DNA from: Escherichia phage EcS1 | Strand: one strand, 5' to 3' | Sequence record: NC_055721.1 | DNA: 64,000 bases | Part shown: positions 1 through 64,000 of the stretch, in pieces | Position numbering within the stretch: position 1 is the stretch's first letter | Layout of the letters: each line of letters opens with the position of its first letter | The notes under the pieces: generated by a model | What the model saw: the letters and a program-made list of their open reading frames with translations, nothing else | What the model was told of the DNA's origin: nothing | Databases searched by the model: none | Translations under genes and position numbers: made by a program

Positions 1-183
1 AAATCGTTGACCTTTAAAAGGTCCTGACATGAATCGATACATTTTATAATCTAATACATCAATTGAATGAAGTATCTTAAAGAAGACTTTTTGATCGGTC
101 TGCTTTGAAGCCGTCATAAAATCAATGTATTCGGAAATGGTCATGCCTAGAGCATTCATAGCTTTTAAAAACGAAGTTTTCAT
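1..183 (-). CDS. hypothetical protein, partial (N-terminal 61 aa in window; C-terminus beyond window start)
   Basis: Minus-strand ATG at 183 overlaps the upstream stop (ATGA); frame stays open to position 1 (MKTSFLKAMNALGMTISEYIDF...). Confidence 0.35.
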   Translation of the reverse strand, partial: MKTSFLKAMNALGMTISEYIDFMTASKQTDQKVFFKILHSIDVLDYKMYRFMSGPFKGQRF

Positions 184-701
184 TGTATTCCCATCACGAA
201 GAAAAGAGGTAGAGGAACTTCACCTTGAGAAGTATAATTCACCCGCATAGATTCCCATGCTTCATAGAACTTATACATCTCAGGGATACGAATTGGTTCT
301 TCAATTATAATCAATGTTCTCTGAAGCGAAAGGCCTCGATAACGATCTTTATTATCACTCAAGAAGTTTCTGATTGTATCATCAACTAATACACCTTTGA
401 CTTTATCGATATTTTCTAAAGCCATCCATCGACGCATAATACGGTCTCTGGTTTTTCGAGCATAAGGAGATTTGTTGGCTAGAACAATTACTGATTTACC
501 GTCAGCGAGCCATTCAGCAGCGAATCTAGAGACAGCTTCAGTTTTACCAGATTGACGACCACCGTCAATACGAAGTGTGCAATATTCTTGCAGCAATGAG
601 ATAGGGTGTAACCCTTTATTATTCTTGTCTTCTAAACAATCATCAGCACGGTTATTAAAAGCATGCATCAAGGTTAGATAGATTGGAGTTAAGTATTTCA
701 T
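180..701 (-). CDS. hypothetical P-loop NTPase
   Basis: 173-aa ORF with a Walker-A-like motif GGRQSGKT; no closer family recognised. Confidence 0.5.
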   Translation of the reverse strand: MKYLTPIYLTLMHAFNNRADDCLEDKNNKGLHPISLLQEYCTLRIDGGRQSGKTEAVSRFAAEWLADGKSVIVLANKSPYARKTRDRIMRRWMALENIDKVKGVLVDDTIRNFLSDNKDRYRGLSLQRTLIIIEEPIRIPEMYKFYEAWESMRVNYTSQGEVPLPLFFVMGIQ

Positions 702-951
702 GTTGCCTCAGTTAGGGTATGCTTAAGAGGGGACATCCATGTCAATAAATCCATCAGCCGAATGTAACCTTTAGAGACGCGGTCTCACCTTAATTAAGAT
801 TAAGGTAGGAAGGCCCATTATTAAGAGGGTCGGGGTCCTTTTTTCTCGATTGTAACTGGCTTTACCGCACTTGGGCTAGACCTTTTCACAGGTACCAGAA
901 GCCACTTCACTAGAGGAACGAATGTTCATAGGAGAGGTTCGAGTTAGCTTT

Positions 952-1401
952 TTACATATCTACCAATTTGCCGTTTTTAACTCGCATAACTTTAGCGGCT
1001 AATTTATTAGTTGGATTTTTCTGACGGACAATAGATGCTAAGCTATTAGCTGCTGTTTTAGCTGCGGCATAATCGTCATACCAATCACGACCAGTTTTAA
1101 TACGCTTAGTTCCTTTGTCTACTGTAACAATCCATTGAGATTGATCATTAGGGTCCATTTCTATGCGAATATCACCACCTGATACTAAACCAGATTGGAC
1201 CTTAGTAGGTTTGTTAGGGACAGTACCACCTAATGCTTTCGCCGCCTTTACAGCATCTTCATAACTCAGCCCAGCTTCAATAGTTTCAGCCTTGCGTCCT
1301 TTGCCACGATTAACATTAAAGGTTGTACCCCATCCAGGAACAATTTCAATATCCATTTCATGTTTTGCCGCTTCAGCTATAAATTCTTGATAAGTTTTCA
1401 T
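952..1401 (-). CDS. internal head protein (IPII/IPIII-like) with capsid targeting sequence
   Basis: N-terminus MKTYQEFIAEA matches the T4 internal-protein capsid targeting sequence with a gp21 protease site after the Glu; basic 149-aa protein. Confidence 0.6.
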   Translation of the reverse strand: MKTYQEFIAEAAKHEMDIEIVPGWGTTFNVNRGKGRKAETIEAGLSYEDAVKAAKALGGTVPNKPTKVQSGLVSGGDIRIEMDPNDQSQWIVTVDKGTKRIKTGRDWYDDYAAAKTAANSLASIVRQKNPTNKLAAKVMRVKNGKLVDM

Positions 1402-1415
1402 AATATCCTTTGTAG

Positions 1416-1829
1416 TTAGTTAATAGCCTTACCATAATGTTTATACCACAAAGGCTTTTGAGTAATCTTTTCGTCAAGACGTTCCTGAGATAAACGAAGA
1501 GCACGTTGATTAGGAATATAATCATTACACCACTCGACAGGAATATCTGTTATGGGCTTAACAGTAGTATCAGTAATTTTGAAACCACGTTTTAAGCATT
1601 CATTGATGAGCTTAAACTGACGATTATGTAAGAACTTTAACTTGTTATAGAAGAATGTAACATGACCAGTCCCAAGCAAAAAGGTATCAGAGATTTTGAA
1701 ATCAGAAACCTTTTTACCAGCAGCAATATGCTTACGAACAGCACCAAACACACGAGGGAGCTCGCGATACTCCGCCATTAGATGTTGATCAGTTAATTCA
1801 GAAACAGGTGTTAAGTTAATACGTGTCAT
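1416..1829 (-). CDS. denV: endonuclease V, pyrimidine-dimer DNA glycosylase
   Basis: [34 protein letters not shown]... is near-identical in pattern to T4 DenV; start placed at the MTRINL Met, 4 codons inside the longest ORF. Confidence 0.85.
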
Positions 1830-1884
1830 GATGTCCTCCATTAGTTTAGGAAGACATCATACCACAGTACTATCTTGTTGTAAA

Positions 1885-2187
1885 CTACTTCTTAGAGTAA
1901 TCACTCATTAGTTTAACTATGTCACCAAGTTTCTTGTTGAACAGATAATCTACTTCTTTACCTGCTTTGTTAACAATCTGCCATTGGCCATCGCCTTTGT
2001 TACCGAAAGTGTAGTCGCCAACTTTAAATGAGTAGCCGCCTACTTTTTTAACAGGAGTTACTTCAAAGCCAAGTTTTTTAGCTTGGAAAGTTACACGACG
2101 CAGAGTGTCGTCCATTTCGCTTTCAGTTAGTGGTTGGGTATAAGTTTCAAGGTAAGATTCTAGTAAAGTCATTCGTATGCACCCCAA
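1885..2187 (-). CDS. hypothetical protein
   Basis: 100-aa ORF between denV and e; start uncertain (internal Met at MTLLESY). Confidence 0.4.
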
Positions 2188-2657
2188 GTGCCAGTTTTAA
2201 AAGTAGAGATAACACGCTTAGCGCGATTAGGTGTCTGATTATACCATCGGGATTTAGATAAATTAACTGCTGCTTCATCCCAACGTTTTTCTTTAAGCAT
2301 ACGCATAGAATTCGTAAATCCTGCGACGCCTGCAACACCCATTTGGAAGACCATATTAATCAGTGCAGCACGACGAACACCATCCAGAACATCATATACA
2401 GGCTTCAGAACTGAGTTGCCTAAGATGCCTCGAGTTGCCTTTTCAACATCTTTATTAAAGATGCTTTCAGCTTCGGCTTGACTGAGCTGACCGTTACAGT
2501 CGCGTCCAACAAGTTTATTAAGTTCAGTTTTAGCAATATCAAGAGATGGTTCTTTGGTCAAAAGATGACCGATACCAATTGTGTAATACCCTTCGGTATC
2601 TTTATAAATTTTAGAATCGTATCCTTCATCGATACGAAGCATTCCGAAAATATCCAT
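2169..2657 (-). CDS. e: T4-type lysozyme (endolysin)
   Basis: [35 protein letters not shown]...[15 protein letters not shown] matches T4 lysozyme along its whole length (162 aa). Confidence 0.9.
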
Positions 2658-2695
2658 AGAAACTCCTATACATTAATATAGGAGTATTTATTTAG

Positions 2696-3169
2696 TTACT
2701 TCCAGTTAGCTTCATGGATTTCCTTTCCGTAAAGCTTCTGCATTACATTGTAAAGAGATGGGCCCATTACGTAGTTCCACATACGAGGTTGGATAAAAGC
2801 AAATGCATCTAGTTCCGGGAAACTGACGCCGTCTTCACCAGTGTGTTGAGCTGTACAAACACAACCCTTGAAGTCCTCGACTTCGACAGCAAATGGATAG
2901 ACAAACAAATGAATATCTTTATTGGGCGCGTAGTCGTGTCGTCCTAGGTCCACTAGGGCTCCAGGATTGTACTTCTCGAAACTGGTTTCTTCTGTACATT
3001 CACGGACTGCAGCTTGAAGAACAGTTTCGCCTTCTTCAACATGTCCTTTAGGAATGTCCCAACGATGACCCTTGCCTGCTAGTCCCGAACCCGTAACGCG
3101 TCCCATGAATAAATGGTGTTCTTTTGTGAAGAACAAAATACCTGCTGATAATTCTTTTACTTTAGTCAT
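2696..3169 (-). CDS. nudE: Nudix hydrolase
   Basis: Nudix box GHVEEGETVLQAAVRECTEETS; sits next to e as in T4. Start placed at an internal Met; the longest ORF would begin at 3208. Confidence 0.7.
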   Translation of the reverse strand: MTKVKELSAGILFFTKEHHLFMGRVTGSGLAGKGHRWDIPKGHVEEGETVLQAAVRECTEETSFEKYNPGALVDLGRHDYAPNKDIHLFVYPFAVEVEDFKGCVCTAQHTGEDGVSFPELDAFAFIQPRMWNYVMGPSLYNVMQKLYGKEIHEANWK

Positions 3170-3401
3170 TAAAGTCGTCCCCGAGCCATGATAGGCTATA
3201 GATTTCACGAATCGTTTCTTCTACATCAGATTCTTCATATTCTGAATTTTCACTAACCGCTATAGTCCAATCAGCTATTGGTGAAAAATAGTCTAAATTT
3301 TCAGATAATTTAGAATGGATGGAATCTAATGATTGTGAATCTTCAAAAGAATACAGGTAAGAATCACCAGATTCAGATTTAATATAAACTGCTACAGCCA
3401 T
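3162..3401 (-). CDS. hypothetical acidic protein
   Basis: 79-aa ORF co-oriented and tightly packed with neighbours. Confidence 0.4.
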   Translation of the reverse strand: MAVAVYIKSESGDSYLYSFEDSQSLDSIHSKLSENLDYFSPIADWTIAVSENSEYEESDVEETIREIYSLSWLGDDFND

Positions 3402-3706
3402 TAAAAGGCCTCCACAAAGTTATAGAGATTAAAATCTTTTGCATCATACTTACCATAATGAATGGCTTTCATAGTATCGTACATATCATAATACTTTTCA
3501 CGAGCCAGCGTACCAAAGAGATGAATCTTGAGAATGTCCCAATCTTTGCCTAATTCACCACTACTGAAAGAATAAACCTTTTCTACTATTTTAATAATAC
3601 GAAGAGCAACTTCTTGGTCAGTAGGTGAGACCCAACCCCAGTTATGATAAACTGTTCCAGTCACTACACCATCTTTAAAACTTGCTAATCCGGTTGGACA
3701 ACTCAT
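3401..3706 (-). CDS. hypothetical protein
   Basis: 101-aa ORF; start overlaps the upstream stop. Confidence 0.45.
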   Translation of the reverse strand: MSCPTGLASFKDGVVTGTVYHNWGWVSPTDQEVALRIIKIVEKVYSFSSGELGKDWDILKIHLFGTLAREKYYDMYDTMKAIHYGKYDAKDFNLYNFVEAF

Positions 3707-4056
3707 GAGCGAATACCTTTTATGAAATCAAGTGCTTCATCTTTTTTAGATGGTTTAGTTTCTTTAACTATTTTAGGTTTCACAACATCAAAAGTTCCTC
3801 TTTGGACTTGACCTACAAAGAACACCCAACGAGCTGTGATACTTGAAAATGTAATTATTGCTGCAGCTATAGCTAAAAATAACAGTGGACTTCCAAAGAT
3901 AGGACTAAAGAAGAATAAAGTATAATAAGTCCCGAAGCCAGCTATTGCGGTTGAACCAAAAAGAACCAGAATGAAGAAGAATACCCAGCCTTCTTCATTG
4001 TAAGAAGACTTTCGGTACCCACGATAAATGGTCTTAATCATTTTGAACCTCTGCAT
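3703..4056 (-). CDS. hypothetical membrane protein
   Basis: 117 aa with two long hydrophobic segments (FFFILVLFGSTAIAGFG..., LLFLAIAAAIITF...). Confidence 0.45.
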   Translation of the reverse strand: MQRFKMIKTIYRGYRKSSYNEEGWVFFFILVLFGSTAIAGFGTYYTLFFFSPIFGSPLLFLAIAAAIITFSSITARWVFFVGQVQRGTFDVVKPKIVKETKPSKKDEALDFIKGIRS

Positions 4057-4583
4057 CCTTGAATAAAGTCAGCAATTGATTTCTGTGCTTCATATTTCTT
4101 CTCTTTACGAATAGCAAAAGGAAGTTTAACTAATGACCAAATGAGTCCATCAATCCAAGTTGTTAGAACAGAAAATAAAATCAATGTAATGTTAAGAAGA
4201 ATCCCTACAAAGATTAATTCAATTGTAGAATGAGACTGAGTTATAAAAGTAAAATTAGCTAAAACAATCATTGCAATAGTGATAGGGCCTAAGACACGGT
4301 TGATTCCAGTATCCTTAGGTTTCTTAATTTGAGGCTGATAACCTCTTGCTACGTAAGCCATAGTATTTTCCTCATAATGAAGACCAAGTTCTTCGGCTAC
4401 TTCTATTTCGGCTGATTTACGAATTTGGCGATCATAGTCACCATATTTTTCTTCAAAATTACGTACTCTTCTACAGAGTTTACAATCACAGTCGTCACTA
4501 TACCCTTCGCTAGTAGGCCAAAGGTCATGATGTTGAACAACCATTTTTAATCTCCAAAATTGAGTGACCAGTATATCACTCAA
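4038..4583 (-). CDS. hypothetical protein, Cys-containing N-terminal region and C-terminal transmembrane segments
   Basis: 181 aa; CDCKLCRR motif near the N-terminus, hydrophobic helices at the C-terminus. Confidence 0.5.
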   Translation of the reverse strand: MSDILVTQFWRLKMVVQHHDLWPTSEGYSDDCDCKLCRRVRNFEEKYGDYDRQIRKSAEIEVAEELGLHYEENTMAYVARGYQPQIKKPKDTGINRVLGPITIAMIVLANFTFITQSHSTIELIFVGILLNITLILFSVLTTWIDGLIWSLVKLPFAIRKEKKYEAQKSIADFIQGCRGSK

Positions 4584-4650
4584 TCTATTTGTTGTACACT
4601 ACTTTTTAACGTAGGTGATGAACTCAAGAGCATCAGAGATTTCAGCGCGT

Positions 4651-4989
4651 CTAGCTTCGGCTTTTTTTTTGTTTCTTAGCTTCTTTTGTTTCTTTGAATT
4701 GTTTACCGATCCATCCGTCTTGAGAATGAACTTGACAGCTGCTGTCCATTTTAACCCACCAACACCAACGGTAAATCCAATGAGCCCAAACATAGAATCC
4801 TGATACTATAAAGGACCAAACCAAGATACCTGAGTCTTCAACTTTAAAAATGGTTTCTAATCCAGTATAAACTGTGATTGCTGTCAACGTGCTGAAAATA
4901 ATTGAACATAAAAGGAACAAGAAGAATTTCTCAGTCTTCCAGATTTCACGAGAGTTACGATAATACATGTACAGAGTTTCAATAATCAT
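4651..4989 (-). CDS. hypothetical membrane protein (may extend to 4599 by a -1 shift at an A9 tract)
   Basis: 112-aa ORF with transmembrane helices, ending just after an A9 run; the overlapping 4599..4793 ORF continues in the -1 frame. Confidence 0.45.
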   Translation of the reverse strand: MIIETLYMYYRNSREIWKTEKFFLFLLCSIIFSTLTAITVYTGLETIFKVEDSGILVWSFIVSGFYVWAHWIYRWCWWVKMDSSCQVHSQDGWIGKQFKETKEAKKQKKSRS

Positions 4990-5363
4990 TATTTCACCTT
5001 ACATTCTTTGATGAACATCTCTATTTTAAGACTAGTTTTATTAGCTTCGGCTGCAGCTTCTTCTATTTGATTTTGTAGTTTGAGCTTTTGATTCCGAAGA
5101 CGAGCTGGGATAAAATAAATCCATCCTAATGGTTTATACCCAAATAATGCTAAAAATTCTACAATTACAAGAGAATAACCACCAATTGCGAAAAACAGTT
5201 TACCAAACTCTTGTCCAGAAACACCTATAATTCCTAAAGTCATAATTAATATTAATAAAACAAGACACCAAACTAATAATCCAATAAGAGCAGAAGATAT
5301 TTTATCAGGTTTATCAAATGAAGTGCGTTCAAAAGAATTATAACGAAAATAATGAGCCATCAT
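4989..5363 (-). CDS. hypothetical membrane protein
   Basis: 124 aa with long hydrophobic stretches (LIGLLVWCLVLLILIMTLGIIGV...). Confidence 0.5.
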   Translation of the reverse strand: MMAHYFRYNSFERTSFDKPDKISSALIGLLVWCLVLLILIMTLGIIGVSGQEFGKLFFAIGGYSLVIVEFLALFGYKPLGWIYFIPARLRNQKLKLQNQIEEAAAEANKTSLKIEMFIKECKVK

Positions 5364-6172
5364 TTCACCTCAACATGCTTAGTACGACACATCTTAACAA
5401 ACTCTTCTACAGCAAGAAGATTTACGCCTTTATCATGATCAACAAATGATTTCATTTGTTCTGGTAAATCTTCTAAGAACCATTGGCGATTTTTATCACT
5501 ATAACTTCCACGAGAAGATTCAAAATTATACACACTCATGCATAAAGCAAATCGGAATGTTTTACCTTCAATACGAGCTTCAAACCAGGCACCATATAAA
5601 GATTCAGTAGAATATTTACTTGAATCAGGTTTAATAAAATGATTAGCAGCATCATTATAATGCATCAAAGAATATTCATAAGCTCTGAGACCTAAGAACT
5701 TAATACCTTCAGACATACAAGAAACATCTTTTATAACTTTCAAAAATGTTTTTGAATCTTTAACATATACTGGAGCTGGGATTTTATTACCAATAGCATA
5801 TTGATGCATACGGATTTTATCAGTGCTCTGACGTTCGATATGCTTTACAATGTAATGTAAAAATGTATTAGGTGCTCCAGTATCAATTAGCTGTTGCATC
5901 ATAAGTACTCCGCCTGCGCTTGTTACATTCGACGGAATTTTAAATTTTTCTGGCTCTGCAGTCCAGACACCATCGCCTTCATAAAACATATTATTTCTCT
6001 CACTTAAAGGTAATGAATTTAATGCAATGAGTGCTTTCACTACGTATGAATCAAGTTTGCTCAATTCATAATTATCATGTAACAATGGTGTAATAAAACC
6101 TACACTCAGAGCATGTTCTTGACCTTGTTTGTTCGCATAGAAAACACGAAAGTCGTTAGTGAAAATAAACAT
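5360..6172 (-). CDS. hypothetical protein
   Basis: 270-aa ORF, 4-nt overlap with the downstream gene; no motif recognised. Confidence 0.55.
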   Translation of the reverse strand: MFIFTNDFRVFYANKQGQEHALSVGFITPLLHDNYELSKLDSYVVKALIALNSLPLSERNNMFYEGDGVWTAEPEKFKIPSNVTSAGGVLMMQQLIDTGAPNTFLHYIVKHIERQSTDKIRMHQYAIGNKIPAPVYVKDSKTFLKVIKDVSCMSEGIKFLGLRAYEYSLMHYNDAANHFIKPDSSKYSTESLYGAWFEARIEGKTFRFALCMSVYNFESSRGSYSDKNRQWFLEDLPEQMKSFVDHDKGVNLLAVEEFVKMCRTKHVEVK

Positions 6173-6211
6173 TGTTCCTCCAAAGAGGACCGAAGTCCTC
6201 TTTATTACGAT

Positions 6212-6817
6212 TTATGCTTTCAGAGATTCGAGGTATTCAGCCAAGTCAGCGCTGGTAGACTCGACACCTGTTGCATTGCTGCCGTTGAATGTATCGATAC
6301 GAGAGATAATGGTATCAACATCAACTTTAGCGAGTTCAGCTGTTTCAATGATATCGTCTGCGGTAGAGAGACCCATTGAGTTGGCTGCATTACTTTCACG
6401 GATGAACTCAAGCTTAACAGCCAGGTCAGCACGTTGGTCATCAAGAGCAACTGTAGTACGTTCAATTTCTTCTTGCATTGCTACAAGTTCAGAAGCTTTA
6501 GTACGAAGAGCTGCTGCGGTACGACGATACAGAAGACCCAGTTTAGCGTGAGTGGTCACATCAACTGTAGGCTGAGTTTGCATCAGATGACGGATTTCAC
6601 GTTCTTTAGAAGCTGCATTTTGGTCTTTTTCATCAGCCAGAGCTTTCAAACGTGAGATTTCTTTCTTAGAAGTCGCATAACGTTTACGCAACTGATTGAT
6701 TTTATCGATGATTTTGTTCGCTGCTTCAGCATACTGTTGTTCGATTGTAGTGTGCTTAGTCATGAAGAAAGACAGCTGAGAACGAATGAATTCAACGATT
6801 TTTTTCAGAATAGACAT
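6212..6817 (-). CDS. coiled-coil protein, PspA/IM30-like (tentative)
   Basis: 201 aa; N-terminal amphipathic helix followed by long charged heptad-like stretches (RLKALADEKDQNAASKEREIRHL..., ELVAMQEEIERTTVALDDQRADLAVKLEF...) resembling the PspA/Vipp1 family. Confidence 0.45.
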   Translation of the reverse strand: MSILKKIVEFIRSQLSFFMTKHTTIEQQYAEAANKIIDKINQLRKRYATSKKEISRLKALADEKDQNAASKEREIRHLMQTQPTVDVTTHAKLGLLYRRTAAALRTKASELVAMQEEIERTTVALDDQRADLAVKLEFIRESNAANSMGLSTADDIIETAELAKVDVDTIISRIDTFNGSNATGVESTSADLAEYLESLKA

Positions 6818-6874
6818 AATATTTCCTTTCAGTTTAAAGTAGATGTATTTTAATACTCAATAATATAAGCAAAC

Positions 6875-7099
6875 TTAGATTGTAGAACCAATCACAACTT
6901 TAGCGAAAGACCAATTTTTGTTAACATGCTTAACAATATCAGCCATTTTAACAGCTTCAAACAAATCAGTAACATGATACTCATGAGTTTCGGTATTCAG
7001 TATTGCACGGAAGTTTTCAAAACAGCCAAAGTCATCAGTGATTTCATCGATTGTTACTGTATTGAAAGTAGTCATTTTATTTCTCCAGGTTTCCATCAT
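6875..7099 (-). CDS. hypothetical protein
   Basis: 74-aa ORF. Confidence 0.4.
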   Translation of the reverse strand: MMETWRNKMTTFNTVTIDEITDDFGCFENFRAILNTETHEYHVTDLFEAVKMADIVKHVNKNWSFAKVVIGSTI

Positions 7100-7160
7100 T
7101 TGTTTCGATGGAGCTATAATAACATGCCCTCAGGAGAAGTAAACAGCTTTGTTTAAAGAC

Positions 7161-7196
7161 CCGAAAGGGACCGCTAGGGTCCCTTCTTTTATTTAC
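7161..7196 (-). terminator. intrinsic terminator candidate after internal-protein gene
   Basis: Hairpin GGGACC-CTAGC-GGTCCC followed on the minus strand by TTTCGGGTCTTT, immediately 3' of the 7189..7794 stop. Confidence 0.45.
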
Positions 7197-7794
7197 GTGA
7201 TTTTTCGTAACGAGCAGCGTCAGCAGCCAGAGTACCAGCGTTGCGAAGCTTATTGCTGATTTCTTTATGCAGAGGCTGAGTATAACGCAAACTTTCAATT
7301 GTTAGATACAGATTGTAAAGGTCTGGAGTTTCAAGGTTGTTCATGTGTTGATTATTACGCAGCTTAGCATATTCACGAACCAGAACGTTAGTTTCACTTT
7401 CAATCTCATTAATCAGTGAAGATAATTGCTTATACTTTTTAACTAATGAAGAAGTATCAAAGTTAAACTTAGGTCCTGCAACTGGTTTAGGAGCTGGCTT
7501 TGCGGCCGCAGGCTTAGGAGCCACAACTGGTTTAGCAACAGGAGCAGACTTAGGTGCTGGAGTTGCTTTTGGAGTTGCTTTAGCAGTACCGCCACCAGCT
7601 ACGATATCTTTAAACGCTTTAGATGCTTTATAATAGTCTTTTTGACTATCAGTACTAAAGCCATACATGTCTTTCACTGCTTTAAAGAACTCTGTAGTGG
7701 TTTTAGTTCCTTTAATCGAATCATAAGCAGCTTGCCACTTGTCTTTAGTCATACGCTCAGTAGCTTCTGAGATGAATTCTTTGAATTTTAACAT
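7189..7794 (-). CDS. internal head protein-like, capsid targeting sequence plus Ala/Pro/Lys-rich region
   Basis: N-terminus MLKFKEFISEA resembles the internal-protein targeting sequence; central low-complexity tract KATPKATPAPKSAPVAKPVVAPKPAAAKPAPKPVAGPK. Confidence 0.55.
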   Translation of the reverse strand: MLKFKEFISEATERMTKDKWQAAYDSIKGTKTTTEFFKAVKDMYGFSTDSQKDYYKASKAFKDIVAGGGTAKATPKATPAPKSAPVAKPVVAPKPAAAKPAPKPVAGPKFNFDTSSLVKKYKQLSSLINEIESETNVLVREYAKLRNNQHMNNLETPDLYNLYLTIESLRYTQPLHKEISNKLRNAGTLAADAARYEKSRK

Positions 7795-8119
7795 TTTTGG
7801 TTCCTTTGAATATGAATTAGGTTTATTTTATATTTATCATATTCGTCCAGTGCGCACCGCTTGCTCAGATAGCCCGAAAGGGTCCCACCGAAGTAGAACC
7901 CTTTCAGAAGAATTGACAGCACTACCCACTTGCGGATAGCCTGCAAATGTTCATTTTATTATGCTCGTAGAGGCAAGTCTCACATAATAAAACATAGCGT
8001 CAGGAGGTGTCACTTTGCAGGTGATTAACAACTATGCTCATCCTCGGATAGAACATAGCAACGTAAACGTTCTCTTCTAGACTGACGTCTTATCGTAGGG
8101 TTGCAGCCCTAAACGAAAT

Positions 8120-8196
8120 TGGTGCTGAATGCAGGAATCGAACCCGCGACCTTCTCATTACAAGTGAGCTGCTCTACCTACTGAGCTAATTCAGCA
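8120..8196 (-). tRNA. tRNA-Thr (anticodon TGT)
   Basis: Cloverleaf read by hand; sequence closely resembles T4 tRNA-Thr; CCA encoded. Confidence 0.75.
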
Positions 8197-8199
8197 ATT

Positions 8200-8284
8200 T
8201 GGTGCATCGAGAGGGATTCGAACCCTCAATCCTCGCGGCGTGGCATTTTAAGTGCCATGTGTATACCAGTTCCACCATCGATGC
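8200..8284 (-). tRNA. tRNA-Leu (anticodon TAA)
   Basis: 85-nt class II tRNA with long variable arm; anticodon loop CTTAAAA; CCA encoded. Confidence 0.7.
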
Positions 8285-8288
8285 GAAT

Positions 8289-8363
8289 TGGTCGAGACAG
8301 TAGGGATCGAACCTACGACCTAGGACTTAGAAGGTCCTTGCTCTTCCGTCTGAGCTATGCCCC
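8289..8363 (-). tRNA. tRNA-Arg (anticodon TCT)
   Basis: Anticodon arm GGAC-CTTCTAA-GTCC, T-loop TTCGATC, CCA encoded. Confidence 0.7.
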
Positions 8364-8525
8364 GTCTTTGTATAAACGTTCTAAGTAAACATGCTCCATC
8401 GGTTTAACGATTTCGCCTTGTTTCAATAATTGTGTTTGAATAGGATTCAAATTATAAAATTTGATCACATCTCTGAGATCTTGTTCGCTATAATTAAAAG
8501 TTCCTACTTCTACTCCGATTTGCAT
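8355..8525 (-). CDS. hypothetical small protein (56 aa)
   Basis: Small ORF between tRNA genes, not in the supplied track (below its length cut-off); stop overlaps the tRNA-Arg 5' end. Confidence 0.25.
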   Translation of the reverse strand: MQIGVEVGTFNYSEQDLRDVIKFYNLNPIQTQLLKQGEIVKPMEHVYLERLYKDGA

Positions 8526-8537
8526 AAGTATCCTTTT

Positions 8538-8624
8538 TGGAGCTAGGAGTGAGATTCGAACTCACGAAAGCATAACGCTACTGGATTTGCAATCCAGCGC
8601 CTTTGACCACTCGGCAATCCTAGC
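8538..8624 (-). tRNA. class II-type tRNA with anticodon GCA (Cys) and U73 discriminator
   Basis: 87 nt; acceptor GCTAGGA/TCCTAGC, Ser/Tyr-like D-arm GCCGAGTGGTCAAAGGC, anticodon stem CTGGA/TCCAG with loop TTGCAAA, 15-nt variable arm, T-loop TTCGAAT. Confidence 0.5.
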
Positions 8625-8626
8625 AA

Positions 8627-8754
8627 ATGTTCAGGTGGGAGTCGAACCCACACGATTGAAGCCTCTCATCGGGTTACCTCTTACTCAGCTGGGTGCTTAA
8701 ACCAGCGTTTCAAACAGAGTCCGCCAACATGTCTACCGATTCCATCACTGAACA
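8627..8754 (-). ncRNA. tRNA-like stable RNA candidate (about 128 nt)
   Basis: Perfect 7-bp acceptor-like pairing (TGTTCAG/CTGAACA) next to a canonical T-arm (GTGGG-TTCGACT-CCCAC) and a Leu-like D region (GGAATCGGTAGAC), but too long for a tRNA and without a clean anticodon arm. Confidence 0.35.
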
Positions 8755-8758
8755 ATTT

Positions 8759-8983
8759 TTACATATCTACTTGACAAAACCAGTTCATTTCAAAATATTC
8801 ATCAAAATGTAATGCAGGTTCTACTTGACAATTTTCTTCTAATAAGACCAAATTTCTTCTAACAATAGGGTCTAATGACGTGATGGTCAAAGCACTATCA
8901 TGATAGTAAATCAGAACACGAAGCGAATCTGTATCAACTAAATACCGAACATTCATATCAGGATGTTTGTAGAGGTTAATCAT
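8759..8983 (-). CDS. hypothetical protein
   Basis: 74-aa ORF upstream of the tRNA block. Confidence 0.4.
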   Translation of the reverse strand: MINLYKHPDMNVRYLVDTDSLRVLIYYHDSALTITSLDPIVRRNLVLLEENCQVEPALHFDEYFEMNWFCQVDM

Positions 8984-8989
8984 AACATT

Positions 8990-9436
8990 TTATCCTTGAA
9001 GCATTTCACGAACACGATAAAGATTAGAACAGAATTCTTGTTCAGTTAGAACAGTTTCATTCTTTTTATTCTTACCCATGCTATGAGTTAATGTTGAGTT
9101 ACGCGTAGCTAGGAGTGCTCTCTTGAATCCTTCATTCAAAGCCAGAGAATCATATGCTCGCTGAATTAAAGACGTATAGGCTATACTTTGACGTAAAATA
9201 GGGACACCTTTCCAGTACAACGTTTGGGTGCGCCACCAGTTCTTTTTCTTACCTTTGAACTTAGCTTTCTTACCAACTAATGTACAGACATGCTCTTGCA
9301 TTTCTACTGAAGAAAACTTCAATGATTGCAAGAAACCTTCCATTGATGCACACTGTACTCCATCAATTTCGAAAGCATGAGGAGCAAAGTTACTTAATGC
9401 ACAACTTGGGTACATTGAACCTGAACCAATATCCAT
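8990..9436 (-). CDS. NADAR-domain protein (YbiA/DUF1768-like)
   Basis: LSNFAPHAFEIDGVQCASMEGFLQSLKF and FKRALLATRNSTLTHS match conserved NADAR blocks (compare E. coli YbiA FSNFAAWPIKVDGKTWPTSEHYFQAQKF and LRALLLATAPAKLVEHT). Confidence 0.65.
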   Translation of the reverse strand: MDIGSGSMYPSCALSNFAPHAFEIDGVQCASMEGFLQSLKFSSVEMQEHVCTLVGKKAKFKGKKKNWWRTQTLYWKGVPILRQSIAYTSLIQRAYDSLALNEGFKRALLATRNSTLTHSMGKNKKNETVLTEQEFCSNLYRVREMLQG

Positions 9437-9527
9437 TATCCATTATTCCTTTGATGATAATAACAGCGTTTACATCGATACCAACCGAAATAATCTTTGT
9501 AGATTATTCTATTGCAGTTGGGACATT

Positions 9528-9782
9528 TCATGCTGGTTCTACCTCAGTCATTGTTGTCCGTTTCAGAACCACACAACCTTCTATTTCAGGGTCTTTCTTA
9601 ACCAGAACTCGTCCAGTAGGCGAAATAAGGCCAGTAATATGATTCAGAGCTTTAGCAGCATCATTGAAGCCATCAGCTTGCATAATCGTTCCGAATGAGA
9701 ACCCTTGATAGTGATTACTAAACTCGTAATAAGCGTATTCTTCACGAATAGGGCAATAAATCACATAATCAACATTCAGCAT
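9528..9782 (-). CDS. hypothetical protein
   Basis: 84-aa ORF. Confidence 0.4.
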   Translation of the reverse strand: MLNVDYVIYCPIREEYAYYEFSNHYQGFSFGTIMQADGFNDAAKALNHITGLISPTGRVLVKKDPEIEGCVVLKRTTMTEVEPA

Positions 9783-10114
9783 AAGTCACCTACACATTGG
9801 AGAGCACGATGGTGTGACCATATTTCTAAAGTCTTTTCGTTGGCTTTATTAATTCGACGAAGGTCATTTAAATTACCTTTAACATATAACCCAAGTTCAC
9901 TTAACAAATGATCGATAGTGAAATAAGAAATATCTCGCAGTGGAGCATAACGGAACTTAATGAAGTGCCATTCATCAAACTCGTTTTTGGTAAACGCATA
10001 ATCAGCATGCATCATGAGTTCGCGAATCGTTTCACGCATCAAAAAGACATTACCGTGATAAGAATCATTTATAGCAACAATATGTGGACCTACACCTAGA
10101 TAGATACGAGACAT
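9776..10114 (-). CDS. hypothetical protein
   Basis: 112-aa ORF preceded by RBS GAGGAAA. Confidence 0.45.
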   Translation of the reverse strand: MSRIYLGVGPHIVAINDSYHGNVFLMRETIRELMMHADYAFTKNEFDEWHFIKFRYAPLRDISYFTIDHLLSELGLYVKGNLNDLRRINKANEKTLEIWSHHRALQCVGDLC

Positions 10115-10133
10115 AATATTTTCCTCAGTCAGT

Positions 10134-10304
10134 TTATTCTACATCATATTCAACTACAAGCACTTCTTCATAATCTTCAGGATTAAGAGTTTTAATGTAG
10201 TCTTCTGCTTTTTCTTTACTCGATAGAATCTTTAATGGCTTTGAATATTCATCATATCCATATTCACAGTTAAACTCTGACATAACAACTGCGTATACTA
10301 TCAT
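10134..10304 (-). CDS. hypothetical small acidic protein (56 aa)
   Basis: ORF below the track cut-off; the same RBS (GAGGAAAATATT-ATG) as the downstream gene. Confidence 0.35.
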   Translation of the reverse strand: MIVYAVVMSEFNCEYGYDEYSKPLKILSSKEKAEDYIKTLNPEDYEEVLVVEYDVE

Positions 10305-10324
10305 AATATTTTCCTCATTTGAAT

Positions 10325-10401
10325 TGGTGGCCCTTGTCGGAGTCTAACCGACCTTACACCAGTTATGAGCTGGGCACTTTCACACGAAAGTATAAAGGGC
10401 C
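10325..10401 (-). tRNA. tRNA-Met-like (anticodon CAT), non-canonical D and T loops
   Basis: 77 nt with perfect acceptor stem and CCA, anticodon loop CTCATAA; D-loop lacks GG and T-loop is TTAGACT. Confidence 0.4.
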
Positions 10402-10458
10402 ATTATTAAAATATTTTTACTTTAATAATGGCCCTCTCCGAAGAGAGGACAGAGGGTA

Positions 10459-10743
10459 TTACTTACACATGAACTTAGCAACTTCATCGAAGCTGTTCAA
10501 GATGTAATAAGACTTAGGCGCACTGTATTCAGTAGGTTTAATAGTAATACGTACACGACCATGCAAGTCTTCAACTAATCCAACAACAGCACTTGAACGA
10601 ACAACAGCACGAGCAGTTGTAGGAATCTGACCGGTAGTCAGAGCTTGAAGTTCGGTGTCAATAAGGATTACAATACGTTCAGACATTTTAATTTCCATTT
10701 GTTGTTTCGATGTAGTAATAATAACATGATTATTTTGAAGCAT
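10459..10743 (-). CDS. hypothetical protein
   Basis: 94-aa ORF; start uncertain (internal Met candidates). Confidence 0.4.
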   Translation of the reverse strand: MLQNNHVIITTSKQQMEIKMSERIVILIDTELQALTTGQIPTTARAVVRSSAVVGLVEDLHGRVRITIKPTEYSAPKSYYILNSFDEVAKFMCK

Positions 10744-10801
10744 AACCGTTCAGAGACTAAAAAGCCCAGTACAAGATTTCTCTTGCCCGGGCGTCATTAT
10801 T

Positions 10802-10876
10802 TGGAGCAGCATATCGGACTCGAACCGATGTCGACTGGGTGGAAGCCAGTAATATTAACCACTATACGAATGCTGC
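10802..10876 (-). tRNA. tRNA-Gly (anticodon TCC)
   Basis: Acceptor GCAGCAT/ATGCTGC, anticodon arm ACTGG-CTTCCAC-CCAGT, T-loop TTCGAGT, CCA encoded. Confidence 0.7.
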
Positions 10877-10877
10877 A

Positions 10878-10951
10878 TGGCAGGCCCTGTAGGAATCGAA
10901 CCCACGTCGCTGAGGTTGGAGCTCAGAATGATACCACTATACCAAGGACCC
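10878..10951 (-). tRNA. tRNA-Trp (anticodon CCA)
   Basis: Anticodon arm CTGAG-CTCCAAC-CTCAG, T-loop TTCGATT, CCA encoded. Confidence 0.65.
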
Positions 10952-11102
10952 GTTGATTGTACGGAACGCCTGGATTCGAACCAGGTTACAAAGCAGTTGA
11001 CGCTCCTTTGTATTTTGTAAGGCCATCATCTCGACCATATCCGAACGTTTCGTCAAAAACGCTACTCGGCTTATGGCAAAGACAAATCCTCGAACCGATA
11101 AT

Positions 11103-11177
11103 TGGTGGGAGCTGTTGGTAACGATCCAACCTCTCGAGCTCTTCAGGCAAGCGCTAATCCGTCTCAGCTAAACTCCC
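11103..11177 (-). tRNA. tRNA-Phe-like (anticodon GAA), weakened anticodon stem
   Basis: 75 nt, acceptor GGGAGTT/AGCTCCC plus ACCA; anticodon loop CTGAAGA; two mismatches in the anticodon stem and an atypical T-loop. Confidence 0.4.
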
Positions 11178-11262
11178 AGATCCACAAGAACTTTACAAGC
11201 ATTGCGCTTAACCTTTTCAGGAAGTTAGGGTACTATTTCTAGTCTGTGGTTATCCCTATTTT

Positions 11263-11338
11263 TGGTGGGAATAGCTGGATTTGAACCAGCGACCTATCGC
11301 TTATCGGGCGAGTGCTCTACCAACTGAGCTATATTCCC
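11263..11338 (-). tRNA. tRNA-Ile (anticodon GAT)
   Basis: Acceptor GGGAATA/TATTCCC, D-arm GCTC-AGTTGGTA-GAGC, anticodon loop CCGATAA (C33), T-loop TTCAAAT, CCA encoded. Confidence 0.6.
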
Positions 11339-11344
11339 ATAATT

Positions 11345-11421
11345 TGGTCTCCATATAAGGATTTGAACCTTAGACCTCCTGGCCCCAAACCAGGCGCTCT
11401 ACCAAACTGAGCTACACGGAG
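11345..11421 (-). tRNA. tRNA-Pro (anticodon TGG)
   Basis: Anticodon arm CCTGG-TTTGGGG-CCAGG, T-loop TTCAAAT, CCA encoded. Confidence 0.7.
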
Positions 11422-11422
11422 A

Positions 11423-11668
11423 TTAATTTATATCAAATATGGTGCCATCTTTCCACATCATTGCGAAAAGAGGTGAAACTTTTGTTAAACGGTGTGCAAC
11501 TTTAACTTGACGGCTAAAACCTTCAATTTGAGCACCATAACCATTTATATCTAATACAAGACCAATATGAACTTTGCCAATATCAGACATACCATTTGAA
11601 GGTAATCCAATCATGACATAATCGTTAACTTCGATTTGTTTACCATATTTGTCAAATAATATCTTCAT
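11423..11668 (-). CDS. hypothetical protein
   Basis: 81-aa ORF embedded in the tRNA cluster. Confidence 0.4.
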   Translation of the reverse strand: MKILFDKYGKQIEVNDYVMIGLPSNGMSDIGKVHIGLVLDINGYGAQIEGFSRQVKVAHRLTKVSPLFAMMWKDGTIFDIN

Positions 11669-11693
11669 AATTATTTATTCACCATATTTTAAT

Positions 11694-11787
11694 TGGAGGA
11701 AGCTGTGAGATTTGAACTCACGGAACCTGTCCCCAGGACCTCTAGTTTTCAAGACTAGTGCAATAAACCAGACTCTGCCAAGCTTCC
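11694..11787 (-). tRNA. tRNA-Ser (anticodon TGA)
   Basis: 94-nt class II tRNA; anticodon arm CTAGT-CTTGAAA-ACTAG, long variable arm, T-loop TTCAAAT, CCA encoded. Confidence 0.7.
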
Positions 11788-11791
11788 GAAT

Positions 11792-11867
11792 TGGGGTGAC
11801 CTGTGGAATTCGAATCCACGACTACGAGAATCACAATCTCGAGTTCTACCAACTGAACTAAGGCCAC
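11792..11867 (-). tRNA. tRNA-His (anticodon GTG)
   Basis: Anticodon arm CGAGA-TTGTGAT-TCTCG, T-loop TTCGAAT, CCA encoded. Confidence 0.7.
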
Positions 11868-11967
11868 ATCAATATTCACTCAGCCACTTCGTGCGGACCT
11901 GTCTCGATATTACGTGTAGTGGATTAGCTAGTTCACACCACTATATCGTCTAGAATGAATATTAATT

Positions 11968-12043
11968 TGGCTAGAGCGCTTGGATTCGAACCAAGGAATA
12001 CCAGAATCAAAATCTGGTGTCGTAACCGCTTGACTACGCTCTA
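11968..12043 (-). tRNA. tRNA-Gln (anticodon TTG)
   Basis: Perfect acceptor TAGAGCG/CGCTCTA, anticodon arm CCAGA-TTTTGAT-TCTGG, T-loop TTCGAAT, CCA encoded. Confidence 0.7.
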
Positions 12044-12045
12044 AT

Positions 12046-12121
12046 TGGAGGCGAGTGATGGAATCGAACCATCGCGTAAAGGGATATGAACCCTTTATTC
12101 TACCACTGAAGTTAACTCGCT
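12046..12121 (-). tRNA. tRNA-Met (anticodon CAT), initiator-like features
   Basis: Anticodon loop TTCATAT closed by three consecutive G-C pairs (GGG/CCC); 1-72 position is an A-C mismatch; T-loop TTCGATT; CCA encoded. Confidence 0.55.
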
Positions 12122-12248
12122 ATTGTCCGGGTTCTCGAAGTAAAAACAAGTAGCTTGATGTAGAACACATAAAGTGGGAACAACTCACTTCATCTCCTAG
12201 CATTATTGTATGGAGACTCAAACTCATCTTCAAGAACTGCTTCGTATT

Positions 12249-12325
12249 TGGCGGACGTGCTTGGACTCGAACCAAGGACCTATCGCTTAACAGGCGACCG
12301 CTCTAACCAACTGAGCTACACATCC
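12249..12325 (-). tRNA. tRNA-Asn (anticodon GTT)
   Basis: Anticodon loop CTGTTAA, T-loop TTCGAGT, CCA encoded. Confidence 0.7.
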
Positions 12326-12329
12326 AAAA

Positions 12330-12461
12330 TTTACTTTCAGGGTTACTCGAAGCTCTCAAACCTTCCGGAAAGTCGAATAAGCATCTCATCCTCTCAGAAT
12401 CCCGTGCACAGGAAAAATCTTTATTAGGAGGAGACTAAATCAATATAACCCTGAAAGTAAA
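12330..12461. repeat. perfect 16-bp inverted repeat flanking a 100-nt spacer
   Basis: TTTACTTTCAGGGTTA (12330-12345) and its exact reverse complement TAACCCTGAAAGTAAA (12446-12461); the spacer contains the palindrome TTCCGGAA. Confidence 0.6.
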
Positions 12462-12475
12462 CTTACTTTCGAATT

Positions 12476-12552
12476 TGGTGGGACATCATGGACTCGAACC
12501 ATGGACACCCGGATTAAAAGTCCGGTGCTCTAACCAACTGAGCTAATATCCC
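12476..12552 (-). tRNA. tRNA-Lys (anticodon TTT)
   Basis: Anticodon arm CCGGA-CTTTTAA-TCCGG, T-loop TTCGAGT, CCA encoded. Confidence 0.7.
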
Positions 12553-13060
12553 ATAGATATTTATCTATAAATCTCTTAGCTTGAGTATGACTTATATTTA
12601 AACTTTTACTAAACTTGGTTAATGCACCTCGTTTAGTAAAATCTATTAAATTATAAGCTTCAATTCTAGAAGCAATTTCTTCTTCAGACAAAACCAAAGC
12701 ATGGTTTTCTGAAATCTTTTTACGAGATTCTGTTGTATGTGACATACCAGTAAAACCAAGAGTAGGTTTTAGTCTACCATTAGCTTTAGCGTCTTGTGCA
12801 TTTTGTTTATTTGTCGCACAATAAATGTTTTCTAATGAATAAGGACCTATATCGCCTTTACGACACATGCAATAATCCAAACTTGCTTTACCACGTAAAT
12901 GATATTTACCTGTTGATTTCCACCAAGTAAACCACTCATCAAAAGTTAGATTAAATTCAATACCACGAGCTTTGGCATGAACTTTTTGCATACGGTACTT
13001 TTCATAATCTTCCATACAACTCTCACAAATTGGCAGTGCCGACGGGATTCGAACCCGCAT
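12530..13060 (-). CDS. putative HNH-type homing endonuclease with NUMOD-like and HTH-like C-terminal motifs
   Basis: CxxC plus Cys/His-rich N-terminal region (CESC...DYCMCRKGDIGPYSLENIYCATNKQN), NUMOD3-like GFTGMSHTTESRKKISENH, C-terminal HTH-like segment; both ORF ends overlap tRNA genes, so the true start is probably the internal Met at about 13015. Confidence 0.45.
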   Translation of the reverse strand: MRVRIPSALPICESCMEDYEKYRMQKVHAKARGIEFNLTFDEWFTWWKSTGKYHLRGKASLDYCMCRKGDIGPYSLENIYCATNKQNAQDAKANGRLKPTLGFTGMSHTTESRKKISENHALVLSEEEIASRIEAYNLIDFTKRGALTKFSKSLNISHTQAKRFIDKYLWDISSVG

Positions 13061-13105
13061 GGTCTCCCGTGACAGGGGAGTATATTACCAAGTCTACCAC
13101 GGCAC
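13030..13105 (-). tRNA. tRNA-Asp (anticodon GTC)
   Basis: Perfect acceptor AGTGCCG/CGGCACT, anticodon arm CTCCC-CTGTCAC-GGGAG, T-loop TTCGAAT, CCA encoded. Confidence 0.7.
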
Positions 13106-13111
13106 TATTGT

Positions 13112-13187
13112 TTGGTACTCTGTAGGAGAATTGAACTCCTCTTCCCAGGTTGAAAACCTGGTGTCCTAACCGATAGACGAACAGAGC
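13112..13187 (-). tRNA. tRNA-Glu (anticodon TTC)
   Basis: Anticodon arm CCAGG-TTTTCAA-CCTGG, T-loop TTCAATT, CCA encoded. Confidence 0.65.
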
Positions 13188-13195
13188 TAAGAATT

Positions 13196-13284
13196 TGGTG
13201 CACCGAGAAGGACTCGAACCTACGAAGCTCATTACAAGCAGGAGATTTACAGTCTCCACCCTTTGCCACTCGGGTCATCGATGC
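13196..13284 (-). tRNA. tRNA-Tyr (anticodon GTA)
   Basis: 89-nt class II tRNA; D region CCCGAGTGGCAAAGGG and anticodon arm GGAGA-CTGTAAA-TCTCC resemble E. coli tRNA-Tyr; CCA encoded. Confidence 0.65.
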
Positions 13285-13394
13285 ATTGAAGACGTTATAT
13301 TTTATTTATATCATCGAAATGATATCGTCTTCGGCATGACTTGCTTCATTAGCAAGTCCATGTATTAATAATAACACTTAAAACTTAAAGCATA

Positions 13395-13628
13395 TTACAA
13401 ATCGCCACTTCCAACAACAGTGAATGAAGAATCAACAATTTGGTATTCACCACCACAACTGTAGCCTGATTCATTCTGTTTGGCTTCTACGGTCTTCATA
13501 GCTTCTTCAAGAGAATCGTATTCACCTTCAAGGTCGTTCAGCCCACCACGTGGGTAATAATTGTCCCACAAAAATAATTTATACATCTTCACGTTTCCAA
13601 GACATATGAATAACAAACAGACCAACAA
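13395..13628 (-). CDS. hypothetical protein
   Basis: 77-aa ORF; real start probably the internal Met (MYKLFLWDNYYPRGG...). Confidence 0.3.
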   Translation of the reverse strand: MLVCLLFICLGNVKMYKLFLWDNYYPRGGLNDLEGEYDSLEEAMKTVEAKQNESGYSCGGEYQIVDSSFTVVGSGDL

Positions 13629-13839
13629 GTAAAGCTAACATAAAACTACCAATATTTACTAAAGTAGCACCAGCAGCCATACCCATCATAGCGTAGTCCC
13701 ACTTGCCAAGTTCATCTTTAACTTCGTAGTTCTTTTTGAACCAAGTTTTAGCTTTCAAGAACAGTTCATTAACTTTTTGCATTTGCATTTGCAATTTTAT
13801 CCATAATGAATGATACAATACCAGATGCAAATGATGCAC
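13579..13839 (-). CDS. hypothetical small membrane protein
   Basis: ORF with one C-terminal transmembrane helix (MMGMAAGATLVNIGSFMLALLVGLFVI); start probably an internal Met. Confidence 0.35.
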   Translation of the reverse strand: MHHLHLVLYHSLWIKLQMQMQKVNELFLKAKTWFKKNYEVKDELGKWDYAMMGMAAGATLVNIGSFMLALLVGLFVIHMSWKREDV

Positions 13840-14020
13840 CTAGCACAATGATTGTTTCTTTAGTATCGATAACTCCAAGACTTCCAGCGAAGATTGCAGT
13901 ACCGACAGCTCCTAATGTTACTACACTTGCAATGTTACGAATCAGTTCACAACGTTTCATTTTACATCTCCATTTAGTTTGTAGGAGTACTATACCATGT
14001 TCAAATGGAGATGTAAACAC
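13769..14020 (-). CDS. hypothetical small membrane protein
   Basis: ORF with hydrophobic segments (VVTLGAVGTAIFAGSLGVI...); start probably at MKRCELIRN. Confidence 0.35.
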   Translation of the reverse strand: MFTSPFEHGIVLLQTKWRCKMKRCELIRNIASVVTLGAVGTAIFAGSLGVIDTKETIIVLGASFASGIVSFIMDKIANANAKS

Positions 14021-14021
14021 C

Positions 14022-14933
<912 letters not shown>

Positions 14934-14934
<1 letters not shown>

Positions 14935-15623
14935 TATATTACCTTTTTAATTTGTTCAAATAGTTGTTCTAAAGTACCAGTGTTCATTATAACACTGTCA
15001 CCAGGAGAAATTGGAAGACCTGCTTCAGTTATGTGCTGGTCTGTATTTTGATCGGTTTCAGGACGAACTACATGAATAATCGTAGCACCCATCGCCCTGA
15101 GCGAATCAATTTCGTGCACTTGACGGACATCAGGAATAACATAATAGTTATAACCTGAATAGAAGTTATCAAGATAGTTTTCTGTAAATAATTTAACCCA
15201 ATACATACGGTCGAGTTTATTAACAATCACATCAGTCCCAAGGGTCTGCATGAGACGACGGATTGTCCATTCCTCTACATTATTATTTAATACAGAAGAA
15301 ATCGCATCTTGGACTTTACTATCATATCGAGTGTATCTGAAATTGAAAACTTCATGAAGGACTTCAATACATTCATGCAGAAGAACACACACATCTTCAT
15401 TGTTTATAGGAAGGACCATTTCACGATCTATGCCAGTTCCTTCCCAATCACAATATAGTAACTGATGTAGTTCATTGATACCAGAGCGTTCCCAGGCACA
15501 CCTAAGAGCATACTTAATAGGCATAGCAAGTTGCCATTTCAAAGAACTAAAATTTTCAGTTATGTAATCAGCCGTAGTATCTTTACCACTACGTTTTTTA
15601 CCCACAATCACTAAGAGTTTCAT
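14934..15623 (-). CDS. 1: deoxynucleoside monophosphate kinase
   Basis: P-loop MKLLVIVGKKRSGKDT at the N-terminus; size and position match T4 gp1. Confidence 0.8.
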
Positions 15624-15624
15624 A

Positions 15625-16212
15625 TTACCTCATTGATGGATGCATAGCCATTCTGGCCTCTATATTACTTTGCGCCGCAGAATCAATCTGAGGACGACCT
15701 TGTACTATTTTACCATCAATTTCAACTTCAAAATATTTGTATTGGAATGTTGCTGTAGAAACAATTGCCGGGTCGCCATCTTCAGCATAGTTAAATTCAA
15801 CTTCGGTTAAATCTGATGGCCAAGCACCATAATAATGAATGGACATCACGATACTAGTTTTCTTATTGTCAAGGATATGTAGAGTTACCGCTTCAGGCTG
15901 TCCCTTTGGATGCCAGGCGGTGCTCTCGTGTGTAGAATAGTTATTGAGTGTTAACATCCATTTATAGATGTCGAGCCAACTGACGAGTTCCCTGTCCACT
16001 AGGAAGCGCACGACCAAAGGGTCAAATTCTATAGTTGAACCTGGTAGATTAGCACGGGCTATACCTTGAGTACCTGAAGGCACGTTTGATGGCGGAATAT
16101 GAATCCCAGGAATCAAAGCCATTTGTACATTCATTTTGAATGTTTCAGTTAATCCTGAATCAGCTACTTCAAGAATAAAGTTAGTTGTATTTGTTTGGTT
16201 AGATAATGACAT
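15625..16212 (-). CDS. 3: tail completion and sheath stabilizer protein gp3
   Basis: 195-aa ORF in the conserved 1-3-2-4 order. Confidence 0.75.
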   Translation of the reverse strand: MSLSNQTNTTNFILEVADSGLTETFKMNVQMALIPGIHIPPSNVPSGTQGIARANLPGSTIEFDPLVVRFLVDRELVSWLDIYKWMLTLNNYSTHESTAWHPKGQPEAVTLHILDNKKTSIVMSIHYYGAWPSDLTEVEFNYAEDGDPAIVSTATFQYKYFEVEIDGKIVQGRPQIDSAAQSNIEARMAMHPSMR

Positions 16213-16306
16213 AGTTCCTCCAGGGCCGAAGCCCTGTTTGCTAAATTATAATGACGGTATAATGGTTTTAGGTCTTTAAAACAGGGTGATTCAGTTGGTG
16301 ATAGAA

Positions 16307-17149
16307 TTAAGAAGACCAGACTTTGGTTGCTGAATAACGCTTACCTTGAGACATAAATTGCTGAGTTGGTAACATAACGACATTAGCCCAATCAGAAGGT
16401 TTTATTTCAATCAACTTTCCTTTTATATTGCCTGGAATATAGGCTTTAATCATCTTATCTGCACCAGCAAATCCTTTCACAGAAGACCAATCAATTTTTA
16501 ATTTAGTATTATTAGTTATCGTAGGTGTGCTTGCATATTGCTTCAGCAATTCTTCTAAGAACTGTTGACGAGCCTTAGGTGGAATATAGTGCAAGTTCAA
16601 ACCATACATTAAATGACCAGTAGTACCTGAACCACGTCCTAGATAAATGATAAGTGGATACTTATCCCAGAATGGAAGAGTATCTTTATGCTTTGCATCG
16701 TAGATGTAAGCATATAACTTACCAGCCATTGGTTTGGTTACTTGGTGACCACGCACGTTCTTTTTAATAGTTTCAGCAAACCATTTAGCTGATTTATTAT
16801 TGACTGCAGCACCTTCGTTAGCGAGTTTATCTCGAATCGAAGTACGAAAACTATTAATCATTAAAACTTGACGTTCTTGCTTAGTCATTTTATTAGGAGA
16901 TTTCTTTCCTAAATCATCAACTTGTAAAGCAACCTTGATTCGCGAAGCGTATCGAGACATCGATTTAGTAAATGTAGCATAATTGATACCACGTTCGTCT
17001 GCGAATGCTTTAGCTGTTACACCTTTACGCTTTTCTTTTTGATACTCTACACCAATCTTAACCCATTGTTGTTCTGATTTCGTAGCTGGTCTTAATGGTT
17101 TAGCAACTGATTCGTTTATTAATTGAAAAATAGCCATTATCCTCTCCAA
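16307..17149 (-). CDS. 2: DNA end protector protein gp2
   Basis: 280-aa basic protein in the conserved position (T4 gp2 is 274 aa). Confidence 0.75.
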
Positions 17150-17586
17150 CCTATTTTCTTCAATCCATCCTCAGTTAGAACTCTAAAGATGATACCCATT
17201 TTATCTGCTGTAGCTTGAGCAGCTTTCCATTTATCTTGATTCACACTCCATGTATAAACTTCATTGATATATCGTTTTTTAGCTGCTGTAGTAAGCTTAA
17301 CAGGCGTAGGTGGAGCAGTTGTTTCTTTCTTAGGCTTCACCTCAATGAAGAATTGTTTACCGTCTTGTGTTTTGAACCAAAAGTCCATAAAATAACGGCG
17401 CTTCTTTCCTTCAGCATTACAGAAATAAGGAATCACAACCTCTTCAGAGTTCCATTGAATTACTTCATTGTTATTATCTAACCATTTCATGAAGTAATGC
17501 TCCCAAGAAGAACGGTATGTAATCTTTCTGAAATCGCCTTTATATTTTTCTAATTTAGTTGGCAGAAACTTCCCGCTATAGGCCAT
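17137..17586 (-). CDS. 4: head completion protein gp4
   Basis: 149-aa ORF (T4 gp4 150 aa), divergent from gene 53. Confidence 0.75.
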
Positions 17587-17596
17587 AATGCCTCCT

Positions 17597-17604
17597 TATA
17601 AATA
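17597..17604 (+). promoter_or_regulatory. T4-type late promoter TATAAATA (gene 53)
   Basis: Exact TATAAATA 31 nt upstream of the gene 53 ATG. Confidence 0.55.
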
Positions 17605-17614
17605 TTCATATACT

Positions 17615-17622
17615 TATTTATA
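17615..17622 (-). promoter_or_regulatory. T4-type late promoter TATAAATA (gene 4, minus strand)
   Basis: Exact TATAAATA on the minus strand about 30 nt upstream of the gene 4 ATG. Confidence 0.5.
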
Positions 17623-17634
17623 AATGGAGACTCT

Positions 17635-18210
17635 ATGATCTTTTCATTTTTTGACCCAGTCTCATACCAGGCAAAAACTGTCGATGTGAATGCACCAGTT
17701 GTTAAGCTAACGGATATTTATCGAGACTACCAAACATACTTCAATCGTGTGATCGCTAAATTCAAATTAAAAACATATTACATTAGTGGTGCTCCACGCC
17801 CTGAAGAACTAGCTAACATTCTTTATGGTAATACTCAATTATATTGGGTCCTACTGATGTGTAATGCTAATTTCGATCCGTTCCATGGTTGGATTACATC
17901 TCAAGAAGCAGCATATCAATCAGCAATCCAAAGATATCAAGATGTTGGCGGCGAACAAGTTTTATACCATATTGATGCCCTAGGCGAACTCTGGTATAAC
18001 TTAGTTGAAGACCCAGCGAACCCAGGTAATTGGTATGATAAAGGCGATAAGCTTATGCGATATAGACAATATCAAGGGCCTTTAGCGGCTGTAGATACTT
18101 ATGAAGATGCTATTCGTAAGAATGAACACGCTCGCGAAATTAAAATAATTGACCCTAATGATATTGAGTCGTTCCTTTCCGGATTAATTAGAGAAATGGA
18201 AAAAGCATAA
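17635..18210 (+). CDS. 53: baseplate wedge protein gp53
   Basis: 191-aa ORF beginning the late baseplate block (T4 gp53 196 aa). Confidence 0.85.
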   Translation: MIFSFFDPVSYQAKTVDVNAPVVKLTDIYRDYQTYFNRVIAKFKLKTYYISGAPRPEELANILYGNTQLYWVLLMCNANFDPFHGWITSQEAAYQSAIQRYQDVGGEQVLYHIDALGELWYNLVEDPANPGNWYDKGDKLMRYRQYQGPLAAVDTYEDAIRKNEHAREIKIIDPNDIESFLSGLIREMEKA

Positions 18211-19937
18211 TGTTGAATATGAATACACACGTTGAGTGGTTCGTTGGCGTAGTTGAAGATCGAATGGACCCTCTAGAACAAGGCCGTGTACGCACCCGTG
18301 TATACGGTCTACACCCTTACCAGAAAACTCAAGGTAATATCTCTGGTGTCCCTACAGCAGAATTACCATGGATGTCTATCCTTCAAGGAACAAATTCAGC
18401 AGCTATTTCAGGCGTACAATCTGCAATTACCGGTATGGTTGAAGGGACCCATGTCTTTGGTCTTTGGTTAGATGAATATAAATTGAACGGTTTAATTATT
18501 GGAACATATTCATCTAATTCAAAAACAAAACCGAACTTTAATGAAGGCTTCTCTGACCCAACAGGTCAGTATCCTCGTTATTTAGGTAATGACACAAACC
18601 CATTAAACCGTGGTGGAGAATCGGGTTTTACATCAACACCAAACGTTATTCAAGATGCGAATTTAGACACAGGCATTAATCCAGATGATACAGATTTATC
18701 TGATATTCCTGAAGATGATAACCCAGACTATACAATCCAAGCAATGCTTCGCCGTGATGAAGGACTCAGATTAAAAGTGTATTGGGATAGTGAAGGATAT
18801 CCTACTATTGGTATTGGTCATTTAATAATGACAACCAAAACACGTAATATGGATGAAATCAATAAAGCATTAAGTAATCAAATAAAACGTGAAGTTAGAG
18901 GTAATCCTGGCTCAATCTCTATGGATGAAGCAGTTTCTTTATTCCAACAAGATTTAAAAAAGATGCAGGACGATATCACTAAAAATTCCACTGTTGGTCC
19001 TGTTTATGCTAAAATGAACAAATCCCGTAAAATGGCTCTTGAAAATATGTCATTCCAAATGGGCGTAGGTGGGTTAGCTAAATTTACTAATATGTTAGCT
19101 GCTATGTTTATCGGTGATTGGACTACAGCTTATAATGAAGCAAGAGATTCAACATGGTATAACCAAACTAAAGGCCGTGCATCAAGAGTATCAATGATTA
19201 TTCTTGTAGGCAACATGGAATCATATGGCATTCCTGTTTCAACTTCAACACCTAAATCATTATCGGCAGCAGCGACTGTAAGAACTAGTTCTGACCCTAG
19301 TGACCCATGGACTCCTACTGATTCTCGTATTCTGTTTAAAGAACCTATAAGTTCATATAAAGGACAATATCCTTATGTCCAAAGTATGGAAACTGAAGGT
19401 GGTCATATTCAAGAGTTTGATAATACTCCAGGACAAGAACGTTATCGCTTAAGTCATCCTACAGGAAGTTATGAAGAAGTTGCTCCTGACGGACGCAGAA
19501 CAATTAAAACTGTGGCTGACGGTTATTACATCACTAATGGTGACGGGAATACTTTAATTTCAGGTGACAATAAAGTCAACGTTGGCGGTGATGAAGTTTA
19601 TTACAACATGTCCAGCAGACGTCAACAAATTGACGGAAACCAAGAAATCTTTATAAGAGGAAATGATACTTGTACTGTTGAAGGCGATGGGACTTTAATT
19701 GTAAAGGGTAACATCAAAATTGTCGTAGAAGGTGATGCTGATATAGAAGTTCAAGGTAATGCCAAGTCTCATGTTGTTGGCAATCATGAATATACTGTAG
19801 ATGGGAATCTTGTTTGGAAAGTTGCTGGAACAGTTGATATGCAGGCTGGTGGCGCATGGACACAAACAATGGCTTCGATGTCTTCTAAAGCAGCTGGACA
19901 ATACACAATCGACGGTTCACGTATCGATATAGGCTAA
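18210..19937 (+). CDS. 5: baseplate hub and tail lysozyme gp5
   Basis: 575 aa; internal T4-lysozyme-like domain (LRRDEGLRLKVYWDSEGYPTIGIGHL...WYNQTKGRASRV) and C-terminal beta-helix repeats (VxGNxxxxVxG). Confidence 0.92.
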   Translation: MLNMNTHVEWFVGVVEDRMDPLEQGRVRTRVYGLHPYQKTQGNISGVPTAELPWMSILQGTNSAAISGVQSAITGMVEGTHVFGLWLDEYKLNGLIIGTYSSNSKTKPNFNEGFSDPTGQYPRYLGNDTNPLNRGGESGFTSTPNVIQDANLDTGINPDDTDLSDIPEDDNPDYTIQAMLRRDEGLRLKVYWDSEGYPTIGIGHLIMTTKTRNMDEINKALSNQIKREVRGNPGSISMDEAVSLFQQDLKKMQDDITKNSTVGPVYAKMNKSRKMALENMSFQMGVGGLAKFTNMLAAMFIGDWTTAYNEARDSTWYNQTKGRASRVSMIILVGNMESYGIPVSTSTPKSLSAAATVRTSSDPSDPWTPTDSRILFKEPISSYKGQYPYVQSMETEGGHIQEFDNTPGQERYRLSHPTGSYEEVAPDGRRTIKTVADGYYITNGDGNTLISGDNKVNVGGDEVYYNMSSRRQQIDGNQEIFIRGNDTCTVEGDGTLIVKGNIKIVVEGDADIEVQGNAKSHVVGNHEYTVDGNLVWKVAGTVDMQAGGAWTQTMASMSSKAAGQYTIDGSRIDIG

Positions 19938-20452
19938 TGGCTCAAATACTCCCAGTAAATACTACCCTAGATGAAGATATCGAGGGTAGTTCAATAGACA
20001 TAATGTTTACTCCTGTATTTGATACAGGAGAAAGTCTTGTCTCAATAAATATAACTGACTATCAACCTACTCCTGGTATAAATGTTGATGGAGCTCATTT
20101 ATATGGAACTTATTCAAGCGTATTTTCATTTAGTGGAGATGCATTAAGTTATAGAATAGGTGATGAATTAAAAAGTGCTTCAGCATGGGAGGACCTTCCT
20201 CCTAAAGAAGATGCTGATTTATACTTATGGAGAGCCCCCTCTAAGCTCGAGAGGACATTCACTTATACGGTTGAGTTAATCTATATGTACCAGGCTCCTG
20301 ATGTCCCTGGCGCTACAGGAAGTGACGGATCGGCTGGTACTCCAACTACGCCTCCTCCAGTTCAAAAGACCTTAACTCAAGTTTATTCAAAACGAATAGT
20401 CGGTAATTGGTCTAAATGGGCAATTCAACTTCGTAACTATGTGGTGAGATAA
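19937..20452 (+). CDS. gp5.1-like hypothetical protein
   Basis: 171-aa ORF between gene 5 and the PAAR gene, with ATGA start/stop overlaps. Confidence 0.55.
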
Positions 20453-20745
20453 TGGCAGGTCTTTCATTCAATCAATGCGTAACTGCTGGACATGATGCTT
20501 ATCCTCCTACAGCAGTTAATGCAACGCAATCTAAAGTATTCACTGGTGGAATCCCAGTATTAGTAGATGGTGATAAAATTACACCTCATACTAAAACAGT
20601 TAAGCCTTATGACACACATGATGGCACTGTTCAACCTCGTACGTCTAAAGTGTATGTGACAGGGAAAAAGGCAGTCCAAATGGCCGATCCTATTTCTTGT
20701 GGTGACACTGTGGCTCAATCCTCAAATAAAGTGTTTATAAAATAA
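20452..20745 (+). CDS. 5.4: PAAR-repeat spike tip protein gp5.4
   Basis: 97 aa with PAAR-like motifs (AGHDAYPP...[10 protein letters not shown]...ISCGDTVAQ); position matches T4 5.4. Confidence 0.8.
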
Positions 20746-22700
20746 TGGCAACTACTCAACCAGTAAATTACCAACTGACACGTACAGTTAATGCAATCCC
20801 AGAAGCATTCGTGGGTGGAACGTTCGATGAAATTAAAAAGAACTTAACTGACTGGCTACGTGGTCAAAAAGAATTCTTGGATTATGATTTCACCGGTTCA
20901 AGAATTAACGTCCTTTTAGACCTTTTAGCATATAACACTCTTTATATGCAGCAGTTCGCGAACACGGCAATCTATGAAAGTTTTATCGGAACTGCTAACC
21001 AACGTTCTTCAGTTGTTCAGGCTGCTCAAGACGAAGGATATCTGCCTTCATCTAAATCGGCTGCACAAACAAGTATCCTTTTAACATGTACTCATGCATT
21101 GAATCAGCCTAATATTAAAATTCCACGTGGAACAAGATTCTTGGCTTATGCTCGAGATACAAGCGCCGATCCATATGCATTCGTCGTATTAGAAGACGTA
21201 ATTGCAATTAAAGACAACAAGAGCCAATACAAGCCTATTGTTAATTTAGCTCAAGGTCGTATTATTCGTACTGAATTACTTTATGACCCAACACAACCTA
21301 TTTTGATTCGCGACGAAAAGATTGACCGTAAACAAGTCAACTTATCAGTGAATGGCGTTTCATGGACTGACTGGACCAATAAATCAATGGTTCATGCTGG
21401 CTCTACCTCTACTATTTTCTATATGCGTGAAACCATTGATGGTCATACTGAATTCTTCTTTGGTGAAGGTGTTCAGTCTAAAGCTGTTGCAGGTGGCGTG
21501 TTAGAATCAAATTATATTGGTGGGTTGAAGCCAACTGCCAATTCAAGTATTGTAATCGAATACTTACGTACTGATGGTGAATCAGCTAATGGTGCAACAG
21601 ACTTTAGTTATGCCGATTCATTGCAATATATCACTGTAGAAAAAATCACTGAAAACTACGATGAGAATCCTGATTATGTAGGTGCTGATGGTGGTGGTGA
21701 ACCTGAAAATATTGAACGTATTCGCGAACTAGCCGTAGTGAAACGTGAATCACAGATGCGTTGTGTAACAGCAAGTGACTATGATACATTTGTTTCCGAA
21801 CGTTTTGGTTCTATTGTTCAAGCTGTTCAAACGTTTACTGACTCTGAAAAACCTGGTTATGCATTCATTGCGATTAAACCTAATTCTGGTTTATACTTGA
21901 CTGCAGTACAACGTGAAGATATTCAAGCTTATTTGAATGACTACAACTTGGCTCCAATTACTCCTTCAGTTATTTCACCAAACTATCTTTTCTTGAAGCA
22001 TAATATCAAGGTGTCATATGCCTTAAATAAACTCCAAGAATCAGAACAATGGTTGAGAAGTCAGGTAATTGATCAAATTGATGCTTATTACACTAAAGAA
22101 GTTGAAATCTTTAATGCTGGATTTGCTAAATCTAAGATGTTGACTTATGTCGATAATGCAGACCATAGTATCTTGGGTTCAACTGCAGTAATAACAATGG
22201 TTCGTGAAATATTGAACTTTGCTGCGACTCCTTCAGCTGGTATTAAATACTATAATCAATATACGCCGCGTTCTGTAGTTTCAAGTCCATTTGAATTTAC
22301 CCCAGTAGCTCCACTCGTTCCGTATATGGTTCGAATTGCTTCAACTGATAAAGGCGAAGATGGAATGGGTAAAATGGTAATCGGTCCATTCAGGGATGGA
22401 GATGTTAAAGAAAATGCTAACATCGTTCCTTACACAGGAACTGATTTCAATAAAATGACTGCTCCTGCAGACCAAACAAAATATTACGTCATTGGTGAAT
22501 TAAGCTATTATTCTGATTACATTTATTGGGATATTGCTAAAATTGATTTAACTTCTGCTCAATTTGAAGTCCAATCAATTGAATTATCTGCTGACCCAAT
22601 AGAAGATAATATCTTTACTAAAGACGGTTCACTTATCGTATTTGAAGACGATCTTCGTCCTCAATACACAGTTATCACAATGGAGCCAATTACTCAATGA
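20745..22700 (+). CDS. 6: baseplate wedge protein gp6
   Basis: 651 aa (T4 gp6 660) in the conserved order. Confidence 0.88.
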   Translation: MATTQPVNYQLTRTVNAIPEAFVGGTFDEIKKNLTDWLRGQKEFLDYDFTGSRINVLLDLLAYNTLYMQQFANTAIYESFIGTANQRSSVVQAAQDEGYLPSSKSAAQTSILLTCTHALNQPNIKIPRGTRFLAYARDTSADPYAFVVLEDVIAIKDNKSQYKPIVNLAQGRIIRTELLYDPTQPILIRDEKIDRKQVNLSVNGVSWTDWTNKSMVHAGSTSTIFYMRETIDGHTEFFFGEGVQSKAVAGGVLESNYIGGLKPTANSSIVIEYLRTDGESANGATDFSYADSLQYITVEKITENYDENPDYVGADGGGEPENIERIRELAVVKRESQMRCVTASDYDTFVSERFGSIVQAVQTFTDSEKPGYAFIAIKPNSGLYLTAVQREDIQAYLNDYNLAPITPSVISPNYLFLKHNIKVSYALNKLQESEQWLRSQVIDQIDAYYTKEVEIFNAGFAKSKMLTYVDNADHSILGSTAVITMVREILNFAATPSAGIKYYNQYTPRSVVSSPFEFTPVAPLVPYMVRIASTDKGEDGMGKMVIGPFRDGDVKENANIVPYTGTDFNKMTAPADQTKYYVIGELSYYSDYIYWDIAKIDLTSAQFEVQSIELSADPIEDNIFTKDGSLIVFEDDLRPQYTVITMEPITQ

Positions 22701-25700
22701 CTGTAAAAGCACCTATCGTTACCAGTTTACGAATTGATAAACTGTCTGCGAACCAGGTTCACATTCGTTGGGATGACGTTGGTGCTAATTTCTACTATTT
22801 TGTAGAACTTACTAATACACGAGATGGTCTTGGGGTCGTAATTGACCCCTCTCGTTATCAGTGGAGAGCACTAGGTTATACCGCGGACAATGACTGGTTT
22901 GAAGAAGCATACATCTATCCACTCTCATATTATAAAATGCGCGTAGGCGTAGCTGCTGCAGGCTTCGAACAATCTGAATGGGTTACAACTGAAGAATTCC
23001 AAACATTTGAGACAAATGCGTATACATTTGAGACTATGCGTGAATTAACTTTAGTTAATAAGTTTATTCAAGAAAAATTTACAAAAAACAATCAAGATTA
23101 TATTAATTTCAACAGAGATTCTATTGAAGCTTCTTTAATGAATGAGAGCTTCCAATTTAGTCCTTCTTTTGACGACTTATCTTCAGTTAAAAACTTTATT
23201 TTAAATGAAGATCAATATCATGAGGTCCAAGGTCCAATAGTCCATGTTTGTAATCCGGACACAGACCGAGTAATGTTAGCTGAGATGGATGATGTTCTTT
23301 ATTTGTTTGAGCGCTTCCAACCTATGGTTAAAGTGTCAAATGATAAAGGACAGAACTGGCAATATATCCAATTGTTTAATGACCGTGTAGGCAATCCTGT
23401 TTCACGTATTTGTCATTATCAATCTAAATCGACTACGTATGTTCTTGGATATGACCGTATATTTTATGGACGTCGTTCTAATGATATCAGATGGTCAGCT
23501 GATGATGTTAAATTCAGTTCACAAGATATAACCTTCGCTAAAATCGGTGACCAATTAAAACTTGGATTTGATGTTGAAATCTTTGGGACTTATTCTAGAC
23601 TCCCAGGTGAAGTCTCTCGTATCGCAGAGGCAATCGTATGTAATGATGACTATGTCTATGTGGTTGCTCGTGATAAAGTCCGCTATGCTAAGCTGAAGAA
23701 TGCTCCTATAGATGTTGACCCAGCTTCTCCTACCTTTGGTGAGAAATTATTTGAAACTGAAGTTTTGAATATCACAGGCAATCCTAAAGCTGTATGCTTT
23801 AAAATGGATTCAATTGGCGGTCGTATATTTGCTTTAATCACAGGTGAAGTTAAAGTAGAAAAACAAGACCCAACGAATCCTGAAAATGTCATTGATTCAG
23901 CATCTAAAGGCGTTTATGTTCTTGAAGGTTCTACATGGCGCAGAGTATTCGGTAACACTGATGAAGAACGACGTCGGATTGAGCATCAATATACTTCAAT
24001 GTCTACTGATGGTATCGAATTATTCTTTAGCTCAAGTAACTTCAAATATCTTGAAACTGTTAAAGACACTGCACTGCTTCTTGAATACCCAGAATTATCA
24101 GATGCAATAAAATACGTCCCAGTCGAAGAGTTCTTGCATGATAAGCATTATCATATGATGAGCTTCCGTTCAGGCGAAGATTCTAATTGGGAAACATTTA
24201 AACCAGGACGTATGAAGTATTATGCTGAGCCATTCTTTGCTTGGATGAAACGTTCTGGGAATCGCAATTGGATTACAACTGATGACCACTGTATGGTTGT
24301 TTATGCAGACCGTTTGTATACAACTGTAATTGATGAATATGGTTCAGGTTCTCCAGACCGTATTATGCATGAAACTTGGAACAAAGGTGAATGTATTGTC
24401 AATTCGCCTAACATTGAGTTCAGAGGTTTTAAAAAATATGCCGGTGGTGTTTTGATTCATAAAAACACCGGTGAGCTTATTGGATATTTTGAATTTGACT
24501 ATCGAGTTCGTGATGAAGCTCGTATCATTTGGAAACCAAAAGAAGTAATGCTTAAAGCATATCTTCAGAACCAGGTTCGTGAAGTTCCTTGGACTCCAGA
24601 AGTAAACGATGCAGAACGTGATCCTGATTTACGACCACTAATTAATAAAATGATGCCTGACACTTACTTACTTCAAGATACTAATTTTGAAAAGTTTAGT
24701 GAATACTATTTGCAATATATTTCAGATGGATATGGCACTCATTATAATAAATTGTTGAATCTTATCAAAGAGAAATATCCTAGAGAAGAACATGCTTGGG
24801 AATACCTTTGGTCTGAAGTGTATAAACGCAATATCTATTTGGATAAAGAAAAACGTGATACAGTAACTCGATTCTTTGAGGCTCGTAAAGCTGACTTCTT
24901 TAAAACAAAAGGTATTGAAGAATCATATAAGTTCTTATTCAAAGTTCTTTATAATGAAGATGTTGAAATTGATATTGAATCTAAGAACACAACTGAATAT
25001 GGTGTTATTGTCGAATCTGATAATATCAGTGAAGATTTAGCAGGAAGAACAGTTTATACGCCAACAGGTCGTTGTAATGTGACTTATATCGAACGAGTTT
25101 ATTCTGAAGGTAAGCTGCAATGGCGATTAACTATTCATAACCTTTTAGGACGTTTCTTAGTTGGTCAAACTATTAAATCTGAAAAGACTAATTTCACTGG
25201 GACTATTGTTCAAGGTGTAAGAGGTAAAGAACTTCTTTCTAACAATATCGATTATATTAATCGTAATCGTTCTTATTACGTTATGAAGATTAAGTCTAAC
25301 CTGCCTACATCACGTTATCGTAATGACGTGTTAAGATTCGTTCATCCAGTTGGCTTTGGCTTTATTGGTATAACTCTTTTAACCATGTTCATTAACGTTG
25401 GTCTTACATTAAAGCATTCGGAAACAATCATCAATATGCTCAAAACATATCGTTGGGATGCTGGTTTACCTAATGTCTGGCCTGATAGAATTGCCGTCCT
25501 TGATTCAAATGGTAATATTGAATTTGACTCAGTTACAGGTGAAGCTAAATATGATAACCACCCTAATTCAGGACAACCGTTCCCATTGCCTACAGATTAT
25601 AATTCTGAAAATGACGATAGTATATTTGGTGGACAAACTCCGGATGAACGCCGTAAAGAATTAAGTCCAACTATGGACCAATCTGCAGTGACGTTCTCTA

Positions 25701-25786
25701 AATTCCGTAATTTGGTTGATAAGAGACTTAAAGATAATATTGGACATCCTCGTGACCCAATTAATCCAACACAGGCTAAAGTATAA
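22697..25786 (+). CDS. 7: baseplate wedge protein gp7
   Basis: 1029 aa (T4 gp7 1032) in the conserved order. Confidence 0.88.
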   Translation: MTVKAPIVTSLRIDKLSANQVHIRWDDVGANFYYFVELTNTRDGLGVVIDPSRYQWRALGYTADNDWFEEAYIYPLSYYKMRVGVAAAGFEQSEWVTTEEFQTFETNAYTFETMRELTLVNKFIQEKFTKNNQDYINFNRDSIEASLMNESFQFSPSFDDLSSVKNFILNEDQYHEVQGPIVHVCNPDTDRVMLAEMDDVLYLFERFQPMVKVSNDKGQNWQYIQLFNDRVGNPVSRICHYQSKSTTYVLGYDRIFYGRRSNDIRWSADDVKFSSQDITFAKIGDQLKLGFDVEIFGTYSRLPGEVSRIAEAIVCNDDYVYVVARDKVRYAKLKNAPIDVDPASPTFGEKLFETEVLNITGNPKAVCFKMDSIGGRIFALITGEVKVEKQDPTNPENVIDSASKGVYVLEGSTWRRVFGNTDEERRRIEHQYTSMSTDGIELFFSSSNFKYLETVKDTALLLEYPELSDAIKYVPVEEFLHDKHYHMMSFRSGEDSNWETFKPGRMKYYAEPFFAWMKRSGNRNWITTDDHCMVVYADRLYTTVIDEYGSGSPDRIMHETWNKGECIVNSPNIEFRGFKKYAGGVLIHKNTGELIGYFEFDYRVRDEARIIWKPKEVMLKAYLQNQVREVPWTPEVNDAERDPDLRPLINKMMPDTYLLQDTNFEKFSEYYLQYISDGYGTHYNKLLNLIKEKYPREEHAWEYLWSEVYKRNIYLDKEKRDTVTRFFEARKADFFKTKGIEESYKFLFKVLYNEDVEIDIESKNTTEYGVIVESDNISEDLAGRTVYTPTGRCNVTYIERVYSEGKLQWRLTIHNLLGRFLVGQTIKSEKTNFTGTIVQGVRGKELLSNNIDYINRNRSYYVMKIKSNLPTSRYRNDVLRFVHPVGFGFIGITLLTMFINVGLTLKHSETIINMLKTYRWDAGLPNVWPDRIAVLDSNGNIEFDSVTGEAKYDNHPNSGQPFPLPTDYNSENDDSIFGGQTPDERRKELSPTMDQSAVTFSKFRNLVDKRLKDNIGHPRDPINPTQAKV

Positions 25787-26790
25787 TGTTAAATTCAAGC
25801 GTAATTTATCGTGCAATTGTTACTTCAAAGTTTCGTACTGAGAAATTGCACACGTTTTACCAAAACGTAGGTGATGGTAAAACACAAAATACCTTGTTTA
25901 TTACATTTGGTCGTTCTGAGCCTTGGGCTGCAAACGAAACGGAGGCGGGCTTCGCCCCGCCTTATCCAAATGATAGTGAAGAAGGCGTAGTAGATATGTG
26001 GACTCATATGATGGGTTCAGTTAAAGTAATGCCATCAATGTTAGATGCTGTTACTCCGCGTAAAGACTGGGGTGATATTCGTTTTCCAAACCCAAGAAAC
26101 TTCCAAATTGGTGAAATAATTGTATCTAATACTGCTCCATATAACAAAACAGATGTAGGCGCAGGTTGGATGGTTTATCGTTGTGTCGATATTCCTGAAG
26201 ACGGAACTTGTTCTGTTGCTTCCATTACCAATAAGTCTGAATGTATTAAATTAGGCGGAACTTGGACTGCTAACCATGAATCAGCATTCCCACCTCGTGG
26301 TCGTGGCGATACAGAGGGAATGGTAGATTTAGGTGATGGATATCTATGGGAATATCTTTATGAGATCCCTGCCGACGTCTCTATTAACCGTTGCACTAAC
26401 GAATACATTGTTGTGCCATGGCCAGACGAAGTAGCTGCTGATCCTGAACGTTGGGGCTACAATAACAACTTGACTTGGCAACATAATGATTATGGAATCA
26501 TTTATCGAGTTAAGGCTAATACTATTCGATTCAAAGCTTATTTGGATTCGGTGTATTTCCCAGAAGCTTCTTTACCAGGTAATAAAGGTTTCCGTCAGAT
26601 TTCTTTAATCATAAATCCATTAGAGAAAAAAGTTCATCCAAGTGACCCTAATGTTAAAGCAGTTAAAGACTATTATAATGTAGTCGATATGGAACGTCAT
26701 TCAGGTGAAATGGTGTATATGGAAAACCGTCCTCCAATTGTTCGTTCAATGGACCAAACAGAAGAAATCAATTTGATCTTCGAATTCTAA
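25786..26790 (+). CDS. 8: baseplate wedge protein gp8
   Basis: 334 aa (T4 gp8 334). Confidence 0.88.
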   Translation: MLNSSVIYRAIVTSKFRTEKLHTFYQNVGDGKTQNTLFITFGRSEPWAANETEAGFAPPYPNDSEEGVVDMWTHMMGSVKVMPSMLDAVTPRKDWGDIRFPNPRNFQIGEIIVSNTAPYNKTDVGAGWMVYRCVDIPEDGTCSVASITNKSECIKLGGTWTANHESAFPPRGRGDTEGMVDLGDGYLWEYLYEIPADVSINRCTNEYIVVPWPDEVAADPERWGYNNNLTWQHNDYGIIYRVKANTIRFKAYLDSVYFPEASLPGNKGFRQISLIINPLEKKVHPSDPNVKAVKDYYNVVDMERHSGEMVYMENRPPIVRSMDQTEEINLIFEF

Positions 26791-26792
26791 TA

Positions 26793-26812
26793 AAGGGCCG
26801 AAAGGCCCTTTC
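26793..26812 (+). terminator. stem-loop after gene 8 (terminator or processing site candidate)
   Basis: AAAGGGCC-GAAA-GGCCCTTT hairpin directly after the gp8 stop. Confidence 0.35.
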
Positions 26813-26817
26813 GGGGC

Positions 26818-26825
26818 TATAAATA
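26818..26825 (+). promoter_or_regulatory. T4-type late promoter TATAAATA (gene 9)
   Basis: Exact TATAAATA 28 nt upstream of the gp9 ATG. Confidence 0.55.
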
Positions 26826-26852
26826 TAACTATAACTTATATGAGGCTAAATT

Positions 26853-27722
26853 ATGGTCGTTCAAACTCCAAAACAAATAGTAGACACCGGTGAAATCGGT
26901 AACGCCTCGACTGGCGACATTTTATTTGACGGTGGTAAAAAACTAAACGATAACTTCAATGCTGTGTATAACACCTTTGGAGACCAACGTCTTTTTGCTG
27001 GTAATGAAGGCGAAGCAACACAAGTTCTTCATGCTACTGGCTATTATCAAAAAGCTGTGAGTCCTAGTGAATTCGCAGTAGAATTACCACTTGGCTCTCA
27101 ACACGATATTGATAGCACAACTGGTCCTATAGTTGTTCGACTTAAAAAGGGTAAACTTGGCGAAGGCTATGTATTCATTAACTCTAACGGAACACTTAGT
27201 CAAGATAATCCATTAATCATTCAACCTAATGGTTCATTCGTTAATTTAGGTGGTGATGGTAATCTTCGAGTAACGTCTCCTCATTCTCGAGTACTAGTTT
27301 GGTGTATATCTGATGTAGGTGGCGTATCGCGCTGGGATTATTCTATTGAATCAATGTTTGGCCAGAAATATATTCCACTCGACAGAACTTACTCATTAAA
27401 TAATACTATTAAAGAGATTCGTATTTCATATCGTGACGAATTCCACACAATGAAACTTCTTTTGACTGCTGCAACAACGGATGACTCTAAAGTTAAAACT
27501 TCTGAAGTTATGGTTTCAGCTGATTGGAAGAACAAAAAAGTATATTCTACAGAGTATGCTGTTGTTCGTCGTGGCAATCTTAATGAAGAAGATGAAATAT
27601 ATGATCTTGACTTCAAATATGATAGTGATGGGTATTTGATTGCGGCTGCGCGCTCAGATAATAACAACTTACGCTTTGCTATTAAAGTAATTGCGACTCA
27701 GAAGATTGGGGTATCAGTATAA
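26853..27722 (+). CDS. 9: baseplate wedge tail fiber connector gp9
   Basis: 289 aa (T4 gp9 288). Confidence 0.85.
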   Translation: MVVQTPKQIVDTGEIGNASTGDILFDGGKKLNDNFNAVYNTFGDQRLFAGNEGEATQVLHATGYYQKAVSPSEFAVELPLGSQHDIDSTTGPIVVRLKKGKLGEGYVFINSNGTLSQDNPLIIQPNGSFVNLGGDGNLRVTSPHSRVLVWCISDVGGVSRWDYSIESMFGQKYIPLDRTYSLNNTIKEIRISYRDEFHTMKLLLTAATTDDSKVKTSEVMVSADWKNKKVYSTEYAVVRRGNLNEEDEIYDLDFKYDSDGYLIAAARSDNNNLRFAIKVIATQKIGVSV

Positions 27723-29548
27723 TGAAACAAAATTTAAAAATAGGTAATGTCGTTGATGATGGTACTGGCGACTATCTTCGTGCTGGTGGTTTAAAATTAA
27801 ATTCCAACTTTGACGAACTTTACTATCAATTAGGCGATGGCGATGTACCACATGCTGCTGGTGCCTGGAAAACTCATAAAACCTCAGATGGTGCTGATGT
27901 TGCTGCAGATTTTGGTAAATCCTACACATTAGATACAACTGCCGGTCGTATTAACTTTAAATTGCCTAAAGGCTCAATTACCGATTATAATAAAGTAATT
28001 CGTGTACGTGATGTATTCAATACTTGGCAACGTCAACCGGTTTCTTTGATTCCAGCTACAGGTGATACCATTAAAGGTGCTGCTACACCTAAAGAAATTG
28101 CTCGTAATTTAGCTGACCTTGAATTAGTTTATTGCGCACCAGGCCGTTGGGAATATATCGACAATAAACAAGTCGACAAAATTTCTAATAACGATTTAGC
28201 TACTGTTGTTCGTGAAGACTTTGTTGCTACTGAAGGTCAAACTGACTTCTTAGATGTCTTCTCTGGGTATGATTATAATATCGCAAGTCTTCAAGTTTAT
28301 CATCGTGGTAACTTGCTGTTTTATGCTGAAAAAGGCAAAGACTTCGATAAATCAATTGCTGAATTTGGTTCTCCTGATACTAACCCAGCTGATATCAAAG
28401 CCTTAGATGGAAGAAATATCCGTATTAAAATGGCTTGTAAAGCAGGTGATACTGTTACAGTTGTGTCATTTATGGATGGTATTAGCCAATGGCGTTCATC
28501 TTATAATCGTCGTGAAGTTCGTATTTTAGATAAAAACTTTACTCAAAAAACTACTATTAATGGTTCAATTGTTGTTGCTGATTTAGCTACTAAAACAAGT
28601 ATCACTGTTGCCGAATTAGGTATTGATACTTCATCACCAATAAATCCAAGATCGCTTCAAGTTTATTTGAATAGTACTTTGTTATATGAAGCTGGCACTG
28701 CTGGTTTACCTACATTTATTTGTGAAGGCTATGATCATATAACTGATAGTGCATCGTGTGCAACAGTAAATGGTAATTGGAAAGAATCTTATACTGATTA
28801 TTTGTTTACCACAGATGATGCTACAGGTATTATTGAAGAATTTAAATTCGATAGAAAATTCGAAGATAATGACGTTCTTTCAATTGTTTGGTATAATAAT
28901 GATATTGGAACTACATTAGATATTGATGATATCACTGATGTGACAAATGAAATGTATGTTGCAATTGGTAGCACACTTAGTATCACCGGTGCTGTTAATA
29001 TTACAGATTTTGATCACCCAGGTTGGCCTAACGTAGAACCAGCAGCGGCATCCGAAACAAAACCTTCTTCTGTTGGCTCTATTTTTGAATTAGTTTATCC
29101 AATTGGAACAATTTACGAAAATGCAGTGAACCCAAACAACCCTGCTACATATATGGGATTTGGTCAATGGAAACGTTGGGGTGAAGGTAAGTTTTTAGCT
29201 GGTTGGTCATCTGATTCAAGCAATGCAGCATTTGGCTTAAATAACAATGACATTAATGCTTCTGGTGACCCTTCTCATACAGCAGGTGGTACCCACGGTG
29301 TTGAAAGCATTTATATTAAAGATGTTAACGTTCCTAAGCTTAAAACTGACGACAAAGTTTTAGTATCTGACGCTAATGGAAACATTGTTATTGGTGGGTG
29401 TCAATTTGACCCAGATGACAACGGTCCTGCTTATACTAAATATCGTGAAGATAATGCGACAATTAATAAGCAATTTGACCCAGATGCTCAAGCCGTTGCC
29501 ACTATGCCGCCATATATCACCGTTTATCGCTGGTTAAGGATTTCATAA
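27722..29548 (+). CDS. 10: baseplate wedge and short tail fiber attachment protein gp10
   Basis: 608 aa (T4 gp10 602). Confidence 0.85.
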   Translation: MKQNLKIGNVVDDGTGDYLRAGGLKLNSNFDELYYQLGDGDVPHAAGAWKTHKTSDGADVAADFGKSYTLDTTAGRINFKLPKGSITDYNKVIRVRDVFNTWQRQPVSLIPATGDTIKGAATPKEIARNLADLELVYCAPGRWEYIDNKQVDKISNNDLATVVREDFVATEGQTDFLDVFSGYDYNIASLQVYHRGNLLFYAEKGKDFDKSIAEFGSPDTNPADIKALDGRNIRIKMACKAGDTVTVVSFMDGISQWRSSYNRREVRILDKNFTQKTTINGSIVVADLATKTSITVAELGIDTSSPINPRSLQVYLNSTLLYEAGTAGLPTFICEGYDHITDSASCATVNGNWKESYTDYLFTTDDATGIIEEFKFDRKFEDNDVLSIVWYNNDIGTTLDIDDITDVTNEMYVAIGSTLSITGAVNITDFDHPGWPNVEPAAASETKPSSVGSIFELVYPIGTIYENAVNPNNPATYMGFGQWKRWGEGKFLAGWSSDSSNAAFGLNNNDINASGDPSHTAGGTHGVESIYIKDVNVPKLKTDDKVLVSDANGNIVIGGCQFDPDDNGPAYTKYREDNATINKQFDPDAQAVATMPPYITVYRWLRIS

Positions 29549-30231
29549 TGATTAAAAGTAAAATTATTACCAAAGCGGGAGTTTACTCTCGTGATGCAGA
29601 CCATATTGAATTTAGACAAGACTTAACAAAACCTGCCGTAGTGGCAGGTAACAACAAATTTGGCGATGTGACTGTATCCCAATTGAGTTCTGGATTTGAC
29701 TTCCCAACAGTTCAAAGCGCGATTAATGACCTTCAATATCGTTGTGAAGTCCCAGTTAATGGTGTTGTAATGAATACAAGTGGTGTTATTCCAACATTCT
29801 TACAACAAAATGACCAATGGAAAATTACAGGTGAAATCAAACCAACTGCATCTTCATCTACAACTGGCGATGCTGTAATGATTTATTTCCTTGGGTTCCC
29901 AGTGATGGTATCTGTTGGTGACCAACCTGTAAAAATAGCATCAGAAATTCAAAAAGTATTGAATGAAGCTTCTATTAATTTAAAGGCTATTTCAACTGCT
30001 GCTATTGATGCTACAGATACGACTATCATTAATGTTAAATACTTAGATTACCAACATCATGTATTTGAGCCATTAGAATTACAAGGTGCGTTGGCTACCC
30101 AAACCACAGTCGTTTTACCACAAGCTGGATATGGCACATGGGAACAAATGGGTACTCAATCAGTAACTTTAGCAGGTGGTTCAGCTAATGGTACTCCATT
30201 CACTATGTATTATTTTAAGAGAACAGCATAA
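29548..30231 (+). CDS. 11: baseplate wedge protein gp11
   Basis: 227 aa (T4 gp11 219). Confidence 0.85.
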   Translation: MIKSKIITKAGVYSRDADHIEFRQDLTKPAVVAGNNKFGDVTVSQLSSGFDFPTVQSAINDLQYRCEVPVNGVVMNTSGVIPTFLQQNDQWKITGEIKPTASSSTTGDAVMIYFLGFPVMVSVGDQPVKIASEIQKVLNEASINLKAISTAAIDATDTTIINVKYLDYQHHVFEPLELQGALATQTTVVLPQAGYGTWEQMGTQSVTLAGGSANGTPFTMYYFKRTA

Positions 30232-31775
30232 TGGCTACTAATACTATTGCTCACATCAGTGATGATTCAAGATATAAAACATTTGACCCAGCGGGAACTA
30301 GTTTCCCTGGAAATATCACTAATGTTCAGGCAGCTTTGGCTGCCTTAAAACCTATTGCAGTTGATGGCATTCCTGATGCAACAACAACTGTAAAGGGTAT
30401 TATTCGTATTTCGACTCAACAAGAAGTAACAGATGGCGTTGATACAACATCAGCTGTTACTCCTGCTACTTTAGCTGTTCGACTTCAACACCCACAAGCA
30501 ACTGAAACTGTTTTAGGGATAACTCGTTATTCTACTTTAGCTGAAACAAAAGCCGGAACTATTTCTAATGCTGCTGTTGTTCCTTCAACATTAAAAGGAA
30601 CATTAGATGAAGCTTTCACTGTAAGAACTTCTTCTGAAACTGTTTTAGGTGTTATTAAGCTTTCAACCACTCCGGCTGCTTTAGCTGGTGTTGATGATAC
30701 TACCGCTATGACCCCTCTAAAGACCACTCAGGCTATTAATGCAGCTACTGCTAAGATACCATCACCTGCAGTAGGTAATGAAACAGTGACTGGCTTGCTA
30801 CGTTTAGCGACGGCAGCAGAAACTCGTGCAGGAACATTCCGTGATGGCGTGGCTGTTTCACCATTTGGATTAATGTCCTTACGCTCATCTGCTACAGAAT
30901 TTGGTATTGTTAAAGGAACATCTCAAGCTGAAGTTGCTGCAGGTGCAATTACTAACCAATACGTTTCGCCACAGTCTTTGTTAGGATTAACAGGTAATAC
31001 TGGACGTCTTGGGTTAGTTAAATTAACAACTACCGCTGGTGCCGGTGATGCAAATACCGCTTTAGCCTTTAATGCTGATGTTGTTCATTTACGTGGTGGA
31101 CAAACAATTAACGGTTCATTGGTTGTTGGTGGTAATTTTAATACAAACCGTATTGATATGACTTCAGGTTTTATTAATGGTCAACAAATCATGACTACCA
31201 ATATGATTACGGATGACGTTCCAGTTGGTTGTATTATGATGTGGCCTACAGATAATTTGCCTAATGGTAAGTGGCGCTTCTGTCATGGTGGAACATTGCC
31301 AAGTGCTAGTTTCCCTACTTATTATAATACTGTAGGAACTACGTATGGTGGTGATGGCGGAAATGCTGGTATACCTGATATGCGAGGACTTTTTGTTCGT
31401 GGTACAGGTCGAAGTGCTATGATGGCTGCATTTGACGGTAATGATTCTAAAGGTAAACAAGGTTTAGGTTATGGATGTTCAGGTGCAGGTATTGGACAAG
31501 TCCAGGCACAACAAAACCGTGTTCATAAACATGAATCTGGATGGGGTGAACATTATCAACGTGGTGAAGCTCGTAATGGGTGTTCGGTTTATAGCGGTCA
31601 ATTAGGTTCCAACAAAACTGACTGGGACAACTACAAATATTTTACCAATGATGGACAAGAAGTAGAAGCTGCTAATGTTCGAGACTCATGGGGTACGATG
31701 AATACTGAAAATCTTATGGGTTGGGAAAACCGTCCTTGGAATATATCAATGAACTATATTATCAAAGTAGCATAA
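30231..31775 (+). CDS. 12: short tail fiber protein gp12
   Basis: 514 aa (T4 gp12 527); repetitive Thr/Ala/Val-rich central segments typical of a fiber shaft. Confidence 0.85.
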   Translation: MATNTIAHISDDSRYKTFDPAGTSFPGNITNVQAALAALKPIAVDGIPDATTTVKGIIRISTQQEVTDGVDTTSAVTPATLAVRLQHPQATETVLGITRYSTLAETKAGTISNAAVVPSTLKGTLDEAFTVRTSSETVLGVIKLSTTPAALAGVDDTTAMTPLKTTQAINAATAKIPSPAVGNETVTGLLRLATAAETRAGTFRDGVAVSPFGLMSLRSSATEFGIVKGTSQAEVAAGAITNQYVSPQSLLGLTGNTGRLGLVKLTTTAGAGDANTALAFNADVVHLRGGQTINGSLVVGGNFNTNRIDMTSGFINGQQIMTTNMITDDVPVGCIMMWPTDNLPNGKWRFCHGGTLPSASFPTYYNTVGTTYGGDGGNAGIPDMRGLFVRGTGRSAMMAAFDGNDSKGKQGLGYGCSGAGIGQVQAQQNRVHKHESGWGEHYQRGEARNGCSVYSGQLGSNKTDWDNYKYFTNDGQEVEAANVRDSWGTMNTENLMGWENRPWNISMNYIIKVA

Positions 31776-31784
31776 GGAAAATAA

Positions 31785-33608
31785 ATGATTAACGATCTGG
31801 TACTAAAAGACATTCCTTTTGTTGATGGGCTCCCAGATGATGGTCAGCAGCGTATCCGTTGGATACGCACTGGCGATTGTTTAAGTGCCGCTGAAACAAA
31901 AAATGGCAATGAAGGTTTTCTTAATACAGCAGGAGTAGAGATTCAAAAGAACGTAGTTCTTCTGGATGAGAATGCTGAAACTACTAAAGCCACTGTTAAT
32001 GAACTGATTGCTAACGTTAATAATATTAACGAAGCTCTTGAAATGGGATCAGATACTGAGATCATTAAACAAGTAGGCATTAACAAAGACAATATCGAAA
32101 TTCTTCAAGAGCATATGCAATTTGCAGAAAATGATATTGGTAATCTTATTACTGGACTAACTCAAGTAGCTGATGATGTTGGTCCTTATGACCAAGATGT
32201 TGACCCGTATTACCGTACAGTGCGTGATAACCTTGTATGGGTTAAAAAAGAAATGGGTCAATACCCAGGACAAGATTTTAATGGTCAATCTGTAGTTGGA
32301 AATGTCTCGACAGGTATGAAACGTCGTATCATTGAAAACAGTTCAGAAATAGCTAGTCAAGGTTCTCGTATTACCGAGTTAGAAGACAATTACGAAAACT
32401 CAGATATCGGTGCATTAACAATTGAAGTAAACAAACTTCGTAAAGAAGTAGGTCCTTCAACTGCGGCTAAAGCTGATACTTTGTATAAACGTACTGATAC
32501 ATTAGAAACAAAATCAGCTTCAATGGATCGTAATATCGATGAGATCGAAATAGCAATTGGTTTTGGTGGAACTCCTATTGATACTCGTGTTACTACAAAC
32601 ACTAATAGCATCTCTACACTTACTACTCAAATCACTGCACCTATTACAGGTCTTTCGCCACGTGTTGTTGTAATTGAAAATGCTATTGGAACAACCACAC
32701 AACCTGCTACTATTAACGGTAAAATCTTTGTTTTACGTCGTGATTTAGATGCACTATCTCTTGTAGTCGGAAGCGATACTTCATCTGGTCTTCGCGGTGA
32801 TGTTGCATGGCTGAACCAGCGCGTAGGTATTGTCCCACAAGGACAACAACCTGGTCCTACTACAGCATTTGGTCAGATTGCTACTTTATCTTCATTGGCT
32901 AACTCTAATGCTTCAGCTATTCAGGATATCCAAGCTGAAATTGGTAACAACACAACTGGTCTTAAAGGACAAGTAATTAGCCTGACAAGTATCATTAATG
33001 GTACTAACCCTAATGGTGTTACTGTCGAAGAACGTGGTCTTTTAAGAACTGTTAAGGCTCATGATGTAACAATTAAGACATTAATTCCAGAAGCCCCAAT
33101 TAATGGTAAATCTTATGTGCGTAAAGATGCCGCTTGGAGTGAGTCTAATGCAATTGATACGAGTACTTTAGTTGCTGAAGCTCCTAACGACGGTAAAGAA
33201 TACGTCCGTAAGAGTAAAGCCTGGGAAGAACTTGTTTTAACATCTTATTTGACTGATGCTGCTTCTGATAGCAAATTATATGGAAGACAAGATGGAGCTT
33301 GGACTGAAGTTGTTATTCCAAGTGTAACCGGATTTATCACAGATGCTCCTAAAGAAGTTAAAAACTTCGTACGTAATAATGGCGCTTGGGTTGCTATTAC
33401 TATTCCTACTGTGCCGGATGTTTCAGATTTTATTACTGATGCACCTAACGATACCAAATTATATGGTCGTAAGGCTGAAGCATGGGAAGAAGTTGTTATT
33501 CCTGCAGCTCCAGATATCACTAATTTGATTCCTGAAGCGCCTAAAGATGGTAAGGCTTATGTTCGTAAAGATGGGGCTTGGGTAGATATTACCACATTGA
33601 CTCCATAA
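31785..33608 (+). CDS. wac: fibritin (whisker antigen control) with tandem foldon-like C-terminal repeats
   Basis: 607 aa; long coiled-coil body; the C-terminus carries six copies of an APxDGKxYVRKDGAW-like unit related to the T4 foldon ([27 protein letters not shown]). Confidence 0.85.
   Translation: MINDLVLKDIPFVDGLPDDGQQRIRWIRTGDCLSAAETKNGNEGFLNTAGVEIQKNVVLLDENAETTKATVNELIANVNNINEALEMGSDTEIIKQVGINKDNIEILQEHMQFAENDIGNLITGLTQVADDVGPYDQDVDPYYRTVRDNLVWVKKEMGQYPGQDFNGQSVVGNVSTGMKRRIIENSSEIASQGSRITELEDNYENSDIGALTIEVNKLRKEVGPSTAAKADTLYKRTDTLETKSASMDRNIDEIEIAIGFGGTPIDTRVTTNTNSISTLTTQITAPITGLSPRVVVIENAIGTTTQPATINGKIFVLRRDLDALSLVVGSDTSSGLRGDVAWLNQRVGIVPQGQQPGPTTAFGQIATLSSLANSNASAIQDIQAEIGNNTTGLKGQVISLTSIINGTNPNGVTVEERGLLRTVKAHDVTIKTLIPEAPINGKSYVRKDAAWSESNAIDTSTLVAEAPNDGKEYVRKSKAWEELVLTSYLTDAASDSKLYGRQDGAWTEVVIPSVTGFITDAPKEVKNFVRNNGAWVAITIPTVPDVSDFITDAPNDTKLYGRKAEAWEEVVIPAAPDITNLIPEAPKDGKAYVRKDGAWVDITTLTP
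33078..33605 (+). repeat. six tandem foldon-like repeats within wac
   Basis: IPEAPINGKSYVRKDAAW / VAEAPNDGKEYVRKSKAW / LTDAASDSKLYGRQDGAW / ITDAPKEVKNFVRNNGAW / ITDAPNDTKLYGRKAEAW / IPEAPKDGKAYVRKDGAW. Confidence 0.7.
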
Positions 33609-33613
33609 AAATT

Positions 33614-33640
33614 ATGGGAGACTTCGGTCTCCCTTTCTTG
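33614..33640 (+). terminator. intrinsic terminator after wac
   Basis: GGGAGAC-TTCG-GTCTCCC hairpin followed by TTTCTTG; the identical hairpin recurs after gene 23. Confidence 0.6.
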
Positions 33641-33672
33641 CATAAATACAGTTATTAATACAAGGACATCCT

Positions 33673-34614
33673 ATGGCCGGCTATAACGCATATAACCCAA
33701 AAGAGCTCAAGGACGTAATCCTACGTCGCCTGGGAGCTCCAATAGTAAACGTTGAAGTAACAACAGAACAAGTATATGATTGCATCCAGCGCTCCCTGGA
33801 GCTATTTGGCGAGTATCATTTCGATGGCCTTAATAAAGGCTATCAAGTATTCACAATAGGTGAAGATGACGAAGAACTTTATCGTACAGGTGTATTTGAC
33901 CTTTCAGGTAAAAACATTTATGCAATAACCCAAATTGTTCGTACTAATGTAGGCTCAATTACCTCAATGGATGGTAATGCTACTTATCCATGGTTCACTG
34001 ACTTTATGCTAGGCATGGCTGGTATTAATGGTGGTATGGGTTCAAGCTGTAATAAGTTTTATGGACCTAATGCCTTCGGTGCAGACCTTGGTTATTTCAC
34101 CCAATTGATGCAATACCGCACAATGATGCAAGACATGCTTTCGCCATTACCTGATTATTGGTATAATGATGCTACAGGCCAATTAAAGATTATGGGTAAC
34201 TTCAAAAAGAATGATATCATCATTTGTGAAGTATTCGTTAAATCTTATATAGATGTAGAGAAAGCCGTAGGGAATACTGCTGGCTATGGCTTTGCAAGTA
34301 ATTGTGCTTCTGTAAATCCTTATACCGCTAGCCAAATCTACGATAACCCAGACCGTGCGTTGTCCGGTATGCGTGCAGGTGAGGACCCTGTAATTAAGCA
34401 AGGTTCTTATAATAATCGTTGGGTCAAAGATTATGCGACCACATTAGTTAAAGAACTCAATGGACAAATTCTAGCCAAGCATCAAGGTATGCAATTACCT
34501 GGTGGAATTACAGTTGATGGCACTCGTCTAATTGAAGAAGCTCGTATTGAGAAAGAAGCATTACGACAAGAGCTTGATTTACTTGATCCACCATTTGGTA
34601 TTCTGTTAGGATAA
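33673..34614 (+). CDS. 13: neck protein gp13
   Basis: 313 aa (T4 gp13 309). Confidence 0.85.
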
Positions 34615-34616
34615 TT

Positions 34617-35393
34617 ATGACTACTTACGATTCATCGCTTTTTGCTAAATTAGAGAATCATACTGGGTACGGTAAAACAAATGAAGAAGAGATATTAAAC
34701 CCATTTGTTAATTTCCATAAGTATGAAAACACTCAGAATTTAGCCGATGTATTAGTAGCCGAAAGTATTCAGATGCGTGGGATAGAACTATACTATGTCC
34801 CACGTGAATTTGTTAAACCAGATATGATATTTGGTGAAGACATTCAATCTAAATTTACAAAGGCCTGGAAATTTGCGGCCTATTTAGATTCATTTGATGG
34901 TTATTCAGGCGATAATACATTCTTTAGTAAATTCGGTATGTCAGTTAATGATGAAGTAAACTTTAGTATTAACCCTAGACTCTTCAAACATCAATGTAAT
35001 GGAACAGAACCTATTGCAGGTGATTTGATTTATTTCCCAATGGATAACAGCTTATTTGAAATTAACTGGGTTGAACCTTATGACCCATTCTATCAAGTAG
35101 GGCAAAATGCTATCCGCAAAGTAACAGCTCAGAAATTCGTTTATTCTGGTGAAGAACTTAAGCCTGAACTTCAACGTAATGAAGGTATCAACATTGCTGA
35201 ATTCAGTGAACTTGATTTACGTCCTATCCATAATATTGATGGATTAGCTGATATCAATGACGACCAATATGCTGAATCAAATCAGTTTAATGAAGAAGCT
35301 TCTAAGTATGTAGAACCATACACTGTTATTAATGGTAAAGGTCTTCAAGAACCGCCTAAAGCAGATTCATTTGATGATTCTTTCTTTGATTAA
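34617..35393 (+). CDS. 14: neck protein gp14
   Basis: 258 aa (T4 gp14 256). Confidence 0.85.
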
Positions 35394-35437
35394 TAAATAA
35401 GCATATATCATGGGGCTTCGGCCCCTTAGGAGAAAAA

Positions 35438-36267
35438 ATGTTCGGACACTGGTATAATTCATCACTGCGTCGCTATATTGTTTTAATGGGTGATTTGTTT
35501 TCCCATGTCCAGGTAGCACGTGTCAGAGCGGATGTAGGCACTAAGTTTATTAAAGTTCCTATTACTTATGCTTCAAAAGAAAAATTTATGTCTCAACTTG
35601 GCAAATGGACTGCTATTCAAAGCGCTCAAGATAAAGCCAAGATTGAAACAGTTCTTCCACGTATGAATCTTCATTTAGTGGACTTGCAATATAACGCACA
35701 ATATAAAACAGCTACCCAAAACAGAACTGCGGCTCAATATCAAGACGGTGACCCAAGAAAATCTGTTTCACAATTCAGTCCTACTCCAGTCAAAATGATT
35801 TTTGAGTTAGGCATTTATACTCGTCACCAAGACGATATGTATCAAATCATAGAACAAATTTTGCCTTATTTCCAACCTCATTTTAATACAACAATAACAG
35901 AACTTTATACAAATGAGATTAAATTCGAGCGTGACATCAGGATTGTATTCCAATCAGCTGCAATGGACGAACAAATAGAAGGTGACCCGATGACAAGACG
36001 TCGTTTGGAATGGTCTATTATGTTCGAAGTGAATGGTTGGCTTTATCCACCAGTTGCATCAATTGAAGGCGAAATCAGAACAGTATATATTGACTTCTTT
36101 GCCAATACTAAAGAGCTTACGCCTGAAGGCATATTCGAATCAGTTGATAGTGAAGTAGTTCCTAGATATGTAGAAGAAGCCGATTGGGACGGAAAATCAG
36201 AACAAACTTATTCGCATGATATTCCTATTCCTGTTGAGCCTGCGCCACCTAGCCCGAGGACTAATAA

Positions 36268-36271
<4 letters not shown>
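35438..36271 (+). CDS. 15: tail sheath stabilizer and completion protein gp15
   Basis: 277 aa (T4 gp15 272). Confidence 0.85.
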
Positions 36272-38584
<2,313 letters not shown>

Positions 38585-38619
38585 ATAAAAGTAAAGCAAA
38601 ACAATATTGAGGATTCAAA

Positions 38620-40602
38620 ATGGCTTTATTATCCCCGGGCATTGAGCTCAAAGAAACTAGTGTACAAAGCACCGTCGTTCGTAACGCTACAGGACGTGCT
38701 GCATTGGTAGGGAAGTTCCAGTGGGGTCCTGCGTATCAGGTTACTCAAATCACTAACGAAGTAGAATTGGTTGAACGTTTCGGTGGACCTAATAATGAAA
38801 CGGCTGACTATTTTATGTCGGGTATGAACTTCCTCCAATATGGTAATGATTTACGTGTTGCACGTGTTGTTGACCGTTTGACTGCTAAGAACGCTTCGCC
38901 TATTGCAGGCAATATTAAAACAACTATCACTTCAGCCGGTGCAAACTATGCTGTAGGCGATAAAATCACAATTAAATATCTCCAAACTGTTGTTGAAACT
39001 GAAGGTGAAGTTTCACAAGTTGACGCCGATGGTAAAATTCTGAAAGTATTCATCCCTTCAGAAAAAATCATTGCATATGCTAAATCAGTAAATCAGTATC
39101 CAGCTCTTGGTTCTGCTTGGGTTGCCGAAACGGCATCAAGTTCTTCAGGTACAAACGGAACTATTGCAGTAAATTCAATAGTCACTGATTCAGGTATTTT
39201 ACTGACTGAACCAGAAAGTGCTACAGCTGAAATTACTTCAGTCAAGTATCAAGAACTGTTGGCTGAATATGCTATGCCTGGTATTGTCGCGATTTACCCA
39301 GGTGAAATTGGTTCTCAAATCGAAGTAGAAATTGTTTCTAAAACTTCTTACGATTCGACTACTATCACTGAGCTGCCTATTTACCCAAGTGGTGGTAGTC
39401 GTGCTTCTTCAGGACGTGCTGTATTCAATTACGGACCACAGAATGATAATCAATTTGGACTTATTGTTCGTCGTGATGGTGCTATTGTAGAAACTGTTAT
39501 CCTGTCTATTAAAGAAGGTGATAAAGACGTTTACGGTAATAACATCTTCATGGATGATTATTTCTCTAAAGGAACTTCTAATTACATCTTCGGTACTACT
39601 GTGGGTTGGCCAGTAAACTTCTCAGGTATTATCCAATTGTCTGGTGGTGTTTCTTCTAGCTCAACAATTACTGCCGGTGATTTGATGCAAGGTTGGGATT
39701 TGTTCGCTGACCGTGAAGCGCTTCATATCAACCTGTTAATTGCTGGTGCGTGCGCTGGTGAAGGTGATGAAATTGCAAGTACTGTTCAGAAGCATGTTGT
39801 TTCAATTGCAGATGAACGTCAAGATTGTTTAGCATTCCTTTCTCCACCTAAAGGTACCTTAGTTAATGTTCCATTGACTAATGCGATTGATAACCTTATT
39901 AATTGGCGTACAGGTAATGGGTCATTTGATACTAATAACATGAATATCAGCACGACTTATGCTGCTATTGATGGTAACTACAAATACCAATACGACAAAT
40001 ACAACGACGTAAACCGTTGGGTCCCATTATCTGCTGATATGGCAGGTTTGTGTGCTCGTACTGATGATATCTCTCAACCTTGGATGTCGCCAGCTGGTTA
40101 TAACCGTGGACAAATTCTGAATGTCATTAAATTGGCTGTAGAACCACGTCAAGCGCATCGTGACCGTATGTATCAAGAAGGTATTAACCCAGTTACTGGC
40201 TTCGCAGGTGGTGATGGATTTATTCTTTATGGCGACAAAACCGCTACTAAAGTTCCGACTCCATTTGACCATATTAACGTGCGTCGTTTGTTCAACATGT
40301 TGAAGAAAAATATCGGTGATGCATCTAAATATCGTCTGTTCGAAAATAACGATAACTTCACGCGTTCAAGCTTCCGTATGGAAACTTCACAATACCTGAG
40401 TGGTATTAAAGCCTTAGGTGGTGTATACGAATTCCGTGTAGTTTGCGATACGACTAACAACACCCCAGCTGTTATTGACCGTAATGAATTCGTAGGAAGC
40501 ATTTACGTTAAACCTGCTCGCAGCATTAACTACATCACTCTGAACTTTGTGGCTACAAGCACTGGTGCAGACTTCGATGAGCTGATTGGTCCTGCTCAAT
40601 AA
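38620..40602 (+). CDS. 18: tail sheath protein gp18
   Basis: 660 aa (T4 gp18 659). Confidence 0.92.
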   Translation: MALLSPGIELKETSVQSTVVRNATGRAALVGKFQWGPAYQVTQITNEVELVERFGGPNNETADYFMSGMNFLQYGNDLRVARVVDRLTAKNASPIAGNIKTTITSAGANYAVGDKITIKYLQTVVETEGEVSQVDADGKILKVFIPSEKIIAYAKSVNQYPALGSAWVAETASSSSGTNGTIAVNSIVTDSGILLTEPESATAEITSVKYQELLAEYAMPGIVAIYPGEIGSQIEVEIVSKTSYDSTTITELPIYPSGGSRASSGRAVFNYGPQNDNQFGLIVRRDGAIVETVILSIKEGDKDVYGNNIFMDDYFSKGTSNYIFGTTVGWPVNFSGIIQLSGGVSSSSTITAGDLMQGWDLFADREALHINLLIAGACAGEGDEIASTVQKHVVSIADERQDCLAFLSPPKGTLVNVPLTNAIDNLINWRTGNGSFDTNNMNISTTYAAIDGNYKYQYDKYNDVNRWVPLSADMAGLCARTDDISQPWMSPAGYNRGQILNVIKLAVEPRQAHRDRMYQEGINPVTGFAGGDGFILYGDKTATKVPTPFDHINVRRLFNMLKKNIGDASKYRLFENNDNFTRSSFRMETSQYLSGIKALGGVYEFRVVCDTTNNTPAVIDRNEFVGSIYVKPARSINYITLNFVATSTGADFDELIGPAQ

Positions 40603-40605
40603 TAG

Positions 40606-40650
40606 GATGGCGCCTAGGACATCTAATCTAGGCGCCATATATTCTATTAG
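40606..40650 (+). terminator. terminator candidate after gene 18
   Basis: 11-bp stem ATGGCGCCTAG / CTAGGCGCCAT followed by an AT-rich T-containing tract. Confidence 0.4.
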
Positions 40651-40688
40651 GTTAATAAAAATTCTTTCCCTGACGTCCACTGAGACGT

Positions 40689-40696
40689 TATAAATA
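40689..40696 (+). promoter_or_regulatory. T4-type late promoter TATAAATA (gene 19)
   Basis: Exact TATAAATA 18 nt upstream of the gp19 ATG. Confidence 0.55.
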
Positions 40697-40713
40697 ATAC
40701 ATGAGAGTGCACA

Positions 40714-41205
40714 ATGGAATTAACTGATATCACACGTGCCTTCGAATCCGGTGACTTCGCTCGTCCTAACTTGTTCGAAGTCGAAATCCCATTCCTTGGT
40801 AAAAACTTCAGCTTCAAATGTAAAGCTGCTCCGATGCCTGCAGGCATTGTAGATAAAGTCCCAGTCGGTTATATGAACCGTAAAATTAACGTTGCTGGCG
40901 ACCGTACCTTTGACGATTGGACTATCACCATTTATAATGATGACGCCCATAAAACACGTCAGTCTATTGTTGATTGGCAGAATATCTGTCATGGTATGAC
41001 TAACGAAATTACTGGTGGAGCTCCAGCAGAATATAAGAAAACTGCTATTGTTCGTCAATTCCATCGTGATGGCAAAACAGTAACTAAAGAACACACTATC
41101 ACTGGTCTGTGGCCAACTACTGTTGGTGAAGTACAGATGGACTGGGATTCAAATAACGAAGTAGAAACATTTGAAACTACTTTCGCTATCGATTGGTGGG
41201 AATAA
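40714..41205 (+). CDS. 19: tail tube protein gp19
   Basis: 163 aa (T4 gp19 163). Confidence 0.92.
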   Translation: MELTDITRAFESGDFARPNLFEVEIPFLGKNFSFKCKAAPMPAGIVDKVPVGYMNRKINVAGDRTFDDWTITIYNDDAHKTRQSIVDWQNICHGMTNEITGGAPAEYKKTAIVRQFHRDGKTVTKEHTITGLWPTTVGEVQMDWDSNNEVETFETTFAIDWWE

Positions 41206-41211
41206 ATAAGT

Positions 41212-41240
41212 ATGGAGCTTCGGCTCCATCAATTTTTAAA
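41212..41240 (+). terminator. intrinsic terminator after gene 19
   Basis: ATGGAGC-TTCG-GCTCCAT hairpin followed by CAATTTTTAAAAG. Confidence 0.5.
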
Positions 41241-41273
41241 AGTGTTTTAAGCAAATCACTTTTAAAAGTTCGG

Positions 41274-41281
41274 TATAAATA
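41274..41281 (+). promoter_or_regulatory. T4-type late promoter TATAAATA (gene 20)
   Basis: Exact TATAAATA 41 nt upstream of the portal gene ATG. Confidence 0.5.
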
Positions 41282-41321
41282 TTATCAGAGAGCAACGCTC
41301 TGTTAACTTTGGAGACTCTAA

Positions 41322-42890
41322 ATGGCTTTTGACATTCTAAGTATTTTTGTTCCTTGGGCAAAAGAAGACGAACAAGAATACAAACAAACAATAAATGATG
41401 GATTAGAGTCGATTACGGCACCTAAATTTGATGATGGTGCTCTTGAAATCGAAGCTAACGAGAACGATCGCCCTGGTAATGGCTTCATGCAACAAATGTT
41501 TGGTATTCAAGAACCAGGCATGAAGACTACACGAGATATCATTGATACTTATCGTAGTTTAATGAATAACTATGAAGTTGATAATGCTGTCCAAGAAATT
41601 GTTTCTGATGCTATCGTTTATGAAGATAATCATGACGTGGTTTCATTAGATTTAGATTCAACTGACTTTAGTCAGAATATCAAAGATCGAATTCATGAAG
41701 AATTTAATGACGTATTGACAAGTCTTAATTTCCAGCGTAAAGGAACAGACCATTTCCAGCGTTGGTATGTTGATTCACGTATTTTCTTCCATAAAATTAT
41801 AAATCCTAATAAGATTAAAGATGGTATCCAAGAACTTCGTAGATTAGACCCGCGTAATGTCCAATTCGTTCGTGAAGTAATCACTAAAGATGAAGCTGGA
41901 ACTAAAGTAGTTAAAGGATATCGTGATTTCTTTATTTACGATACAGGCAATGAATCATATCAAGCCGATGGCAGAATATATGCTGCTGGAACTAAAATTA
42001 AAATTCCTCGTGCAGCCATTGTGTATGCTCACTCTGGATTAGTTGATTGTTCAGGTAAAAATATAATTGGCTATTTACATCGTGCTGTAAAGCCTGCGAA
42101 CCAATTAAAACTAATGGAAGATTCATTAGTGATTTACCGTATTACGCGTGCACCTGATCGTCGTGTATTCTACATTGATACAGGTAATATGCCTTCACGT
42201 AAGGCAGCACAACACATGCAACACATCATGAACACGATGAAAAACCGTGTTGTGTATGATGCAAGTACCGGTAAAATTAAAAACCAACAACACAACATGT
42301 CAATGACCGAAGATTATTGGTTACAAAGACGTGATGGTAAAGCTGTTACAGAAGTTGACACAATGCCTGGCGCTACTGGTATGTCGGATATGGATGACGT
42401 CCGTTATTTCCGTACTAACCTTTATCGTGCTCTACGTATCCCTGAATCCCGTATCCCTAATGATCAAGGTGGTGGCGGTGTTCAATTCGAATCGGGTGTA
42501 GCAATTACTCGTGACGAACTTAAATTTTCTAAATTTATCCGTGACCTTCAACACAAATTTGAAGAAATCATGTTGGACCCACTCAAAACTAATTTAATTC
42601 TTCGTAAGGTTATTACAGAAGACGAGTGGAACAAAGAGATAAATAATATTAAAGTTGTGTTCCACCGTGATTCATACTTCACTGAAATGAAGGATGCTGA
42701 AATCATGGAACGTAGAATCAATATGCTGACTATGGCCGAACCGTTCATAGGTAAATATATTTCTCATCAAACTGCAATGAAAGATTTCTTGCAAATGTCT
42801 GAAGAGGAAATTGAACAAGAAGCTAAGCAGATTGAACTTGAGTCTAAAGAGGCTCGTTTCCAAGACCCTGAAAATGAAGAGGATTTCTAA
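41322..42890 (+). CDS. 20: portal vertex protein gp20
   Basis: 522 aa (T4 gp20 524). Confidence 0.92.
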
Positions 42891-43165
42891 TGGAAGATTT
42901 CGTTTCCGCAGTTAAATCCAACGACCTCATCAAAGCTAAGAAAGCGTTCAGCGCTATTATGCTTGAAAGGACCGCTGGTTTAGTCGCTGAGCAGCGTAAG
43001 CTTATTGCTCAGTCTATTGTTATCGAAGGCGAAGAAGCTGAAGATAATGATGACGAAGATAAAAAAGATAAAAAACCTCCTTTCCCACCTAAAAAAGGCG
43101 AAAAGGACGAAGATAAAGACGACAAATCTGATTCTGAAGACGACAAAGACGATAAGGAAGATTAA
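42890..43165 (+). CDS. 67: prohead core protein gp67
   Basis: 91 aa with a highly acidic Asp/Lys-rich C-terminal tail; position between 20 and 68. Confidence 0.7.
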   Translation: MEDFVSAVKSNDLIKAKKAFSAIMLERTAGLVAEQRKLIAQSIVIEGEEAEDNDDEDKKDKKPPFPPKKGEKDEDKDDKSDSEDDKDDKED

Positions 43166-43591
43166 ATGTTAATGCTCCCTGAAGACCACGAATTAGTAAT
43201 CGATAATGTCGAAGCTCTGATTCCTGAAGCACAGGGTCGCCTTGACATCTTGTCGAAAGCACTTGATAAAGCCGATATAAATAAAATTGTAGAGAACATG
43301 CTGAGTGATAATACCGATTTGGCTATTGCACTTGGTTCTCTCAATGAAGATATGCAATTAAATGAATTCATTGTTAAACATGTTTCTAGTCGTGGAGAAA
43401 TTACTCGTACTAAAGACCGTAAAACACGTGAACGTAATGCTTATCAGACAACTGGCTTATCTAAAGCAGCTCGTCGTCAAATTGCTCGCAAGGCGACCAA
43501 AACAAAACGCGCTAATCCGTCTATCACCACGCGTGCCCAACGTAAAAAGAAAAAAGCGATGGCCAAGCGTAAAGCATTTGGACTAAGCTAA
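43166..43591 (+). CDS. 68: prohead core protein gp68
   Basis: 141 aa (T4 gp68 141), basic C-terminus. Confidence 0.7.
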
Positions 43592-44235
43592 TGAATGAAC
43601 CCCAATTACTAATTGAAAATTGGGGTCAACCAGGCGAAGTGATTAATGGTATTCCGATGCTTGAATCTCACGATGGTTCAGATTCTGGTTTAAAACCAGG
43701 TCTTTATATCGAAGGTGTATTCATGCAAGCTGAAGTTGTTAACCGTAATAAACGTCTTTACCCAAAAACAATTTTGGAAAAAGCTGTTTCTAATTACATT
43801 AAAGAACAAGTTCAGACTAAACAAGCTTTAGGAGAATTAAACCATCCACCTCGTGCTAACGTTGACCCTATGCAAGCTGCCATCATCATTGAAGAAATGT
43901 GGTGGAAAGGCAATGATGTATACGGACGTGCACGTATTATCGAAGGTGACCACGGTCCTGGTGATAAATTAGCTGCAAACATCCGTGCAGGCTGGATTCC
44001 TGGTGTGTCCAGTCGCGGCCTAGGAGCTTTGAAAGCTTCAGGTAAAGGTTATAACATCGTTCAGGAAGGTTTTCGCCTGACGGTTGGTGTGGACGCTGTA
44101 TGGGGACCTAGTGCTCCTGATGCGTGGGTCCAGCCGAAACAAATTTCTGAAAGTACAGAAGAAAAGGCGCAAGTCGCCAATACAAGTGCTGATGATGCTT
44201 TTAATGCACTAGCCGAGCGCTTAAAAGCGTTATAA
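43591..44235 (+). CDS. 21: prohead core scaffold and protease gp21
   Basis: 214 aa (T4 gp21 212) in the conserved position. Confidence 0.88.
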   Translation: MNEPQLLIENWGQPGEVINGIPMLESHDGSDSGLKPGLYIEGVFMQAEVVNRNKRLYPKTILEKAVSNYIKEQVQTKQALGELNHPPRANVDPMQAAIIIEEMWWKGNDVYGRARIIEGDHGPGDKLAANIRAGWIPGVSSRGLGALKASGKGYNIVQEGFRLTVGVDAVWGPSAPDAWVQPKQISESTEEKAQVANTSADDAFNALAERLKAL

Positions 44236-44267
44236 ATAATTATGTAACTTAACAACAGGACTTAAAA

Positions 44268-45074
44268 ATGCTGAAAGAACTACTGATTAGCGAAGCTAAA
44301 GAAATCGAAGCTTCCGTAGAACTTGATAGCGTTTTCGAATCAGTTAATCTGTCTGATGAAGCAAAAGCTAATTTCAGCACTGTATTCGAAGCGACCGTCA
44401 AAAAACACGCCGTACAACTGGCAGAATCTCATATTACTAAAATTGCCGAATTGGCCGAATCTCAGGTTCAAGAAGGTATCGAAGCTGCTAAAATCGAAGC
44501 AGAAGCTACTTTGACCGAATCTGCTTCTAAATTCTTCGACCACATCGCTAAAGAATGGCTGGCAGAAAATAAAATTGCAATTGATCGTGGTATTAAAGGC
44601 GACCTGTTCGAATCTATGCTGACCGGCATGAAAGAACTGTTCGTAGAACACAACGTTGTTATTCCTGCTGAATCTGTAGATGTTGTTGCAGAAATGGAAG
44701 AAGAACTTGCTGAAGCTAACGCCGAAACTACTAAATTGTTTGAGTCTAATGTTTCTCTGACTGCTGAAATTGCTTCTATGAAGCGTGATTTTGCAATCAC
44801 TGAAATGACTCGTGATTTAACTGAATCTCAGAAAGAGAGTGTAACATCTCTAACTGAAGGAATGGATTATTCAGATGCTTTTACTGGTAAGTTGACCGCT
44901 ATCGTCGAGATGGTTAAAACATCTAAAGATAAAACCATTACTGAAGGTGTAATAAATACTCCTGAAGATGATGCTGCAAAACTGAACTTTGTATCAGAAG
45001 CAGTCGATGAAAAATCAACTAAAGCACCTTCAGTCATGGATGCATACATCCGCGGTGCGACCCGTCTTTCTTAA
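44268..45074 (+). CDS. 22: prohead core scaffold protein gp22
   Basis: 268 aa (T4 gp22 269); acidic, alanine/glutamate-rich helical protein. Confidence 0.85.
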   Translation: MLKELLISEAKEIEASVELDSVFESVNLSDEAKANFSTVFEATVKKHAVQLAESHITKIAELAESQVQEGIEAAKIEAEATLTESASKFFDHIAKEWLAENKIAIDRGIKGDLFESMLTGMKELFVEHNVVIPAESVDVVAEMEEELAEANAETTKLFESNVSLTAEIASMKRDFAITEMTRDLTESQKESVTSLTEGMDYSDAFTGKLTAIVEMVKTSKDKTITEGVINTPEDDAAKLNFVSEAVDEKSTKAPSVMDAYIRGATRLS

Positions 45075-45095
45075 TTTAACAAGGTTATACAACAC

Positions 45096-46655
45096 ATGAA
45101 AAAGAACGCTCTCTTAGAAAAATGGCAGCCACTGCTGGAAAATGAAGAACTGCCAGAAATTGTTGGTGCTTCAAAACAAGCCATTATCGCTAAAATCCTG
45201 GAAAACCAGGAAAAAGACTTTACTACTTCCCCTGAATACAAAGATGAAAAAATCGCAGAAGCTTTTGGTTCGTTCCTGAGTGAAGCAGAAATTGGTGGTG
45301 ACCATGGTTATGATGCAACCAATATCGCTGCTGGTCAAACCTCTGGTGCTGTAACTCATATCGGTCCTGCTGTAATGGGTATGGTTCGTCGTTCAATCCC
45401 TAATCTGATTGCTTTCGATATCTGTGGTGTTCAGCCGATGAATAACCCTACTGGCCAGGTGTTCGCACTGCGTGCTGTGTATGGCAAAGATCCAATCGCA
45501 GCTGGCGCTAAAGAAGCATTCCACCCAATGTTCGCTCCAGATGCAATGTTCTCTGGTCAAGGTGCTGCTGAAGTATTCCCTAAAGCAACCGCTGGTAAAG
45601 TGTTAGCTGTTGGTGATATTGTAGTTCATGATTTCGAACAAACTGGTCGTGCTCATCTTCAAACTGTAGTTGCTTTCACTATTGATGCTGCTGCTACTGA
45701 TGCTGGTAAACTGGACGTAGAAATCACTAAGCAATTAGAAGCTGGTAAACTGGCTGAAATCGCTGAAGGTATGGCTACCTCTATCGCCGAATTGCAAGAA
45801 GGCTTTAACGGTTCTACTGATAATGCTTGGAACGAAATGGGCTTCCGTATCGATAAACAAGTTATCGAAGCTAAATCTCGTCAGCTTAAAGCTGCTTACT
45901 CTATCGAACTGGCTCAAGACTTACGTGCTGTTCACGGTATGGACGCTGATGCCGAACTGAGTGGTATTCTGGCTACAGAAATTATGCTGGAAATTAACCG
46001 TGAAGTAATCGACTGGATTAACTATTCAGCACAGGTTGGTAAAACCGGTATGACTCAAACTGTTGGTTCTAAAGCCGGTGTGTTTGACTTCCAAGACCCA
46101 ATCGATACGCGTGGTGCTCGTTGGGCTGGTGAAAGCTTTAAAGCTCTTCTGTTCCAAATCGATAAAGAATCAGCTGAAATCGCACGTCAAACCGGTCGTG
46201 GTGCAGGTAACTTCCTGATTGCTTCACGTAACGTTGTTAACGTACTGGCTGCTGTTGATACCAACGTATCTGTAGCTGCTCAAGGTCTGGGTCGTGGTTT
46301 CGAAACTGATACCACTAAAGCCGTATTTGCTGGTGTATTGGGTGGACGCTACCGTGTCTATATCGACCAGTATGCACGTCAAGACTACTTCACCATGGGT
46401 TATAAAGGTTCTAACGAAATGGATGCTGGTATCTACTACGCGCCATACGTTGCACTGACTCCGCTGCGTGGTTCCGATCCTAAGAACTTCCAACCAGTAA
46501 TGGGCTTCAAAACTCGTTATGGTATCGGTATTAACCCATTCGCTGACCCAGAAGCTCAGGCTCCTAAAGGTCGTGTCGTGTCTGGTATGCCTTCATTGGC
46601 TAACAGCATCGGTAAAAACGGTTACTTCCGTCGTGTGTTCGTTAAAGGTATCTAA
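45096..46655 (+). CDS. 23: major capsid protein gp23
   Basis: 519 aa (T4 gp23 521); N-terminal propeptide followed by a conserved capsid fold region. Confidence 0.95.
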   Translation: MKKNALLEKWQPLLENEELPEIVGASKQAIIAKILENQEKDFTTSPEYKDEKIAEAFGSFLSEAEIGGDHGYDATNIAAGQTSGAVTHIGPAVMGMVRRSIPNLIAFDICGVQPMNNPTGQVFALRAVYGKDPIAAGAKEAFHPMFAPDAMFSGQGAAEVFPKATAGKVLAVGDIVVHDFEQTGRAHLQTVVAFTIDAAATDAGKLDVEITKQLEAGKLAEIAEGMATSIAELQEGFNGSTDNAWNEMGFRIDKQVIEAKSRQLKAAYSIELAQDLRAVHGMDADAELSGILATEIMLEINREVIDWINYSAQVGKTGMTQTVGSKAGVFDFQDPIDTRGARWAGESFKALLFQIDKESAEIARQTGRGAGNFLIASRNVVNVLAAVDTNVSVAAQGLGRGFETDTTKAVFAGVLGGRYRVYIDQYARQDYFTMGYKGSNEMDAGIYYAPYVALTPLRGSDPKNFQPVMGFKTRYGIGINPFADPEAQAPKGRVVSGMPSLANSIGKNGYFRRVFVKGI

Positions 46656-46671
46656 TACTTTAAAAAATTAT

Positions 46672-46700
46672 GGGAGACTTCGGTCTCCCATTTTTGTTTC
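46672..46700 (+). terminator. intrinsic terminator after gene 23
   Basis: GGGAGAC-TTCG-GTCTCCC hairpin followed by ATTTTTGTTT; identical to the hairpin after wac. Confidence 0.65.
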
Positions 46701-46708
46701 TGAAGCTT

Positions 46709-46728
46709 TATAAATAAACTTATAAATA
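46709..46728 (+). promoter_or_regulatory. tandem T4-type late promoters (two exact TATAAATA) upstream of gene 24
   Basis: 12-nt unit TTATAAATAAAC repeated twice, then a third degenerate copy TTATAAACAAAA, 30-45 nt upstream of the gp24 ATG. Confidence 0.55.
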
Positions 46729-46755
46729 AACTTATAAACAAAAGAGGAATGTGCA

Positions 46756-48036
46756 ATGAGCAAAATTCATACCCTGTTGCGCGAATCTACAACTACGAGC
46801 AGTTCGTCTCTTGGGCGTCCCGACCTCGTTGCATTGACTCGCGCCACGACTAAATTAATCTATAGCGATATTGTGGCAGAACAACGTACATCTCAACCAG
46901 TTGCGGCATTATATGGTATCAAATATTTGAACCCTAATGATGATATGACCTTTACTTCTGGTGCTACTTATGCTGGCCCATTCGGTACTAAAGAACGCAA
47001 AACGGTAGTTGAAATTACTGATGCAAATAAAGCAACATTTACAACAGGCAAATACTTCAAATATAAAGATATCGTTTATAAAGTATTAGGTGTTTCTGTT
47101 ACCGATGGGACTACTGAAACCGATCTTGATTTTATGATTCAAGAATCAATGGTTCTTTTGAATATTCGAAGTGTGCACGAAGCAGCTGAAACGGCTAAAT
47201 TTGAAGCCTCTGATGTAGAAGTATCTGAAGCATCATTTGAAGTGTCTAAATGGAATGCTCCAGTTAAATCACGTAAATTAAAAACAGCTTTGACTGTTGA
47301 ATTGATGCAAGACCTTGAAGCTAATGGATTCAATTCGCCTAATTTCGTAGAAGATCTTTTGGCTACCGAAATGGCTGATGAAATTAATAAAGACATTATC
47401 CAGTCATTGATTACAGTTTCTAGTCGTTATAAAGTTACTGGTGAAACAGATAAAGGCATTCTTGATTTAACTACTGTTGAAGACCCGTTAGCTGGACGTA
47501 AATTGTATCGTATGGTATGTGAAATCAATTCGCATATTCAAAGAACAACTTCTTATTCAGGAACTTATGTCGTTGCATCAACTCGTGTCGCTGCTGTATT
47601 AGCTTCTTCAGGTTGGTTAAAACATAAGCCAGAAGATGACCAATATCTGTCACCGGCTGCATATGGATTCTTGGCTAATGGTCTGCCACTTTATTGTGAT
47701 GCAAGTTCACCATTAGATTATGTTATTGTTGGTGTTAAAGAGGACTTTGGTGAACTAGAAATGGTTGGCTCATTGTTCTATGCGCCGTATACTGAAGGAT
47801 TGGATTTAGAAGACCCTGAACACGTAGGTGCGTTTAAGGTAATTGTTGACCCGGAATCTTTGCAACCATCTGTTGCATTACTGGTTAGATATGCTCTGTC
47901 AGCGAACCCTTATACAGTAGCTAAAAACGAGGCTGATGCTCGTATTATTGATGCTACTGATATGGATAAAATGGCAGGTCAAAGTGATATGTCTGTATTG
48001 CTTGGTGTTAAGTTACCGAAGTTAATTGCAGGCTAA
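46756..48036 (+). CDS. 24: capsid vertex protein gp24
   Basis: 426 aa (T4 gp24 427), paralogous to gp23. Confidence 0.9.
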   Translation: MSKIHTLLRESTTTSSSSLGRPDLVALTRATTKLIYSDIVAEQRTSQPVAALYGIKYLNPNDDMTFTSGATYAGPFGTKERKTVVEITDANKATFTTGKYFKYKDIVYKVLGVSVTDGTTETDLDFMIQESMVLLNIRSVHEAAETAKFEASDVEVSEASFEVSKWNAPVKSRKLKTALTVELMQDLEANGFNSPNFVEDLLATEMADEINKDIIQSLITVSSRYKVTGETDKGILDLTTVEDPLAGRKLYRMVCEINSHIQRTTSYSGTYVVASTRVAAVLASSGWLKHKPEDDQYLSPAAYGFLANGLPLYCDASSPLDYVIVGVKEDFGELEMVGSLFYAPYTEGLDLEDPEHVGAFKVIVDPESLQPSVALLVRYALSANPYTVAKNEADARIIDATDMDKMAGQSDMSVLLGVKLPKLIAG

Positions 48037-48075
48037 AAAAAAAAGGGAACCATATGGTTCCCTTTTTTTGTTTTT
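48035..48075. terminator. bidirectional intrinsic terminator between gene 24 and rnlB
   Basis: A10 - GGGAACCATATGGTTCCC palindrome - T7GT5; serves both convergent genes. Confidence 0.65.
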
Positions 48076-49078
48076 ATACTACTTCATGCCATTTTTCACG
48101 AATGGTAGCCATTACTATTTGCTGAAGTTCTTTCTTAACTAAGTTCGGTTGGTCAGCATCGATAAGTACGATACCTTCACGTTCTGCTTCGACAAAAATA
48201 TCTTGCATAGTAAGACCCATTACCTTACCGAAGTCTTTAGCTGTCACTTCACCAATATGACTCAAAACGTTGGACACACGGTTCCAGGTACTATATTCAG
48301 CTAATGTAGACAGTGCAACCTTATCTTGGTCGCTTAATACCGCAGCCGGCTTAATAGGCTTATCAGATTTAGCCTTTTCACTGAACTTAGAGTTCTTACA
48401 TTTAATAGCAACACGATTACCGTTAGCTAAAATCACTGGATAACAAGGCTTCAGAACATAGCCTTCTGCGATATTCTTTTCACCATGAGGCAAGAAACCA
48501 AAGTGAGCTATGTTAGCATATTCAATACCGTTGGCCACAGCAAGTTCATTATAATGATTAACTACAGAATCAAAGTCATTAACTAACTGAGATAATTCTT
48601 CGAAAGAGCCACGAGCTATTAGTGGTGCTACTTTAAAACCAAAGGTACAGCACATACGTTCAACCATGAAATCATCAGCATAAGTGCCTTCTTGGTCGTG
48701 TTCTGACTTAATTAAGATATCGAATACGTAGAAGTCTTTCTCACCGTAATCCATACCTTTTTGAATTCCACCACCTGCGAACTCGCCGAAAATTTGATAC
48801 GAAGATGCTGTACCACAGATAGAGTCTTGAAGAAACTTAATAGACTTATCATATTTCTTCATAATAATTTCATGAGCAAAGAAACTTTCACCGGGCAGAA
48901 TAGGTCCTGTCCGCTTACACGGAGTGACTGCGTCACGACTAATAATTAGAGAGAAGTTTGTACCATGAATCTTTTCACGTGCTACCCATACGCCAGTGTC
49001 ATTACCAGAGAAACGAATCTTCTCGATGAACTTACCGTTGTAATGATTCTCTAAAGAGGAGTACTTTTCAAATGTCAT
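48074..49078 (-). CDS. rnlB: RNA ligase 2
   Basis: 334 aa (T4 Rnl2 334); nucleotidyltransferase lysine motif KIHGTNFS. Confidence 0.85.
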
Positions 49079-49176
49079 AAATCACCATATTAAAATAATT
49101 AATCTTCTAGCCCCAGGCTTATAAATAGGCCTCTGAACCATTATATCGAATATATCACATATATTCTTAAAGCATA

Positions 49177-49449
49177 TTAGAACTTAATTTCAACCCATTC
49201 GCCATCACGTTGACAACTACGCCATTTGGCTTCAATACCTTCATCTTCGAGCCATTTAAGGAAAACGTCTTTATATTTCGAGAATTTTGAAACATTCTTC
49301 AAAGGATAATAATGGAATTCTCTGCGTCCTTGTTTAGCAACATCAGTGATACACTTTTCAAAGTCTTTTTTAAGTTCAGTGTATTCTGAACTTGAAATAG
49401 AATCGGCAATAGCACCATAGTAAGTAGCTAATTTAGTAGTACGTGTCAT
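49177..49449 (-). CDS. hypothetical protein (24.2-like position)
   Basis: ORF downstream of the HTH protein gene; start placed at an internal Met to avoid overlap. Confidence 0.4.
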   Translation of the reverse strand: MTRTTKLATYYGAIADSISSSEYTELKKDFEKCITDVAKQGRREFHYYPLKNVSKFSKYKDVFLKWLEDEGIEAKWRSCQRDGEWVEIKF

Positions 49450-49450
49450 T

Positions 49451-49726
49451 TTAGGCCTCGGTTTTGGATAAGGTAGCGTGTGCATTGATATTTTTAACCA
49501 ATTTTTTGTGATGCAAAGTTGATGTAGTCATTCGCTTGCGATAAACAACTTTCTCGCGTGATTTGAATTTGATTTTAAGCTTTTCACCTTCAGCCCAATG
49601 TTTAGCAGCTTCTCGAGCTGAAATACCTAATTTTTCAGCTACATCACCAAATGTCATTTTTAAATCTTCAATCATTGTATAAATTTGAACAGCAATATTC
49701 ATAGTCACCTCATGTTTGTAGGTCAA
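49451..49726 (-). CDS. hypothetical HTH DNA-binding protein (24.3-like position)
   Basis: 91 aa with a helix-turn-helix-like segment FGDVAEKLGISAREAAKHW. Confidence 0.45.
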   Translation of the reverse strand: MTYKHEVTMNIAVQIYTMIEDLKMTFGDVAEKLGISAREAAKHWAEGEKLKIKFKSREKVVYRKRMTTSTLHHKKLVKNINAHATLSKTEA

Positions 49727-49786
49727 TTATACTCAATATTCTTATAGCATAAATACACTATATTTCATAATAAGAGGACACATCTT

Positions 49787-51124
49787 ATGGCTATTCCTTC
49801 AGTAACGATTACCCCAGTTAATGCCTCACCACAACTTGGTCAGACATTAACTATCAATTCAGTAGTTGAATTCGACCCAACAGATGTTTATACATCGTAT
49901 AAATGGGAACTTTCTGGCGCAGATACAGGCGTTACTACTGCAACATACACTAAAGCCAATATCACAAGTGCTGATGCTGGTTCTTACGTATTAAAAGTTA
50001 TGCATGGTGTTGATGCAGGTTCTGCAACTGAAACCGCTTCAAGTCCTGCCGTTATTACTACTTTACCGGCAACAACTGTTTCTATTGTTTCAACCACTAC
50101 TGACATTTATGTCGGTGATACATTAACTATTACTGCTACCCCAACTGGTGTTCCTTCTGGCGCAACAGTAGGCGCATATGAATGGTCTAAAGGTGGTACT
50201 GTAGTTTCGGGCCAAACTACTTCTACATTGACTAAAACAGTTGCGGCTGGCGATGCCGGTTCTTATACTGCTAAAGTATCTTATACTGTAACAGGCCAAG
50301 CACCAATTAAAACTGCTGCATCTAATGCTATCTCTGTTACTGTTGGACCTGCATTAGCATTTGCTACTAACCTTAATGCAACAGCTTCTGTATCAACAGG
50401 CCAAGCTCTTACCCTAACTGTAGCAGCATCCGGTGGTAAATCTCCATATACATATCAATGGAAGAAAGGAAGTGCTAACATAGGAACTAATTTAAATACA
50501 TTTATAGTTCCTTCTGCGGATTCAACAACTGCAGGAACTTATACTGTTGAAGTGACAGATGCTGCAAGTCATAAAATCACATCAGCTTCTTGTGTTGTTA
50601 CAGTGGTGCCTGCTTTATCTTTGAGCACCGATTTGTCTGCGACTAAATCAGTTGTTTCAGGTAAAACTCTTACTCTAACTATTGTTGCAGCTAATGGCAA
50701 AACGCCTTATACATATCAATGGAAAAGAGCTGGCGTTGAAATCCCAAGTGAAACAGCTGCTACATTTACTAAATCTGCGTCACCAGCGGACGCAGGTACG
50801 TATACATGTGAAGTGACAGATGATAATAACGATAAAATCACATCTAATACATGTGTTGTAACTGTTAGTTTATTGCCTGATTTAGAAGTTCTTTGGACTG
50901 TACATCCTATCCCATGGCGAGATACAAGTTTCACTCCGTTAGGTTATTGGGTATTAGATGAAATCTTACTTCAAAAAGCTGATGGCAAAGACTGGAAAAC
51001 TGATTACGCTACTTATCATTACACAGAAGAAGTTCAAACTATTTTAGAAGCATTTAATGCTATGGGTGAAGTTGAAATTCAAGACTCGCGTAATGGGTAT
51101 ATCCACAAAATGAGTTTAATTTAA
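49787..51124 (+). CDS. hoc: highly immunogenic outer capsid protein Hoc
   Basis: 445 aa; repeated Ig-like modules (internal repeats TPYTYQWK...AGTYT...EVTD) followed by a C-terminal capsid-binding-like segment PIPWRDTSF...SRNGYIH. Confidence 0.8.
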   Translation: MAIPSVTITPVNASPQLGQTLTINSVVEFDPTDVYTSYKWELSGADTGVTTATYTKANITSADAGSYVLKVMHGVDAGSATETASSPAVITTLPATTVSIVSTTTDIYVGDTLTITATPTGVPSGATVGAYEWSKGGTVVSGQTTSTLTKTVAAGDAGSYTAKVSYTVTGQAPIKTAASNAISVTVGPALAFATNLNATASVSTGQALTLTVAASGGKSPYTYQWKKGSANIGTNLNTFIVPSADSTTAGTYTVEVTDAASHKITSASCVVTVVPALSLSTDLSATKSVVSGKTLTLTIVAANGKTPYTYQWKRAGVEIPSETAATFTKSASPADAGTYTCEVTDDNNDKITSNTCVVTVSLLPDLEVLWTVHPIPWRDTSFTPLGYWVLDEILLQKADGKDWKTDYATYHYTEEVQTILEAFNAMGEVEIQDSRNGYIHKMSLI

Positions 51125-51133
51125 GAAGGTTTT

Positions 51134-51631
51134 ATGGCTGATAAATGGACAACAGTTAACCCAATCCCGTGGCGAGATACAAGTTTTACGTATCTCCCTT
51201 ACTGGCTTTACGATATTATAGTTAAAGCCTTTAAAGACGGTAATGATTGGCGTGATTATTCTGAAACGAAATACAAATTAGAATTTGATACCTTGATTCA
51301 AGCATTCGAAGACTACGATGACATTTCAGTTATTGAATCACGTAATGGTAATCTACATGATTTATCTAATTTTACACCAGTAACAATCACAGCTAAATCA
51401 CCTGTGCCAGCTTTTAAAGTTGGTGACCCAGATTTAGTTATCAGCGCATTGTTCACAATTGATCCAGTTAAATTAGGGCAGCATGCAGTGTTATCTGTTG
51501 ATGCTTCTGGACATGCTGTATTAAGCAGCAGTGCTGTACCATCCGTTAAGGCTGTTTCGGCTGGGACAACTGTGGTGACATGTACTATTGGTGATGTATC
51601 AGAAACAATTAGTTTAGTTGTAACTGTATAG
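51134..51631 (+). CDS. Hoc-like protein: capsid-binding-like module plus Big_2-type Ig domain
   Basis: N-terminus VNPIPWRDTSFTYLPYW...ESRNGNLH repeats the Hoc C-terminal module; C-terminus resembles a bacterial Ig-like domain (SAGTTVVTCTIGDVSETISLVVTV). Confidence 0.6.
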   Translation: MADKWTTVNPIPWRDTSFTYLPYWLYDIIVKAFKDGNDWRDYSETKYKLEFDTLIQAFEDYDDISVIESRNGNLHDLSNFTPVTITAKSPVPAFKVGDPDLVISALFTIDPVKLGQHAVLSVDASGHAVLSSSAVPSVKAVSAGTTVVTCTIGDVSETISLVVTV

Positions 51632-51632
51632 C

Positions 51633-51668
51633 AAAAAGGGAGAGCTTACGCTCTCCCTTTTTTATTTT
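51633..51668. terminator. bidirectional terminator between the Hoc-like gene and inh
   Basis: A5 - GGGAGAGC-TTAC-GCTCTCCC - T6ATTTT. Confidence 0.6.
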
Positions 51669-52375
51669 ATAACTTGGAAACTTGAATTACGCGTTTCACG
51701 AACGCGAACTAACCCATCACGCTTAATGTAATATAAAAGACTTAATATCGTATCAATACCGTAGTGGTGTGGGAACGAATGCGGATTCACTTTCCATTCT
51801 GGGTTCTTTGTAATCCATTCATAAATCCACCAAGGTAGAGTTACATAAGTTAATCCACGTCCAATTTGAGCTAATGTAGGACTGAAATCTTTTGGAAGCT
51901 CAAATACCTTTTCAGATTCAATAATCTGTTCAATAGCTTTTTCAAGAGCAGGGAGATCTTCTTCAGTCATAGGCTTGGTTGGGATAGTTTCAATGCCTTC
52001 GCTATGAATAACTGTAACAACTTCACCAATTGGAGCTTGAATAGAGTTAATGATTTTAGCTTCAACGGAAGGAGCTCCGATAGAATCGATCAAAAGTGTC
52101 TTGGCTTCATCTTTAGCTTCATCTTTAAAAACAGAAGTGCCAGTGAGTTCATCATCAGCTTGAATCAAATCAGAGATACTCATTCCGCCAATATCTTCAG
52201 GCATTGGTTCAGAAGCAAGTTTTTTCATTTCTTCTGACAAGTCAGCAACCATGTTATCAAATGACTTAGTTTTCTTTAAAGTTATGTTGAAAGTAAGAGC
52301 GTAGTCGGCCAGTTTTTCTTTGGCTTCTTTTTTGTCTAGCTCACGAAGTTCGTCAATATAAATTTTATCAATCAT
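51662..52375 (-). CDS. inh: inhibitor of prohead protease (Inh)-like protein
   Basis: 237 aa (T4 Inh 226) in the conserved position between hoc and uvsW. Confidence 0.5.
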   Translation of the reverse strand: MIDKIYIDELRELDKKEAKEKLADYALTFNITLKKTKSFDNMVADLSEEMKKLASEPMPEDIGGMSISDLIQADDELTGTSVFKDEAKDEAKTLLIDSIGAPSVEAKIINSIQAPIGEVVTVIHSEGIETIPTKPMTEEDLPALEKAIEQIIESEKVFELPKDFSPTLAQIGRGLTYVTLPWWIYEWITKNPEWKVNPHSFPHHYGIDTILSLLYYIKRDGLVRVRETRNSSFQVIK

Positions 52376-52390
52376 AGTATAGCCTCAGTG

Positions 52391-52398
52391 TATAAATA
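52391..52398 (+). promoter_or_regulatory. T4-type late promoter TATAAATA (uvsW)
   Basis: Exact TATAAATA 30 nt upstream of the uvsW ATG. Confidence 0.45.
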
Positions 52399-52427
52399 TA
52401 TCTATATTTATTACTTAGGAATCTCTC

Positions 52428-53927
52428 GTGGATATCAATGTACATTTTGAAGATTATAGTCATGTTCTGATTGAATGCTCAGAGAGCATCTTCTTTGAAC
52501 TAAGAGACTACTTTTCATTTGAAGCTGATGGCTTCAAATTTAACCCACAATACAAATATGGTCATTGGGATGGACGAATTCGCCTTTTAGGTTATGACCG
52601 TCGTTTGCCATTTGGACTAGTTGGATTCATCGATAAATTTGCTTCCAATATGGATTACAAAGTAGCAATTGACCCTAAAATCAATGAGAAAGAAGATATC
52701 GCTCGTGTTGATTTTGATAATTGGTTGAATGCTCTTGAAATTTATTCTGGGTCTACCAAGATTGAGCCACATTGGTACCAGAAGGACGCCGTGTACACTG
52801 GCCTGATGAATCGTAGAAACATTCTTAATTTACCTACTTCCGCAGGTAAGTCATTGATTCAGGCGCTCCTGGCACGTTATTATGTTGAGAACTATGTTGG
52901 TAAGATTTTAATCATTGTTCCAACAACAGCTTTAGTTGATCAAATGATTGACGATTTTGTTGATTATCGTTTGTTCAATCGTAAGAATATGCTAGGCATT
53001 CGTGGTGGTACAGCTCGTGATTCTGACGCAGAGATTTATGTTGCTACTTGGCAAACTGCTGTTAAACAACCTAAAGAATGGTTCAGTCAGTTTGGTATGA
53101 TGATGAACGACGAATGTCATCTTGCTACAGGCAAAAGTATTTCATCTATTATTGCAGGCTTAAATAATTGTGCTTTCAAATATGGTCTTTCTGGTTCTTT
53201 AAAAGATGGTAAAGCCAATTTGATGCAATATGTAGGTATGTTTGGTAATGTTTTTAAGCCTGTGTCAACATCACAGCTTATGGAAGATGGTCAAGTAACT
53301 GATTTGAAAATCAACTCTATTTTCTTACGTTACCCTGATGAATTCTGTGCTCAAATGAAAGGCAAAGATTATCAGACAGAAATTAAGGTTATCCAAAAAG
53401 CTAAGAAACGAAATCTTTGGGTCTCTAAGCTTGCTGTTAAATTAGCTAAAAAAGAAGAGAACGTTTTCTTGATGTTCAAGAATGCCGAACATGGTAAAGA
53501 ACTTTTCCAAATGGTTAAAGACCTTGAGCATAAAGAAGTATTCTTCGTAAATGGTGAAGTTGATACTGATACTCGTAATGCATTGAAAGTAATGGCTGAA
53601 AATGGCAAGGGTATTATTGTTGTCGCTTCATACGGCGTATTCTCTACCGGCATCAGTGTTAAAAACTTACATCATATTATTTTTGCACACCCGGTAAAAT
53701 CAAAGATCATTGTGCTTCAGACTATTGGTCGTGTACTTCGTAAACACGTAAGTAAAACAACGGCTCAAGTCTGGGACATTATAGATGATATGGGTGTTAA
53801 ACCTAAGTCTGCTAATGCTAAAAAGAAATATGTTCATTTGAATTATGCATTAAAACATGCTCTTGAACGTATTCAACGTTATGCAGAAGAAAAATTCAAT
53901 TATGTAATGAAACAGGTAGACTTATGA
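52428..53927 (+). CDS. uvsW: DNA/RNA helicase UvsW
   Basis: 499 aa; Walker A LNLPTSAGKS and DECH box; size matches T4 UvsW. Confidence 0.9.
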   Translation: MDINVHFEDYSHVLIECSESIFFELRDYFSFEADGFKFNPQYKYGHWDGRIRLLGYDRRLPFGLVGFIDKFASNMDYKVAIDPKINEKEDIARVDFDNWLNALEIYSGSTKIEPHWYQKDAVYTGLMNRRNILNLPTSAGKSLIQALLARYYVENYVGKILIIVPTTALVDQMIDDFVDYRLFNRKNMLGIRGGTARDSDAEIYVATWQTAVKQPKEWFSQFGMMMNDECHLATGKSISSIIAGLNNCAFKYGLSGSLKDGKANLMQYVGMFGNVFKPVSTSQLMEDGQVTDLKINSIFLRYPDEFCAQMKGKDYQTEIKVIQKAKKRNLWVSKLAVKLAKKEENVFLMFKNAEHGKELFQMVKDLEHKEVFFVNGEVDTDTRNALKVMAENGKGIIVVASYGVFSTGISVKNLHHIIFAHPVKSKIIVLQTIGRVLRKHVSKTTAQVWDIIDDMGVKPKSANAKKKYVHLNYALKHALERIQRYAEEKFNYVMKQVDL

Positions 53928-54151
53928 TTGACTTCAAACAATTTGTTCATGAAGCAGCAATCGAAACCTTTATGTCTAAAATAGGGTCTTGTATGACCCT
54001 TGATGGACTTAAAGAACTCGAAGGCTATTACAAGAAACGTTCAGGTGAAACTGAATTAGGTGATTCAGACGACATCAGTATTCGTGATGCATTGGCAGGC
54101 AAGCGTACAGAGCTTGAGTCGATGGATGATGAAGAAGATGAAGATTTTTAA
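53924..54151 (+). CDS. uvsW.1: UvsW.1 protein
   Basis: 75-aa acidic ORF overlapping the uvsW stop (ATGA), as in T4. Confidence 0.7.
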   Translation: MIDFKQFVHEAAIETFMSKIGSCMTLDGLKELEGYYKKRSGETELGDSDDISIRDALAGKRTELESMDDEEDEDF

Positions 54152-54212
54152 TACAAAAAAGCCCCGACCATAAGGAAGGGGCAAAACCAACAAAGTGGCT
54201 ATCAACACTAGA

Positions 54213-54377
54213 CTAAATTAAAAGTTGCGTTTCGTTCAATTGCTCTTGTGTGTCTTCAGTGACAGGCAATTCACACGCATAATTATAGCAAGGACCTGGA
54301 TGAACCAGACCTTTGTCTGATTGAACAACCAATGCCGAATCGATTGGTGTTTTACAGACGACACAAATCTCAGACAT
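54213..54377 (-). CDS. UvsY.-2-like small Cys-containing protein (54 aa)
   Basis: ORF below the track cut-off: MSEICVVCKTPIDSALVVQSDKGLVHPGPCYNYACELPV...; located upstream of uvsY.-1 and uvsY. Confidence 0.5.
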   Translation of the reverse strand: MSEICVVCKTPIDSALVVQSDKGLVHPGPCYNYACELPVTEDTQEQLNETQLLI

Positions 54378-54406
54378 AATTGTCTCCTTGGTTGTCGTTA
54401 CATATC

Positions 54407-54414
54407 TATTTATA
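54407..54414 (-). promoter_or_regulatory. T4-type late promoter TATAAATA (minus strand)
   Basis: Exact TATAAATA on the minus strand 30 nt upstream of the 54377 ATG. Confidence 0.4.
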
Positions 54415-54625
54415 TTTGCTTTCTGGCTTTAGCTTTAAAGTCTCGCATATGCATGTCTATGCCCATTTGTGTTTCGTAGAAATACTCATCTATATACCCA
54501 GCAAACTTGCCTTTAATATAAAGAACATCTTCACCACACGGATGATCAGGTACAATACGGATATCTGAATCGGAAATTCCATGCTTTTTCTTTAAGAACT
54601 TTATCTCTTCTTCAAACTCTTCCAT
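54410..54625 (-). CDS. UvsY.-1-like protein
   Basis: 71-aa ORF directly downstream of uvsY (T4 uvsY.-1 is of similar size). Confidence 0.6.
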   Translation of the reverse strand: MEEFEEEIKFLKKKHGISDSDIRIVPDHPCGEDVLYIKGKFAGYIDEYFYETQMGIDMHMRDFKAKARKQI

Positions 54626-55059
54626 TACTTACCACCAGCTTCAAATACTCTGATATCAAGAATATGTTTAATGCTGAAACCACGAGCCTTTACAGCGTCC
54701 ATAGCACTTGAACAGAATTCAAGCAGAATAGCCCAATATTGCAATTGAGTTTCTACTTTCAACACATTGCTGTCTGCCGACAGAACCATTTTCATTTCTG
54801 ACTTCTCATATTGGTCCATACTCACAGCTTCACCTGGCTCACCACGACCGGTATAAAAATCCAATCGCTTCTTAAGCGCAGTCTTTTTCTGCGCTTCAAT
54901 TCTTAATATCTCTTTTCGACAAGTCGAATGCAGACGCAACCACTTCCCGTATAAAACAGGATTATTAGCAGCTTCATACTGTAACTTGGTTGAATCTATC
55001 TTTAAATCCTTATCTAACTCATCTTGAAACGACTCTAATTTAAACTCTAATCCACTCAT
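54625..55059 (-). CDS. uvsY: recombination mediator UvsY
   Basis: KIDSTKLQYEAANNPVLYGKWL...LRIEAQKK...YEKSEMKMVLSADSNVLKVETQLQYWAILLEFCSSAMDAVKARGFSIKHI tracks T4 UvsY. Confidence 0.88.
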   Translation of the reverse strand: MSGLEFKLESFQDELDKDLKIDSTKLQYEAANNPVLYGKWLRLHSTCRKEILRIEAQKKTALKKRLDFYTGRGEPGEAVSMDQYEKSEMKMVLSADSNVLKVETQLQYWAILLEFCSSAMDAVKARGFSIKHILDIRVFEAGGK

Positions 55060-55116
55060 TAATGTTCCTTAGCAATAAACCCGTAACCCATTATACACAC
55101 CTTCAAAAGAAAGCGT

Positions 55117-55515
55117 TTAACGAGCTGAATTACTAAGTTGAAGCTTGATTTGTTCAACGGTATCCGGGTTGTCTATAATACTAAATTGAACTGTCACAAT
55201 AAGCGTATAACTATCATACAACGGTGTAACATCAACTAATAGTTTATCAATACGAGGTTCAAAGTTACGAATAGCAGATATGATATTACGCTGAGTTGTA
55301 TCTGCTGTAAGTGGTGTCATGTTTTCAAAAAGCTGATCAGACAACTCACATCCAAATTCTGGATTAAAGGGTCGAGACCCTTTACGAGTCGTAATAATGC
55401 CTAACAAACTGTTTTTAACTGCACGAGACCCAGTGGCTTTAGAAATATCGCGATCCCAAGCCATATTCATCTCGGGATCGATATCAGAGTATAATTGATT
55501 TATGTTTTTGATCAT
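55117..55515 (-). CDS. 25: baseplate wedge protein gp25
   Basis: 132 aa (T4 gp25 132). Confidence 0.88.
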   Translation of the reverse strand: MIKNINQLYSDIDPEMNMAWDRDISKATGSRAVKNSLLGIITTRKGSRPFNPEFGCELSDQLFENMTPLTADTTQRNIISAIRNFEPRIDKLLVDVTPLYDSYTLIVTVQFSIIDNPDTVEQIKLQLSNSAR

Positions 55516-56144
55516 TATAGTAGCTTAAAGAATTCTTTAAGTCCTTTAATTACATGAACACTGGTTTCGCCACATTCACATGAAATAGGCACTGCTAATA
55601 CTACTTGTGGTTTTAATAGCATAGCGGTAATGTCTTTTAGTGCTTCACTAGAGATAGCAGCATAAAGATCATCTAATTCTAAATCTGAAAGATCATCTAC
55701 TTTAATGACTGAACCATCAACATCAATGAACTCAATACACTTAGCAACCATCATAGCCATATTAGAGTCATCAAAAAGTTTAGGGTATTTGAACTTGACC
55801 TTAAAGTTAGTGAATTCCCACACCAGGGGCTCAGAGGGAGCATCAATTTGTGCATGTGTAAAGTTAAGTGGCACCTCTTGTTCCCGCTTACAGGCACACA
55901 CCCACGTATGCTCATGATTAACTTCACCTAATGAATGAGCCCAAAGTTTAATGACAAGCAATTCAGATTCTTGGCGATTAAGGTTATCAGCATCAGTACA
56001 GTTTTTAATCAGTTCTACGATGGCTAAGTCTAATGTTCCCTTAAGCTTTGCATGCATAAGGTCTTTATATTCTCTAAGAGTAAATGCTCGGCAATTAACC
56101 ACTTTACCTGAGACATGTACTGTAAATTTATATTCAAAGTTCAT
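55515..56144 (-). CDS. 26: baseplate hub protein gp26
   Basis: 209 aa (T4 gp26 208). Confidence 0.8.
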   Translation of the reverse strand: MNFEYKFTVHVSGKVVNCRAFTLREYKDLMHAKLKGTLDLAIVELIKNCTDADNLNRQESELLVIKLWAHSLGEVNHEHTWVCACKREQEVPLNFTHAQIDAPSEPLVWEFTNFKVKFKYPKLFDDSNMAMMVAKCIEFIDVDGSVIKVDDLSDLELDDLYAAISSEALKDITAMLLKPQVVLAVPISCECGETSVHVIKGLKEFFKLL

Positions 56145-56166
56145 AAAATAGTTCCTCTTATATGTG

Positions 56167-56178
56167 TATTTATAAATA
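56167..56178. promoter_or_regulatory. palindromic divergent late promoter pair TATTTATAAATA (gene 26 minus, gene 51 plus)
   Basis: The 12-mer contains TATAAATA on both strands, centred between the divergent gene 26 and gene 51 start codons. Confidence 0.55.
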
Positions 56179-56194
56179 GATGAAAGGAGATACT

Positions 56195-56947
56195 ATGGCT
56201 AATATCGTACGTTGCAATTTGCCTGATGGTACTCATCGTTTCAAGCCGTTCACAGTCGCAGATTATCGAGATTTCTTGTTAGTTCGAAATGACATGAACA
56301 CTAAATCAAAAGAAGAACAAATCGAATTGCTTGACGATCTCTTAGATGATTATTTCGATGAATATCCTAAATCATGGCGCCCTTACATTTTTATTTCAGT
56401 TTTTACTTCATCTATCGGTAAAACAAAAATACCTGTAGCATATGAATGTTCTAAATGTGGTAACACAAAACGATTCATGATTAACCTGGCCCAACCGCCA
56501 TTAACAGCTCCAACCATTGAATGCTCAGGTGTCAAAATCAAATTCAAATACCCAAATGAATTCACTGATGACTTAGTCCAATTAGTCGCTGACAATATCG
56601 ATTCAGTCGAAGACAGTGAAGCTGTTTATAAGTGGGATGAACTTGATAATGAAACTAAAGTTCAAGTGATTGATTCTATTGATTACAAATCATTTGAAGC
56701 TCTTATCAAGAAAATGAAACCACTTTATATAGAAGTTAATTACGGCTGCTGTACAAAACACCAATATGTTTATGATTCATTAGTAGATGTATTTAAATTA
56801 TTATTGAACCCAGATGAAGTCTTTTCTTTTTATCAAGTGAATCATCTTTTAGTTAAAAGTCATTATGACTTAAATTCTGTTATGAGTATGATTCCAATTG
56901 AAAGAAGTATTGCTTTATCATTAGTCGAAAAGGACCTTAAGAAATGA
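56195..56947 (+). CDS. 51: baseplate hub assembly catalyst gp51
   Basis: Start placed at the Met preceded by AGGAG (MANIVRCNLPDG...); 250 aa (T4 gp51 249). Confidence 0.8.
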   Translation: MANIVRCNLPDGTHRFKPFTVADYRDFLLVRNDMNTKSKEEQIELLDDLLDDYFDEYPKSWRPYIFISVFTSSIGKTKIPVAYECSKCGNTKRFMINLAQPPLTAPTIECSGVKIKFKYPNEFTDDLVQLVADNIDSVEDSEAVYKWDELDNETKVQVIDSIDYKSFEALIKKMKPLYIEVNYGCCTKHQYVYDSLVDVFKLLLNPDEVFSFYQVNHLLVKSHYDLNSVMSMIPIERSIALSLVEKDLKK

Positions 56948-58152
56948 CCAAAACAGTCCAGATGGCTGGGTATCCTAATATTAGTATCAAGCTATATGAA
57001 AACTATGATGCTTGGCTTGAAAATAGATTTGTTGAACTTGCTGCTACATTCACTACACTCACAATGAGAGATGGACTTTATGGAAACAATGAAGGCCTTC
57101 TTCAGTTCTATGATAACAAGAATCTCCATACTAAAATGGATGGTGAACAAGTCATTCAGATTTCTGTAGCTAATGCTAACACTCAAAGAACATTATCTCG
57201 TATCTATGGATGTAAACACTTTGCTGTAGGTGTTGACTCTAAAAGTGATAACATCATTACGATTCAATTAGCACCAATTCATATTTTAGAAGACTTGAAA
57301 TTCTCAAGAACATTTTTTGCTAATGCCTCACAAAGTATTAACGAAATGATTAACGTCATCTATCAAGACCGACCGTTAATTGCACCACCCGTTGAATCAC
57401 TTAACATATATGTTCCTAAGGTTCCATGGTGTGGCAATGTTCCTAAATACTATGACTTCGTTCGCGATACTGGGTTAGCTGTTGATTCTGACCAATTCGT
57501 TTTTGTTTGGGAAGATATCCAAGGCATCAGGTTCATGGATTATCAACAAATGACTGCTCAAGAAGCTAAAACATTTGTTGTTGGTGAACCAAGACTAATT
57601 GGACAATATGTTAATCAATTAGAAACACCTATCGCATTTGACTTTGAATGGCTAACTAAAGCTAACCAACACACACGTAAGCCAATGACTAACGTTACGA
57701 TATATGCTCATTCATTTATGGATAAAGAGGTTACTCGTATTGTTGTTGGTGAAGGACAAAATAGTGTATTAGTTTCACGTTCAGGTGCTTATGCTGAACA
57801 GATTTATCGTAACGGTTATGAAGAAGCATTGCGATTAGGAACAATGGCTCAATACGATGGTTATGCTCACGTGAAGGTATACGGTGACTTTGAATTATGC
57901 CCAGGTCAAAAATTAAACTTTGCTGATATTAAGAACCAATTCGTATCTGATTTTTATATTGATGAAGTGATTCATGAAATAAGCAATAATCAATCAATCA
58001 CTAACATCTATGCATTTACAAATGGTAAGCCGATTACACCGGTAGAACCAATTAAGGTGAAAAATGAACTTAAAACTTATAATCCCGATGAAGACATTGA
58101 AACTGAATGGGAAGGACCTCAAGATCCCGAAACTGGGACTGAAACACCATAA
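56944..58152 (+). CDS. 27: baseplate hub protein gp27
   Basis: 402 aa (T4 gp27 391). Confidence 0.88.
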   Translation: MTKTVQMAGYPNISIKLYENYDAWLENRFVELAATFTTLTMRDGLYGNNEGLLQFYDNKNLHTKMDGEQVIQISVANANTQRTLSRIYGCKHFAVGVDSKSDNIITIQLAPIHILEDLKFSRTFFANASQSINEMINVIYQDRPLIAPPVESLNIYVPKVPWCGNVPKYYDFVRDTGLAVDSDQFVFVWEDIQGIRFMDYQQMTAQEAKTFVVGEPRLIGQYVNQLETPIAFDFEWLTKANQHTRKPMTNVTIYAHSFMDKEVTRIVVGEGQNSVLVSRSGAYAEQIYRNGYEEALRLGTMAQYDGYAHVKVYGDFELCPGQKLNFADIKNQFVSDFYIDEVIHEISNNQSITNIYAFTNGKPITPVEPIKVKNELKTYNPDEDIETEWEGPQDPETGTETP

Positions 58153-58606
58153 ACTAGTTCGTGATGTCCGCGGCCCAGATGAGAATCTTAAAATACTAAT
58201 GGATTCTATATGTCCTGGTTTAACGGCTGCTGAAACAGATTTCGTTGCTCTTCATGTATTAGCATTTAATAATCGTTTGAAAGATGAAGTCACAATAGAT
58301 GGCTTCACTTATAAATTGAATGACATTTATATTTGTCAACGATTAGAACAACAATTTGCTGGTCATACATTCTATTTCAGGTCTAATAAGCCATTTGAAC
58401 AGTTCGGACCAGTCGATGATGTATTAGAGAAATGTTTCTTAAAAGTAGATAATTCTACCGAATGCCCTGATTTCATGGGTATGCCTGCATTTGTTTCTAA
58501 ATGGGCTGATGATATTACTTCGACTGTAGCTATTCCTGGTCCTAATGGCCCTATCAAAGGAATAATACCTATTATGGACATTTTAAATGATTCAACCAAA
58601 CAGTGA
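58064..58606 (+). CDS. 28: baseplate hub distal protein gp28
   Basis: 180 aa (T4 gp28 177); start uncertain because the longest ORF overlaps the gp27 3' end by 89 nt. Confidence 0.7.
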   Translation: MNLKLIIPMKTLKLNGKDLKIPKLGLKHHKLVRDVRGPDENLKILMDSICPGLTAAETDFVALHVLAFNNRLKDEVTIDGFTYKLNDIYICQRLEQQFAGHTFYFRSNKPFEQFGPVDDVLEKCFLKVDNSTECPDFMGMPAFVSKWADDITSTVAIPGPNGPIKGIIPIMDILNDSTKQ

Positions 58607-60353
58607 TAAAACTACATTACGTCGTAAGAAAAAAATAGAAGATGGCGAACCTGAGCGTAAAGCTCAGGGGGCAGCATCAGATCAAACTGTTGTCCTTAAT
58701 GATATATCTGCTAAATTAACCGACGTACAAGCAGCAACTGAACTAATTTCAGATACGGTTGAAGCTAAAGGTAATCAAATATTAGGAAGCATTGATGGGC
58801 TTTCTAAAGGTCTAGAAAATGTAGAAGCGGCCTCAGAATTAGCGGCTGAAGCTTCAGAGAAAACAACTGAACAAGTTTCTAAACTCAATGATGTTGCTTC
58901 AGCTATTTCAGATAAATTAGCTAAGCTTTCAGAGATGTTCGAGCATAAGCTTTTTGGTGCATCTGATTTTGTTGGCCCACAACCTTCAGCATCTCCTGAT
59001 TCATCTTTACTTGAAGCAATTAAAGCTGCAATGCCTCTTGAAGTAATTCAGCCATCGTTGAATGAATTACTTGAAAAACTATTACCAGGAGGACAACCGC
59101 CAGAACCGCCAACTCCTCCACCTGAAGACCCTCCTGCAGAAGAGAAACCTTCTAAAGAAAAACCAGGTAAGAGTGAAGATTCTAAATTAGATGATTTGAT
59201 TAAAATCACTAAAGGAGGATTCAAAGCTTCAGTAGGTGTGTCTGACAAAATTGCTGGTATGTTGTTCAAATATACATTGACAGCAGCAGCCGAAGCAGCT
59301 AAATTAGCCGGGATGATGTTTGCACTTATTTTAGGTATTGATCTTATTAGAATTCATTTCAAATATTGGAGCGATTTGTTTAATAAGAGTTTTGAAGAGT
59401 TCTTTGCTAAAGCTGAAGAATGGGGACCTTTAATTCAATCAGTTGTTGAGATGGCTAAAAATATTTCTACAATGTGGGACGAAAAGAATTGGTCTGGTCT
59501 TGCAGGTGCTATTATTAAAGGCATCGGTGATATTACTATTGCATTAGCTGATTTAATGTTCTTAGGCATCACTAAAATTACGGCTGCAATGCTTCGTGCA
59601 ATGGGTATGGATGATAAAGCCTTAACTGTAGAAGGTTATGGTTTAGAACAATTCCAAAAATCAGGTGCAGTTCTTGATGAACAAGACCAAGATACTTTGG
59701 CTCGTTATCAAGATCGTAATATGCAAAAAGATACTAAGAAAAAAACTGAAACAGCTGAAAGGTACAAAAATAGCAAAGCGGCTCGTGAACAAGCAGTTAA
59801 TTATGGGTCTCTGACAAAAGAAGAAGCTGCTCAAATCGAAGCTGGTACTTATGGCAAAGAGAATGAAATTGCTAATCTTCCTGAAGATCAACGTATTAAA
59901 GCTATCAAGGCTCGTAATGAAACTCAAGCTGCATTAAAACGTACTAATGATTTAACAGCGACAACTCGAAGCAGTGATACTTCGCGCATCGAAAATCTCG
60001 ATAAATCTATTGACTCAATTGGTAAGCGTTTAGCTGATCCTGCATTAGCTAAAACACCTAAGCTTCGTAAAGACATGGAAGGCGAATTAGGTAAATTAAC
60101 GGCTGCAGTAGATAAGCTTAAAGCAGATGCTAAGGTAGCTCCAGCTCCGGTTGAAGAACAAGAAGATACTCAAAAATCTAATCGTATTGAACAACAGAAA
60201 CGAGCTAATGAAGCAGCTAAAAATGCTCCAGCATCAAATGCTCAAGTCACTAACAATACTGTTGTAAATAAGACTAGTAAAACCAATGTTACTGTGCCAC
60301 CTACAAGTTCAACTCCTGCTCCAGGCATGGGTGGCTCACGAAGGGTTAATTAA
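58587..60353 (+). CDS. 29: baseplate hub / tail length determinator gp29
   Basis: 588 aa (T4 gp29 590); Pro-rich linker and long helical regions. Confidence 0.85.
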   Translation: MIQPNSDKTTLRRKKKIEDGEPERKAQGAASDQTVVLNDISAKLTDVQAATELISDTVEAKGNQILGSIDGLSKGLENVEAASELAAEASEKTTEQVSKLNDVASAISDKLAKLSEMFEHKLFGASDFVGPQPSASPDSSLLEAIKAAMPLEVIQPSLNELLEKLLPGGQPPEPPTPPPEDPPAEEKPSKEKPGKSEDSKLDDLIKITKGGFKASVGVSDKIAGMLFKYTLTAAAEAAKLAGMMFALILGIDLIRIHFKYWSDLFNKSFEEFFAKAEEWGPLIQSVVEMAKNISTMWDEKNWSGLAGAIIKGIGDITIALADLMFLGITKITAAMLRAMGMDDKALTVEGYGLEQFQKSGAVLDEQDQDTLARYQDRNMQKDTKKKTETAERYKNSKAAREQAVNYGSLTKEEAAQIEAGTYGKENEIANLPEDQRIKAIKARNETQAALKRTNDLTATTRSSDTSRIENLDKSIDSIGKRLADPALAKTPKLRKDMEGELGKLTAAVDKLKADAKVAPAPVEEQEDTQKSNRIEQQKRANEAAKNAPASNAQVTNNTVVNKTSKTNVTVPPTSSTPAPGMGGSRRVN

Positions 60354-60361
60354 GGAATATT

Positions 60362-61420
60362 ATGGACATCAAAATTTTAGATGATTTCAAAGATAAGTTT
60401 GATTCACTTATTGGCGAAAAAACATCTGCCGGACAAAGTAAAGTTCAACCAATGAGAAAAACCATTAGCGCTCAATATCCGGCTGAGCGCGCCTCAGGCA
60501 ATGATGGTATAGACGATTTACGCATTAACGATCTTTATAAAAATGGGCTGTTATTTACAGCCTATGATTATAAATCAAGAACAACTCCTGATTTACGTTC
60601 AATGCGTTCATCTGTTATTGAAAGTGTTCGTAATAGTTTTGACCCTGTGAAAGGCACCACTGTTGGTGCCGGAACTCAATTCGATAAGAATCCTATTGCT
60701 AATATATTGTTACCACGTTCTAAATCTGACACCGATTCTATTTCGCATAAGTTCAATGATGTGGGTGAATCACTTATTACTCGTGGTGCAGGGACGGCCA
60801 CTGGTGTTTTAAGTAATGTCGCTTCTACCACAGTATTTGGTGCCATTGAATCAATTACTCAAGGTTGGATGTCAGACCATGGTGAACAGATTTATAACAC
60901 AGCACGTTCAATGTATGCTGGCCCTGATAATAGAAGCAAAGTATTCACGTGGGACTTAACCCCACGAAATGTTCAAGACTTAATTCAAATCATTAACATC
61001 TATGAGACCTTTAACTATTTCTCATATGGTGAAACAGGCAATAGTAATTTTGCTGCTGATTTGAAAGAACAGATTGACTCATGGTACAAAACCACATTCA
61101 TTAATAATCTGACACCAACAGGAGCTGACACTTCAAATACGATGATGGAACAAGTTACTTCGTTCTTGAGTAATGTCATTGTTGTGAGTAATCCAACAGT
61201 TTGGTTTATTCGTAACTTTGGTAAAACATCATCGTTTGACGGTCGCCCAGATGTGTTTGGGCCTTGTCAAATACAAAGTATAAGATTTGATAAGTCACCA
61301 AATGGTAATTTTAATGGATTGGCTATTGCTCCTAACTTACCAAGTTCATTCGTATTGGAAATCACTTTCCGTGAAATCTTGACATTGAACCGTGGAACTC
61401 TTTATAATGGAGCTCTATAA
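60362..61420 (+). CDS. 48: baseplate tail tube cap gp48
   Basis: 352 aa (T4 gp48 364). Confidence 0.85.
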   Translation: MDIKILDDFKDKFDSLIGEKTSAGQSKVQPMRKTISAQYPAERASGNDGIDDLRINDLYKNGLLFTAYDYKSRTTPDLRSMRSSVIESVRNSFDPVKGTTVGAGTQFDKNPIANILLPRSKSDTDSISHKFNDVGESLITRGAGTATGVLSNVASTTVFGAIESITQGWMSDHGEQIYNTARSMYAGPDNRSKVFTWDLTPRNVQDLIQIINIYETFNYFSYGETGNSNFAADLKEQIDSWYKTTFINNLTPTGADTSNTMMEQVTSFLSNVIVVSNPTVWFIRNFGKTSSFDGRPDVFGPCQIQSIRFDKSPNGNFNGLAIAPNLPSSFVLEITFREILTLNRGTLYNGAL

Positions 61421-62385
61421 TGTTTACATTAGAAGAATTTAAAAACCAAGCTGGGAATATAGATTTTCAGCGTACCAACCTTTTTAGTGTAGTCTTCGCG
61501 ACTACACCATCAAGTAAATCACAACAACTGCTCGATCAATTTGGCGGCATGATATTCAACAACATTGCATTAGATTCTGATTGGTTAGGGTTAAAGCCTG
61601 GAGATATTACTCAGGCAGTAACGTCTATAGCCGTCGCTGGCGGTCAGCAATTGATTCGTAAGTCAGGTATAAGTAAATATCTGATTGGTGCGATGTCCAA
61701 CAGGGTTGTGCAGAGCTTACTAGGTGAGTTCCAAGTAGGAACTTATCTTTTGGACTTCTTCAATATGGCATTCCCTACTTCAGGTTTAATGGTATCAGCA
61801 GTCAAATTGCCTGAGAACCAATTACAACATGAAATGGATTTGAATCATAATGCGCCAAACATTAGAATCACTGGTCGTGATTATACTCCTTTGATTCTTA
61901 CATTCCGTATGGACCCTGAAGCAAGTAACTTTCGTGCAATGCATGATTGGGTGAATGCAGTCCAAGACCCAGTAACAGGTTTACGAGCTTTACCTGAAGA
62001 TGTTGAAGCTGATATTCAAGTTAACTTACACGCACGTAATGGTTTACCACATACCGTAGTAATGATGCAAGGGTGTGTGCCTGTGGGCGTAGGAGCCCCT
62101 GAATTAACTTATGATGGTGATAATCAGATAGCTATTTTCGATGTGACCTTCGCATACAGAGTGATGTCTGTTGGTGCTGTAGGACGTCAAGCCGCATACG
62201 ATTGGTTAGAAGATAAAGCCATAAACGTTATAACTGGTATCAATGGCGATATGAGTATGAATTCATTACTTCCAAGATTAAGTCGCTTAGGCGGAGCAGG
62301 AGGTGGTATAAGTCAGATAGTTACTGGCGCAGGACGAGCTACAGGAGCATGGAATACTCAGTCGAGGATTTTAGGCGGGATATAA
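61420..62385 (+). CDS. 54: baseplate tail tube initiator gp54
   Basis: 321 aa (T4 gp54 320). Confidence 0.85.
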   Translation: MFTLEEFKNQAGNIDFQRTNLFSVVFATTPSSKSQQLLDQFGGMIFNNIALDSDWLGLKPGDITQAVTSIAVAGGQQLIRKSGISKYLIGAMSNRVVQSLLGEFQVGTYLLDFFNMAFPTSGLMVSAVKLPENQLQHEMDLNHNAPNIRITGRDYTPLILTFRMDPEASNFRAMHDWVNAVQDPVTGLRALPEDVEADIQVNLHARNGLPHTVVMMQGCVPVGVGAPELTYDGDNQIAIFDVTFAYRVMSVGAVGRQAAYDWLEDKAINVITGINGDMSMNSLLPRLSRLGGAGGGISQIVTGAGRATGAWNTQSRILGGI

Positions 62386-62409
62386 AAAAAGGGAGAGCTA
62401 AGCTCTCCC
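62384..62409 (-). terminator. intrinsic terminator (minus-strand orientation) between gene 54 and the alt-side operon
   Basis: Palindrome GGGAGAGCT-A-AGCTCTCCC preceded on the plus strand by A7 (a T7 run on the minus strand). Confidence 0.5.
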
Positions 62410-62417
62410 TTCAGGGT

Positions 62418-62729
62418 TTAGTTACGGAAACCAATGAAAGCTGGAATTTCAAGGAACAAACTTGTGAATTGCTCTTTACCTTCAAGAGATTTATGGAAGA
62501 ACTTCACTGATACTGGGAATTCACCTTCAATTTTGCCATGAAGGATACCGTCAACAATTGTTTCAGATTGTTCTTCTTTACCAAAGATTTCTTGAGGAAT
62601 CATTAGAACATCATATTGCTCAGGTGATTTAAAAATCTGAGATGAGGCTTTTAATGCAAACTCATCAGAAATAGGAGTAACATTTTCAACAACGATTTCA
62701 GTTTGGTTAATACGTAAGATAGATTTCAT
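62418..62729 (-). CDS. hypothetical protein (alt-proximal ORF)
   Basis: 103-aa ORF downstream of alt on the minus strand. Confidence 0.45.
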   Translation of the reverse strand: MKSILRINQTEIVVENVTPISDEFALKASSQIFKSPEQYDVLMIPQEIFGKEEQSETIVDGILHGKIEGEFPVSVKFFHKSLEGKEQFTSLFLEIPAFIGFRN

Positions 62730-62786
62730 AATAAGTTCCTCATGTGATTGAGGTTCTATAGTACCACATCCTTGTGGTGTTGTAAA

Positions 62787-64000
62787 CTACCCTTGAATAA
62801 AACGTTCTGGGATTTCTTGGATGTCTATTAAAGAAGCTAAAAGAGCTAGTCCTTCTTTGTTAGGATTAGGCTTTGAAGCCTTCACAAATGAGGTAAAGTT
62901 CAATGGTTCAGAAGTGTCCATAGCAACAAGTTCACCATTCTCAAACAATGCATCACCATCATACACTATAGTAGATTCTTCAATTTGTTCTGAAGTCATG
63001 ATTTCAGCTTGAATGAACTTTTGGTTACTATATTGAATACCGTCATTATAAGAAGCATCAGTTATAGAATTAATGGATACCATTGTTCCACGAGGTAAAA
63101 TGATTTCCATTTCAGAAGGCATATTACTCAAATCACCAGGGAAGATGACGTTAATTTTATGACCACCATCAATAGCCCAACCAACTGTAACTCTGATATC
63201 ATTTTCAAATTGGCCTGGCATATCTTTTGCTTCTTCGGAACCTGCATCAATGTTAAGTTCACTACGAACTTCTTCAGGAGCTAAACCAATAGCCGAATTT
63301 CCTTTCCAACCACCAAAGATGATAGGAGCTAATGAAGTAGAAACATAATTACGGAAATAGAATACACGGTTTTTAATCAATGATTCCCAAATAGGCTTAC
63401 GTATAGTTTGAGAACGCCATAACGTAATATTTTCTGGGATGCGGTCACCACGTTCAAAAGCAGCATCAATTCCATCAATAGCTTCTAAGACTTCATAGCG
63501 ATTCATTATATTGCTACTTTGCTCAGACCAACGGCCAAGCAAATAATCATTAATATCATGATAACCAGAACCAACATATTCTCTGATACCACGTTGCTCT
63601 TTTACTGGATATTGTAAAGGAGTACGAGAGCCAGCTATACCATTAATATTATCTGATACGTTTTTGGCATAGTTTTGAAGTGATTCTTTGATGAACTTAG
63701 TTCTTAACATAGTCCATTCAGCTTGAGCACGTTCTTTTGACATGCCATAATTATCATCCAATTGTTTATCTATAAAATCTTCTTTAAAATCTTCAGTCAT
63801 ATCCATGCATAATTTAGCATATTCTTGCATACTTTTAACAGAAGTTAAAGGAGCTTGACCTATATTTTTAATTAAAACTTCAGTCATTCGATCTGACATT
63901 CTAGCAATAGTATCTTCATCAATAAATCTTAAATTTTTTAATCTATAACCAATACCGTTGACGGCTCTTTCTGCTGATCTTGTTCTAGCAGCCTTAGAAG
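62787..64000 (-). CDS. alt: ADP-ribosyltransferase Alt, 5'-truncated by the window edge
   Basis: The frame is open from 62787 to the window end. Carries ART hallmarks: R-region YVGSGYHDINDYLLGR, STS motif (NYVSTSL) and E-x-E (SEMEIILPRG). Confidence 0.75.
   Translation of the reverse strand, partial: SKAARTRSAERAVNGIGYRLKNLRFIDEDTIARMSDRMTEVLIKNIGQAPLTSVKSMQEYAKLCMDMTEDFKEDFIDKQLDDNYGMSKERAQAEWTMLRTKFIKESLQNYAKNVSDNINGIAGSRTPLQYPVKEQRGIREYVGSGYHDINDYLLGRWSEQSSNIMNRYEVLEAIDGIDAAFERGDRIPENITLWRSQTIRKPIWESLIKNRVFYFRNYVSTSLAPIIFGGWKGNSAIGLAPEEVRSELNIDAGSEEAKDMPGQFENDIRVTVGWAIDGGHKINVIFPGDLSNMPSEMEIILPRGTMVSINSITDASYNDGIQYSNQKFIQAEIMTSEQIEESTIVYDGDALFENGELVAMDTSEPLNFTSFVKASKPNPNKEGLALLASLIDIQEIPERFIQG

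What the first reader, a model, noticed from the sequence alone, without database searches (positions are those of the whole stretch)
9528..10304. Three small unknown ORFs sharing an accessory island with the NADAR gene
ORFs of 84, 112 and 56 aa sit tightly packed with the NADAR gene between the tRNA block and a hairpin-flanked aberrant tRNA. Two of them use the identical RBS GAGGAAAATATT-ATG. None resembles a structural or replication protein, and small co-transcribed genes next to an anti-defence candidate are the kind of place where phage anti-defence or host-takeover proteins are found.
Basis: inference. Interest (0 to 1): 0.45.

Follow-up and report, generated by a model that had tools for sequence, protein, structure and literature searches.

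The report
Three orphan genes beside phage adfN
Three small, real but uncharacterised phage genes sit just upstream of a proven anti-defence gene (adfN) in a shuffle-prone tRNA region of the T4-like coliphage EcS1; their neighbourhood makes them reasonable anti-defence or host-takeover candidates, but nothing computable here shows what they do.

Summary
On the minus strand, ORFs of 56 aa (10134-10304), 112 aa (9776-10114) and 84 aa (9528-9782) run head-to-tail into the NADAR gene (8990-9436). The 56- and 112-aa ORFs start with an identical 16-nt initiation region. The window is Escherichia phage EcS1, where these ORFs are annotated gp290, gp291 and gp292, all hypothetical. The NADAR gene is gp30.3/AdfN, shown experimentally in T-even phages to counter DarTG1.

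All three ORFs look like real genes. Each belongs to a phage-only family of unknown function, and close relatives show purifying selection (dN/dS about 0.1-0.3). The 84-aa protein gives a confident AlphaFold model (pLDDT 93.6) with no solved-structure match.

They are accessory, not core. No homologue was found in T4 or any other Escherichia phage record. The 84- and 112-aa families recur near adfN inside the tRNA cluster across several other Tevenvirinae genera, in shuffled order.

A conserved junction (tRNA 3' end plus TGAGGAAAATATWATG) precedes a different ORF in each lineage. This points to cassette shuffling.

Function remains unknown. Anti-defence or host takeover is plausible but unproven. 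Interest is modest.

The parts
10718..10744 (-). MotA-box-like middle-promoter motif (TATGCTTCA, 12-nt spacer, TATTAT). It overlaps the annotated start of gp289 (o94) and is the candidate promoter for the operon.
   Evidence: Regex scan finds 5 such motifs on the minus strand of the window against 0.58 expected from shuffles. Function is inferred.
10459..10743 (-). o94 (EcS1 gp289, phrog_5980), the first gene of the unit. The true start is probably internal (M16 or M20).
   Evidence: It is 80% aa identical to Virsaitis27 ORF150.
10396..10447 (-). Two stem-loops that precede the tRNA-like element: CCUCUCUUCGGAGAGG, and an 18-nt-arm AT-rich hairpin.
   Evidence: I1. Both are conserved in Winklervirus.
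10325..10402 (-). Divergent tRNA-Met(CAU)-like cloverleaf with an encoded CCA end.
   Evidence: Fold z-score for the region is -5.96. It aligns to the canonical tRNA-Met of Winklervirus, Karamvirus and Moonvirus. ARAGORN and Rfam do not call it.
10302..10317 (-). Copy 1 of the 16-nt initiation region TGAGGAAAATATTATG, serving o56.
   Evidence: The same junction is conserved after a tRNA in five lineages.
10134..10304 (-). o56 (EcS1 gp290). An acidic 56-aa protein (pI 4.2) in phrog_18564, with a sub-threshold resemblance to DUF7336.
10112..10127 (-). Copy 2 of the 16-nt initiation region, serving o112.
9776..10114 (-). o112 (EcS1 gp291), phrog_3355 superfamily. W49, F51, K53, R55 and L70 are invariant.
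9528..9782 (-). o84 (EcS1 gp292), phrog_26712/23382 superfamily. An acidic protein with a confident alpha/beta model that has no known fold match.
9436..9531 (-). o31, an unannotated 31-aa CxxC-x15-CxxC ORF that bridges o84 and adfN.
   Evidence: No homologues were found, so its reality is unproven.
8990..9436 (-). adfN (gp30.3-type NADAR; EcS1 gp293).
   Evidence: PF08010 at E 1.5e-57. Its function is known from T-even phages. About 92% nt identity to Virsaitis27 is confined to the ORF.
8979..9005 (-). MotA-box-like motif spanning the adfN stop codon, positioned ahead of o74 and tRNA-Cys.
   Evidence: It is positionally conserved in Winklervirus, Marfa-like phages, Karamvirus and PEi20.
8759..8983 (-). 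o74 (EcS1 gp294, phrog_27825), the last ORF of the island.
   Evidence: It is 78% aa identical to myPSH1140 gp120.

Best explanation
The three ORFs are unrelated, genuine, accessory protein-coding genes of phage EcS1. They sit in the hyperplastic tRNA/adfN region.

Shown:
- Each belongs to a phage-restricted family of unknown function, and relatives are under purifying selection.
- They are packed into one same-strand string: tRNA-Met-like element, then o56, o112, o84, o31 and adfN.
- The o84 and o112 families recur near adfN inside the tRNA cluster of several Tevenvirinae genera, in changing order and combination. The o56 family turned up in that neighbourhood once (a Marfa-like contig) and otherwise elsewhere.
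- An invariant junction (tRNA 3' end, 6-9 nt, then TGAGGAAAATATWATG) is followed by a different ORF in each lineage.

Inferred:
- The string is transcribed before replication, from a MotA-type middle promoter at 10718-10744 plus read-through from the upstream tRNA cluster.
- Translation is coupled through the overlapping stop and start codons.
- New ORFs are swapped in and out by recombination at the conserved tRNA/RBS junction. In EcS1 this duplicated the 16-mer when o56 came in.
- The proteins act independently of AdfN's enzymatic activity. o84 and o56 are small, acidic, soluble and lack any conserved catalytic-type residues, so they are most likely stoichiometric binders of host or defence proteins. 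o112 has an invariant W-x-F-x-K-x-R face on a predicted beta-strand and most family members have a basic pI, so it is more likely a nucleic-acid or nucleotide binder.

The confidence given covers the whole statement. The shown parts alone (real, accessory, shuffled genes) I would put at about 0.85, and the binder or anti-defence role at about 0.35.
For: Identity. Exact matches to EcS1 gp290, gp291 and gp292.

Family membership. phrog_26712 (E 7e-27), phrog_3355 (E 6.5e-15) and phrog_18564 (E 2.3e-12), all of unknown function. All 12 o112-family members hit phrog_3355.

Purifying selection:
- o84 family: dN/dS 0.07-0.27. The Marfa versus L012 pair gives dS 0.84 and dN 0.10.
- Winklervirus o112 paralogues: dN/dS 0.14-0.29.
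- o56: about 0.27.

Structure. The o84 AF2 model has pLDDT 93.6 and pTM 0.79.

Accessory distribution.. None of these searches returned an Escherichia phage, and the family HMMs have no hit in T4 genes 30.4-30.9.

Synteny with adfN..

Conserved junction followed by different ORFs..

Duplicated 16-mer..

Mosaic boundary. Against Virsaitis27, adfN is 96% aa identical (dS 0.41), while the adjacent o84 is 45% identical with saturated synonymous sites.

Promoter motifs. MotA-box-like motifs are enriched on the coding strand.

Charge. Acidic pI for the o84 and o56 families.

Precedent. Regulatory-cassette-mediated shuffling in T4-type hyperplastic regions (PMC2839356 and PMC4122927).
Against: - No expression data exist.
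- The promoter call is a consensus match, and I did not check that EcS1 encodes MotA/AsiA.
- The o112 model has low confidence (pLDDT 62), so the strand-face argument is weak.
- The binder role rests only on size, charge and the absence of conserved catalytic residues.
Confidence: 0.5

Rival explanations
1. o84, perhaps together with o112, is a functional partner of AdfN. The two would form an adfN module that extends or regulates counter-defence against DNA ADP-ribosylation, for example by binding the DarT toxin as the non-enzymatic part of DarG does.
For: An o84-family gene lies directly upstream of adfN, or one ORF away, in EcS1, Winklervirus, Marfa-like phages, Karamvirus, Moonvirus and metagenomic contig L007. 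The two are translationally coupled through o31 in EcS1.
Against: - T4 AdfN alone is necessary and sufficient against DarTG1.
- T4 and Edwardsiella phage PEi20 carry adfN without an o84 homologue.
- Erwinia phage Cronus carries o84 between a DNA-binding protein gene and frd, with no NADAR nearby.
- There is no co-variation: adfN is 96% identical between EcS1 and Virsaitis27, while o84 is 45% identical.
Confidence: 0.12
2. The ORFs serve the tRNA cluster itself. They might act in tRNA processing, modification or repair, or protect tRNAs from host anticodon nucleases.
For: In nearly all lineages they lie inside the tRNA cluster, often starting 6-9 nt after a tRNA 3' end. o112 has an invariant aromatic/basic strand face and a mostly basic pI across the family.
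Against: - No match to any RNA-binding or RNA-modifying family in Pfam, NCBIfam or PDB.
- The Cronus copy of o84 and the Jiaodavirus copies of o56 lie outside tRNA clusters.
- o84 and o56 are acidic.
Confidence: 0.1
3. They are effectively neutral passengers. Recombination at conserved regulatory junctions moves them about, and they give the phage no adaptive benefit.
For: Patchy distribution, shuffled order and sharp mosaic junctions. Hyperplastic regions of T4-type phages are known ORFan reservoirs (PMC2839356 and PMC4122927).
Against: - dN/dS well below 1 in all three families.
- Full-length conservation at 25-55% identity across genera.
- A well-packed predicted fold for o84.
Confidence: 0.1
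4. One or more of the three are chance ORFs rather than genes.
For: They are short, and none has a known domain above threshold.
Against: Strong Shine-Dalgarno sequences and start/stop coupling. Protein-level homologues in several genera, PHROG matches and purifying selection.
Confidence: 0.02

Closest known systems
Hyperplastic-region ORFans of T4-type phages, shuffled through conserved regulatory cassettes (PeSL model; PMC2839356, PMC4122927)
   Same: These are small novel ORFs clustered between conserved blocks. Short conserved regulatory sequences sit at the junctions, and the ORF downstream differs between related phages.
   Different: The conserved junction here is a tRNA 3' end plus a 16-nt Shine-Dalgarno/start region, together with MotA-box-like motifs. 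It is not the early-promoter-plus-stem-loop composite that defines PeSLs. I did not test for canonical PeSLs.
T4 genes 30.4-30.9, the small ORFs upstream of 30.3/adfN in T4
   Same: They occupy the same position relative to adfN, are of similar size, have unknown function, and run in the same orientation with tight packing. T4 gene 30.6 even uses the same GAGGAAAATATWATG start region.
   Different: No sequence or profile similarity to o56, o112 or o84. In T4 the block lies between genes 30 and 31, not inside the tRNA cluster.
Pfam DUF7336 (PF24024)
   Same: o56 and its two homologues align end to end with the model (profile positions 1-51 of 60) and are of similar length.
   Different: All three score below the gathering threshold: 24.1, 18.3 and 14.8 bits against 25. 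The family itself has no known function and no literature.
Small acidic phage inhibitor proteins such as anti-CRISPRs (for example AcrIC8)

Membership tests
PHROG phrog_26712 / phrog_23382 (o84) | Significant match to the family HMM over most of its length | tested here: met
   E 7.1e-27, residues 4-82 against profile positions 3-81 of 83. Of 11 family members, 9 hit phrog_26712 and 8 hit phrog_23382.
PHROG phrog_3355 / phrog_25182 (o112) | Significant match to the family HMM | tested here: met
   E 6.5e-15. All 12 aligned relatives hit phrog_3355.
PHROG phrog_18564 (o56) | Significant match to the family HMM | tested here: met
   E 2.3e-12, residues 3-55.
Pfam DUF7336 (o56) | Score at or above Pfam's gathering threshold of 25 bits | tested here: not met
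   24.1 bits for o56, and 14.8 and 18.3 bits for the PKO111 and L012 homologues. The resemblance is borderline and consistent across all three, so I do not file o56 as a member.
gp30.3 / AdfN NADAR (the neighbouring gene) | Match to Pfam Phage_30_3 above threshold, with a full-length C-terminus (truncation inactivates RB69 AdfN) | tested here: met
   193.7 bits against a cut-off of 36, covering residues 9-144 of 148. 96.6% aa identity to Virsaitis27. The truncation criterion comes from PMC11257639. Activity of the EcS1 protein was not tested.
Core genes of T4-like phages | Present in essentially all T4-like genomes at a conserved position | tested here: not met
   37, 1 and 62 records out of 50,697 by tblastn, none of them an Escherichia phage. 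The family HMMs have no hit in the T4 region 30.4-30.9.
Known anti-defence proteins or defence-system components | Sequence or fold similarity to a characterised member | tested here: not met
   Needs deletion mutants and expression assays.
PeSL-type mobile regulatory cassettes | A conserved early-promoter-plus-stem-loop composite flanking variable ORFs | tested here: inconclusive
   Conserved hairpins, a tRNA and an RBS junction precede variable ORFs, and MotA-box-like motifs are present. No early-promoter composite was identified; the sigma-70 scan was at chance level.

The most novel reading that the evidence does not exclude
The o84 family is a counter-defence protein with a previously unseen small alpha/beta fold. 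It has travelled with adfN through at least six Tevenvirinae lineages because the two together protect phage DNA or replication against ADP-ribosylating or related defences. Its fast divergence (45% aa identity next to a 96%-identical adfN) would then reflect an arms race with a variable host target. o112 and o56 would be further members of the same anti-defence island.
Probability: 0.2. Interest if true: 0.6.

Novelty: new member of a known kind. Interest (0 to 1): 0.33.

Why it matters
The gene next door, adfN, is now an established counter-defence factor, and anti-defence genes tend to cluster. A short list of conserved, expressed-looking unknowns beside it is therefore a sensible place to look for new inhibitors.

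The most useful outputs here are practical:
- The o84 family gives a confident model with no match among solved structures, and it is linked to adfN in many genera.
- The conserved tRNA/RBS junction explains how such genes get swapped between phages.
- The locus has annotation gaps: the unannotated o31, the probably mis-set o94 start, and a decayed tRNA-Met.

None of this yet changes what is known about phage biology.

Tried and rejected
Sequence searches
- Word-indexed searches of 5.8 billion proteins with o112 and o84 returned only the EcS1 proteins themselves.
- A full HMMER scan of 1.84 billion representatives with o112 found one further relative. A profile search found nine proteins.
- Pfam, NCBIfam and PADLOC gave nothing above threshold.
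- PDB sequence and profile searches gave nothing.

Fold searches
- BFVD returned only uncharacterised phage proteins.

Relationships tested and rejected
- o84 and o56 are not remote homologues despite similar secondary-structure patterns (hhalign probability 0.4).
- The Marfa 111-aa ORF that sits where o112 would be is not an o112 homologue. It is a Cys-rich protein that does not align.
- The family HMMs do not hit T4 genes 30.4-30.9.

Searches that led nowhere
- IMG/VR scans added no new lineages. One call failed because the alignment had no conserved stretch.
- o31 has no homologues, with a best E-value of 0.8.
- The sigma-70 promoter and terminator scan was at chance level.
- The literature has nothing on DUF7336 and nothing specific to these EcS1 genes.

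Full report
**What is there**

Between 8.1 and 13.3 kb every gene in the window lies on the minus strand. The stretch holds 17 ARAGORN tRNAs, plus one more that only Rfam calls.

The finding's three ORFs are present exactly as described: o56 at 10134-10304, o112 at 9776-10114 and o84 at 9528-9782.

Reading the sequence shows a continuous string. After a tRNA-like element comes TGAGGAAAATATTATG and o56. Nineteen nt later the same 16-mer precedes o112. o112 overlaps o84 by 7 nt (ATGCTGA). o84 overlaps a 31-aa ORF, o31 (9436-9531), by ATGA. o31 abuts the NADAR gene (8990-9436) by TAATG. Six nt after the NADAR stop, o74 (8759-8983) begins, followed by tRNA-Cys.

The 16-mer occurs exactly twice, 190 nt apart. 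About 0.06 matches with up to two mismatches would be expected by chance in this window.

**Identity of the phage and the neighbour**

o112, o84, o56 and the neighbouring ORFs match Escherichia phage EcS1 proteins gp289 to gp294 exactly. EcS1 is a 175,437-bp genome and the type of genus Kagamiyamavirus in the Tevenvirinae. All of these proteins are annotated as hypothetical. o31 is not annotated.

The EcS1 genome itself is not in the BLAST phage collection. The nearest records are Winklervirus (Serratia X20 and CHI14, Erwinia Virsaitis27), which match in patches at about 84-85% nt identity.

The NADAR gene is a full-length gp30.3 protein (PF08010, 193.7 bits). gp30.3 has been renamed AdfN. In T-even phages it is necessary and sufficient to overcome DarTG1 (PMC11257639), and a T4 transposon screen confirmed this (10.1101/2025.11.20.689424).

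**Are the three ORFs real genes?**

Yes. Four lines of evidence agree.

- Family matches. Each ORF matches a PHROG of unknown function: o84 matches phrog_26712 (E 7e-27), o112 matches phrog_3355 (E 6.5e-15) and o56 matches phrog_18564 (E 2.3e-12).
- Full-length homologues. These exist in other genera at 25-55% identity.
- Purifying selection. Close pairs give dN/dS of 0.07-0.27 for the o84 family (Marfa versus L012: dS 0.84, dN 0.10), 0.14-0.29 for the Winklervirus o112 paralogues, and about 0.27 for o56.
- Structure. An 11-sequence alignment gave an o84 AlphaFold2 model with pLDDT 93.6 and pTM 0.79. It has three N-terminal strands, one helix and two C-terminal strands. The o112 model is weaker, at pLDDT 62.

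**What they are not**

No hit passed threshold in Pfam, NCBIfam or PADLOC, either for the ORFs or for whole family alignments. PDB sequence and profile searches found nothing.

o56 resembles Pfam DUF7336 end to end, but it and its two homologues all score below the gathering cut-off (24.1, 18.3 and 14.8 bits against 25). The family has no literature. o84 and o56 are not related to each other.

The three families are very sparse in sequence space. A full HMMER pass over 1.84 billion representatives found one relative of o112.

**Distribution and synteny**

The families are accessory. tblastn against 50,697 phage records finds o84 in 37, o112 in 1 and o56 in 62. No Escherichia phage is among them, although thousands of T-even-like coliphage records are in the collection. 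Using Karamvirus members as queries adds 45 records for the o112 superfamily and 33 for the o84 superfamily, again with no coliphages. The family HMMs do not hit T4 genes 30.4-30.9.

They are not random in position. The layouts below run in the direction of transcription.

| Lineage | Gene order |
|---|---|
| EcS1 | o94, tRNA-Met-like, o56, o112, o84, o31, adfN, o74, tRNA-Cys |
| Karamvirus myPSH1140 | o94, tRNA-Met, o112-family (gp123), 165-aa ORF, o84-family (unannotated), adfN, o74, tRNA-Cys |
| Moonvirus NM4.3 | tRNA-Met, 80-aa ORF, o112-family, 169-aa ORF, 42-aa ORF, short o84 form, adfN |
| Uncultured phage L007 | tRNA-Gly, o112-family, o84 paralogue, o81, tRNA-Met, o84 paralogue, 40-aa ORF, o84, 77-aa ORF, adfN |
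| Winklervirus | o94, tRNA-Met, o84, 74-aa ORF, adfN, tRNAs, o112 paralogue |
| Marfa-like Klebsiella phages | tRNA-Met, 45-aa ORF, 111-aa Zn protein, o84, adfN, o81, tRNAs, then o56 in one contig |

There are exceptions. Edwardsiella phage PEi20 and T4 have adfN without o84. Erwinia phage Cronus has o84 between a DNA-binding protein gene and frd. Jiaodavirus carries o56 after gene 23, where one record fuses it to a gp24 fragment.

**How the region evolves**

The nucleotide alignment of EcS1 with Virsaitis27 is about 92% identical from the adfN start codon to a few bases past its stop. It collapses on both sides. adfN shows dS 0.41 and dN 0.02. The adjacent o84 has saturated synonymous sites and dN 0.49. 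The two genes therefore have different histories.

A junction made of a tRNA 3' CCA, 6-9 nt and TGAGGAAAATAT[T/A]ATG is invariant in five lineages, but a different ORF follows it in each. That ORF is o56 in EcS1 and o84 in Winklervirus. It is an o112-family gene in Karamvirus and in L007. It is an 80-aa ORF in Moonvirus and an o84 paralogue in L007. EcS1 carries a second copy of the 16-mer in front of o112.

The simplest reading is that ORFs are exchanged by recombination at this conserved initiation cassette, and that o56 entered EcS1 this way. This is the same logic as the regulatory-cassette (PeSL) shuffling described for T4-type hyperplastic regions (PMC2839356 and PMC4122927), but with a different motif. 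It remains an inference.

**Expression (inferred)**

MotA-box-like middle-promoter motifs (TGCTT-type box, 11-13 nt, then TAnnnT) occur five times on the minus strand of the window. Shuffles predict 0.58. Three of the five are in this region.

- 13394, ahead of the tRNA cluster. This one is conserved in Winklervirus and Marfa-like phages.
- 10744, overlapping the annotated o94 start.
- 9005, across the adfN stop. This one is positionally conserved in every lineage examined.

I therefore expect prereplicative transcription of o94, the tRNA-like element, o56, o112, o84, o31 and adfN as one unit, with coupled translation. I did not verify that EcS1 encodes MotA/AsiA. The generic sigma-70 and terminator scan was uninformative.

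**Function**

Nothing computable here assigns a function, so what follows is my best reading of weak cues.

The o84 and o56 families are small, soluble and acidic (pI 4.2-5.4 for most members). Their invariant positions are structural rather than catalytic: o84 keeps two alanines plus D5, V7, V72 and R75. That profile fits stoichiometric binding proteins of the kind phages use against host or defence proteins.

The o112 family is mostly neutral to basic in pI. Its invariant residues W49, F51, K53 and R55 alternate along the best-predicted beta-strand, which would place an aromatic/basic face on one surface. That suggests nucleic-acid or nucleotide binding, but the model is weak.

**Rivals**

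- Obligate partner of AdfN. Several results argue against this. AdfN works alone in T4. There are lineages with adfN but no o84, and one with o84 but no nearby adfN. The two genes also show no co-variation.
- tRNA-directed role. This fits the location. No family similarity supports it, and the copies outside tRNA clusters count against it.
- Neutral cargo. Purifying selection argues against this.

**Verdict**

These are new members of known but uncharacterised phage ORFan families, sitting in a known kind of plastic region beside a known anti-defence gene. Interest is modest. The best lead is the o84 family, which has a confident model with no solved-structure match and recurrent linkage to adfN.

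Noticed in passing
window 9436-9531 (-): An unannotated 31-aa ORF with two CxxC knuckles (zinc-ribbon-like) fills the gap between o84 and adfN, with ATGA and TAATG overlaps. It is absent from the EcS1 record and has no homologues (best E 0.8). Winklervirus and PEi20 carry an unrelated 73-74-aa ORF at this position.
   Followed up: partly
window 10325-10402 (-), with hairpins at 10396-10447: A tRNA-Met(CAU)-like cloverleaf with an atypical D arm and T loop. ARAGORN and Rfam both miss it. It is homologous to a canonical tRNA-Met at the same position in Winklervirus, Karamvirus and Moonvirus. It is probably a decaying or repurposed tRNA, since EcS1 has another tRNA-Met at 12046-12121.
   Followed up: partly
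window 10302-10317 and 10112-10127; loci L001, L002, L005, L007, L010, L015; T4 locus L008 7444-7458: The initiation region GAGGAAAATATWATG, placed 6-9 nt after a tRNA 3' end, is invariant across five phage lineages but is followed by a different ORF in each. The same 15-mer also starts T4 gene 30.6.
   Followed up: yes
window 8990-9436 compared with L001 3212-3658: adfN is a sharp-edged cassette. It is about 92% nt and 96.6% aa identical to Erwinia phage Virsaitis27, while the sequence immediately upstream and downstream is unalignable. This implies recent exchange of adfN or replacement of its flanks.
   Followed up: yes
window 10718-10744, 8979-9005 and 13368-13394 (-): MotA-box-like middle-promoter motifs. 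The one at the adfN stop is positionally conserved in all lineages examined. The one at 10744 overlaps the annotated start of gp289 (o94), so the real start of that gene is probably M16 or M20.
   Followed up: partly
window about 8626-8750 (-): A sequence of about 125 nt between o74 and tRNA-Cys has a tRNA-like acceptor pairing and a perfect T-arm (GTGGGTTCGACTCCCAC). Neither ARAGORN nor Rfam recognises it, and its overall fold energy is no better than shuffles. From memory, it might be an analogue of the T4 stable RNA species; this was not tested.
   Followed up: partly
window 11106-11177 (-): Rfam calls a tRNA here (36 bits against a gathering score of 29) that ARAGORN does not report.
   Followed up: no
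L006 (Klebsiella phage PKO111) 2162-2674: The CDS annotated as 'putative vertex head subunit' is a gp24-like N-terminal fragment fused in frame to a full-length o56 homologue that starts at an internal Met (locus position 2501). This looks like a likely mis-annotation.
   Followed up: partly
L015 (Enterobacter phage myPSH1140) 3633-3854 (-): An unannotated 73-aa ORF upstream of adfN belongs to the o84 superfamily (HMM E 1.8e-12). It is conserved at 89-100% identity in about 30 Karamvirus records.
   Followed up: yes
window 8355-8525 (-): The public name for this 56-aa protein is 'DUF1837 domain-containing protein'. My Pfam scan does not support that name: no family matched at E up to 1.
   Followed up: partly
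window 12530-13060 (-): A 176-aa ORF lies between tRNA-Lys and tRNA-Asp, and its 5' end overlaps tRNA-Lys. It has no Pfam match. By eye the sequence recalls homing-endonuclease-like proteins, but this is unverified.
   Followed up: partly

What the first reader, a model, noticed from the sequence alone, without database searches (positions are those of the whole stretch)
10325..11177. Non-canonical or decaying tRNA genes inside the cluster
Three tRNA-shaped genes deviate from canonical structure: 10325..10401 (CAT anticodon, D-loop without GG, T-loop TTAGACT, 5' end buried in a perfect 14-bp hairpin at 10397..10434); a perfect T-arm at 10961..10985 for which no acceptable acceptor or anticodon arm could be found within 10961..11053; and 11103..11177 (GAA anticodon with two anticodon-stem mismatches). 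They may be pseudogenes, processing scaffolds or decoys.
Basis: seen in the sequence. Interest (0 to 1): 0.4.

Follow-up and report, generated by a model that had tools for sequence, protein, structure and literature searches.

The report
Odd but conserved phage tRNAs and rnaC
The three odd tRNA-shaped genes in this T4-like phage are not decaying: two are unusual phage-only tRNA types kept intact by selection, and the third is this phage's copy of T4's long-known small RNA rnaC.

Summary
The window is a T4-like phage (nearest relatives Winklervirus, about 82% identity). Its tRNA cluster lies on the minus strand. All three features exist as described. ARAGORN misses all three, and the Rfam tRNA model scores two of them low (26.9 and 36.0 bits, against 42-73 for the other 17 tRNAs).

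None is decaying.
- **10325-10401** is a tRNA(CAU) of a phage-only family. Its cloverleaf is supported by compensatory changes (14 of 24 pairs). It keeps the acceptor-stem pairs that E. coli TilS reads on tRNA-Ile2. Its D-loop/T-loop pair 19:56 is U:A instead of G:C.
- **The 'orphan T-arm'** is the 3' end of a 139-nt ortholog of T4 rnaC (species 1 RNA), at 10960-11098. rnaC is tRNA-like and its function is unknown.
- **11103-11177** is a tRNA-Phe(GAA) of a large phage family that includes T5-like phages. Positions 54 and 58 of its T-loop are swapped (A54/U58) and covary across the family. Its mismatched anticodon arm recurs unchanged in about a quarter of members.

The unusual features are real and conserved. 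Why they exist (possibly escape from host factors that read tRNA shape) is inference.

Next to the finding, at 11178-11262, lies a rare pseudoknotted 85-nt RNA element with no Rfam match.

The parts
10325..10401 (-). Atypical tRNA(CAU), tRNA-Ile2-like, with encoded CCA. The D-arm has a 3-nt linker and no GG. The T-loop is UUAGACU. The 27:43 position is a C.U mismatch. The inferred tertiary pair is U19:A56.
   Evidence: Rfam tRNA 26.9 bits, full length. The minimum-energy fold is a cloverleaf, z = -3.3. In the 13-sequence family alignment A5, 96.8% of cells are paired and 14 of 24 pairs have compensatory changes. The 19:56 pair is UA in 11 sequences, CG in 1 and GC in 1. Relatives annotate it as tRNA-Ile2, tRNA-Met or nothing.
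10397..10434 (-). Perfect 14-bp hairpin (10-nt loop) in the transcript. Its 3' arm contains bases 1-5 of the tRNA(CAU).
   Evidence: Read directly. It forms in the fold of 10322-10462, z = -5.4. It is conserved in LC53 and Kc304, where the tRNA body is a different, canonical one. It does not meet the terminator criteria.
10433..10448 (-). Short GC-rich hairpin CCUCUC-UUCG-GAGAGG just upstream. It shares 2 bases with the 14-bp hairpin.
   Evidence: Read directly. Conserved in LC53 and Kc304.
10960..11098 (-). Ortholog of T4 rnaC (species 1 RNA), 139 nt. It has an acceptor-like stem closed by the 5' and 3' ends, a T-arm at 10969-10985, a 10-bp hairpin with the loop GCGUCAAC, and a long 5' hairpin domain.
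   Evidence: 85% identity to T4 rnaC over its full length, E = 2e-36. Alignment A1. T4 annotation. RNAalifold on 12 homologs: 46 pairs, 12 with compensatory changes, including 5:138 GC<->AU and 119:131 GC<->UA.
11103..11177 (-). tRNA-Phe(GAA) of the phage 'T5-type' family, with encoded CCA. T-loop AUCGUUA (A54/U58). Two anticodon-stem mismatches. G37.
   Evidence: Rfam tRNA 36.0 bits. 100% identical in LC53 and Kc304. About 90% identical to tRNA-Phe of T5-like phages. Family alignments A8 and A10 are 95.5-96% paired, with 17 of 21-22 pairs compensatory. The 54:58 pair is AU in 44, UA in 28, GC in 2, CG in 1 and other in 11.
11178..11262 (-). It has five helices plus a 4-bp pseudoknot and two GNRA tetraloops.
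   Evidence: Seven distinct homologs in three unrelated phage groups. 100% of 175 cells are paired and 10 of 25 pairs are compensatory. No Rfam match.

Best explanation
The region holds three functional, selectively maintained RNA genes of the phage's tRNA operon, not pseudogenes.

(a) 10325-10401 is a phage-only variant of the AUA-reading tRNA-Ile2(CAU).
- It keeps a full cloverleaf, the CUCAUAA anticodon loop, A73-CCA, and the C4:G69 and C5:G68 pairs that E. coli TilS uses as identity elements.
- The host is therefore expected to convert C34 to lysidine and charge the tRNA with isoleucine (inferred).
- Its elbow is rewired: the G19:C56 pair is replaced by U19:A56.
- In the closest relatives the same genomic slot holds the ordinary T4-type tRNA-Ile(CAU). 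The window therefore carries an alternative allele of the same gene.

(b) 10960-11098 is the ortholog of T4 rnaC, a tRNA-like stable RNA. It is presumably cut out of the tRNA precursor by host RNase P and 3' trimming. Its function is unknown.

(c) 11103-11177 is a tRNA-Phe(GAA) of a large phage family. In this family T-loop positions 54 and 58 covary (here A54:U58), and one sub-lineage carries a fixed anticodon arm with two internal mismatches and G37.

Shown: homology, conservation, covariation and phage restriction. Inferred: expression, processing, modification, aminoacylation, and the reason for the unusual shapes. The most plausible reason is escape from host enzymes or defence nucleases that read the tRNA elbow or anticodon arm, while ribosome function is kept.
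For: **Identity of the window.** It is a T4-like phage whose best public matches are Winklervirus at about 82%.

**(a) The tRNA(CAU)**
- Homologs occur in 31 phage records across Karamvirus, Kanagawavirus, Tulanevirus, Plateaulakevirus and three jumbo-phage genera.
- The cloverleaf is 96.8% paired. 14 of 24 pairs have compensatory changes. 0 of 500 shuffles reach the observed covariation score.
- C4:G69 and C5:G68 are invariant. They are the EcTilS identity elements (PMC12514573).
- The 19:56 pair is U:A in 11 sequences, C:G in 1 and G:C in 1.
- There are no matches in 100,044 bacterial and archaeal genomes.
- ARAGORN of 11 relatives tRNA-Met(cat).
- The flanks are nearly identical to LC53 and Kc304, whose slot holds a tRNA 79% identical to T4 tRNA-Ile.
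- AUA usage in window ORFs is 8.7 per 1000 codons, against 4.9 in E. coli (PMC12514573).

**(b) rnaC**
- 85% identity to T4 rnaC over its full length, E = 2e-36.
- It lies in the tRNA cluster, as in T4.
- Its structure is conserved, with 12 compensatory pairs.

**(c) The tRNA-Phe**
- Rfam score 36.0, above the gathering score of 29.
- Identical in genomes that are about 82% identical overall.
- Across 86 distinct family members, 96% of cells are paired and every acceptor and anticodon-stem pair covaries.
- 23 of 86 members have non-pairs at both 28:42 and 29:41, although their acceptor stems differ.
- Only 5 hits in 100,044 cellular genomes. Two lie in large tRNA arrays on MAG contigs and two next to a tRNA-Asn.
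Against: - There are no expression, end-mapping, modification or charging data for this phage.
- Feature (a) scores below Rfam's tRNA threshold. It lacks A14 and G19 and has a C.U mismatch at 27:43.
- Its 5' strand is sequestered by a strong hairpin in the precursor, which could limit maturation.
- The 19:56 covariation rests on only two independent departures. One of them (JNE01) has a wholly different T-loop.
- Feature (c) has A54, G37 and two stem mismatches. It lacks some nucleotides that, from my memory of the E. coli PheRS literature, act as identity elements, so charging by the host enzyme is not assured.
- The T-arm-based scan fixed the T-loop by design.
- rnaC is missing from several close relatives, so it is dispensable.
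Confidence: 0.8

Rival explanations
1. Pseudogenes: the three are decaying tRNA genes that no longer give functional RNA.
For: ARAGORN misses all three. Feature 1 is below the Rfam gathering score. Feature 3 has two stem mismatches. One relative annotates a neighbouring CAU gene as tRNA-Pseudo.
Against: - Each feature is conserved across unrelated phage groups, with abundant compensatory changes and few uncompensated ones.
- Feature 3 is 100% conserved where the neighbouring DNA is 82-88% identical.
- The 'defects' themselves (U19:A56, A54:U58, the mismatched arm) are shared by many members.
- Feature 2 is a known expressed RNA in T4.
Confidence: 0.04
2. Defence-evasion or decoy tRNAs: the unusual elbow, T-loop and anticodon arm were selected mainly so that these RNAs resist, or soak up, host tRNA-cleaving defence nucleases or toxins. 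Supplying codons would be secondary.
For: - Both tRNA families are essentially restricted to phages.
- The changes fall on surfaces that proteins read: the elbow pair 19:56, the T-loop pair 54:58 and the anticodon stem.
- The literature shows phage tRNAs escaping tRNA-targeting defences (PMC10264068, PMC11464382 and PMC11555353, all listed).
Against: No nuclease is known to me that reads 19:56 or 54:58. Nothing here links these variants to a defence system. The published cases involve anticodon-loop changes. AUA is used more in the phage than in E. coli, which fits plain codon supply.
Confidence: 0.2
3. Processing punctuation: the tRNA-like folds serve chiefly as RNase P and RNase E landmarks. 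They would cut the long cluster transcript and release neighbouring RNAs (rnaC, the 85-nt element, small mRNAs), and would not act as decoders.
For: - The elements are packed end to end with 1-7 nt spacers.
- The 85-nt element always follows a tRNA CCA and usually abuts the next tRNA.
- A hairpin overlaps the 5' end of feature 1.
- rnaC is tRNA-like yet has no anticodon loop.
Against: Features 1 and 3 keep canonical 7-nt anticodon loops with U33, fixed CAU or GAA anticodons, A73-CCA, and (for feature 1) the TilS identity pairs across their families. Mere cleavage signals would not need these.
Confidence: 0.08

Closest known systems
Bacteriophage T4 rnaC (species 1 RNA; NC_000866 70908-71046)
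   Same: 85% identical over the whole 139 nt. It lies in the tRNA cluster directly after a CCA-ended RNA. It has the same predicted architecture, with a tRNA-like acceptor stem and T-arm.
   Different: In T4 it follows rnaD. Here it follows a tRNA-Phe and precedes tRNA-Trp, and the window has no rnaD homolog. Some homologs (LC53, L090) have lost the UUCGAAU loop.
T4 tRNA-Ile (anticodon CAU) and E. coli tRNA-Ile2 (ileX)
   Same: CAU anticodon in a CUCAUAA loop, GGCCC...GGGCC acceptor end with C4:G69 and C5:G68, and A73-CCA. It occupies the same slot as the T4-type gene in Winklervirus relatives.
   Different: Only 62-70% identical. It has no G18G19 dinucleotide, U19:A56 instead of G19:C56, an extra linker base before the D-stem, a C.U mismatch at 27:43, and is below Rfam's tRNA threshold.
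tRNA-Phe(GAA) of T5-like phages (Demerecviridae), e.g. Escherichia phage EscoHU1
   Same: About 90% identical. It has the same D-arm, the same mismatched anticodon arm GCUUGCCUGAAGAGCUYG, and the same T-loop AUCGUUA.
   Different: The acceptor stem is entirely different but still paired (GGGAGUU/AGCUCCC against GCACCUU/GGGGUGC). Position 42 is C here and U in T5-like phages.
tRNA pseudogenes
   Same: Low scores with tRNA finders and departures from universal nucleotides.
   Different: The departures are conserved and compensated across families, the opposite of neutral decay.
T4 rnaD (species 2 RNA), as the nearest analogue of the 85-nt element
   Same: A small structured non-tRNA sequence embedded between tRNA genes of a T4-like cluster, near rnaC.
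   Different: No sequence similarity. The covariance model of the element finds nothing in the T4 locus. The element has no CCA end and contains a pseudoknot.

Membership tests
tRNA (Rfam RF00005), feature 10325-10401 | Score at or above the curated gathering score (29 bits) | tested here: not met
   26.9 bits, full-length alignment, E = 3.8e-4.
tRNA (cloverleaf), feature 10325-10401 | Four helices kept by compensatory change; 7-nt anticodon loop with U33 and a purine at 37; discriminator plus CCA | tested here: met
   96.8% of cells are paired, 14 of 24 pairs are compensatory, and 0 of 500 shuffles reach the score. The CUCAUAA loop and ACCA end are invariant.
tRNA (L-shape), feature 10325-10401 | G18-U55 and G19-C56 D-loop/T-loop contacts | tested here: inconclusive
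   G19:C56 is absent. A D-loop base covaries with T-loop position 56 (UA in 11, CG in 1, GC in 1). A G precedes that base and U55 is kept in 12 of 13. There are only two independent changes and no 3D data.
tRNA-Ile2 (lysidine tRNA) | CAU anticodon plus C4:G69 and C5:G68, the E. coli TilS identity elements | tested here: met
   All invariant in 13 of 13 family members. The identity elements are as stated in PMC12514573.
tRNA-Ile2 (lysidine tRNA) | Lysidine at C34 and charging with isoleucine | not testable with these tools
   Needs mass spectrometry and aminoacylation assays.
T4 rnaC / species 1 RNA | Full-length sequence homology to T4 rnaC | tested here: met
   85% identity over 140 aligned columns, E = 2e-36. 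nhmmer gives E = 1.3e-26.
T4 rnaC / species 1 RNA | Located in the tRNA gene cluster on the same strand, abutting CCA-ended RNAs | tested here: met
T4 rnaC / species 1 RNA | Accumulates as a stable small RNA during infection | not testable with these tools
   Shown for T4 only (PMC9697503).
tRNA (Rfam RF00005), feature 11103-11177 | Score at or above the curated gathering score (29 bits) | tested here: met
   36.0 bits, full length.
tRNA-Phe | GAA anticodon in a 7-nt loop; cloverleaf kept by covariation | tested here: met
   96% of cells are paired across 86 sequences. All acceptor and anticodon-stem pairs covary.
tRNA-Phe (canonical bacterial) | U54-A58 T-loop pair, a fully paired 5-bp anticodon stem, and A37 | tested here: not met
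   A54/U58, mismatches at 28:42 and 29:41, and G37. The universality of U54 is stated in PMC7912444. A37 in bacterial tRNA-Phe is from my own knowledge.
tRNA pseudogene | Uncompensated, lineage-specific loss of structure with no conservation beyond close relatives | tested here: not met

The most novel reading that the evidence does not exclude
Phages maintain their own tRNA designs in which universally conserved tertiary contacts are rewired (U19:A56 in the Ile2-like family; a freely swapping 54:58 pair and a fixed mismatched anticodon arm in the Phe family). This would let them escape host proteins that read tRNA shape while still working on the ribosome. In addition, the adjacent 85-nt pseudoknotted element may be a previously undescribed class of stable RNA carried in phage tRNA operons.
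Probability: 0.25. Interest if true: 0.6.

Novelty: new member of a known kind. Interest (0 to 1): 0.3.

Why it matters
- **For annotation.** Standard tRNA finders silently miss two real tRNA genes and a known small RNA in this genome. Public relatives label them inconsistently as tRNA-Met, tRNA-Ile, tRNA-Ile2, tRNA-Phe or nothing. Counts of phage tRNA repertoires and codon-supply analyses are therefore biased.
- **For biology.** The families give natural examples in which 'universal' tRNA tertiary pairs (G19:C56, U54-A58) are replaced in a compensated way. This offers test material for what the ribosome, RNase P, modification enzymes and tRNA-directed defence nucleases really need from the tRNA elbow.
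- **For unknown RNAs.** rnaC still has no known function after fifty years. The alignment and structure here, and its presence/absence among close relatives, give handles for genetics.

Tried and rejected
- **Mis-specified scans.** Two collection scans were mis-specified by one base and gave only chance hits. They were corrected after checking the patterns by regex.
- **More copies of the 85-nt element.** A metagenome scan gave three chance matches. A covariance model found no further copy in 627 kb of phage tRNA-cluster loci. There were no matches in plasmids or E. coli genomes.
- **Rfam.** It has no family for rnaC or for the 85-nt element.
- **rnaD.** No rnaD homolog in the window.
- **Terminator scan.** It does not flag the hairpins upstream of the tRNA(CAU).
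- **Neighbouring ORFs.** Pfam on five small neighbouring ORFs gave only a sub-threshold DUF7336 hit.
- **Alternative rnaC acceptor stem.** I considered ACGRAACG pairing with the 3' end. It gives A.C, G.U or G:C, whereas closure by the 5' end gives clean G:C<->A:U covariation in all 12 sequences. I preferred the latter.
- **ToxI mimic.** I considered the 85-nt element as a mimic of the ToxI antitoxin, because of a shared CUAGAAAU recalled from memory. That stretch is a stem-loop that changes by compensation, so the resemblance is coincidental.
- **Papers not held.** Papers on T4 species 1 RNA processing and on the 54-58 pair were not in the library.

Full report
**Context**

The window is a T4-like phage. 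A 25-kb query finds Winklervirus phages (Serratia LC53 and CHI14, Kosakonia Kc304, Erwinia Vettismorki) at about 82% identity as the best public relatives. An IMG/VR contig of 175,437 bp is locally identical to the window and is probably the source genome. ARAGORN finds 17 tRNA genes on the minus strand between 8120 and 13284, and none at the three places named in the finding.

**Checking the observation**

- All three features are in the sequence as described.
- Feature 1 (10325-10401, minus strand) has a 7-bp acceptor stem, a CUCAUAA loop, the T-loop UUAGACU, no GG in the D-loop, and an encoded ACCA end.
- The perfect 14-bp hairpin 10397-10410 / 10421-10434 covers its first five bases.
- The T-arm of feature 2 is at 10969-10985.
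- Feature 3 (11103-11177) has a GAA anticodon and mismatches at 28:42 and 29:41.
- The Rfam tRNA model aligns feature 1 full-length at 26.9 bits, below the gathering score of 29. It aligns feature 3 at 36.0 bits. The other 17 tRNAs score 42.5-72.8 bits.
- On their own, features 1 and 3 fold into cloverleaf-like minimum-energy structures.
- The deviations are real.

**Feature 2 is rnaC**

- Window 10954-11107 matches many T4-like phages.
- In T4 itself this region of the tRNA cluster is annotated rnaC (species 1 RNA) next to rnaD.
- T4 rnaC aligns to window 11098-10960 over its full length at 85% identity, E = 2e-36.
- Twelve distinct homologs give a consensus fold with four parts:
  - an acceptor-like stem in which the 5' end pairs with the 3' end (pair 5:138 switches G:C to A:U in six sequences);
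  - the T-arm, which stacks on that stem (119:131 switches G:C to U:A);
  - a 10-bp hairpin carrying the conserved loop GCGUCAAC;
  - a long irregular hairpin that takes the place of a D-arm.
- Reviews and a 2022 transcriptome study still list rnaC as of unknown function (PMC3014915; PMC9697503).
- rnaC is present in the window, LC53, Kc304 and Pet-CM3-4. It is absent from Vettismorki and Gravdalen, where tRNA-Phe is followed by tRNA-Trp after a 9-nt spacer. CHI14 and X20 align with the same two-piece gap over this stretch.
- The window has no rnaD homolog.

**Feature 1 is a conserved, phage-only tRNA(CAU)**

- In LC53 and Kc304 the same slot, with nearly identical flanks including both upstream hairpins, holds a canonical tRNA(CAU). 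That tRNA is 79% identical to T4 tRNA-Ile.
- The window's version is only 62-70% identical to those. It has 77-89% relatives in 31 phage records from Karamvirus, Kanagawavirus, Tulanevirus, Plateaulakevirus and three jumbo-phage genera. These are annotated variously as tRNA-Ile2, tRNA-Met, tRNA-Ile or nothing.
- In thirteen distinct sequences, 96.8% of cells in a cloverleaf are paired and 14 of 24 pairs show compensatory change. No shuffle or slid register comes close.
- C4:G69 and C5:G68 are invariant. They are the dominant identity elements for E. coli TilS (PMC12514573). This supports an Ile2 (AUA-reading) identity. tRNAscan-based annotations of two relatives agree.
- Position 27:43 is mostly a C.U mismatch.
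- The D-loop base that I equate with position 19 covaries with T-loop position 56: U:A in eleven sequences, C:G in phage PAc and G:C in JNE01.
- The elbow pair therefore seems kept but rewired. This rests on only two independent changes.
- The family is absent from 100,044 bacterial and archaeal genomes and occurs on only seven IMG/VR contigs.
- ARAGORN of 11 relatives and misses the window, so the miss is marginal.
- AUA is used at 8.7 per 1000 codons in window ORFs, against 4.9 in E. coli.

**The hairpin over the 5' end of feature 1**

The hairpin belongs to the slot, not to the tRNA family. It is conserved in LC53 and Kc304 with a different tRNA body. It is absent upstream of the homolog in Pet-CM3-4. 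In a fold of the precursor it forms and displaces the acceptor stem. It does not meet simple terminator criteria. Its role is open: it could be a processing site or a partial terminator. From memory, RNase III sites upstream of T4 tRNAs have been described.

**Feature 3 is a member of a large phage tRNA-Phe family**

- It is 100% identical in LC53 and Kc304, although the adjacent 85 nt are 87.5% identical and the genomes about 82%.
- It is about 90% identical to tRNA-Phe of T5-like phages, and also resembles that of Citrobacter phage Tr1.
- A scan anchored on the T-arm gave 35 distinct sequences, 95.5% paired, with 17 of 21 pairs compensatory.
- A scan anchored on the D-arm left the T-loop free. 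It gave 86 distinct sequences, 96% paired.
- In the D-arm set, positions 54 and 58 covary: A:U in 44, U:A in 28, G:C in 2, C:G in 1 and other in 11.
- Near-identical T5-type sequences differ only by AUCGUUA against UUCGAUA.
- U54 is described as universally conserved, with A54 known only in eukaryotic initiators (PMC7912444).
- 23 of 86 members have non-pairs at both 28:42 and 29:41. They share the arm GCUUGCCUGAAGAGCUYG (with G37) although their acceptor stems differ. The mismatches are therefore a fixed trait.
- That arm can also adopt a shifted 4-bp register. The meaning of this is unknown.
- Only five cellular genomes hold this T-arm type. Two hits lie in large tRNA arrays on MAG contigs, and two lie next to a tRNA-Asn in Pantoea and Mixta.

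**Interpretation**

- The three features are maintained RNA genes: two phage-type tRNAs and rnaC.
- Expression, processing by host RNase P, lysidine formation and charging are inferred, not shown.
- Why the tertiary contacts are rewired is unknown.
- Escape from host factors that read the elbow or anticodon arm is plausible. Phage tRNAs are known to evade tRNA-targeting defences (PMC10264068, PMC11464382 and PMC11555353). [quoted passage not shown] Nothing here tests this idea.

**By-product: an 85-nt structured element**

- The 85 nt between tRNA-Ile(GAU) and tRNA-Phe (11178-11262) are a structured element.
- It is shared with Winklervirus, with two Henunavirus phages of Erwinia and with Citrobacter phage Tr1. 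It always sits a few bases after a tRNA CCA end.
- Seven distinct sequences fit five helices plus a 4-bp pseudoknot, with 100% of cells paired and 10 of 25 pairs compensatory.
- Two of the loops are GNRA tetraloops.
- It has no Rfam match. No other copy turned up in the loci held, metagenomes, plasmids or E. coli genomes.
- Its function is unknown.

**Verdict**

The 'decaying' reading is rejected. The middle feature is an already known RNA. The two tRNAs are new members of existing but poorly described phage tRNA families with compensated departures from universal tRNA tertiary pairs. Interest is modest for the finding itself. It is somewhat higher for the tertiary-pair covariation and for the 85-nt element.

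Noticed in passing
window 11178-11262 (-): An 85-nt element lies between tRNA-Ile(GAU) and tRNA-Phe. It has five helices, a 4-bp pseudoknot and two GNRA tetraloops. It is shared with Winklervirus, Henunavirus (Hena1, pEa_SNUABM_55) and Citrobacter phage Tr1, and always follows a tRNA CCA end. 100% of cells are paired and 10 of 25 pairs are compensatory. There is no Rfam match and no copies in metagenomes, plasmids or E. coli genomes. It may be a new stable RNA of phage tRNA operons.
   Followed up: partly
window 10397-10452 (-); L001 and L002 about 1510-1570: Two adjoining hairpins lie upstream of the tRNA(CAU): a UUCG-capped GC stem and a 14-bp AT-rich stem that absorbs tRNA bases 1-5. They are conserved in LC53 and Kc304 even though the tRNA body there is a different, canonical one. 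In the predicted precursor fold the tRNA 3' strand pairs with upstream CCCU instead.
   Followed up: partly
window 10325-10401 against L001 1434-1509: The tRNA-Ile(CAU) slot shows an allele swap. The flanks are nearly identical between the window and Winklervirus relatives, but the tRNA body is replaced, with boundaries at the shared GGCCC and ACCA ends. In jumbo phages the atypical allele sits next to HNH homing endonuclease genes (L008, L012, L013).
   Followed up: partly
A10 columns 53 and 57 (tRNA positions 54 and 58); loci L040-L178: In the phage tRNA-Phe family the T-loop reads xUCGyUA, with x:y = A:U (44), U:A (28), G:C (2), C:G (1) and C.A or other (11). This is covariation at the normally invariant U54-A58 reverse-Hoogsteen pair.
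   Followed up: partly
window 10960-11098; L037 and L038 1587-1738; L001 about 2060-2200: rnaC is present or absent among close relatives. It is missing in Gravdalen and Vettismorki, and CHI14 and X20 show the same alignment gap. In LC53 and L090 its T-loop-like UUCGAAU is replaced by UGCAUCC or UGCAUGC while the stem is kept.
   Followed up: partly
window 12046-12121 (-): The other CAU tRNA looks initiator-like. It has an A1.C72 mismatch and three G:C pairs at the bottom of the anticodon stem. It also has an unusual UUCAUAU loop and a UCCA end. Its Rfam score is only 44 bits.
   Followed up: no
window 11138-11152 (-), anticodon arm of tRNA-Phe: The conserved mismatched arm GCUUGCCUGAAGAGC can also form a shifted 4-bp stem (G26:C40, C27:G39, U28:A38, U29.G37) with the loop GCCUGAA. 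This is the register chosen by the energy model. Position 37 is G, not the A of bacterial tRNA-Phe.
   Followed up: no
L103, L105, L107 (Pantoea and Mixta genomes); L104, L106 (MAG contigs): The few 'bacterial' hits to the phage tRNA-Phe T-arm lie in 13- and 22-gene tRNA arrays on MAG contigs, or next to a tRNA-Asn in Pantoea and Mixta. These are probably phage or prophage DNA.
   Followed up: no

What the first reader, a model, noticed from the sequence alone, without database searches (positions are those of the whole stretch)
12046..12121. Second CAT-anticodon tRNA with initiator hallmarks
Besides the aberrant tRNA-Met-like gene at 10325..10401, this tRNA has anticodon CAT closed by three consecutive G-C pairs in the anticodon stem and an unpaired 1-72 position (A-C), the two classical signatures of bacterial initiator tRNA. 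A phage-encoded initiator tRNA would be unusual and could sustain translation initiation if the host initiator pool is attacked or limiting.
Basis: partly seen in the sequence, partly recalled or inferred. Interest (0 to 1): 0.45.

Follow-up and report, generated by a model that had tools for sequence, protein, structure and literature searches.

The report
Divergent initiator-like tRNA in T4-like phage
This is a real, well-conserved phage tRNA gene with a methionine anticodon that carries the two structural marks of a bacterial start-codon (initiator) tRNA on an otherwise remodelled body, so it most likely lets the phage supply its own initiator tRNA, although this has never been tested in the laboratory.

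Summary
The gene lies on the minus strand at 12046..12121. It has anticodon CAT, an unpaired A1xC72, pairs G29:C41, G30:C40 and G31:C39, discriminator U73 and an encoded CCA.

It is the only one of 17 tRNAs in the window with either initiator hallmark. Among 320 non-CAT phage tRNAs sampled, none has both.

The window comes from a T4-like phage (Straboviridae). 88 phage genomes carry a homolog, always annotated plain "tRNA-Met". In 15 distinct homologs every helix pairs 100%, with compensatory changes at 10 pairs, while 1:72 is never paired. G2:C71, C3:G70 and G4:C69 are invariant and the GGG/CCC block is fixed.

The tRNA of Aeromonas T4-like phage Aes508 bridges this family to canonical initiators and sits in the same gene order.

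Against a clean call:
- My three covariance models give elongator Met 48.1 bits, initiator 39.0 and Ile2 37.3.
- A11:U24 and A73 are absent.
- The D-stem carries a bulge.

It is not Ile2, and a separate Ile2-like gene lies at 10325..10401.

Verdict: a probable functional initiator tRNA (about 0.6), a divergent variant of a known kind.

The parts
12046..12121 (-). tRNA gene, anticodon CAT, 76 nt including encoded CCA
   Evidence: ARAGORN; Rfam RF00005 at 44.1 bits; 100% identical to the tRNA-Met of Erwinia phage Virsaitis27, with homologs in 88 phage records
12121..12121 (-). Position 1 (A), unpaired with C72
   Evidence: In 15 distinct homologs position 1 is U (12) or A (3) and never pairs with position 72
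12050..12050 (-). Position 72 (C), unpaired with A1
   Evidence: C in 14/15 homologs, A in 1
12115..12120 (-). Acceptor stem 5' strand, positions 2-7 (GCGAGU). G2:C71, C3:G70 and G4:C69 are minor determinants for formylation
   Evidence: All six pairs are 100% paired. Pairs 2:71, 3:70 and 4:69 are invariant and 5:68, 6:67 and 7:66 covary. Determinants as listed in PMC9976931 and PMC6265465
12051..12056 (-). Acceptor stem 3' strand, positions 66-71 (ACUCGC)
12046..12049 (-). Discriminator U73 plus encoded CCA
   Evidence: U73 and CCA are present in 14/15 homologs. A73 is found in 43/44 bacterial initiators
12091..12093 (-). G29 G30 G31, the 5' side of the three consecutive G:C pairs
   Evidence: G30:C40 and G31:C39 are invariant and G29:C41 is kept in 14/15, while 27:43 and 28:42 covary freely
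12081..12083 (-). C39 C40 C41, the 3' side of the three G:C pairs
12086..12088 (-). Anticodon CAT (positions 34-36)
12084..12084 (-). U38, where host initiators have A38. Enteric VapC cuts tRNAfMet between A38 and C39
   Evidence: Loop residues 33-38 (UCAUAU) are invariant in the family. All 44 sampled bacterial initiators have CUCAUAA, but the scan pattern that collected them required CTCATAA, so that count is not independent evidence. VapC cleavage site from PMC4105405
12097..12112 (-). D-arm, read as A10:U25, a bulged C (12111), U11:A24, U12:A23, C13:G22, with loop AGUGGUA
   Evidence: With the bulge, all 4 pairs are standard in 15/15 homologs and 10:25 covaries (A:U to C:G). ARAGORN's alternative drawing has a C11xA24 mismatch
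11968..12043 (-). tRNA-Gln(UUG), 2 nt downstream on the same strand (context; probable dimeric precursor)
   Evidence: The same Met-Gln adjacency is seen in CC31, Marfa, CkP1, Kpn6N and PM2
10325..10401 (-). The second CAT-anticodon tRNA (context), an Ile2-like gene that fills the Ile2 role
   Evidence: Acceptor GGCCCTT/AAGGGCC gives C4:G69 and C5:G68. Scores are Ile2 42.5, Met 39.9, initiator 12.6 bits. A conserved counterpart exists in Aes508

Best explanation
This is a functional phage-encoded initiator-type methionine tRNA. It is a diverged member of an initiator tRNA lineage carried by T4-related phages.

Inferred mechanism:
- The gene is transcribed with the minus-strand tRNA cluster and processed together with the adjacent tRNA-Gln. 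CCA is encoded.
- The host MetRS charges it through the CAU anticodon.
- The unpaired 1x72 end, with G2:C71, C3:G70 and G4:C69, lets the host formyltransferase formylate it and keeps it away from EF-Tu and peptidyl-tRNA hydrolase.
- IF2 delivers it to the 30S P site, where the three G:C pairs of the anticodon stem pass the IF3/16S rRNA check.

The net effect is that the phage adds to, or replaces, the host initiator tRNA pool during infection.

Shown here: the gene, its fold, the conservation and covariation, the hallmark features, and the relationship to other T4-like phage initiator-type tRNAs. Inferred and untested: charging, formylation, P-site use and any benefit to the phage.
For: 1. Both hallmarks are present and specific. 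No elongator CAT tRNA among about 60 sampled bacterial ones has GGG/CCC or a genuine 1:72 mismatch. None of 320 non-CAT phage tRNAs has both.

2. The pattern of selection fits an initiator. In 15 distinct homologs from 7 or more phage genera, all four helices pair 100% and 10 pairs show compensatory changes (0/500 shuffles reach this). Position 1:72 is unpaired in 15/15, through three different combinations (UxC 12, AxC 2, AxA 1). G29-31:C39-41 is fixed while the two pairs above it take up to five pair types. So the mismatch and the G:C identity are themselves under selection, not just the pairing.

3. The formyltransferase determinants G2:C71, C3:G70 and G4:C69 are invariant (determinants from PMC9976931, and PMC6265465).

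4. There is a bridge form. Aeromonas T4-like phage Aes508 has a tRNA with the same unusual end (U1xC72, U73, CCA) and the same U38. It also has a canonical initiator D-arm (A11:U24) and the E. coli initiator anticodon stem UCGGG/CCCGA. It scores initiator 61.6 vs Met 51.4 bits. Its gene order, Met(i) - odd GGCCC CAT tRNA - gp30.3 - tRNA-Arg, matches the order of these genes in the window, where other tRNA genes and ORFs lie between them. Other T4-like phage initiator-type tRNAs (Vibrio D479, Aeh1, S-PM2) score 83-90 vs 66-72 and also have a pyrimidine at 73.

5. The CAU anticodon suffices for MetRS (PMC9976931).

6. The Ile2 role is already filled by the gene at 10325..10401.
Against: - My covariance models do not call it an initiator. 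This copy scores initiator 39.0, elongator Met 48.1, Ile2 37.3. U1-type relatives tie at about 48-54 vs 47-52. True initiators exceed the Met model by 12-30 bits.
- A11:U24 (44/44 bacterial initiators) is replaced by U11:A24 next to a bulge, or by a C11xA24 mismatch.
- A73 (43/44), a minor formylation and MetRS determinant, is U73.
- The D-arm resembles that of a widespread phage CAT-tRNA class (GTTCAGTGGTAGAAC) whose members mostly have a paired 1:72 and no three G:C pairs.
- Apart from the Ile2-like gene at 10325..10401, this is the only CAT tRNA found in the window and in the annotated stretches of relatives. So an elongator role cannot be excluded on grounds of redundancy.
- There are no expression, charging or formylation data.
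Confidence: 0.6

Rival explanations
1. It is an elongator tRNA-Met. The phage supplies ordinary Met decoding, and the odd acceptor end and G:C-rich anticodon stem are lineage quirks without initiator function.
For: The elongator-Met model gives the highest score for this copy (48.1 vs 39.0). U11:A24 is the elongator-type Y11:R24. The D-arm matches a phage CAT-tRNA class that mostly has a paired 1:72. The distant relatives FBB1 and PJNS034 have A1:U72 and score as Met (72.2 vs 64.0 and 66.8 vs 54.6). Every database record calls it tRNA-Met.
Against: A 1:72 mismatch kept in 15/15 variants through three different base combinations, when a single substitution would restore a pair, argues for selection for the mismatch. 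Established work summarised in PMC6265465 shows that a mismatch there disfavours EF-Tu. No sampled bacterial elongator CAT tRNA has GGG/CCC. The Met-model score of 48 bits is far below true elongator Met tRNAs (84-92 bits), so it is not a positive identification. The initiator-minus-Met score difference (-9 to +4) is higher than for most other elongators in the cluster (-13 to -28, with tRNA-Pro at -5).
Confidence: 0.2
2. It is a dual-function tRNA-Met. Partial formylation, caused by weak determinants (U73, no A11:U24), splits the pool between IF2 (initiation) and EF-Tu (elongation). This is how the single mitochondrial tRNA-Met works, and how engineered E. coli tRNAfMet mutants work.
For: The features are hybrid, and the covariance scores tie between the initiator and Met models. 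Apart from the Ile2-like gene at 10325..10401, it is the only CAT tRNA found in these phages' tRNA clusters. PMC6265465 shows that acceptor-stem mutants of tRNAfMet can sustain E. coli for both roles.
Against: The dual-function E. coli mutants all gained a 1:72 base pair (G72 or U1), whereas this family keeps a mismatch. There is nothing to measure the formylation level.
Confidence: 0.1
3. It is tRNA-Ile2. C34 is converted to lysidine by host TilS and the tRNA reads AUA.
For: It has a CAT anticodon in an A+T-rich phage (38% G+C) that would use AUA often. From memory, T4 itself carries such a tRNA-Ile.
Against: The Ile2 model gives the lowest score (37.3). E. coli TilS reads C4:G69 and C5:G68, and inverting 4:69 nearly abolishes activity in Burkholderia TilS (PMC11947777). 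This tRNA has G4:C69 and A5:U68. A separate gene with the GGCCC acceptor lies at 10325..10401 and scores best as Ile2.
Confidence: 0.03
4. It is a decaying or non-translational tRNA-like gene, such as a pseudogene, a decoy for host nucleases or a processing signal.
For: The general tRNA score is low (44.1 bits, among the lowest in the cluster). The D-stem is irregular. Phage Moon lacks the TCCA end.
Against: Pairing is 100% with compensatory changes at 10 pairs across genera. The conserved tertiary nucleotides U8, A14, G18, G19, A21 and the T-loop GGTTCGA are intact. CCA is encoded in 14/15.
Confidence: 0.03

Closest known systems
Bacterial initiator tRNAfMet (E. coli metZ/W/V and metY, and 44 sampled bacterial initiators)
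   Same: CAU anticodon; non-Watson-Crick 1x72; G2:C71, C3:G70, G4:C69; three consecutive G:C pairs at 29-31:39-41; encoded CCA.
   Different: - The mismatch is A1xC72 (or U1xC72 in relatives), not CxA, CxC, CxU or UxU.
- The discriminator is U73, not A73.
- There is no A11:U24, and the D-stem has a bulged nucleotide.
- The loop is UUCAUAU, not CUCAUAA.
- Global identity to E. coli tRNAfMet is only 58%, and there is no blastn match to any E. coli tRNA.
- It scores 39 bits on the initiator model, against 62-104 for the held-out bacterial initiators (E. coli tRNAfMet 103).
Initiator-type tRNAs of other T4-related phages (Aeromonas phages Aes508 and Aeh1, Vibrio phage D479 and the 'fMet' tRNA reported for the Schizotequatrovirus core genome, cyanophage S-PM2)
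   Same: - It sits in the tRNA cluster of a T4-like phage.
- It has a pyrimidine at 73.
- With Aes508 specifically, it shares U1xC72 (in the U1-type relatives), U73-CCA, GGG/CCC, U38 and the order of these genes (Met(i), then the odd CAT tRNA, then gp30.3, then tRNA-Arg).
   Different: Those tRNAs keep the canonical initiator D-arm (A11:U24) and score clearly as initiators: 62-90 bits against 51-72 on the Met model. This family has a replaced or remodelled D-arm and ties.
Elongator tRNA-Met (E. coli metT/metU)
   Same: CAU anticodon, G2:C71, C3:G70, pyrimidine11:purine24, and the best (though weak) covariance score.
   Different: Elongators have a paired 1:72 (G:C or G:U in 19/19 sampled), no GGG/CCC, and A73. 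True members score 84-92 bits, against 48 here.
tRNA-Ile2 (lysidine tRNA; E. coli ileX)
   Same: CAT in the gene.
   Different: It lacks C4:G69 and C5:G68 and scores lowest on the Ile2 model. The phage has a separate Ile2-like gene.
Dual-function tRNA-Met (mammalian mitochondria; engineered E. coli tRNAfMet mutants, PMC6265465)
   Same: It mixes initiator and elongator features, and it is the only candidate Met tRNA in the gene set.
   Different: The known dual-function bacterial mutants have a paired 1:72. This tRNA keeps the mismatch.

Membership tests
Bacterial initiator tRNA (tRNAfMet) | CAU anticodon | tested here: met
Bacterial initiator tRNA (tRNAfMet) | No Watson-Crick pair between positions 1 and 72 (the major formyltransferase determinant; excludes EF-Tu) | tested here: met
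   A1xC72. Unpaired in 15/15 homologs. Bacterial initiators show CxA, CxC, CxU or UxU, so the base combination here differs
Bacterial initiator tRNA (tRNAfMet) | Three consecutive G:C pairs, G29:C41, G30:C40 and G31:C39 | tested here: met
   Kept in 14/15 homologs, with PM2 having A29:U41. Five of 44 bacterial initiators also have A29:U41
Bacterial initiator tRNA (tRNAfMet) | G2:C71, C3:G70 (and G4:C69) in the acceptor stem | tested here: met
   Invariant in 15/15. Many elongator Met tRNAs share 2:71 and 3:70, so this is weakly discriminating
Bacterial initiator tRNA (tRNAfMet) | Purine11:pyrimidine24 (A11:U24) | tested here: not met
   U11:A24 beside a bulge, or C11xA24 in ARAGORN's drawing. 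A11:U24 is present in 44/44 sampled bacterial initiators
Bacterial initiator tRNA (tRNAfMet) | Discriminator A73 | tested here: not met
   U73. A73 is present in 43/44 bacterial initiators. All four T4-like phage initiator-type tRNAs examined also have U73 or C73
Bacterial initiator tRNA (tRNAfMet) | Highest score on an initiator-specific covariance model | tested here: inconclusive
   This copy scores 39.0 (initiator), 48.1 (Met) and 37.3 (Ile2). Relatives tie. All are far below true members. Held-out controls classify correctly. tRNAscan-SE itself was not available
Bacterial initiator tRNA (tRNAfMet) | Formylated Met-tRNA, IF2 binding and P-site initiation | not testable with these tools
   Needs biochemistry or genetics
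Elongator tRNA-Met | Paired 1:72 allowing EF-Tu binding | tested here: not met
   19/19 sampled elongator Met tRNAs have G:C or G:U
Elongator tRNA-Met | Highest score on an elongator-Met covariance model, at member level | tested here: inconclusive
   It is the highest of the three scores but only 48.1 bits, against 84-92 for held-out members
tRNA-Ile2 (lysidine) | Acceptor-stem identity pairs for TilS (E. coli: C4:G69, C5:G68) | tested here: not met
   G4:C69 and A5:U68. Identity rule from PMC11947777
tRNA-Ile2 (lysidine) | Highest score on an Ile2 covariance model | tested here: not met
   Lowest of the three at 37.3 bits
T4-like phage initiator-type tRNA lineage (Aes508 type) | Shared derived acceptor end (U/A1 x C72, U73, CCA), U38, GGG/CCC, and the same relative position in the tRNA cluster | tested here: met

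The most novel reading that the evidence does not exclude
The tRNA is a nuclease-proof replacement initiator. Its body (D-arm, U32/U38 loop, U73) has been remodelled away from the host tRNAfMet, while the few features the ribosome and the formyltransferase need are kept. T4-like phages of Enterobacteriaceae could then keep initiating translation when host defences cut or inactivate the host initiator.

Two such defences are reported: enteric VapC, which cuts between A38 and C39, and the P2 OLD tRNase, which depletes fMet, Thr(UGU), Gly(UCC) and Pro(UGG) tRNAs. The phage carries its own copy of all four.

If true, this would contradict the published statement that enteric phages avoid encoding the VapC target.
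Probability: 0.25. Interest if true: 0.7.

Novelty: new variant of a known kind. Interest (0 to 1): 0.42.

Why it matters
If this tRNA really initiates, a large group of T4-like phages carries a hidden initiator tRNA that current annotation labels simply as tRNA-Met. The group spans Karamvirus, Jiaodavirus, Kanagawavirus, Moonvirus, Winklervirus, Mosugukvirus and Marfavirus, whose hosts include Klebsiella, Enterobacter, Citrobacter, Serratia and Erwinia.

That bears on the current debate over why phages carry tRNAs: codon supply, or escape from host tRNA-cutting defences. Initiator tRNA is a known target of VapC toxins and, according to a 2026 preprint, of the P2 OLD nuclease.

The tRNA is also a natural experiment in how much of the initiator body can be changed (no A11:U24, no A73, a bulged D-stem, U38) while the 1x72 mismatch and the three G:C pairs are kept. 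That is relevant to engineering orthogonal initiator tRNAs.

Tried and rejected
- **blastn against E. coli genomes.** The tRNA gave only 28-nt T-arm matches to plasmid tRNAs, so there is no host relative to lean on.
- **First IMG/VR pattern scan.** The pattern had one N too many and returned chance matches. It was repeated correctly.
- **Per-position log-odds, initiator vs elongator.** This proved unreliable. Bacterial initiators are so uniform that any lineage-specific base is heavily penalised: the anticodon stem of this tRNA scored 'elongator' despite GGG/CCC, while PM2 scored 'initiator'. I discarded it.
- **Whole-sequence identity.** All comparisons fall at 57-75%, so it does not discriminate.
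- **Shifted acceptor-stem registers.** I considered starting the tRNA at G2, or treating C72 as the discriminator. These break the other six pairs or misplace CCA, so I rejected them.
- **ARAGORN's D-stem with a C11xA24 mismatch.** I replaced it with a bulged-nucleotide reading, which gives four standard pairs in 15/15 sequences and explains the 10:25 covariation.
- **Promoter and terminator scan around the gene.** There is one promoter-like site at 12233..12205(-), but the counts do not exceed those of shuffled sequence, so no claim is made.
- **Database annotations.** They are uninformative, because every tool and record writes 'tRNA-Met' for any CAT tRNA.

Full report
**What is there.**
ARAGORN finds 17 tRNA genes on the minus strand between 8120 and 13284, one of them tRNA-Met(cat) at 12046..12121. 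Rfam's general tRNA model matches it at 44.1 bits, one of the weakest scores in the cluster. Read on the minus strand the gene is AGCGAGTTAACTTCAGTGGTAGAATAAAGGGTTCATATCCCTTTACGCGATGGTTCGATTCCATCACTCGCCTCCA.

ARAGORN's drawing and an unconstrained ViennaRNA fold (-22.2 kcal/mol, z = -2.86) agree. A1 and C72 are unpaired. Positions 2-7 pair with 66-71. The anticodon stem ends in G29:C41, G30:C40 and G31:C39 above the loop UUCAUAU. The discriminator is U73 and CCA is encoded.

**Is it more than chance?**
Within the window, no other tRNA has an unpaired 1:72 or GGG/CCC at these positions. I collected 368 distinct tRNAs from related phage loci and from IMG/VR contigs. Of the 320 with other anticodons, 5 have a 1:72 mismatch, 4 have GGG/CCC and none has both. 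Of the 48 with CAT, 15 have both.

A scan of bacterial genomes for CAT tRNAs gave 112 distinct genes. The 44 initiators all have a 1x72 mismatch (CxA, CxC, CxU or UxU) and A11:U24. 43 have A73. 38 have GGG/CCC, 5 have AGG/CCU and 1 has UGG/CCA. None of the roughly 60 elongator-type CAT tRNAs has GGG/CCC or a genuine 1:72 mismatch.

**Where the window comes from, and the family.**
The region matches T4-like phages (Straboviridae, Tevenvirinae), best Serratia phage LC53 and Erwinia phage Virsaitis27. The tRNA is 100% identical to Virsaitis27's, and homologs occur in 88 phage records. These infect Enterobacter, Klebsiella, Citrobacter, Serratia, Erwinia, Cronobacter and Pectobacterium, and all annotated copies are called tRNA-Met.

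I aligned 15 distinct sequences and counted pairs:
- All four helices are 100% paired, and 10 pairs show changes on both sides. No shuffle out of 500 reaches this, and slid controls give 42-49% pairing.
- Position 1:72 is unpaired in 15/15, as UxC (12), AxC (2) or AxA (1).
- G2:C71, C3:G70 and G4:C69 never vary.
- G30:C40 and G31:C39 never vary, and G29:C41 varies once (A:U in PM2). The two pairs above them take two and five pair types respectively.
- Loop residues 33-38 (UCAUAU) are invariant.

The D-arm is best read as A10:U25, one bulged nucleotide, then U11:A24, U12:A23 and C13:G22. That reading gives standard pairs in 15/15 and explains an A:U to C:G covariation at 10:25.

This is a functional tRNA under purifying selection. 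Selection acts on the mismatch and on the G:C identity, not merely on pairing.

**Initiator, elongator or Ile2: the covariance test.**
tRNAscan-SE was not available, so I built three covariance models from the bacterial sample: initiator (39 sequences), elongator Met (16) and Ile2 (28). I split Met from Ile2 by acceptor-stem type, anchored on E. coli metT and ileX. That split is my own assumption.

Held-out genes classify correctly:

| Gene | Initiator | Met | Ile2 |
|---|---|---|---|
| E. coli tRNAfMet | 103 | 74 | 60 |
| E. coli metT | 56 | 88 | 82 |
| E. coli ileX | 38 | 83 | 90 |
| Target (this window) | 39.0 | 48.1 | 37.3 |
| U1-type relatives | 48-54 | 47-52 | 38-43 |

All target scores are far below member level. 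The initiator-minus-Met difference for the family is -9 to +4. It is +12 to +30 for true initiators, -5 to -28 for the other tRNAs of the cluster, and about -18 to -32 for true elongator Met tRNAs.

So the model test is ambiguous. It clearly rejects Ile2 but does not decide between initiator and elongator. A paper on Shigella phage Sf14 reports similarly inconsistent isotype scores for phage tRNAs, which suggests such models transfer poorly to diverged phage tRNAs.

**Ile2 rejected.**
E. coli TilS uses 4:69 and 5:68 as identity pairs, and inverting C4:G69 nearly abolishes activity in Burkholderia TilS (PMC11947777). E. coli ileX has C4:G69 and C5:G68. The target has G4:C69 and A5:U68. The other CAT gene, at 10325..10401(-), has GGCCCTT/AAGGGCC and scores best on the Ile2 model.

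**The link to recognised phage initiators.**
blastn with E. coli tRNAfMet finds initiator-type genes in 358 phage records. These include Mycobacterium cluster C1 phages, Caulobacter phages, Lak phage, and the T4-like Aeromonas phages and cyanophage S-PM2. All that are annotated are called tRNA-Met.

Four T4-related examples were retrieved and scored:

| Phage | Acceptor end | Initiator | Met |
|---|---|---|---|
| Vibrio D479 | A1:U72, U73 | 90 | 72 |
| Aeh1 | U1:A72, U73 | 84 | 66 |
| S-PM2 | C1xU72, C73 | 87 | 68 |
| Aes508 | U1xC72, U73, CCA | 62 | 51 |

Aes508 is the bridge. Its sequence is TGCGATG-TA-GAGG...CCTC-G-UCGGG-CUCAUAU-CCCGA...CATCGCC-T-CCA. It has the canonical initiator D-stem (A11:U24) and the E. 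coli initiator anticodon stem. It also has exactly the acceptor end (U1xC72, U73, CCA) and the U38 of the family studied here. UxC at 1:72 and U38 do not occur in any of the 44 bacterial initiators, and U73 occurs in none of them (43 have A73 and one C73), but that sample was collected with a pattern requiring CTCATAA, so only the 1:72 and 73 comparisons are independent.

Gene order supports common descent. Aes508 has tRNA-Asp, this tRNA, an odd GGCCC-type CAT tRNA, gp30.3 and tRNA-Arg. The window has the same elements in the same order: 12121, 10401, the Pfam Phage_30_3 ORF at 9436..8990, and tRNA-Arg at 8364. The Asp-Met adjacency recurs in CC31, CkP1 and Kpn6N.

The family is therefore most simply a descendant of a T4-like phage initiator tRNA whose D-arm has been replaced or remodelled.

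**How it most likely works.**
Established knowledge, as cited in the papers read:
- The CAU anticodon is sufficient for MetRS (PMC9976931).
- The formyltransferase recognises chiefly the unpaired 1-72, assisted by A73, G2:C71, C3:G70 and G4:C69, with R11:Y24 also noted (PMC9976931; PMC6265465).
- Even a U1:A72 mutant is formylated nearly normally and is a poor elongator.
- The three G:C pairs direct P-site binding.

The phage tRNA has the major formylation determinant and three of the four minor acceptor determinants, plus the P-site determinant. It lacks A73 and R11:Y24.

I infer that it is charged with Met, formylated (perhaps less efficiently than the host tRNA) and used by IF2 and the 30S subunit for initiation. 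I put this at about 0.6. An elongator role (0.2) or a split role (0.1) remains possible. The split role is less likely because the known dual-function E. coli mutants all acquired a 1:72 pair.

**Why a phage might carry it.**
This part is speculative. Enteric VapC toxins cut tRNAfMet between A38 and C39 (PMC4105405), and the family has an invariant U38. [quoted passage not shown] The window encodes Thr(tgt), Gly(tcc), Pro(tgg) and this CAT tRNA. The eLife 2023 hypothesis paper says phages of enteric hosts generally avoid encoding tRNA-fMet, and this family may be an overlooked exception. None of this is tested.

**Novelty and verdict.**
Phage-encoded initiator-type tRNAs are already on record by prediction, so the kind is known.

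Several things are new here:
- A widespread enterobacterial T4-like tRNA annotated as 'tRNA-Met' carries conserved initiator hallmarks on a strongly diverged body.
- It has no blastn match to E. coli tRNA genes, and initiator-specific covariance models score it ambiguously.
- It shares a distinctive pyrimidine-73 acceptor end with other T4-like phage initiators.

I file it as a new variant of a known kind, of moderate interest.

Noticed in passing
window 10325..10401 (-): A second CAT-anticodon tRNA that ARAGORN and Rfam both miss. Its acceptor GGCCCTT/AAGGGCC carries the TilS identity pairs C4:G69 and C5:G68. The D-loop lacks GG and the T-loop is TTAGACT (A56 instead of C56). It scores best on my Ile2 model (42.5 bits). 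Aeromonas phage Aes508 has a counterpart with the same odd D-loop and T-loop, so the unusual elbow is conserved and the gene is probably functional.
   Followed up: partly
window 11106..11177 (-): A tRNA found only by Rfam (36 bits). It has a GAA (Phe) anticodon and two mismatches in the anticodon stem. The homolog in Serratia phage LC53 is annotated tRNA-Phe.
   Followed up: no
window 8538..8624 (-): A tRNA-Cys(GCA) of 87 nt with a long variable arm, a Ser/Leu-like D-arm and U73. A class-II-shaped cysteine tRNA is unusual.
   Followed up: no
window 12530..13060 (-): A 176-aa ORF wedged between tRNA-Lys and tRNA-Asp, overlapping the ends of both. It matches phrog_16521 (unknown function) and, weakly, an HNH endonuclease family, so it is possibly a homing endonuclease inserted in the tRNA cluster. 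Relatives carry different inserts at neighbouring sites: a Yad-anchor protein in LC53 and seg-like GIY-YIG endonucleases in Merci and Aes508.
   Followed up: partly
L198-L201 (Aeh1, Aes508, S-PM2, Vibrio phage D479): All four T4-related phage initiator-type tRNAs examined have a pyrimidine discriminator (U73 or C73), whereas 43 of 44 sampled bacterial initiators have A73. This looks like a lineage trait of phage initiators. I have no explanation for it.
   Followed up: partly
L159, L163, L164, L167, L170, L186, L187, L191, L193-L195 (IMG/VR contigs): A widespread class of environmental phage CAT tRNAs shares the D-arm GTTCAGTGGTAGAAC and the loop TTCATAT. Its members have U1:A72, A73 and a conserved A31xC39 mismatch at the base of the anticodon stem. 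Their role (initiator, elongator or other) is unclear.
   Followed up: no
L007 200..272 (Citrobacter phage Moon): Moon's copy of the tRNA lacks the TCCA end: ...ACCCGCC is followed by AAATT. It either relies on CCA addition with A73 or is decaying.
   Followed up: no
window 12205..12233 (-): A sigma-70-like site (TTGAAG, 17 nt, TACAAT) lies about 85 nt upstream of the tRNA. The region's count of such sites is not above that of shuffled sequence, so no claim is made.
   Followed up: no
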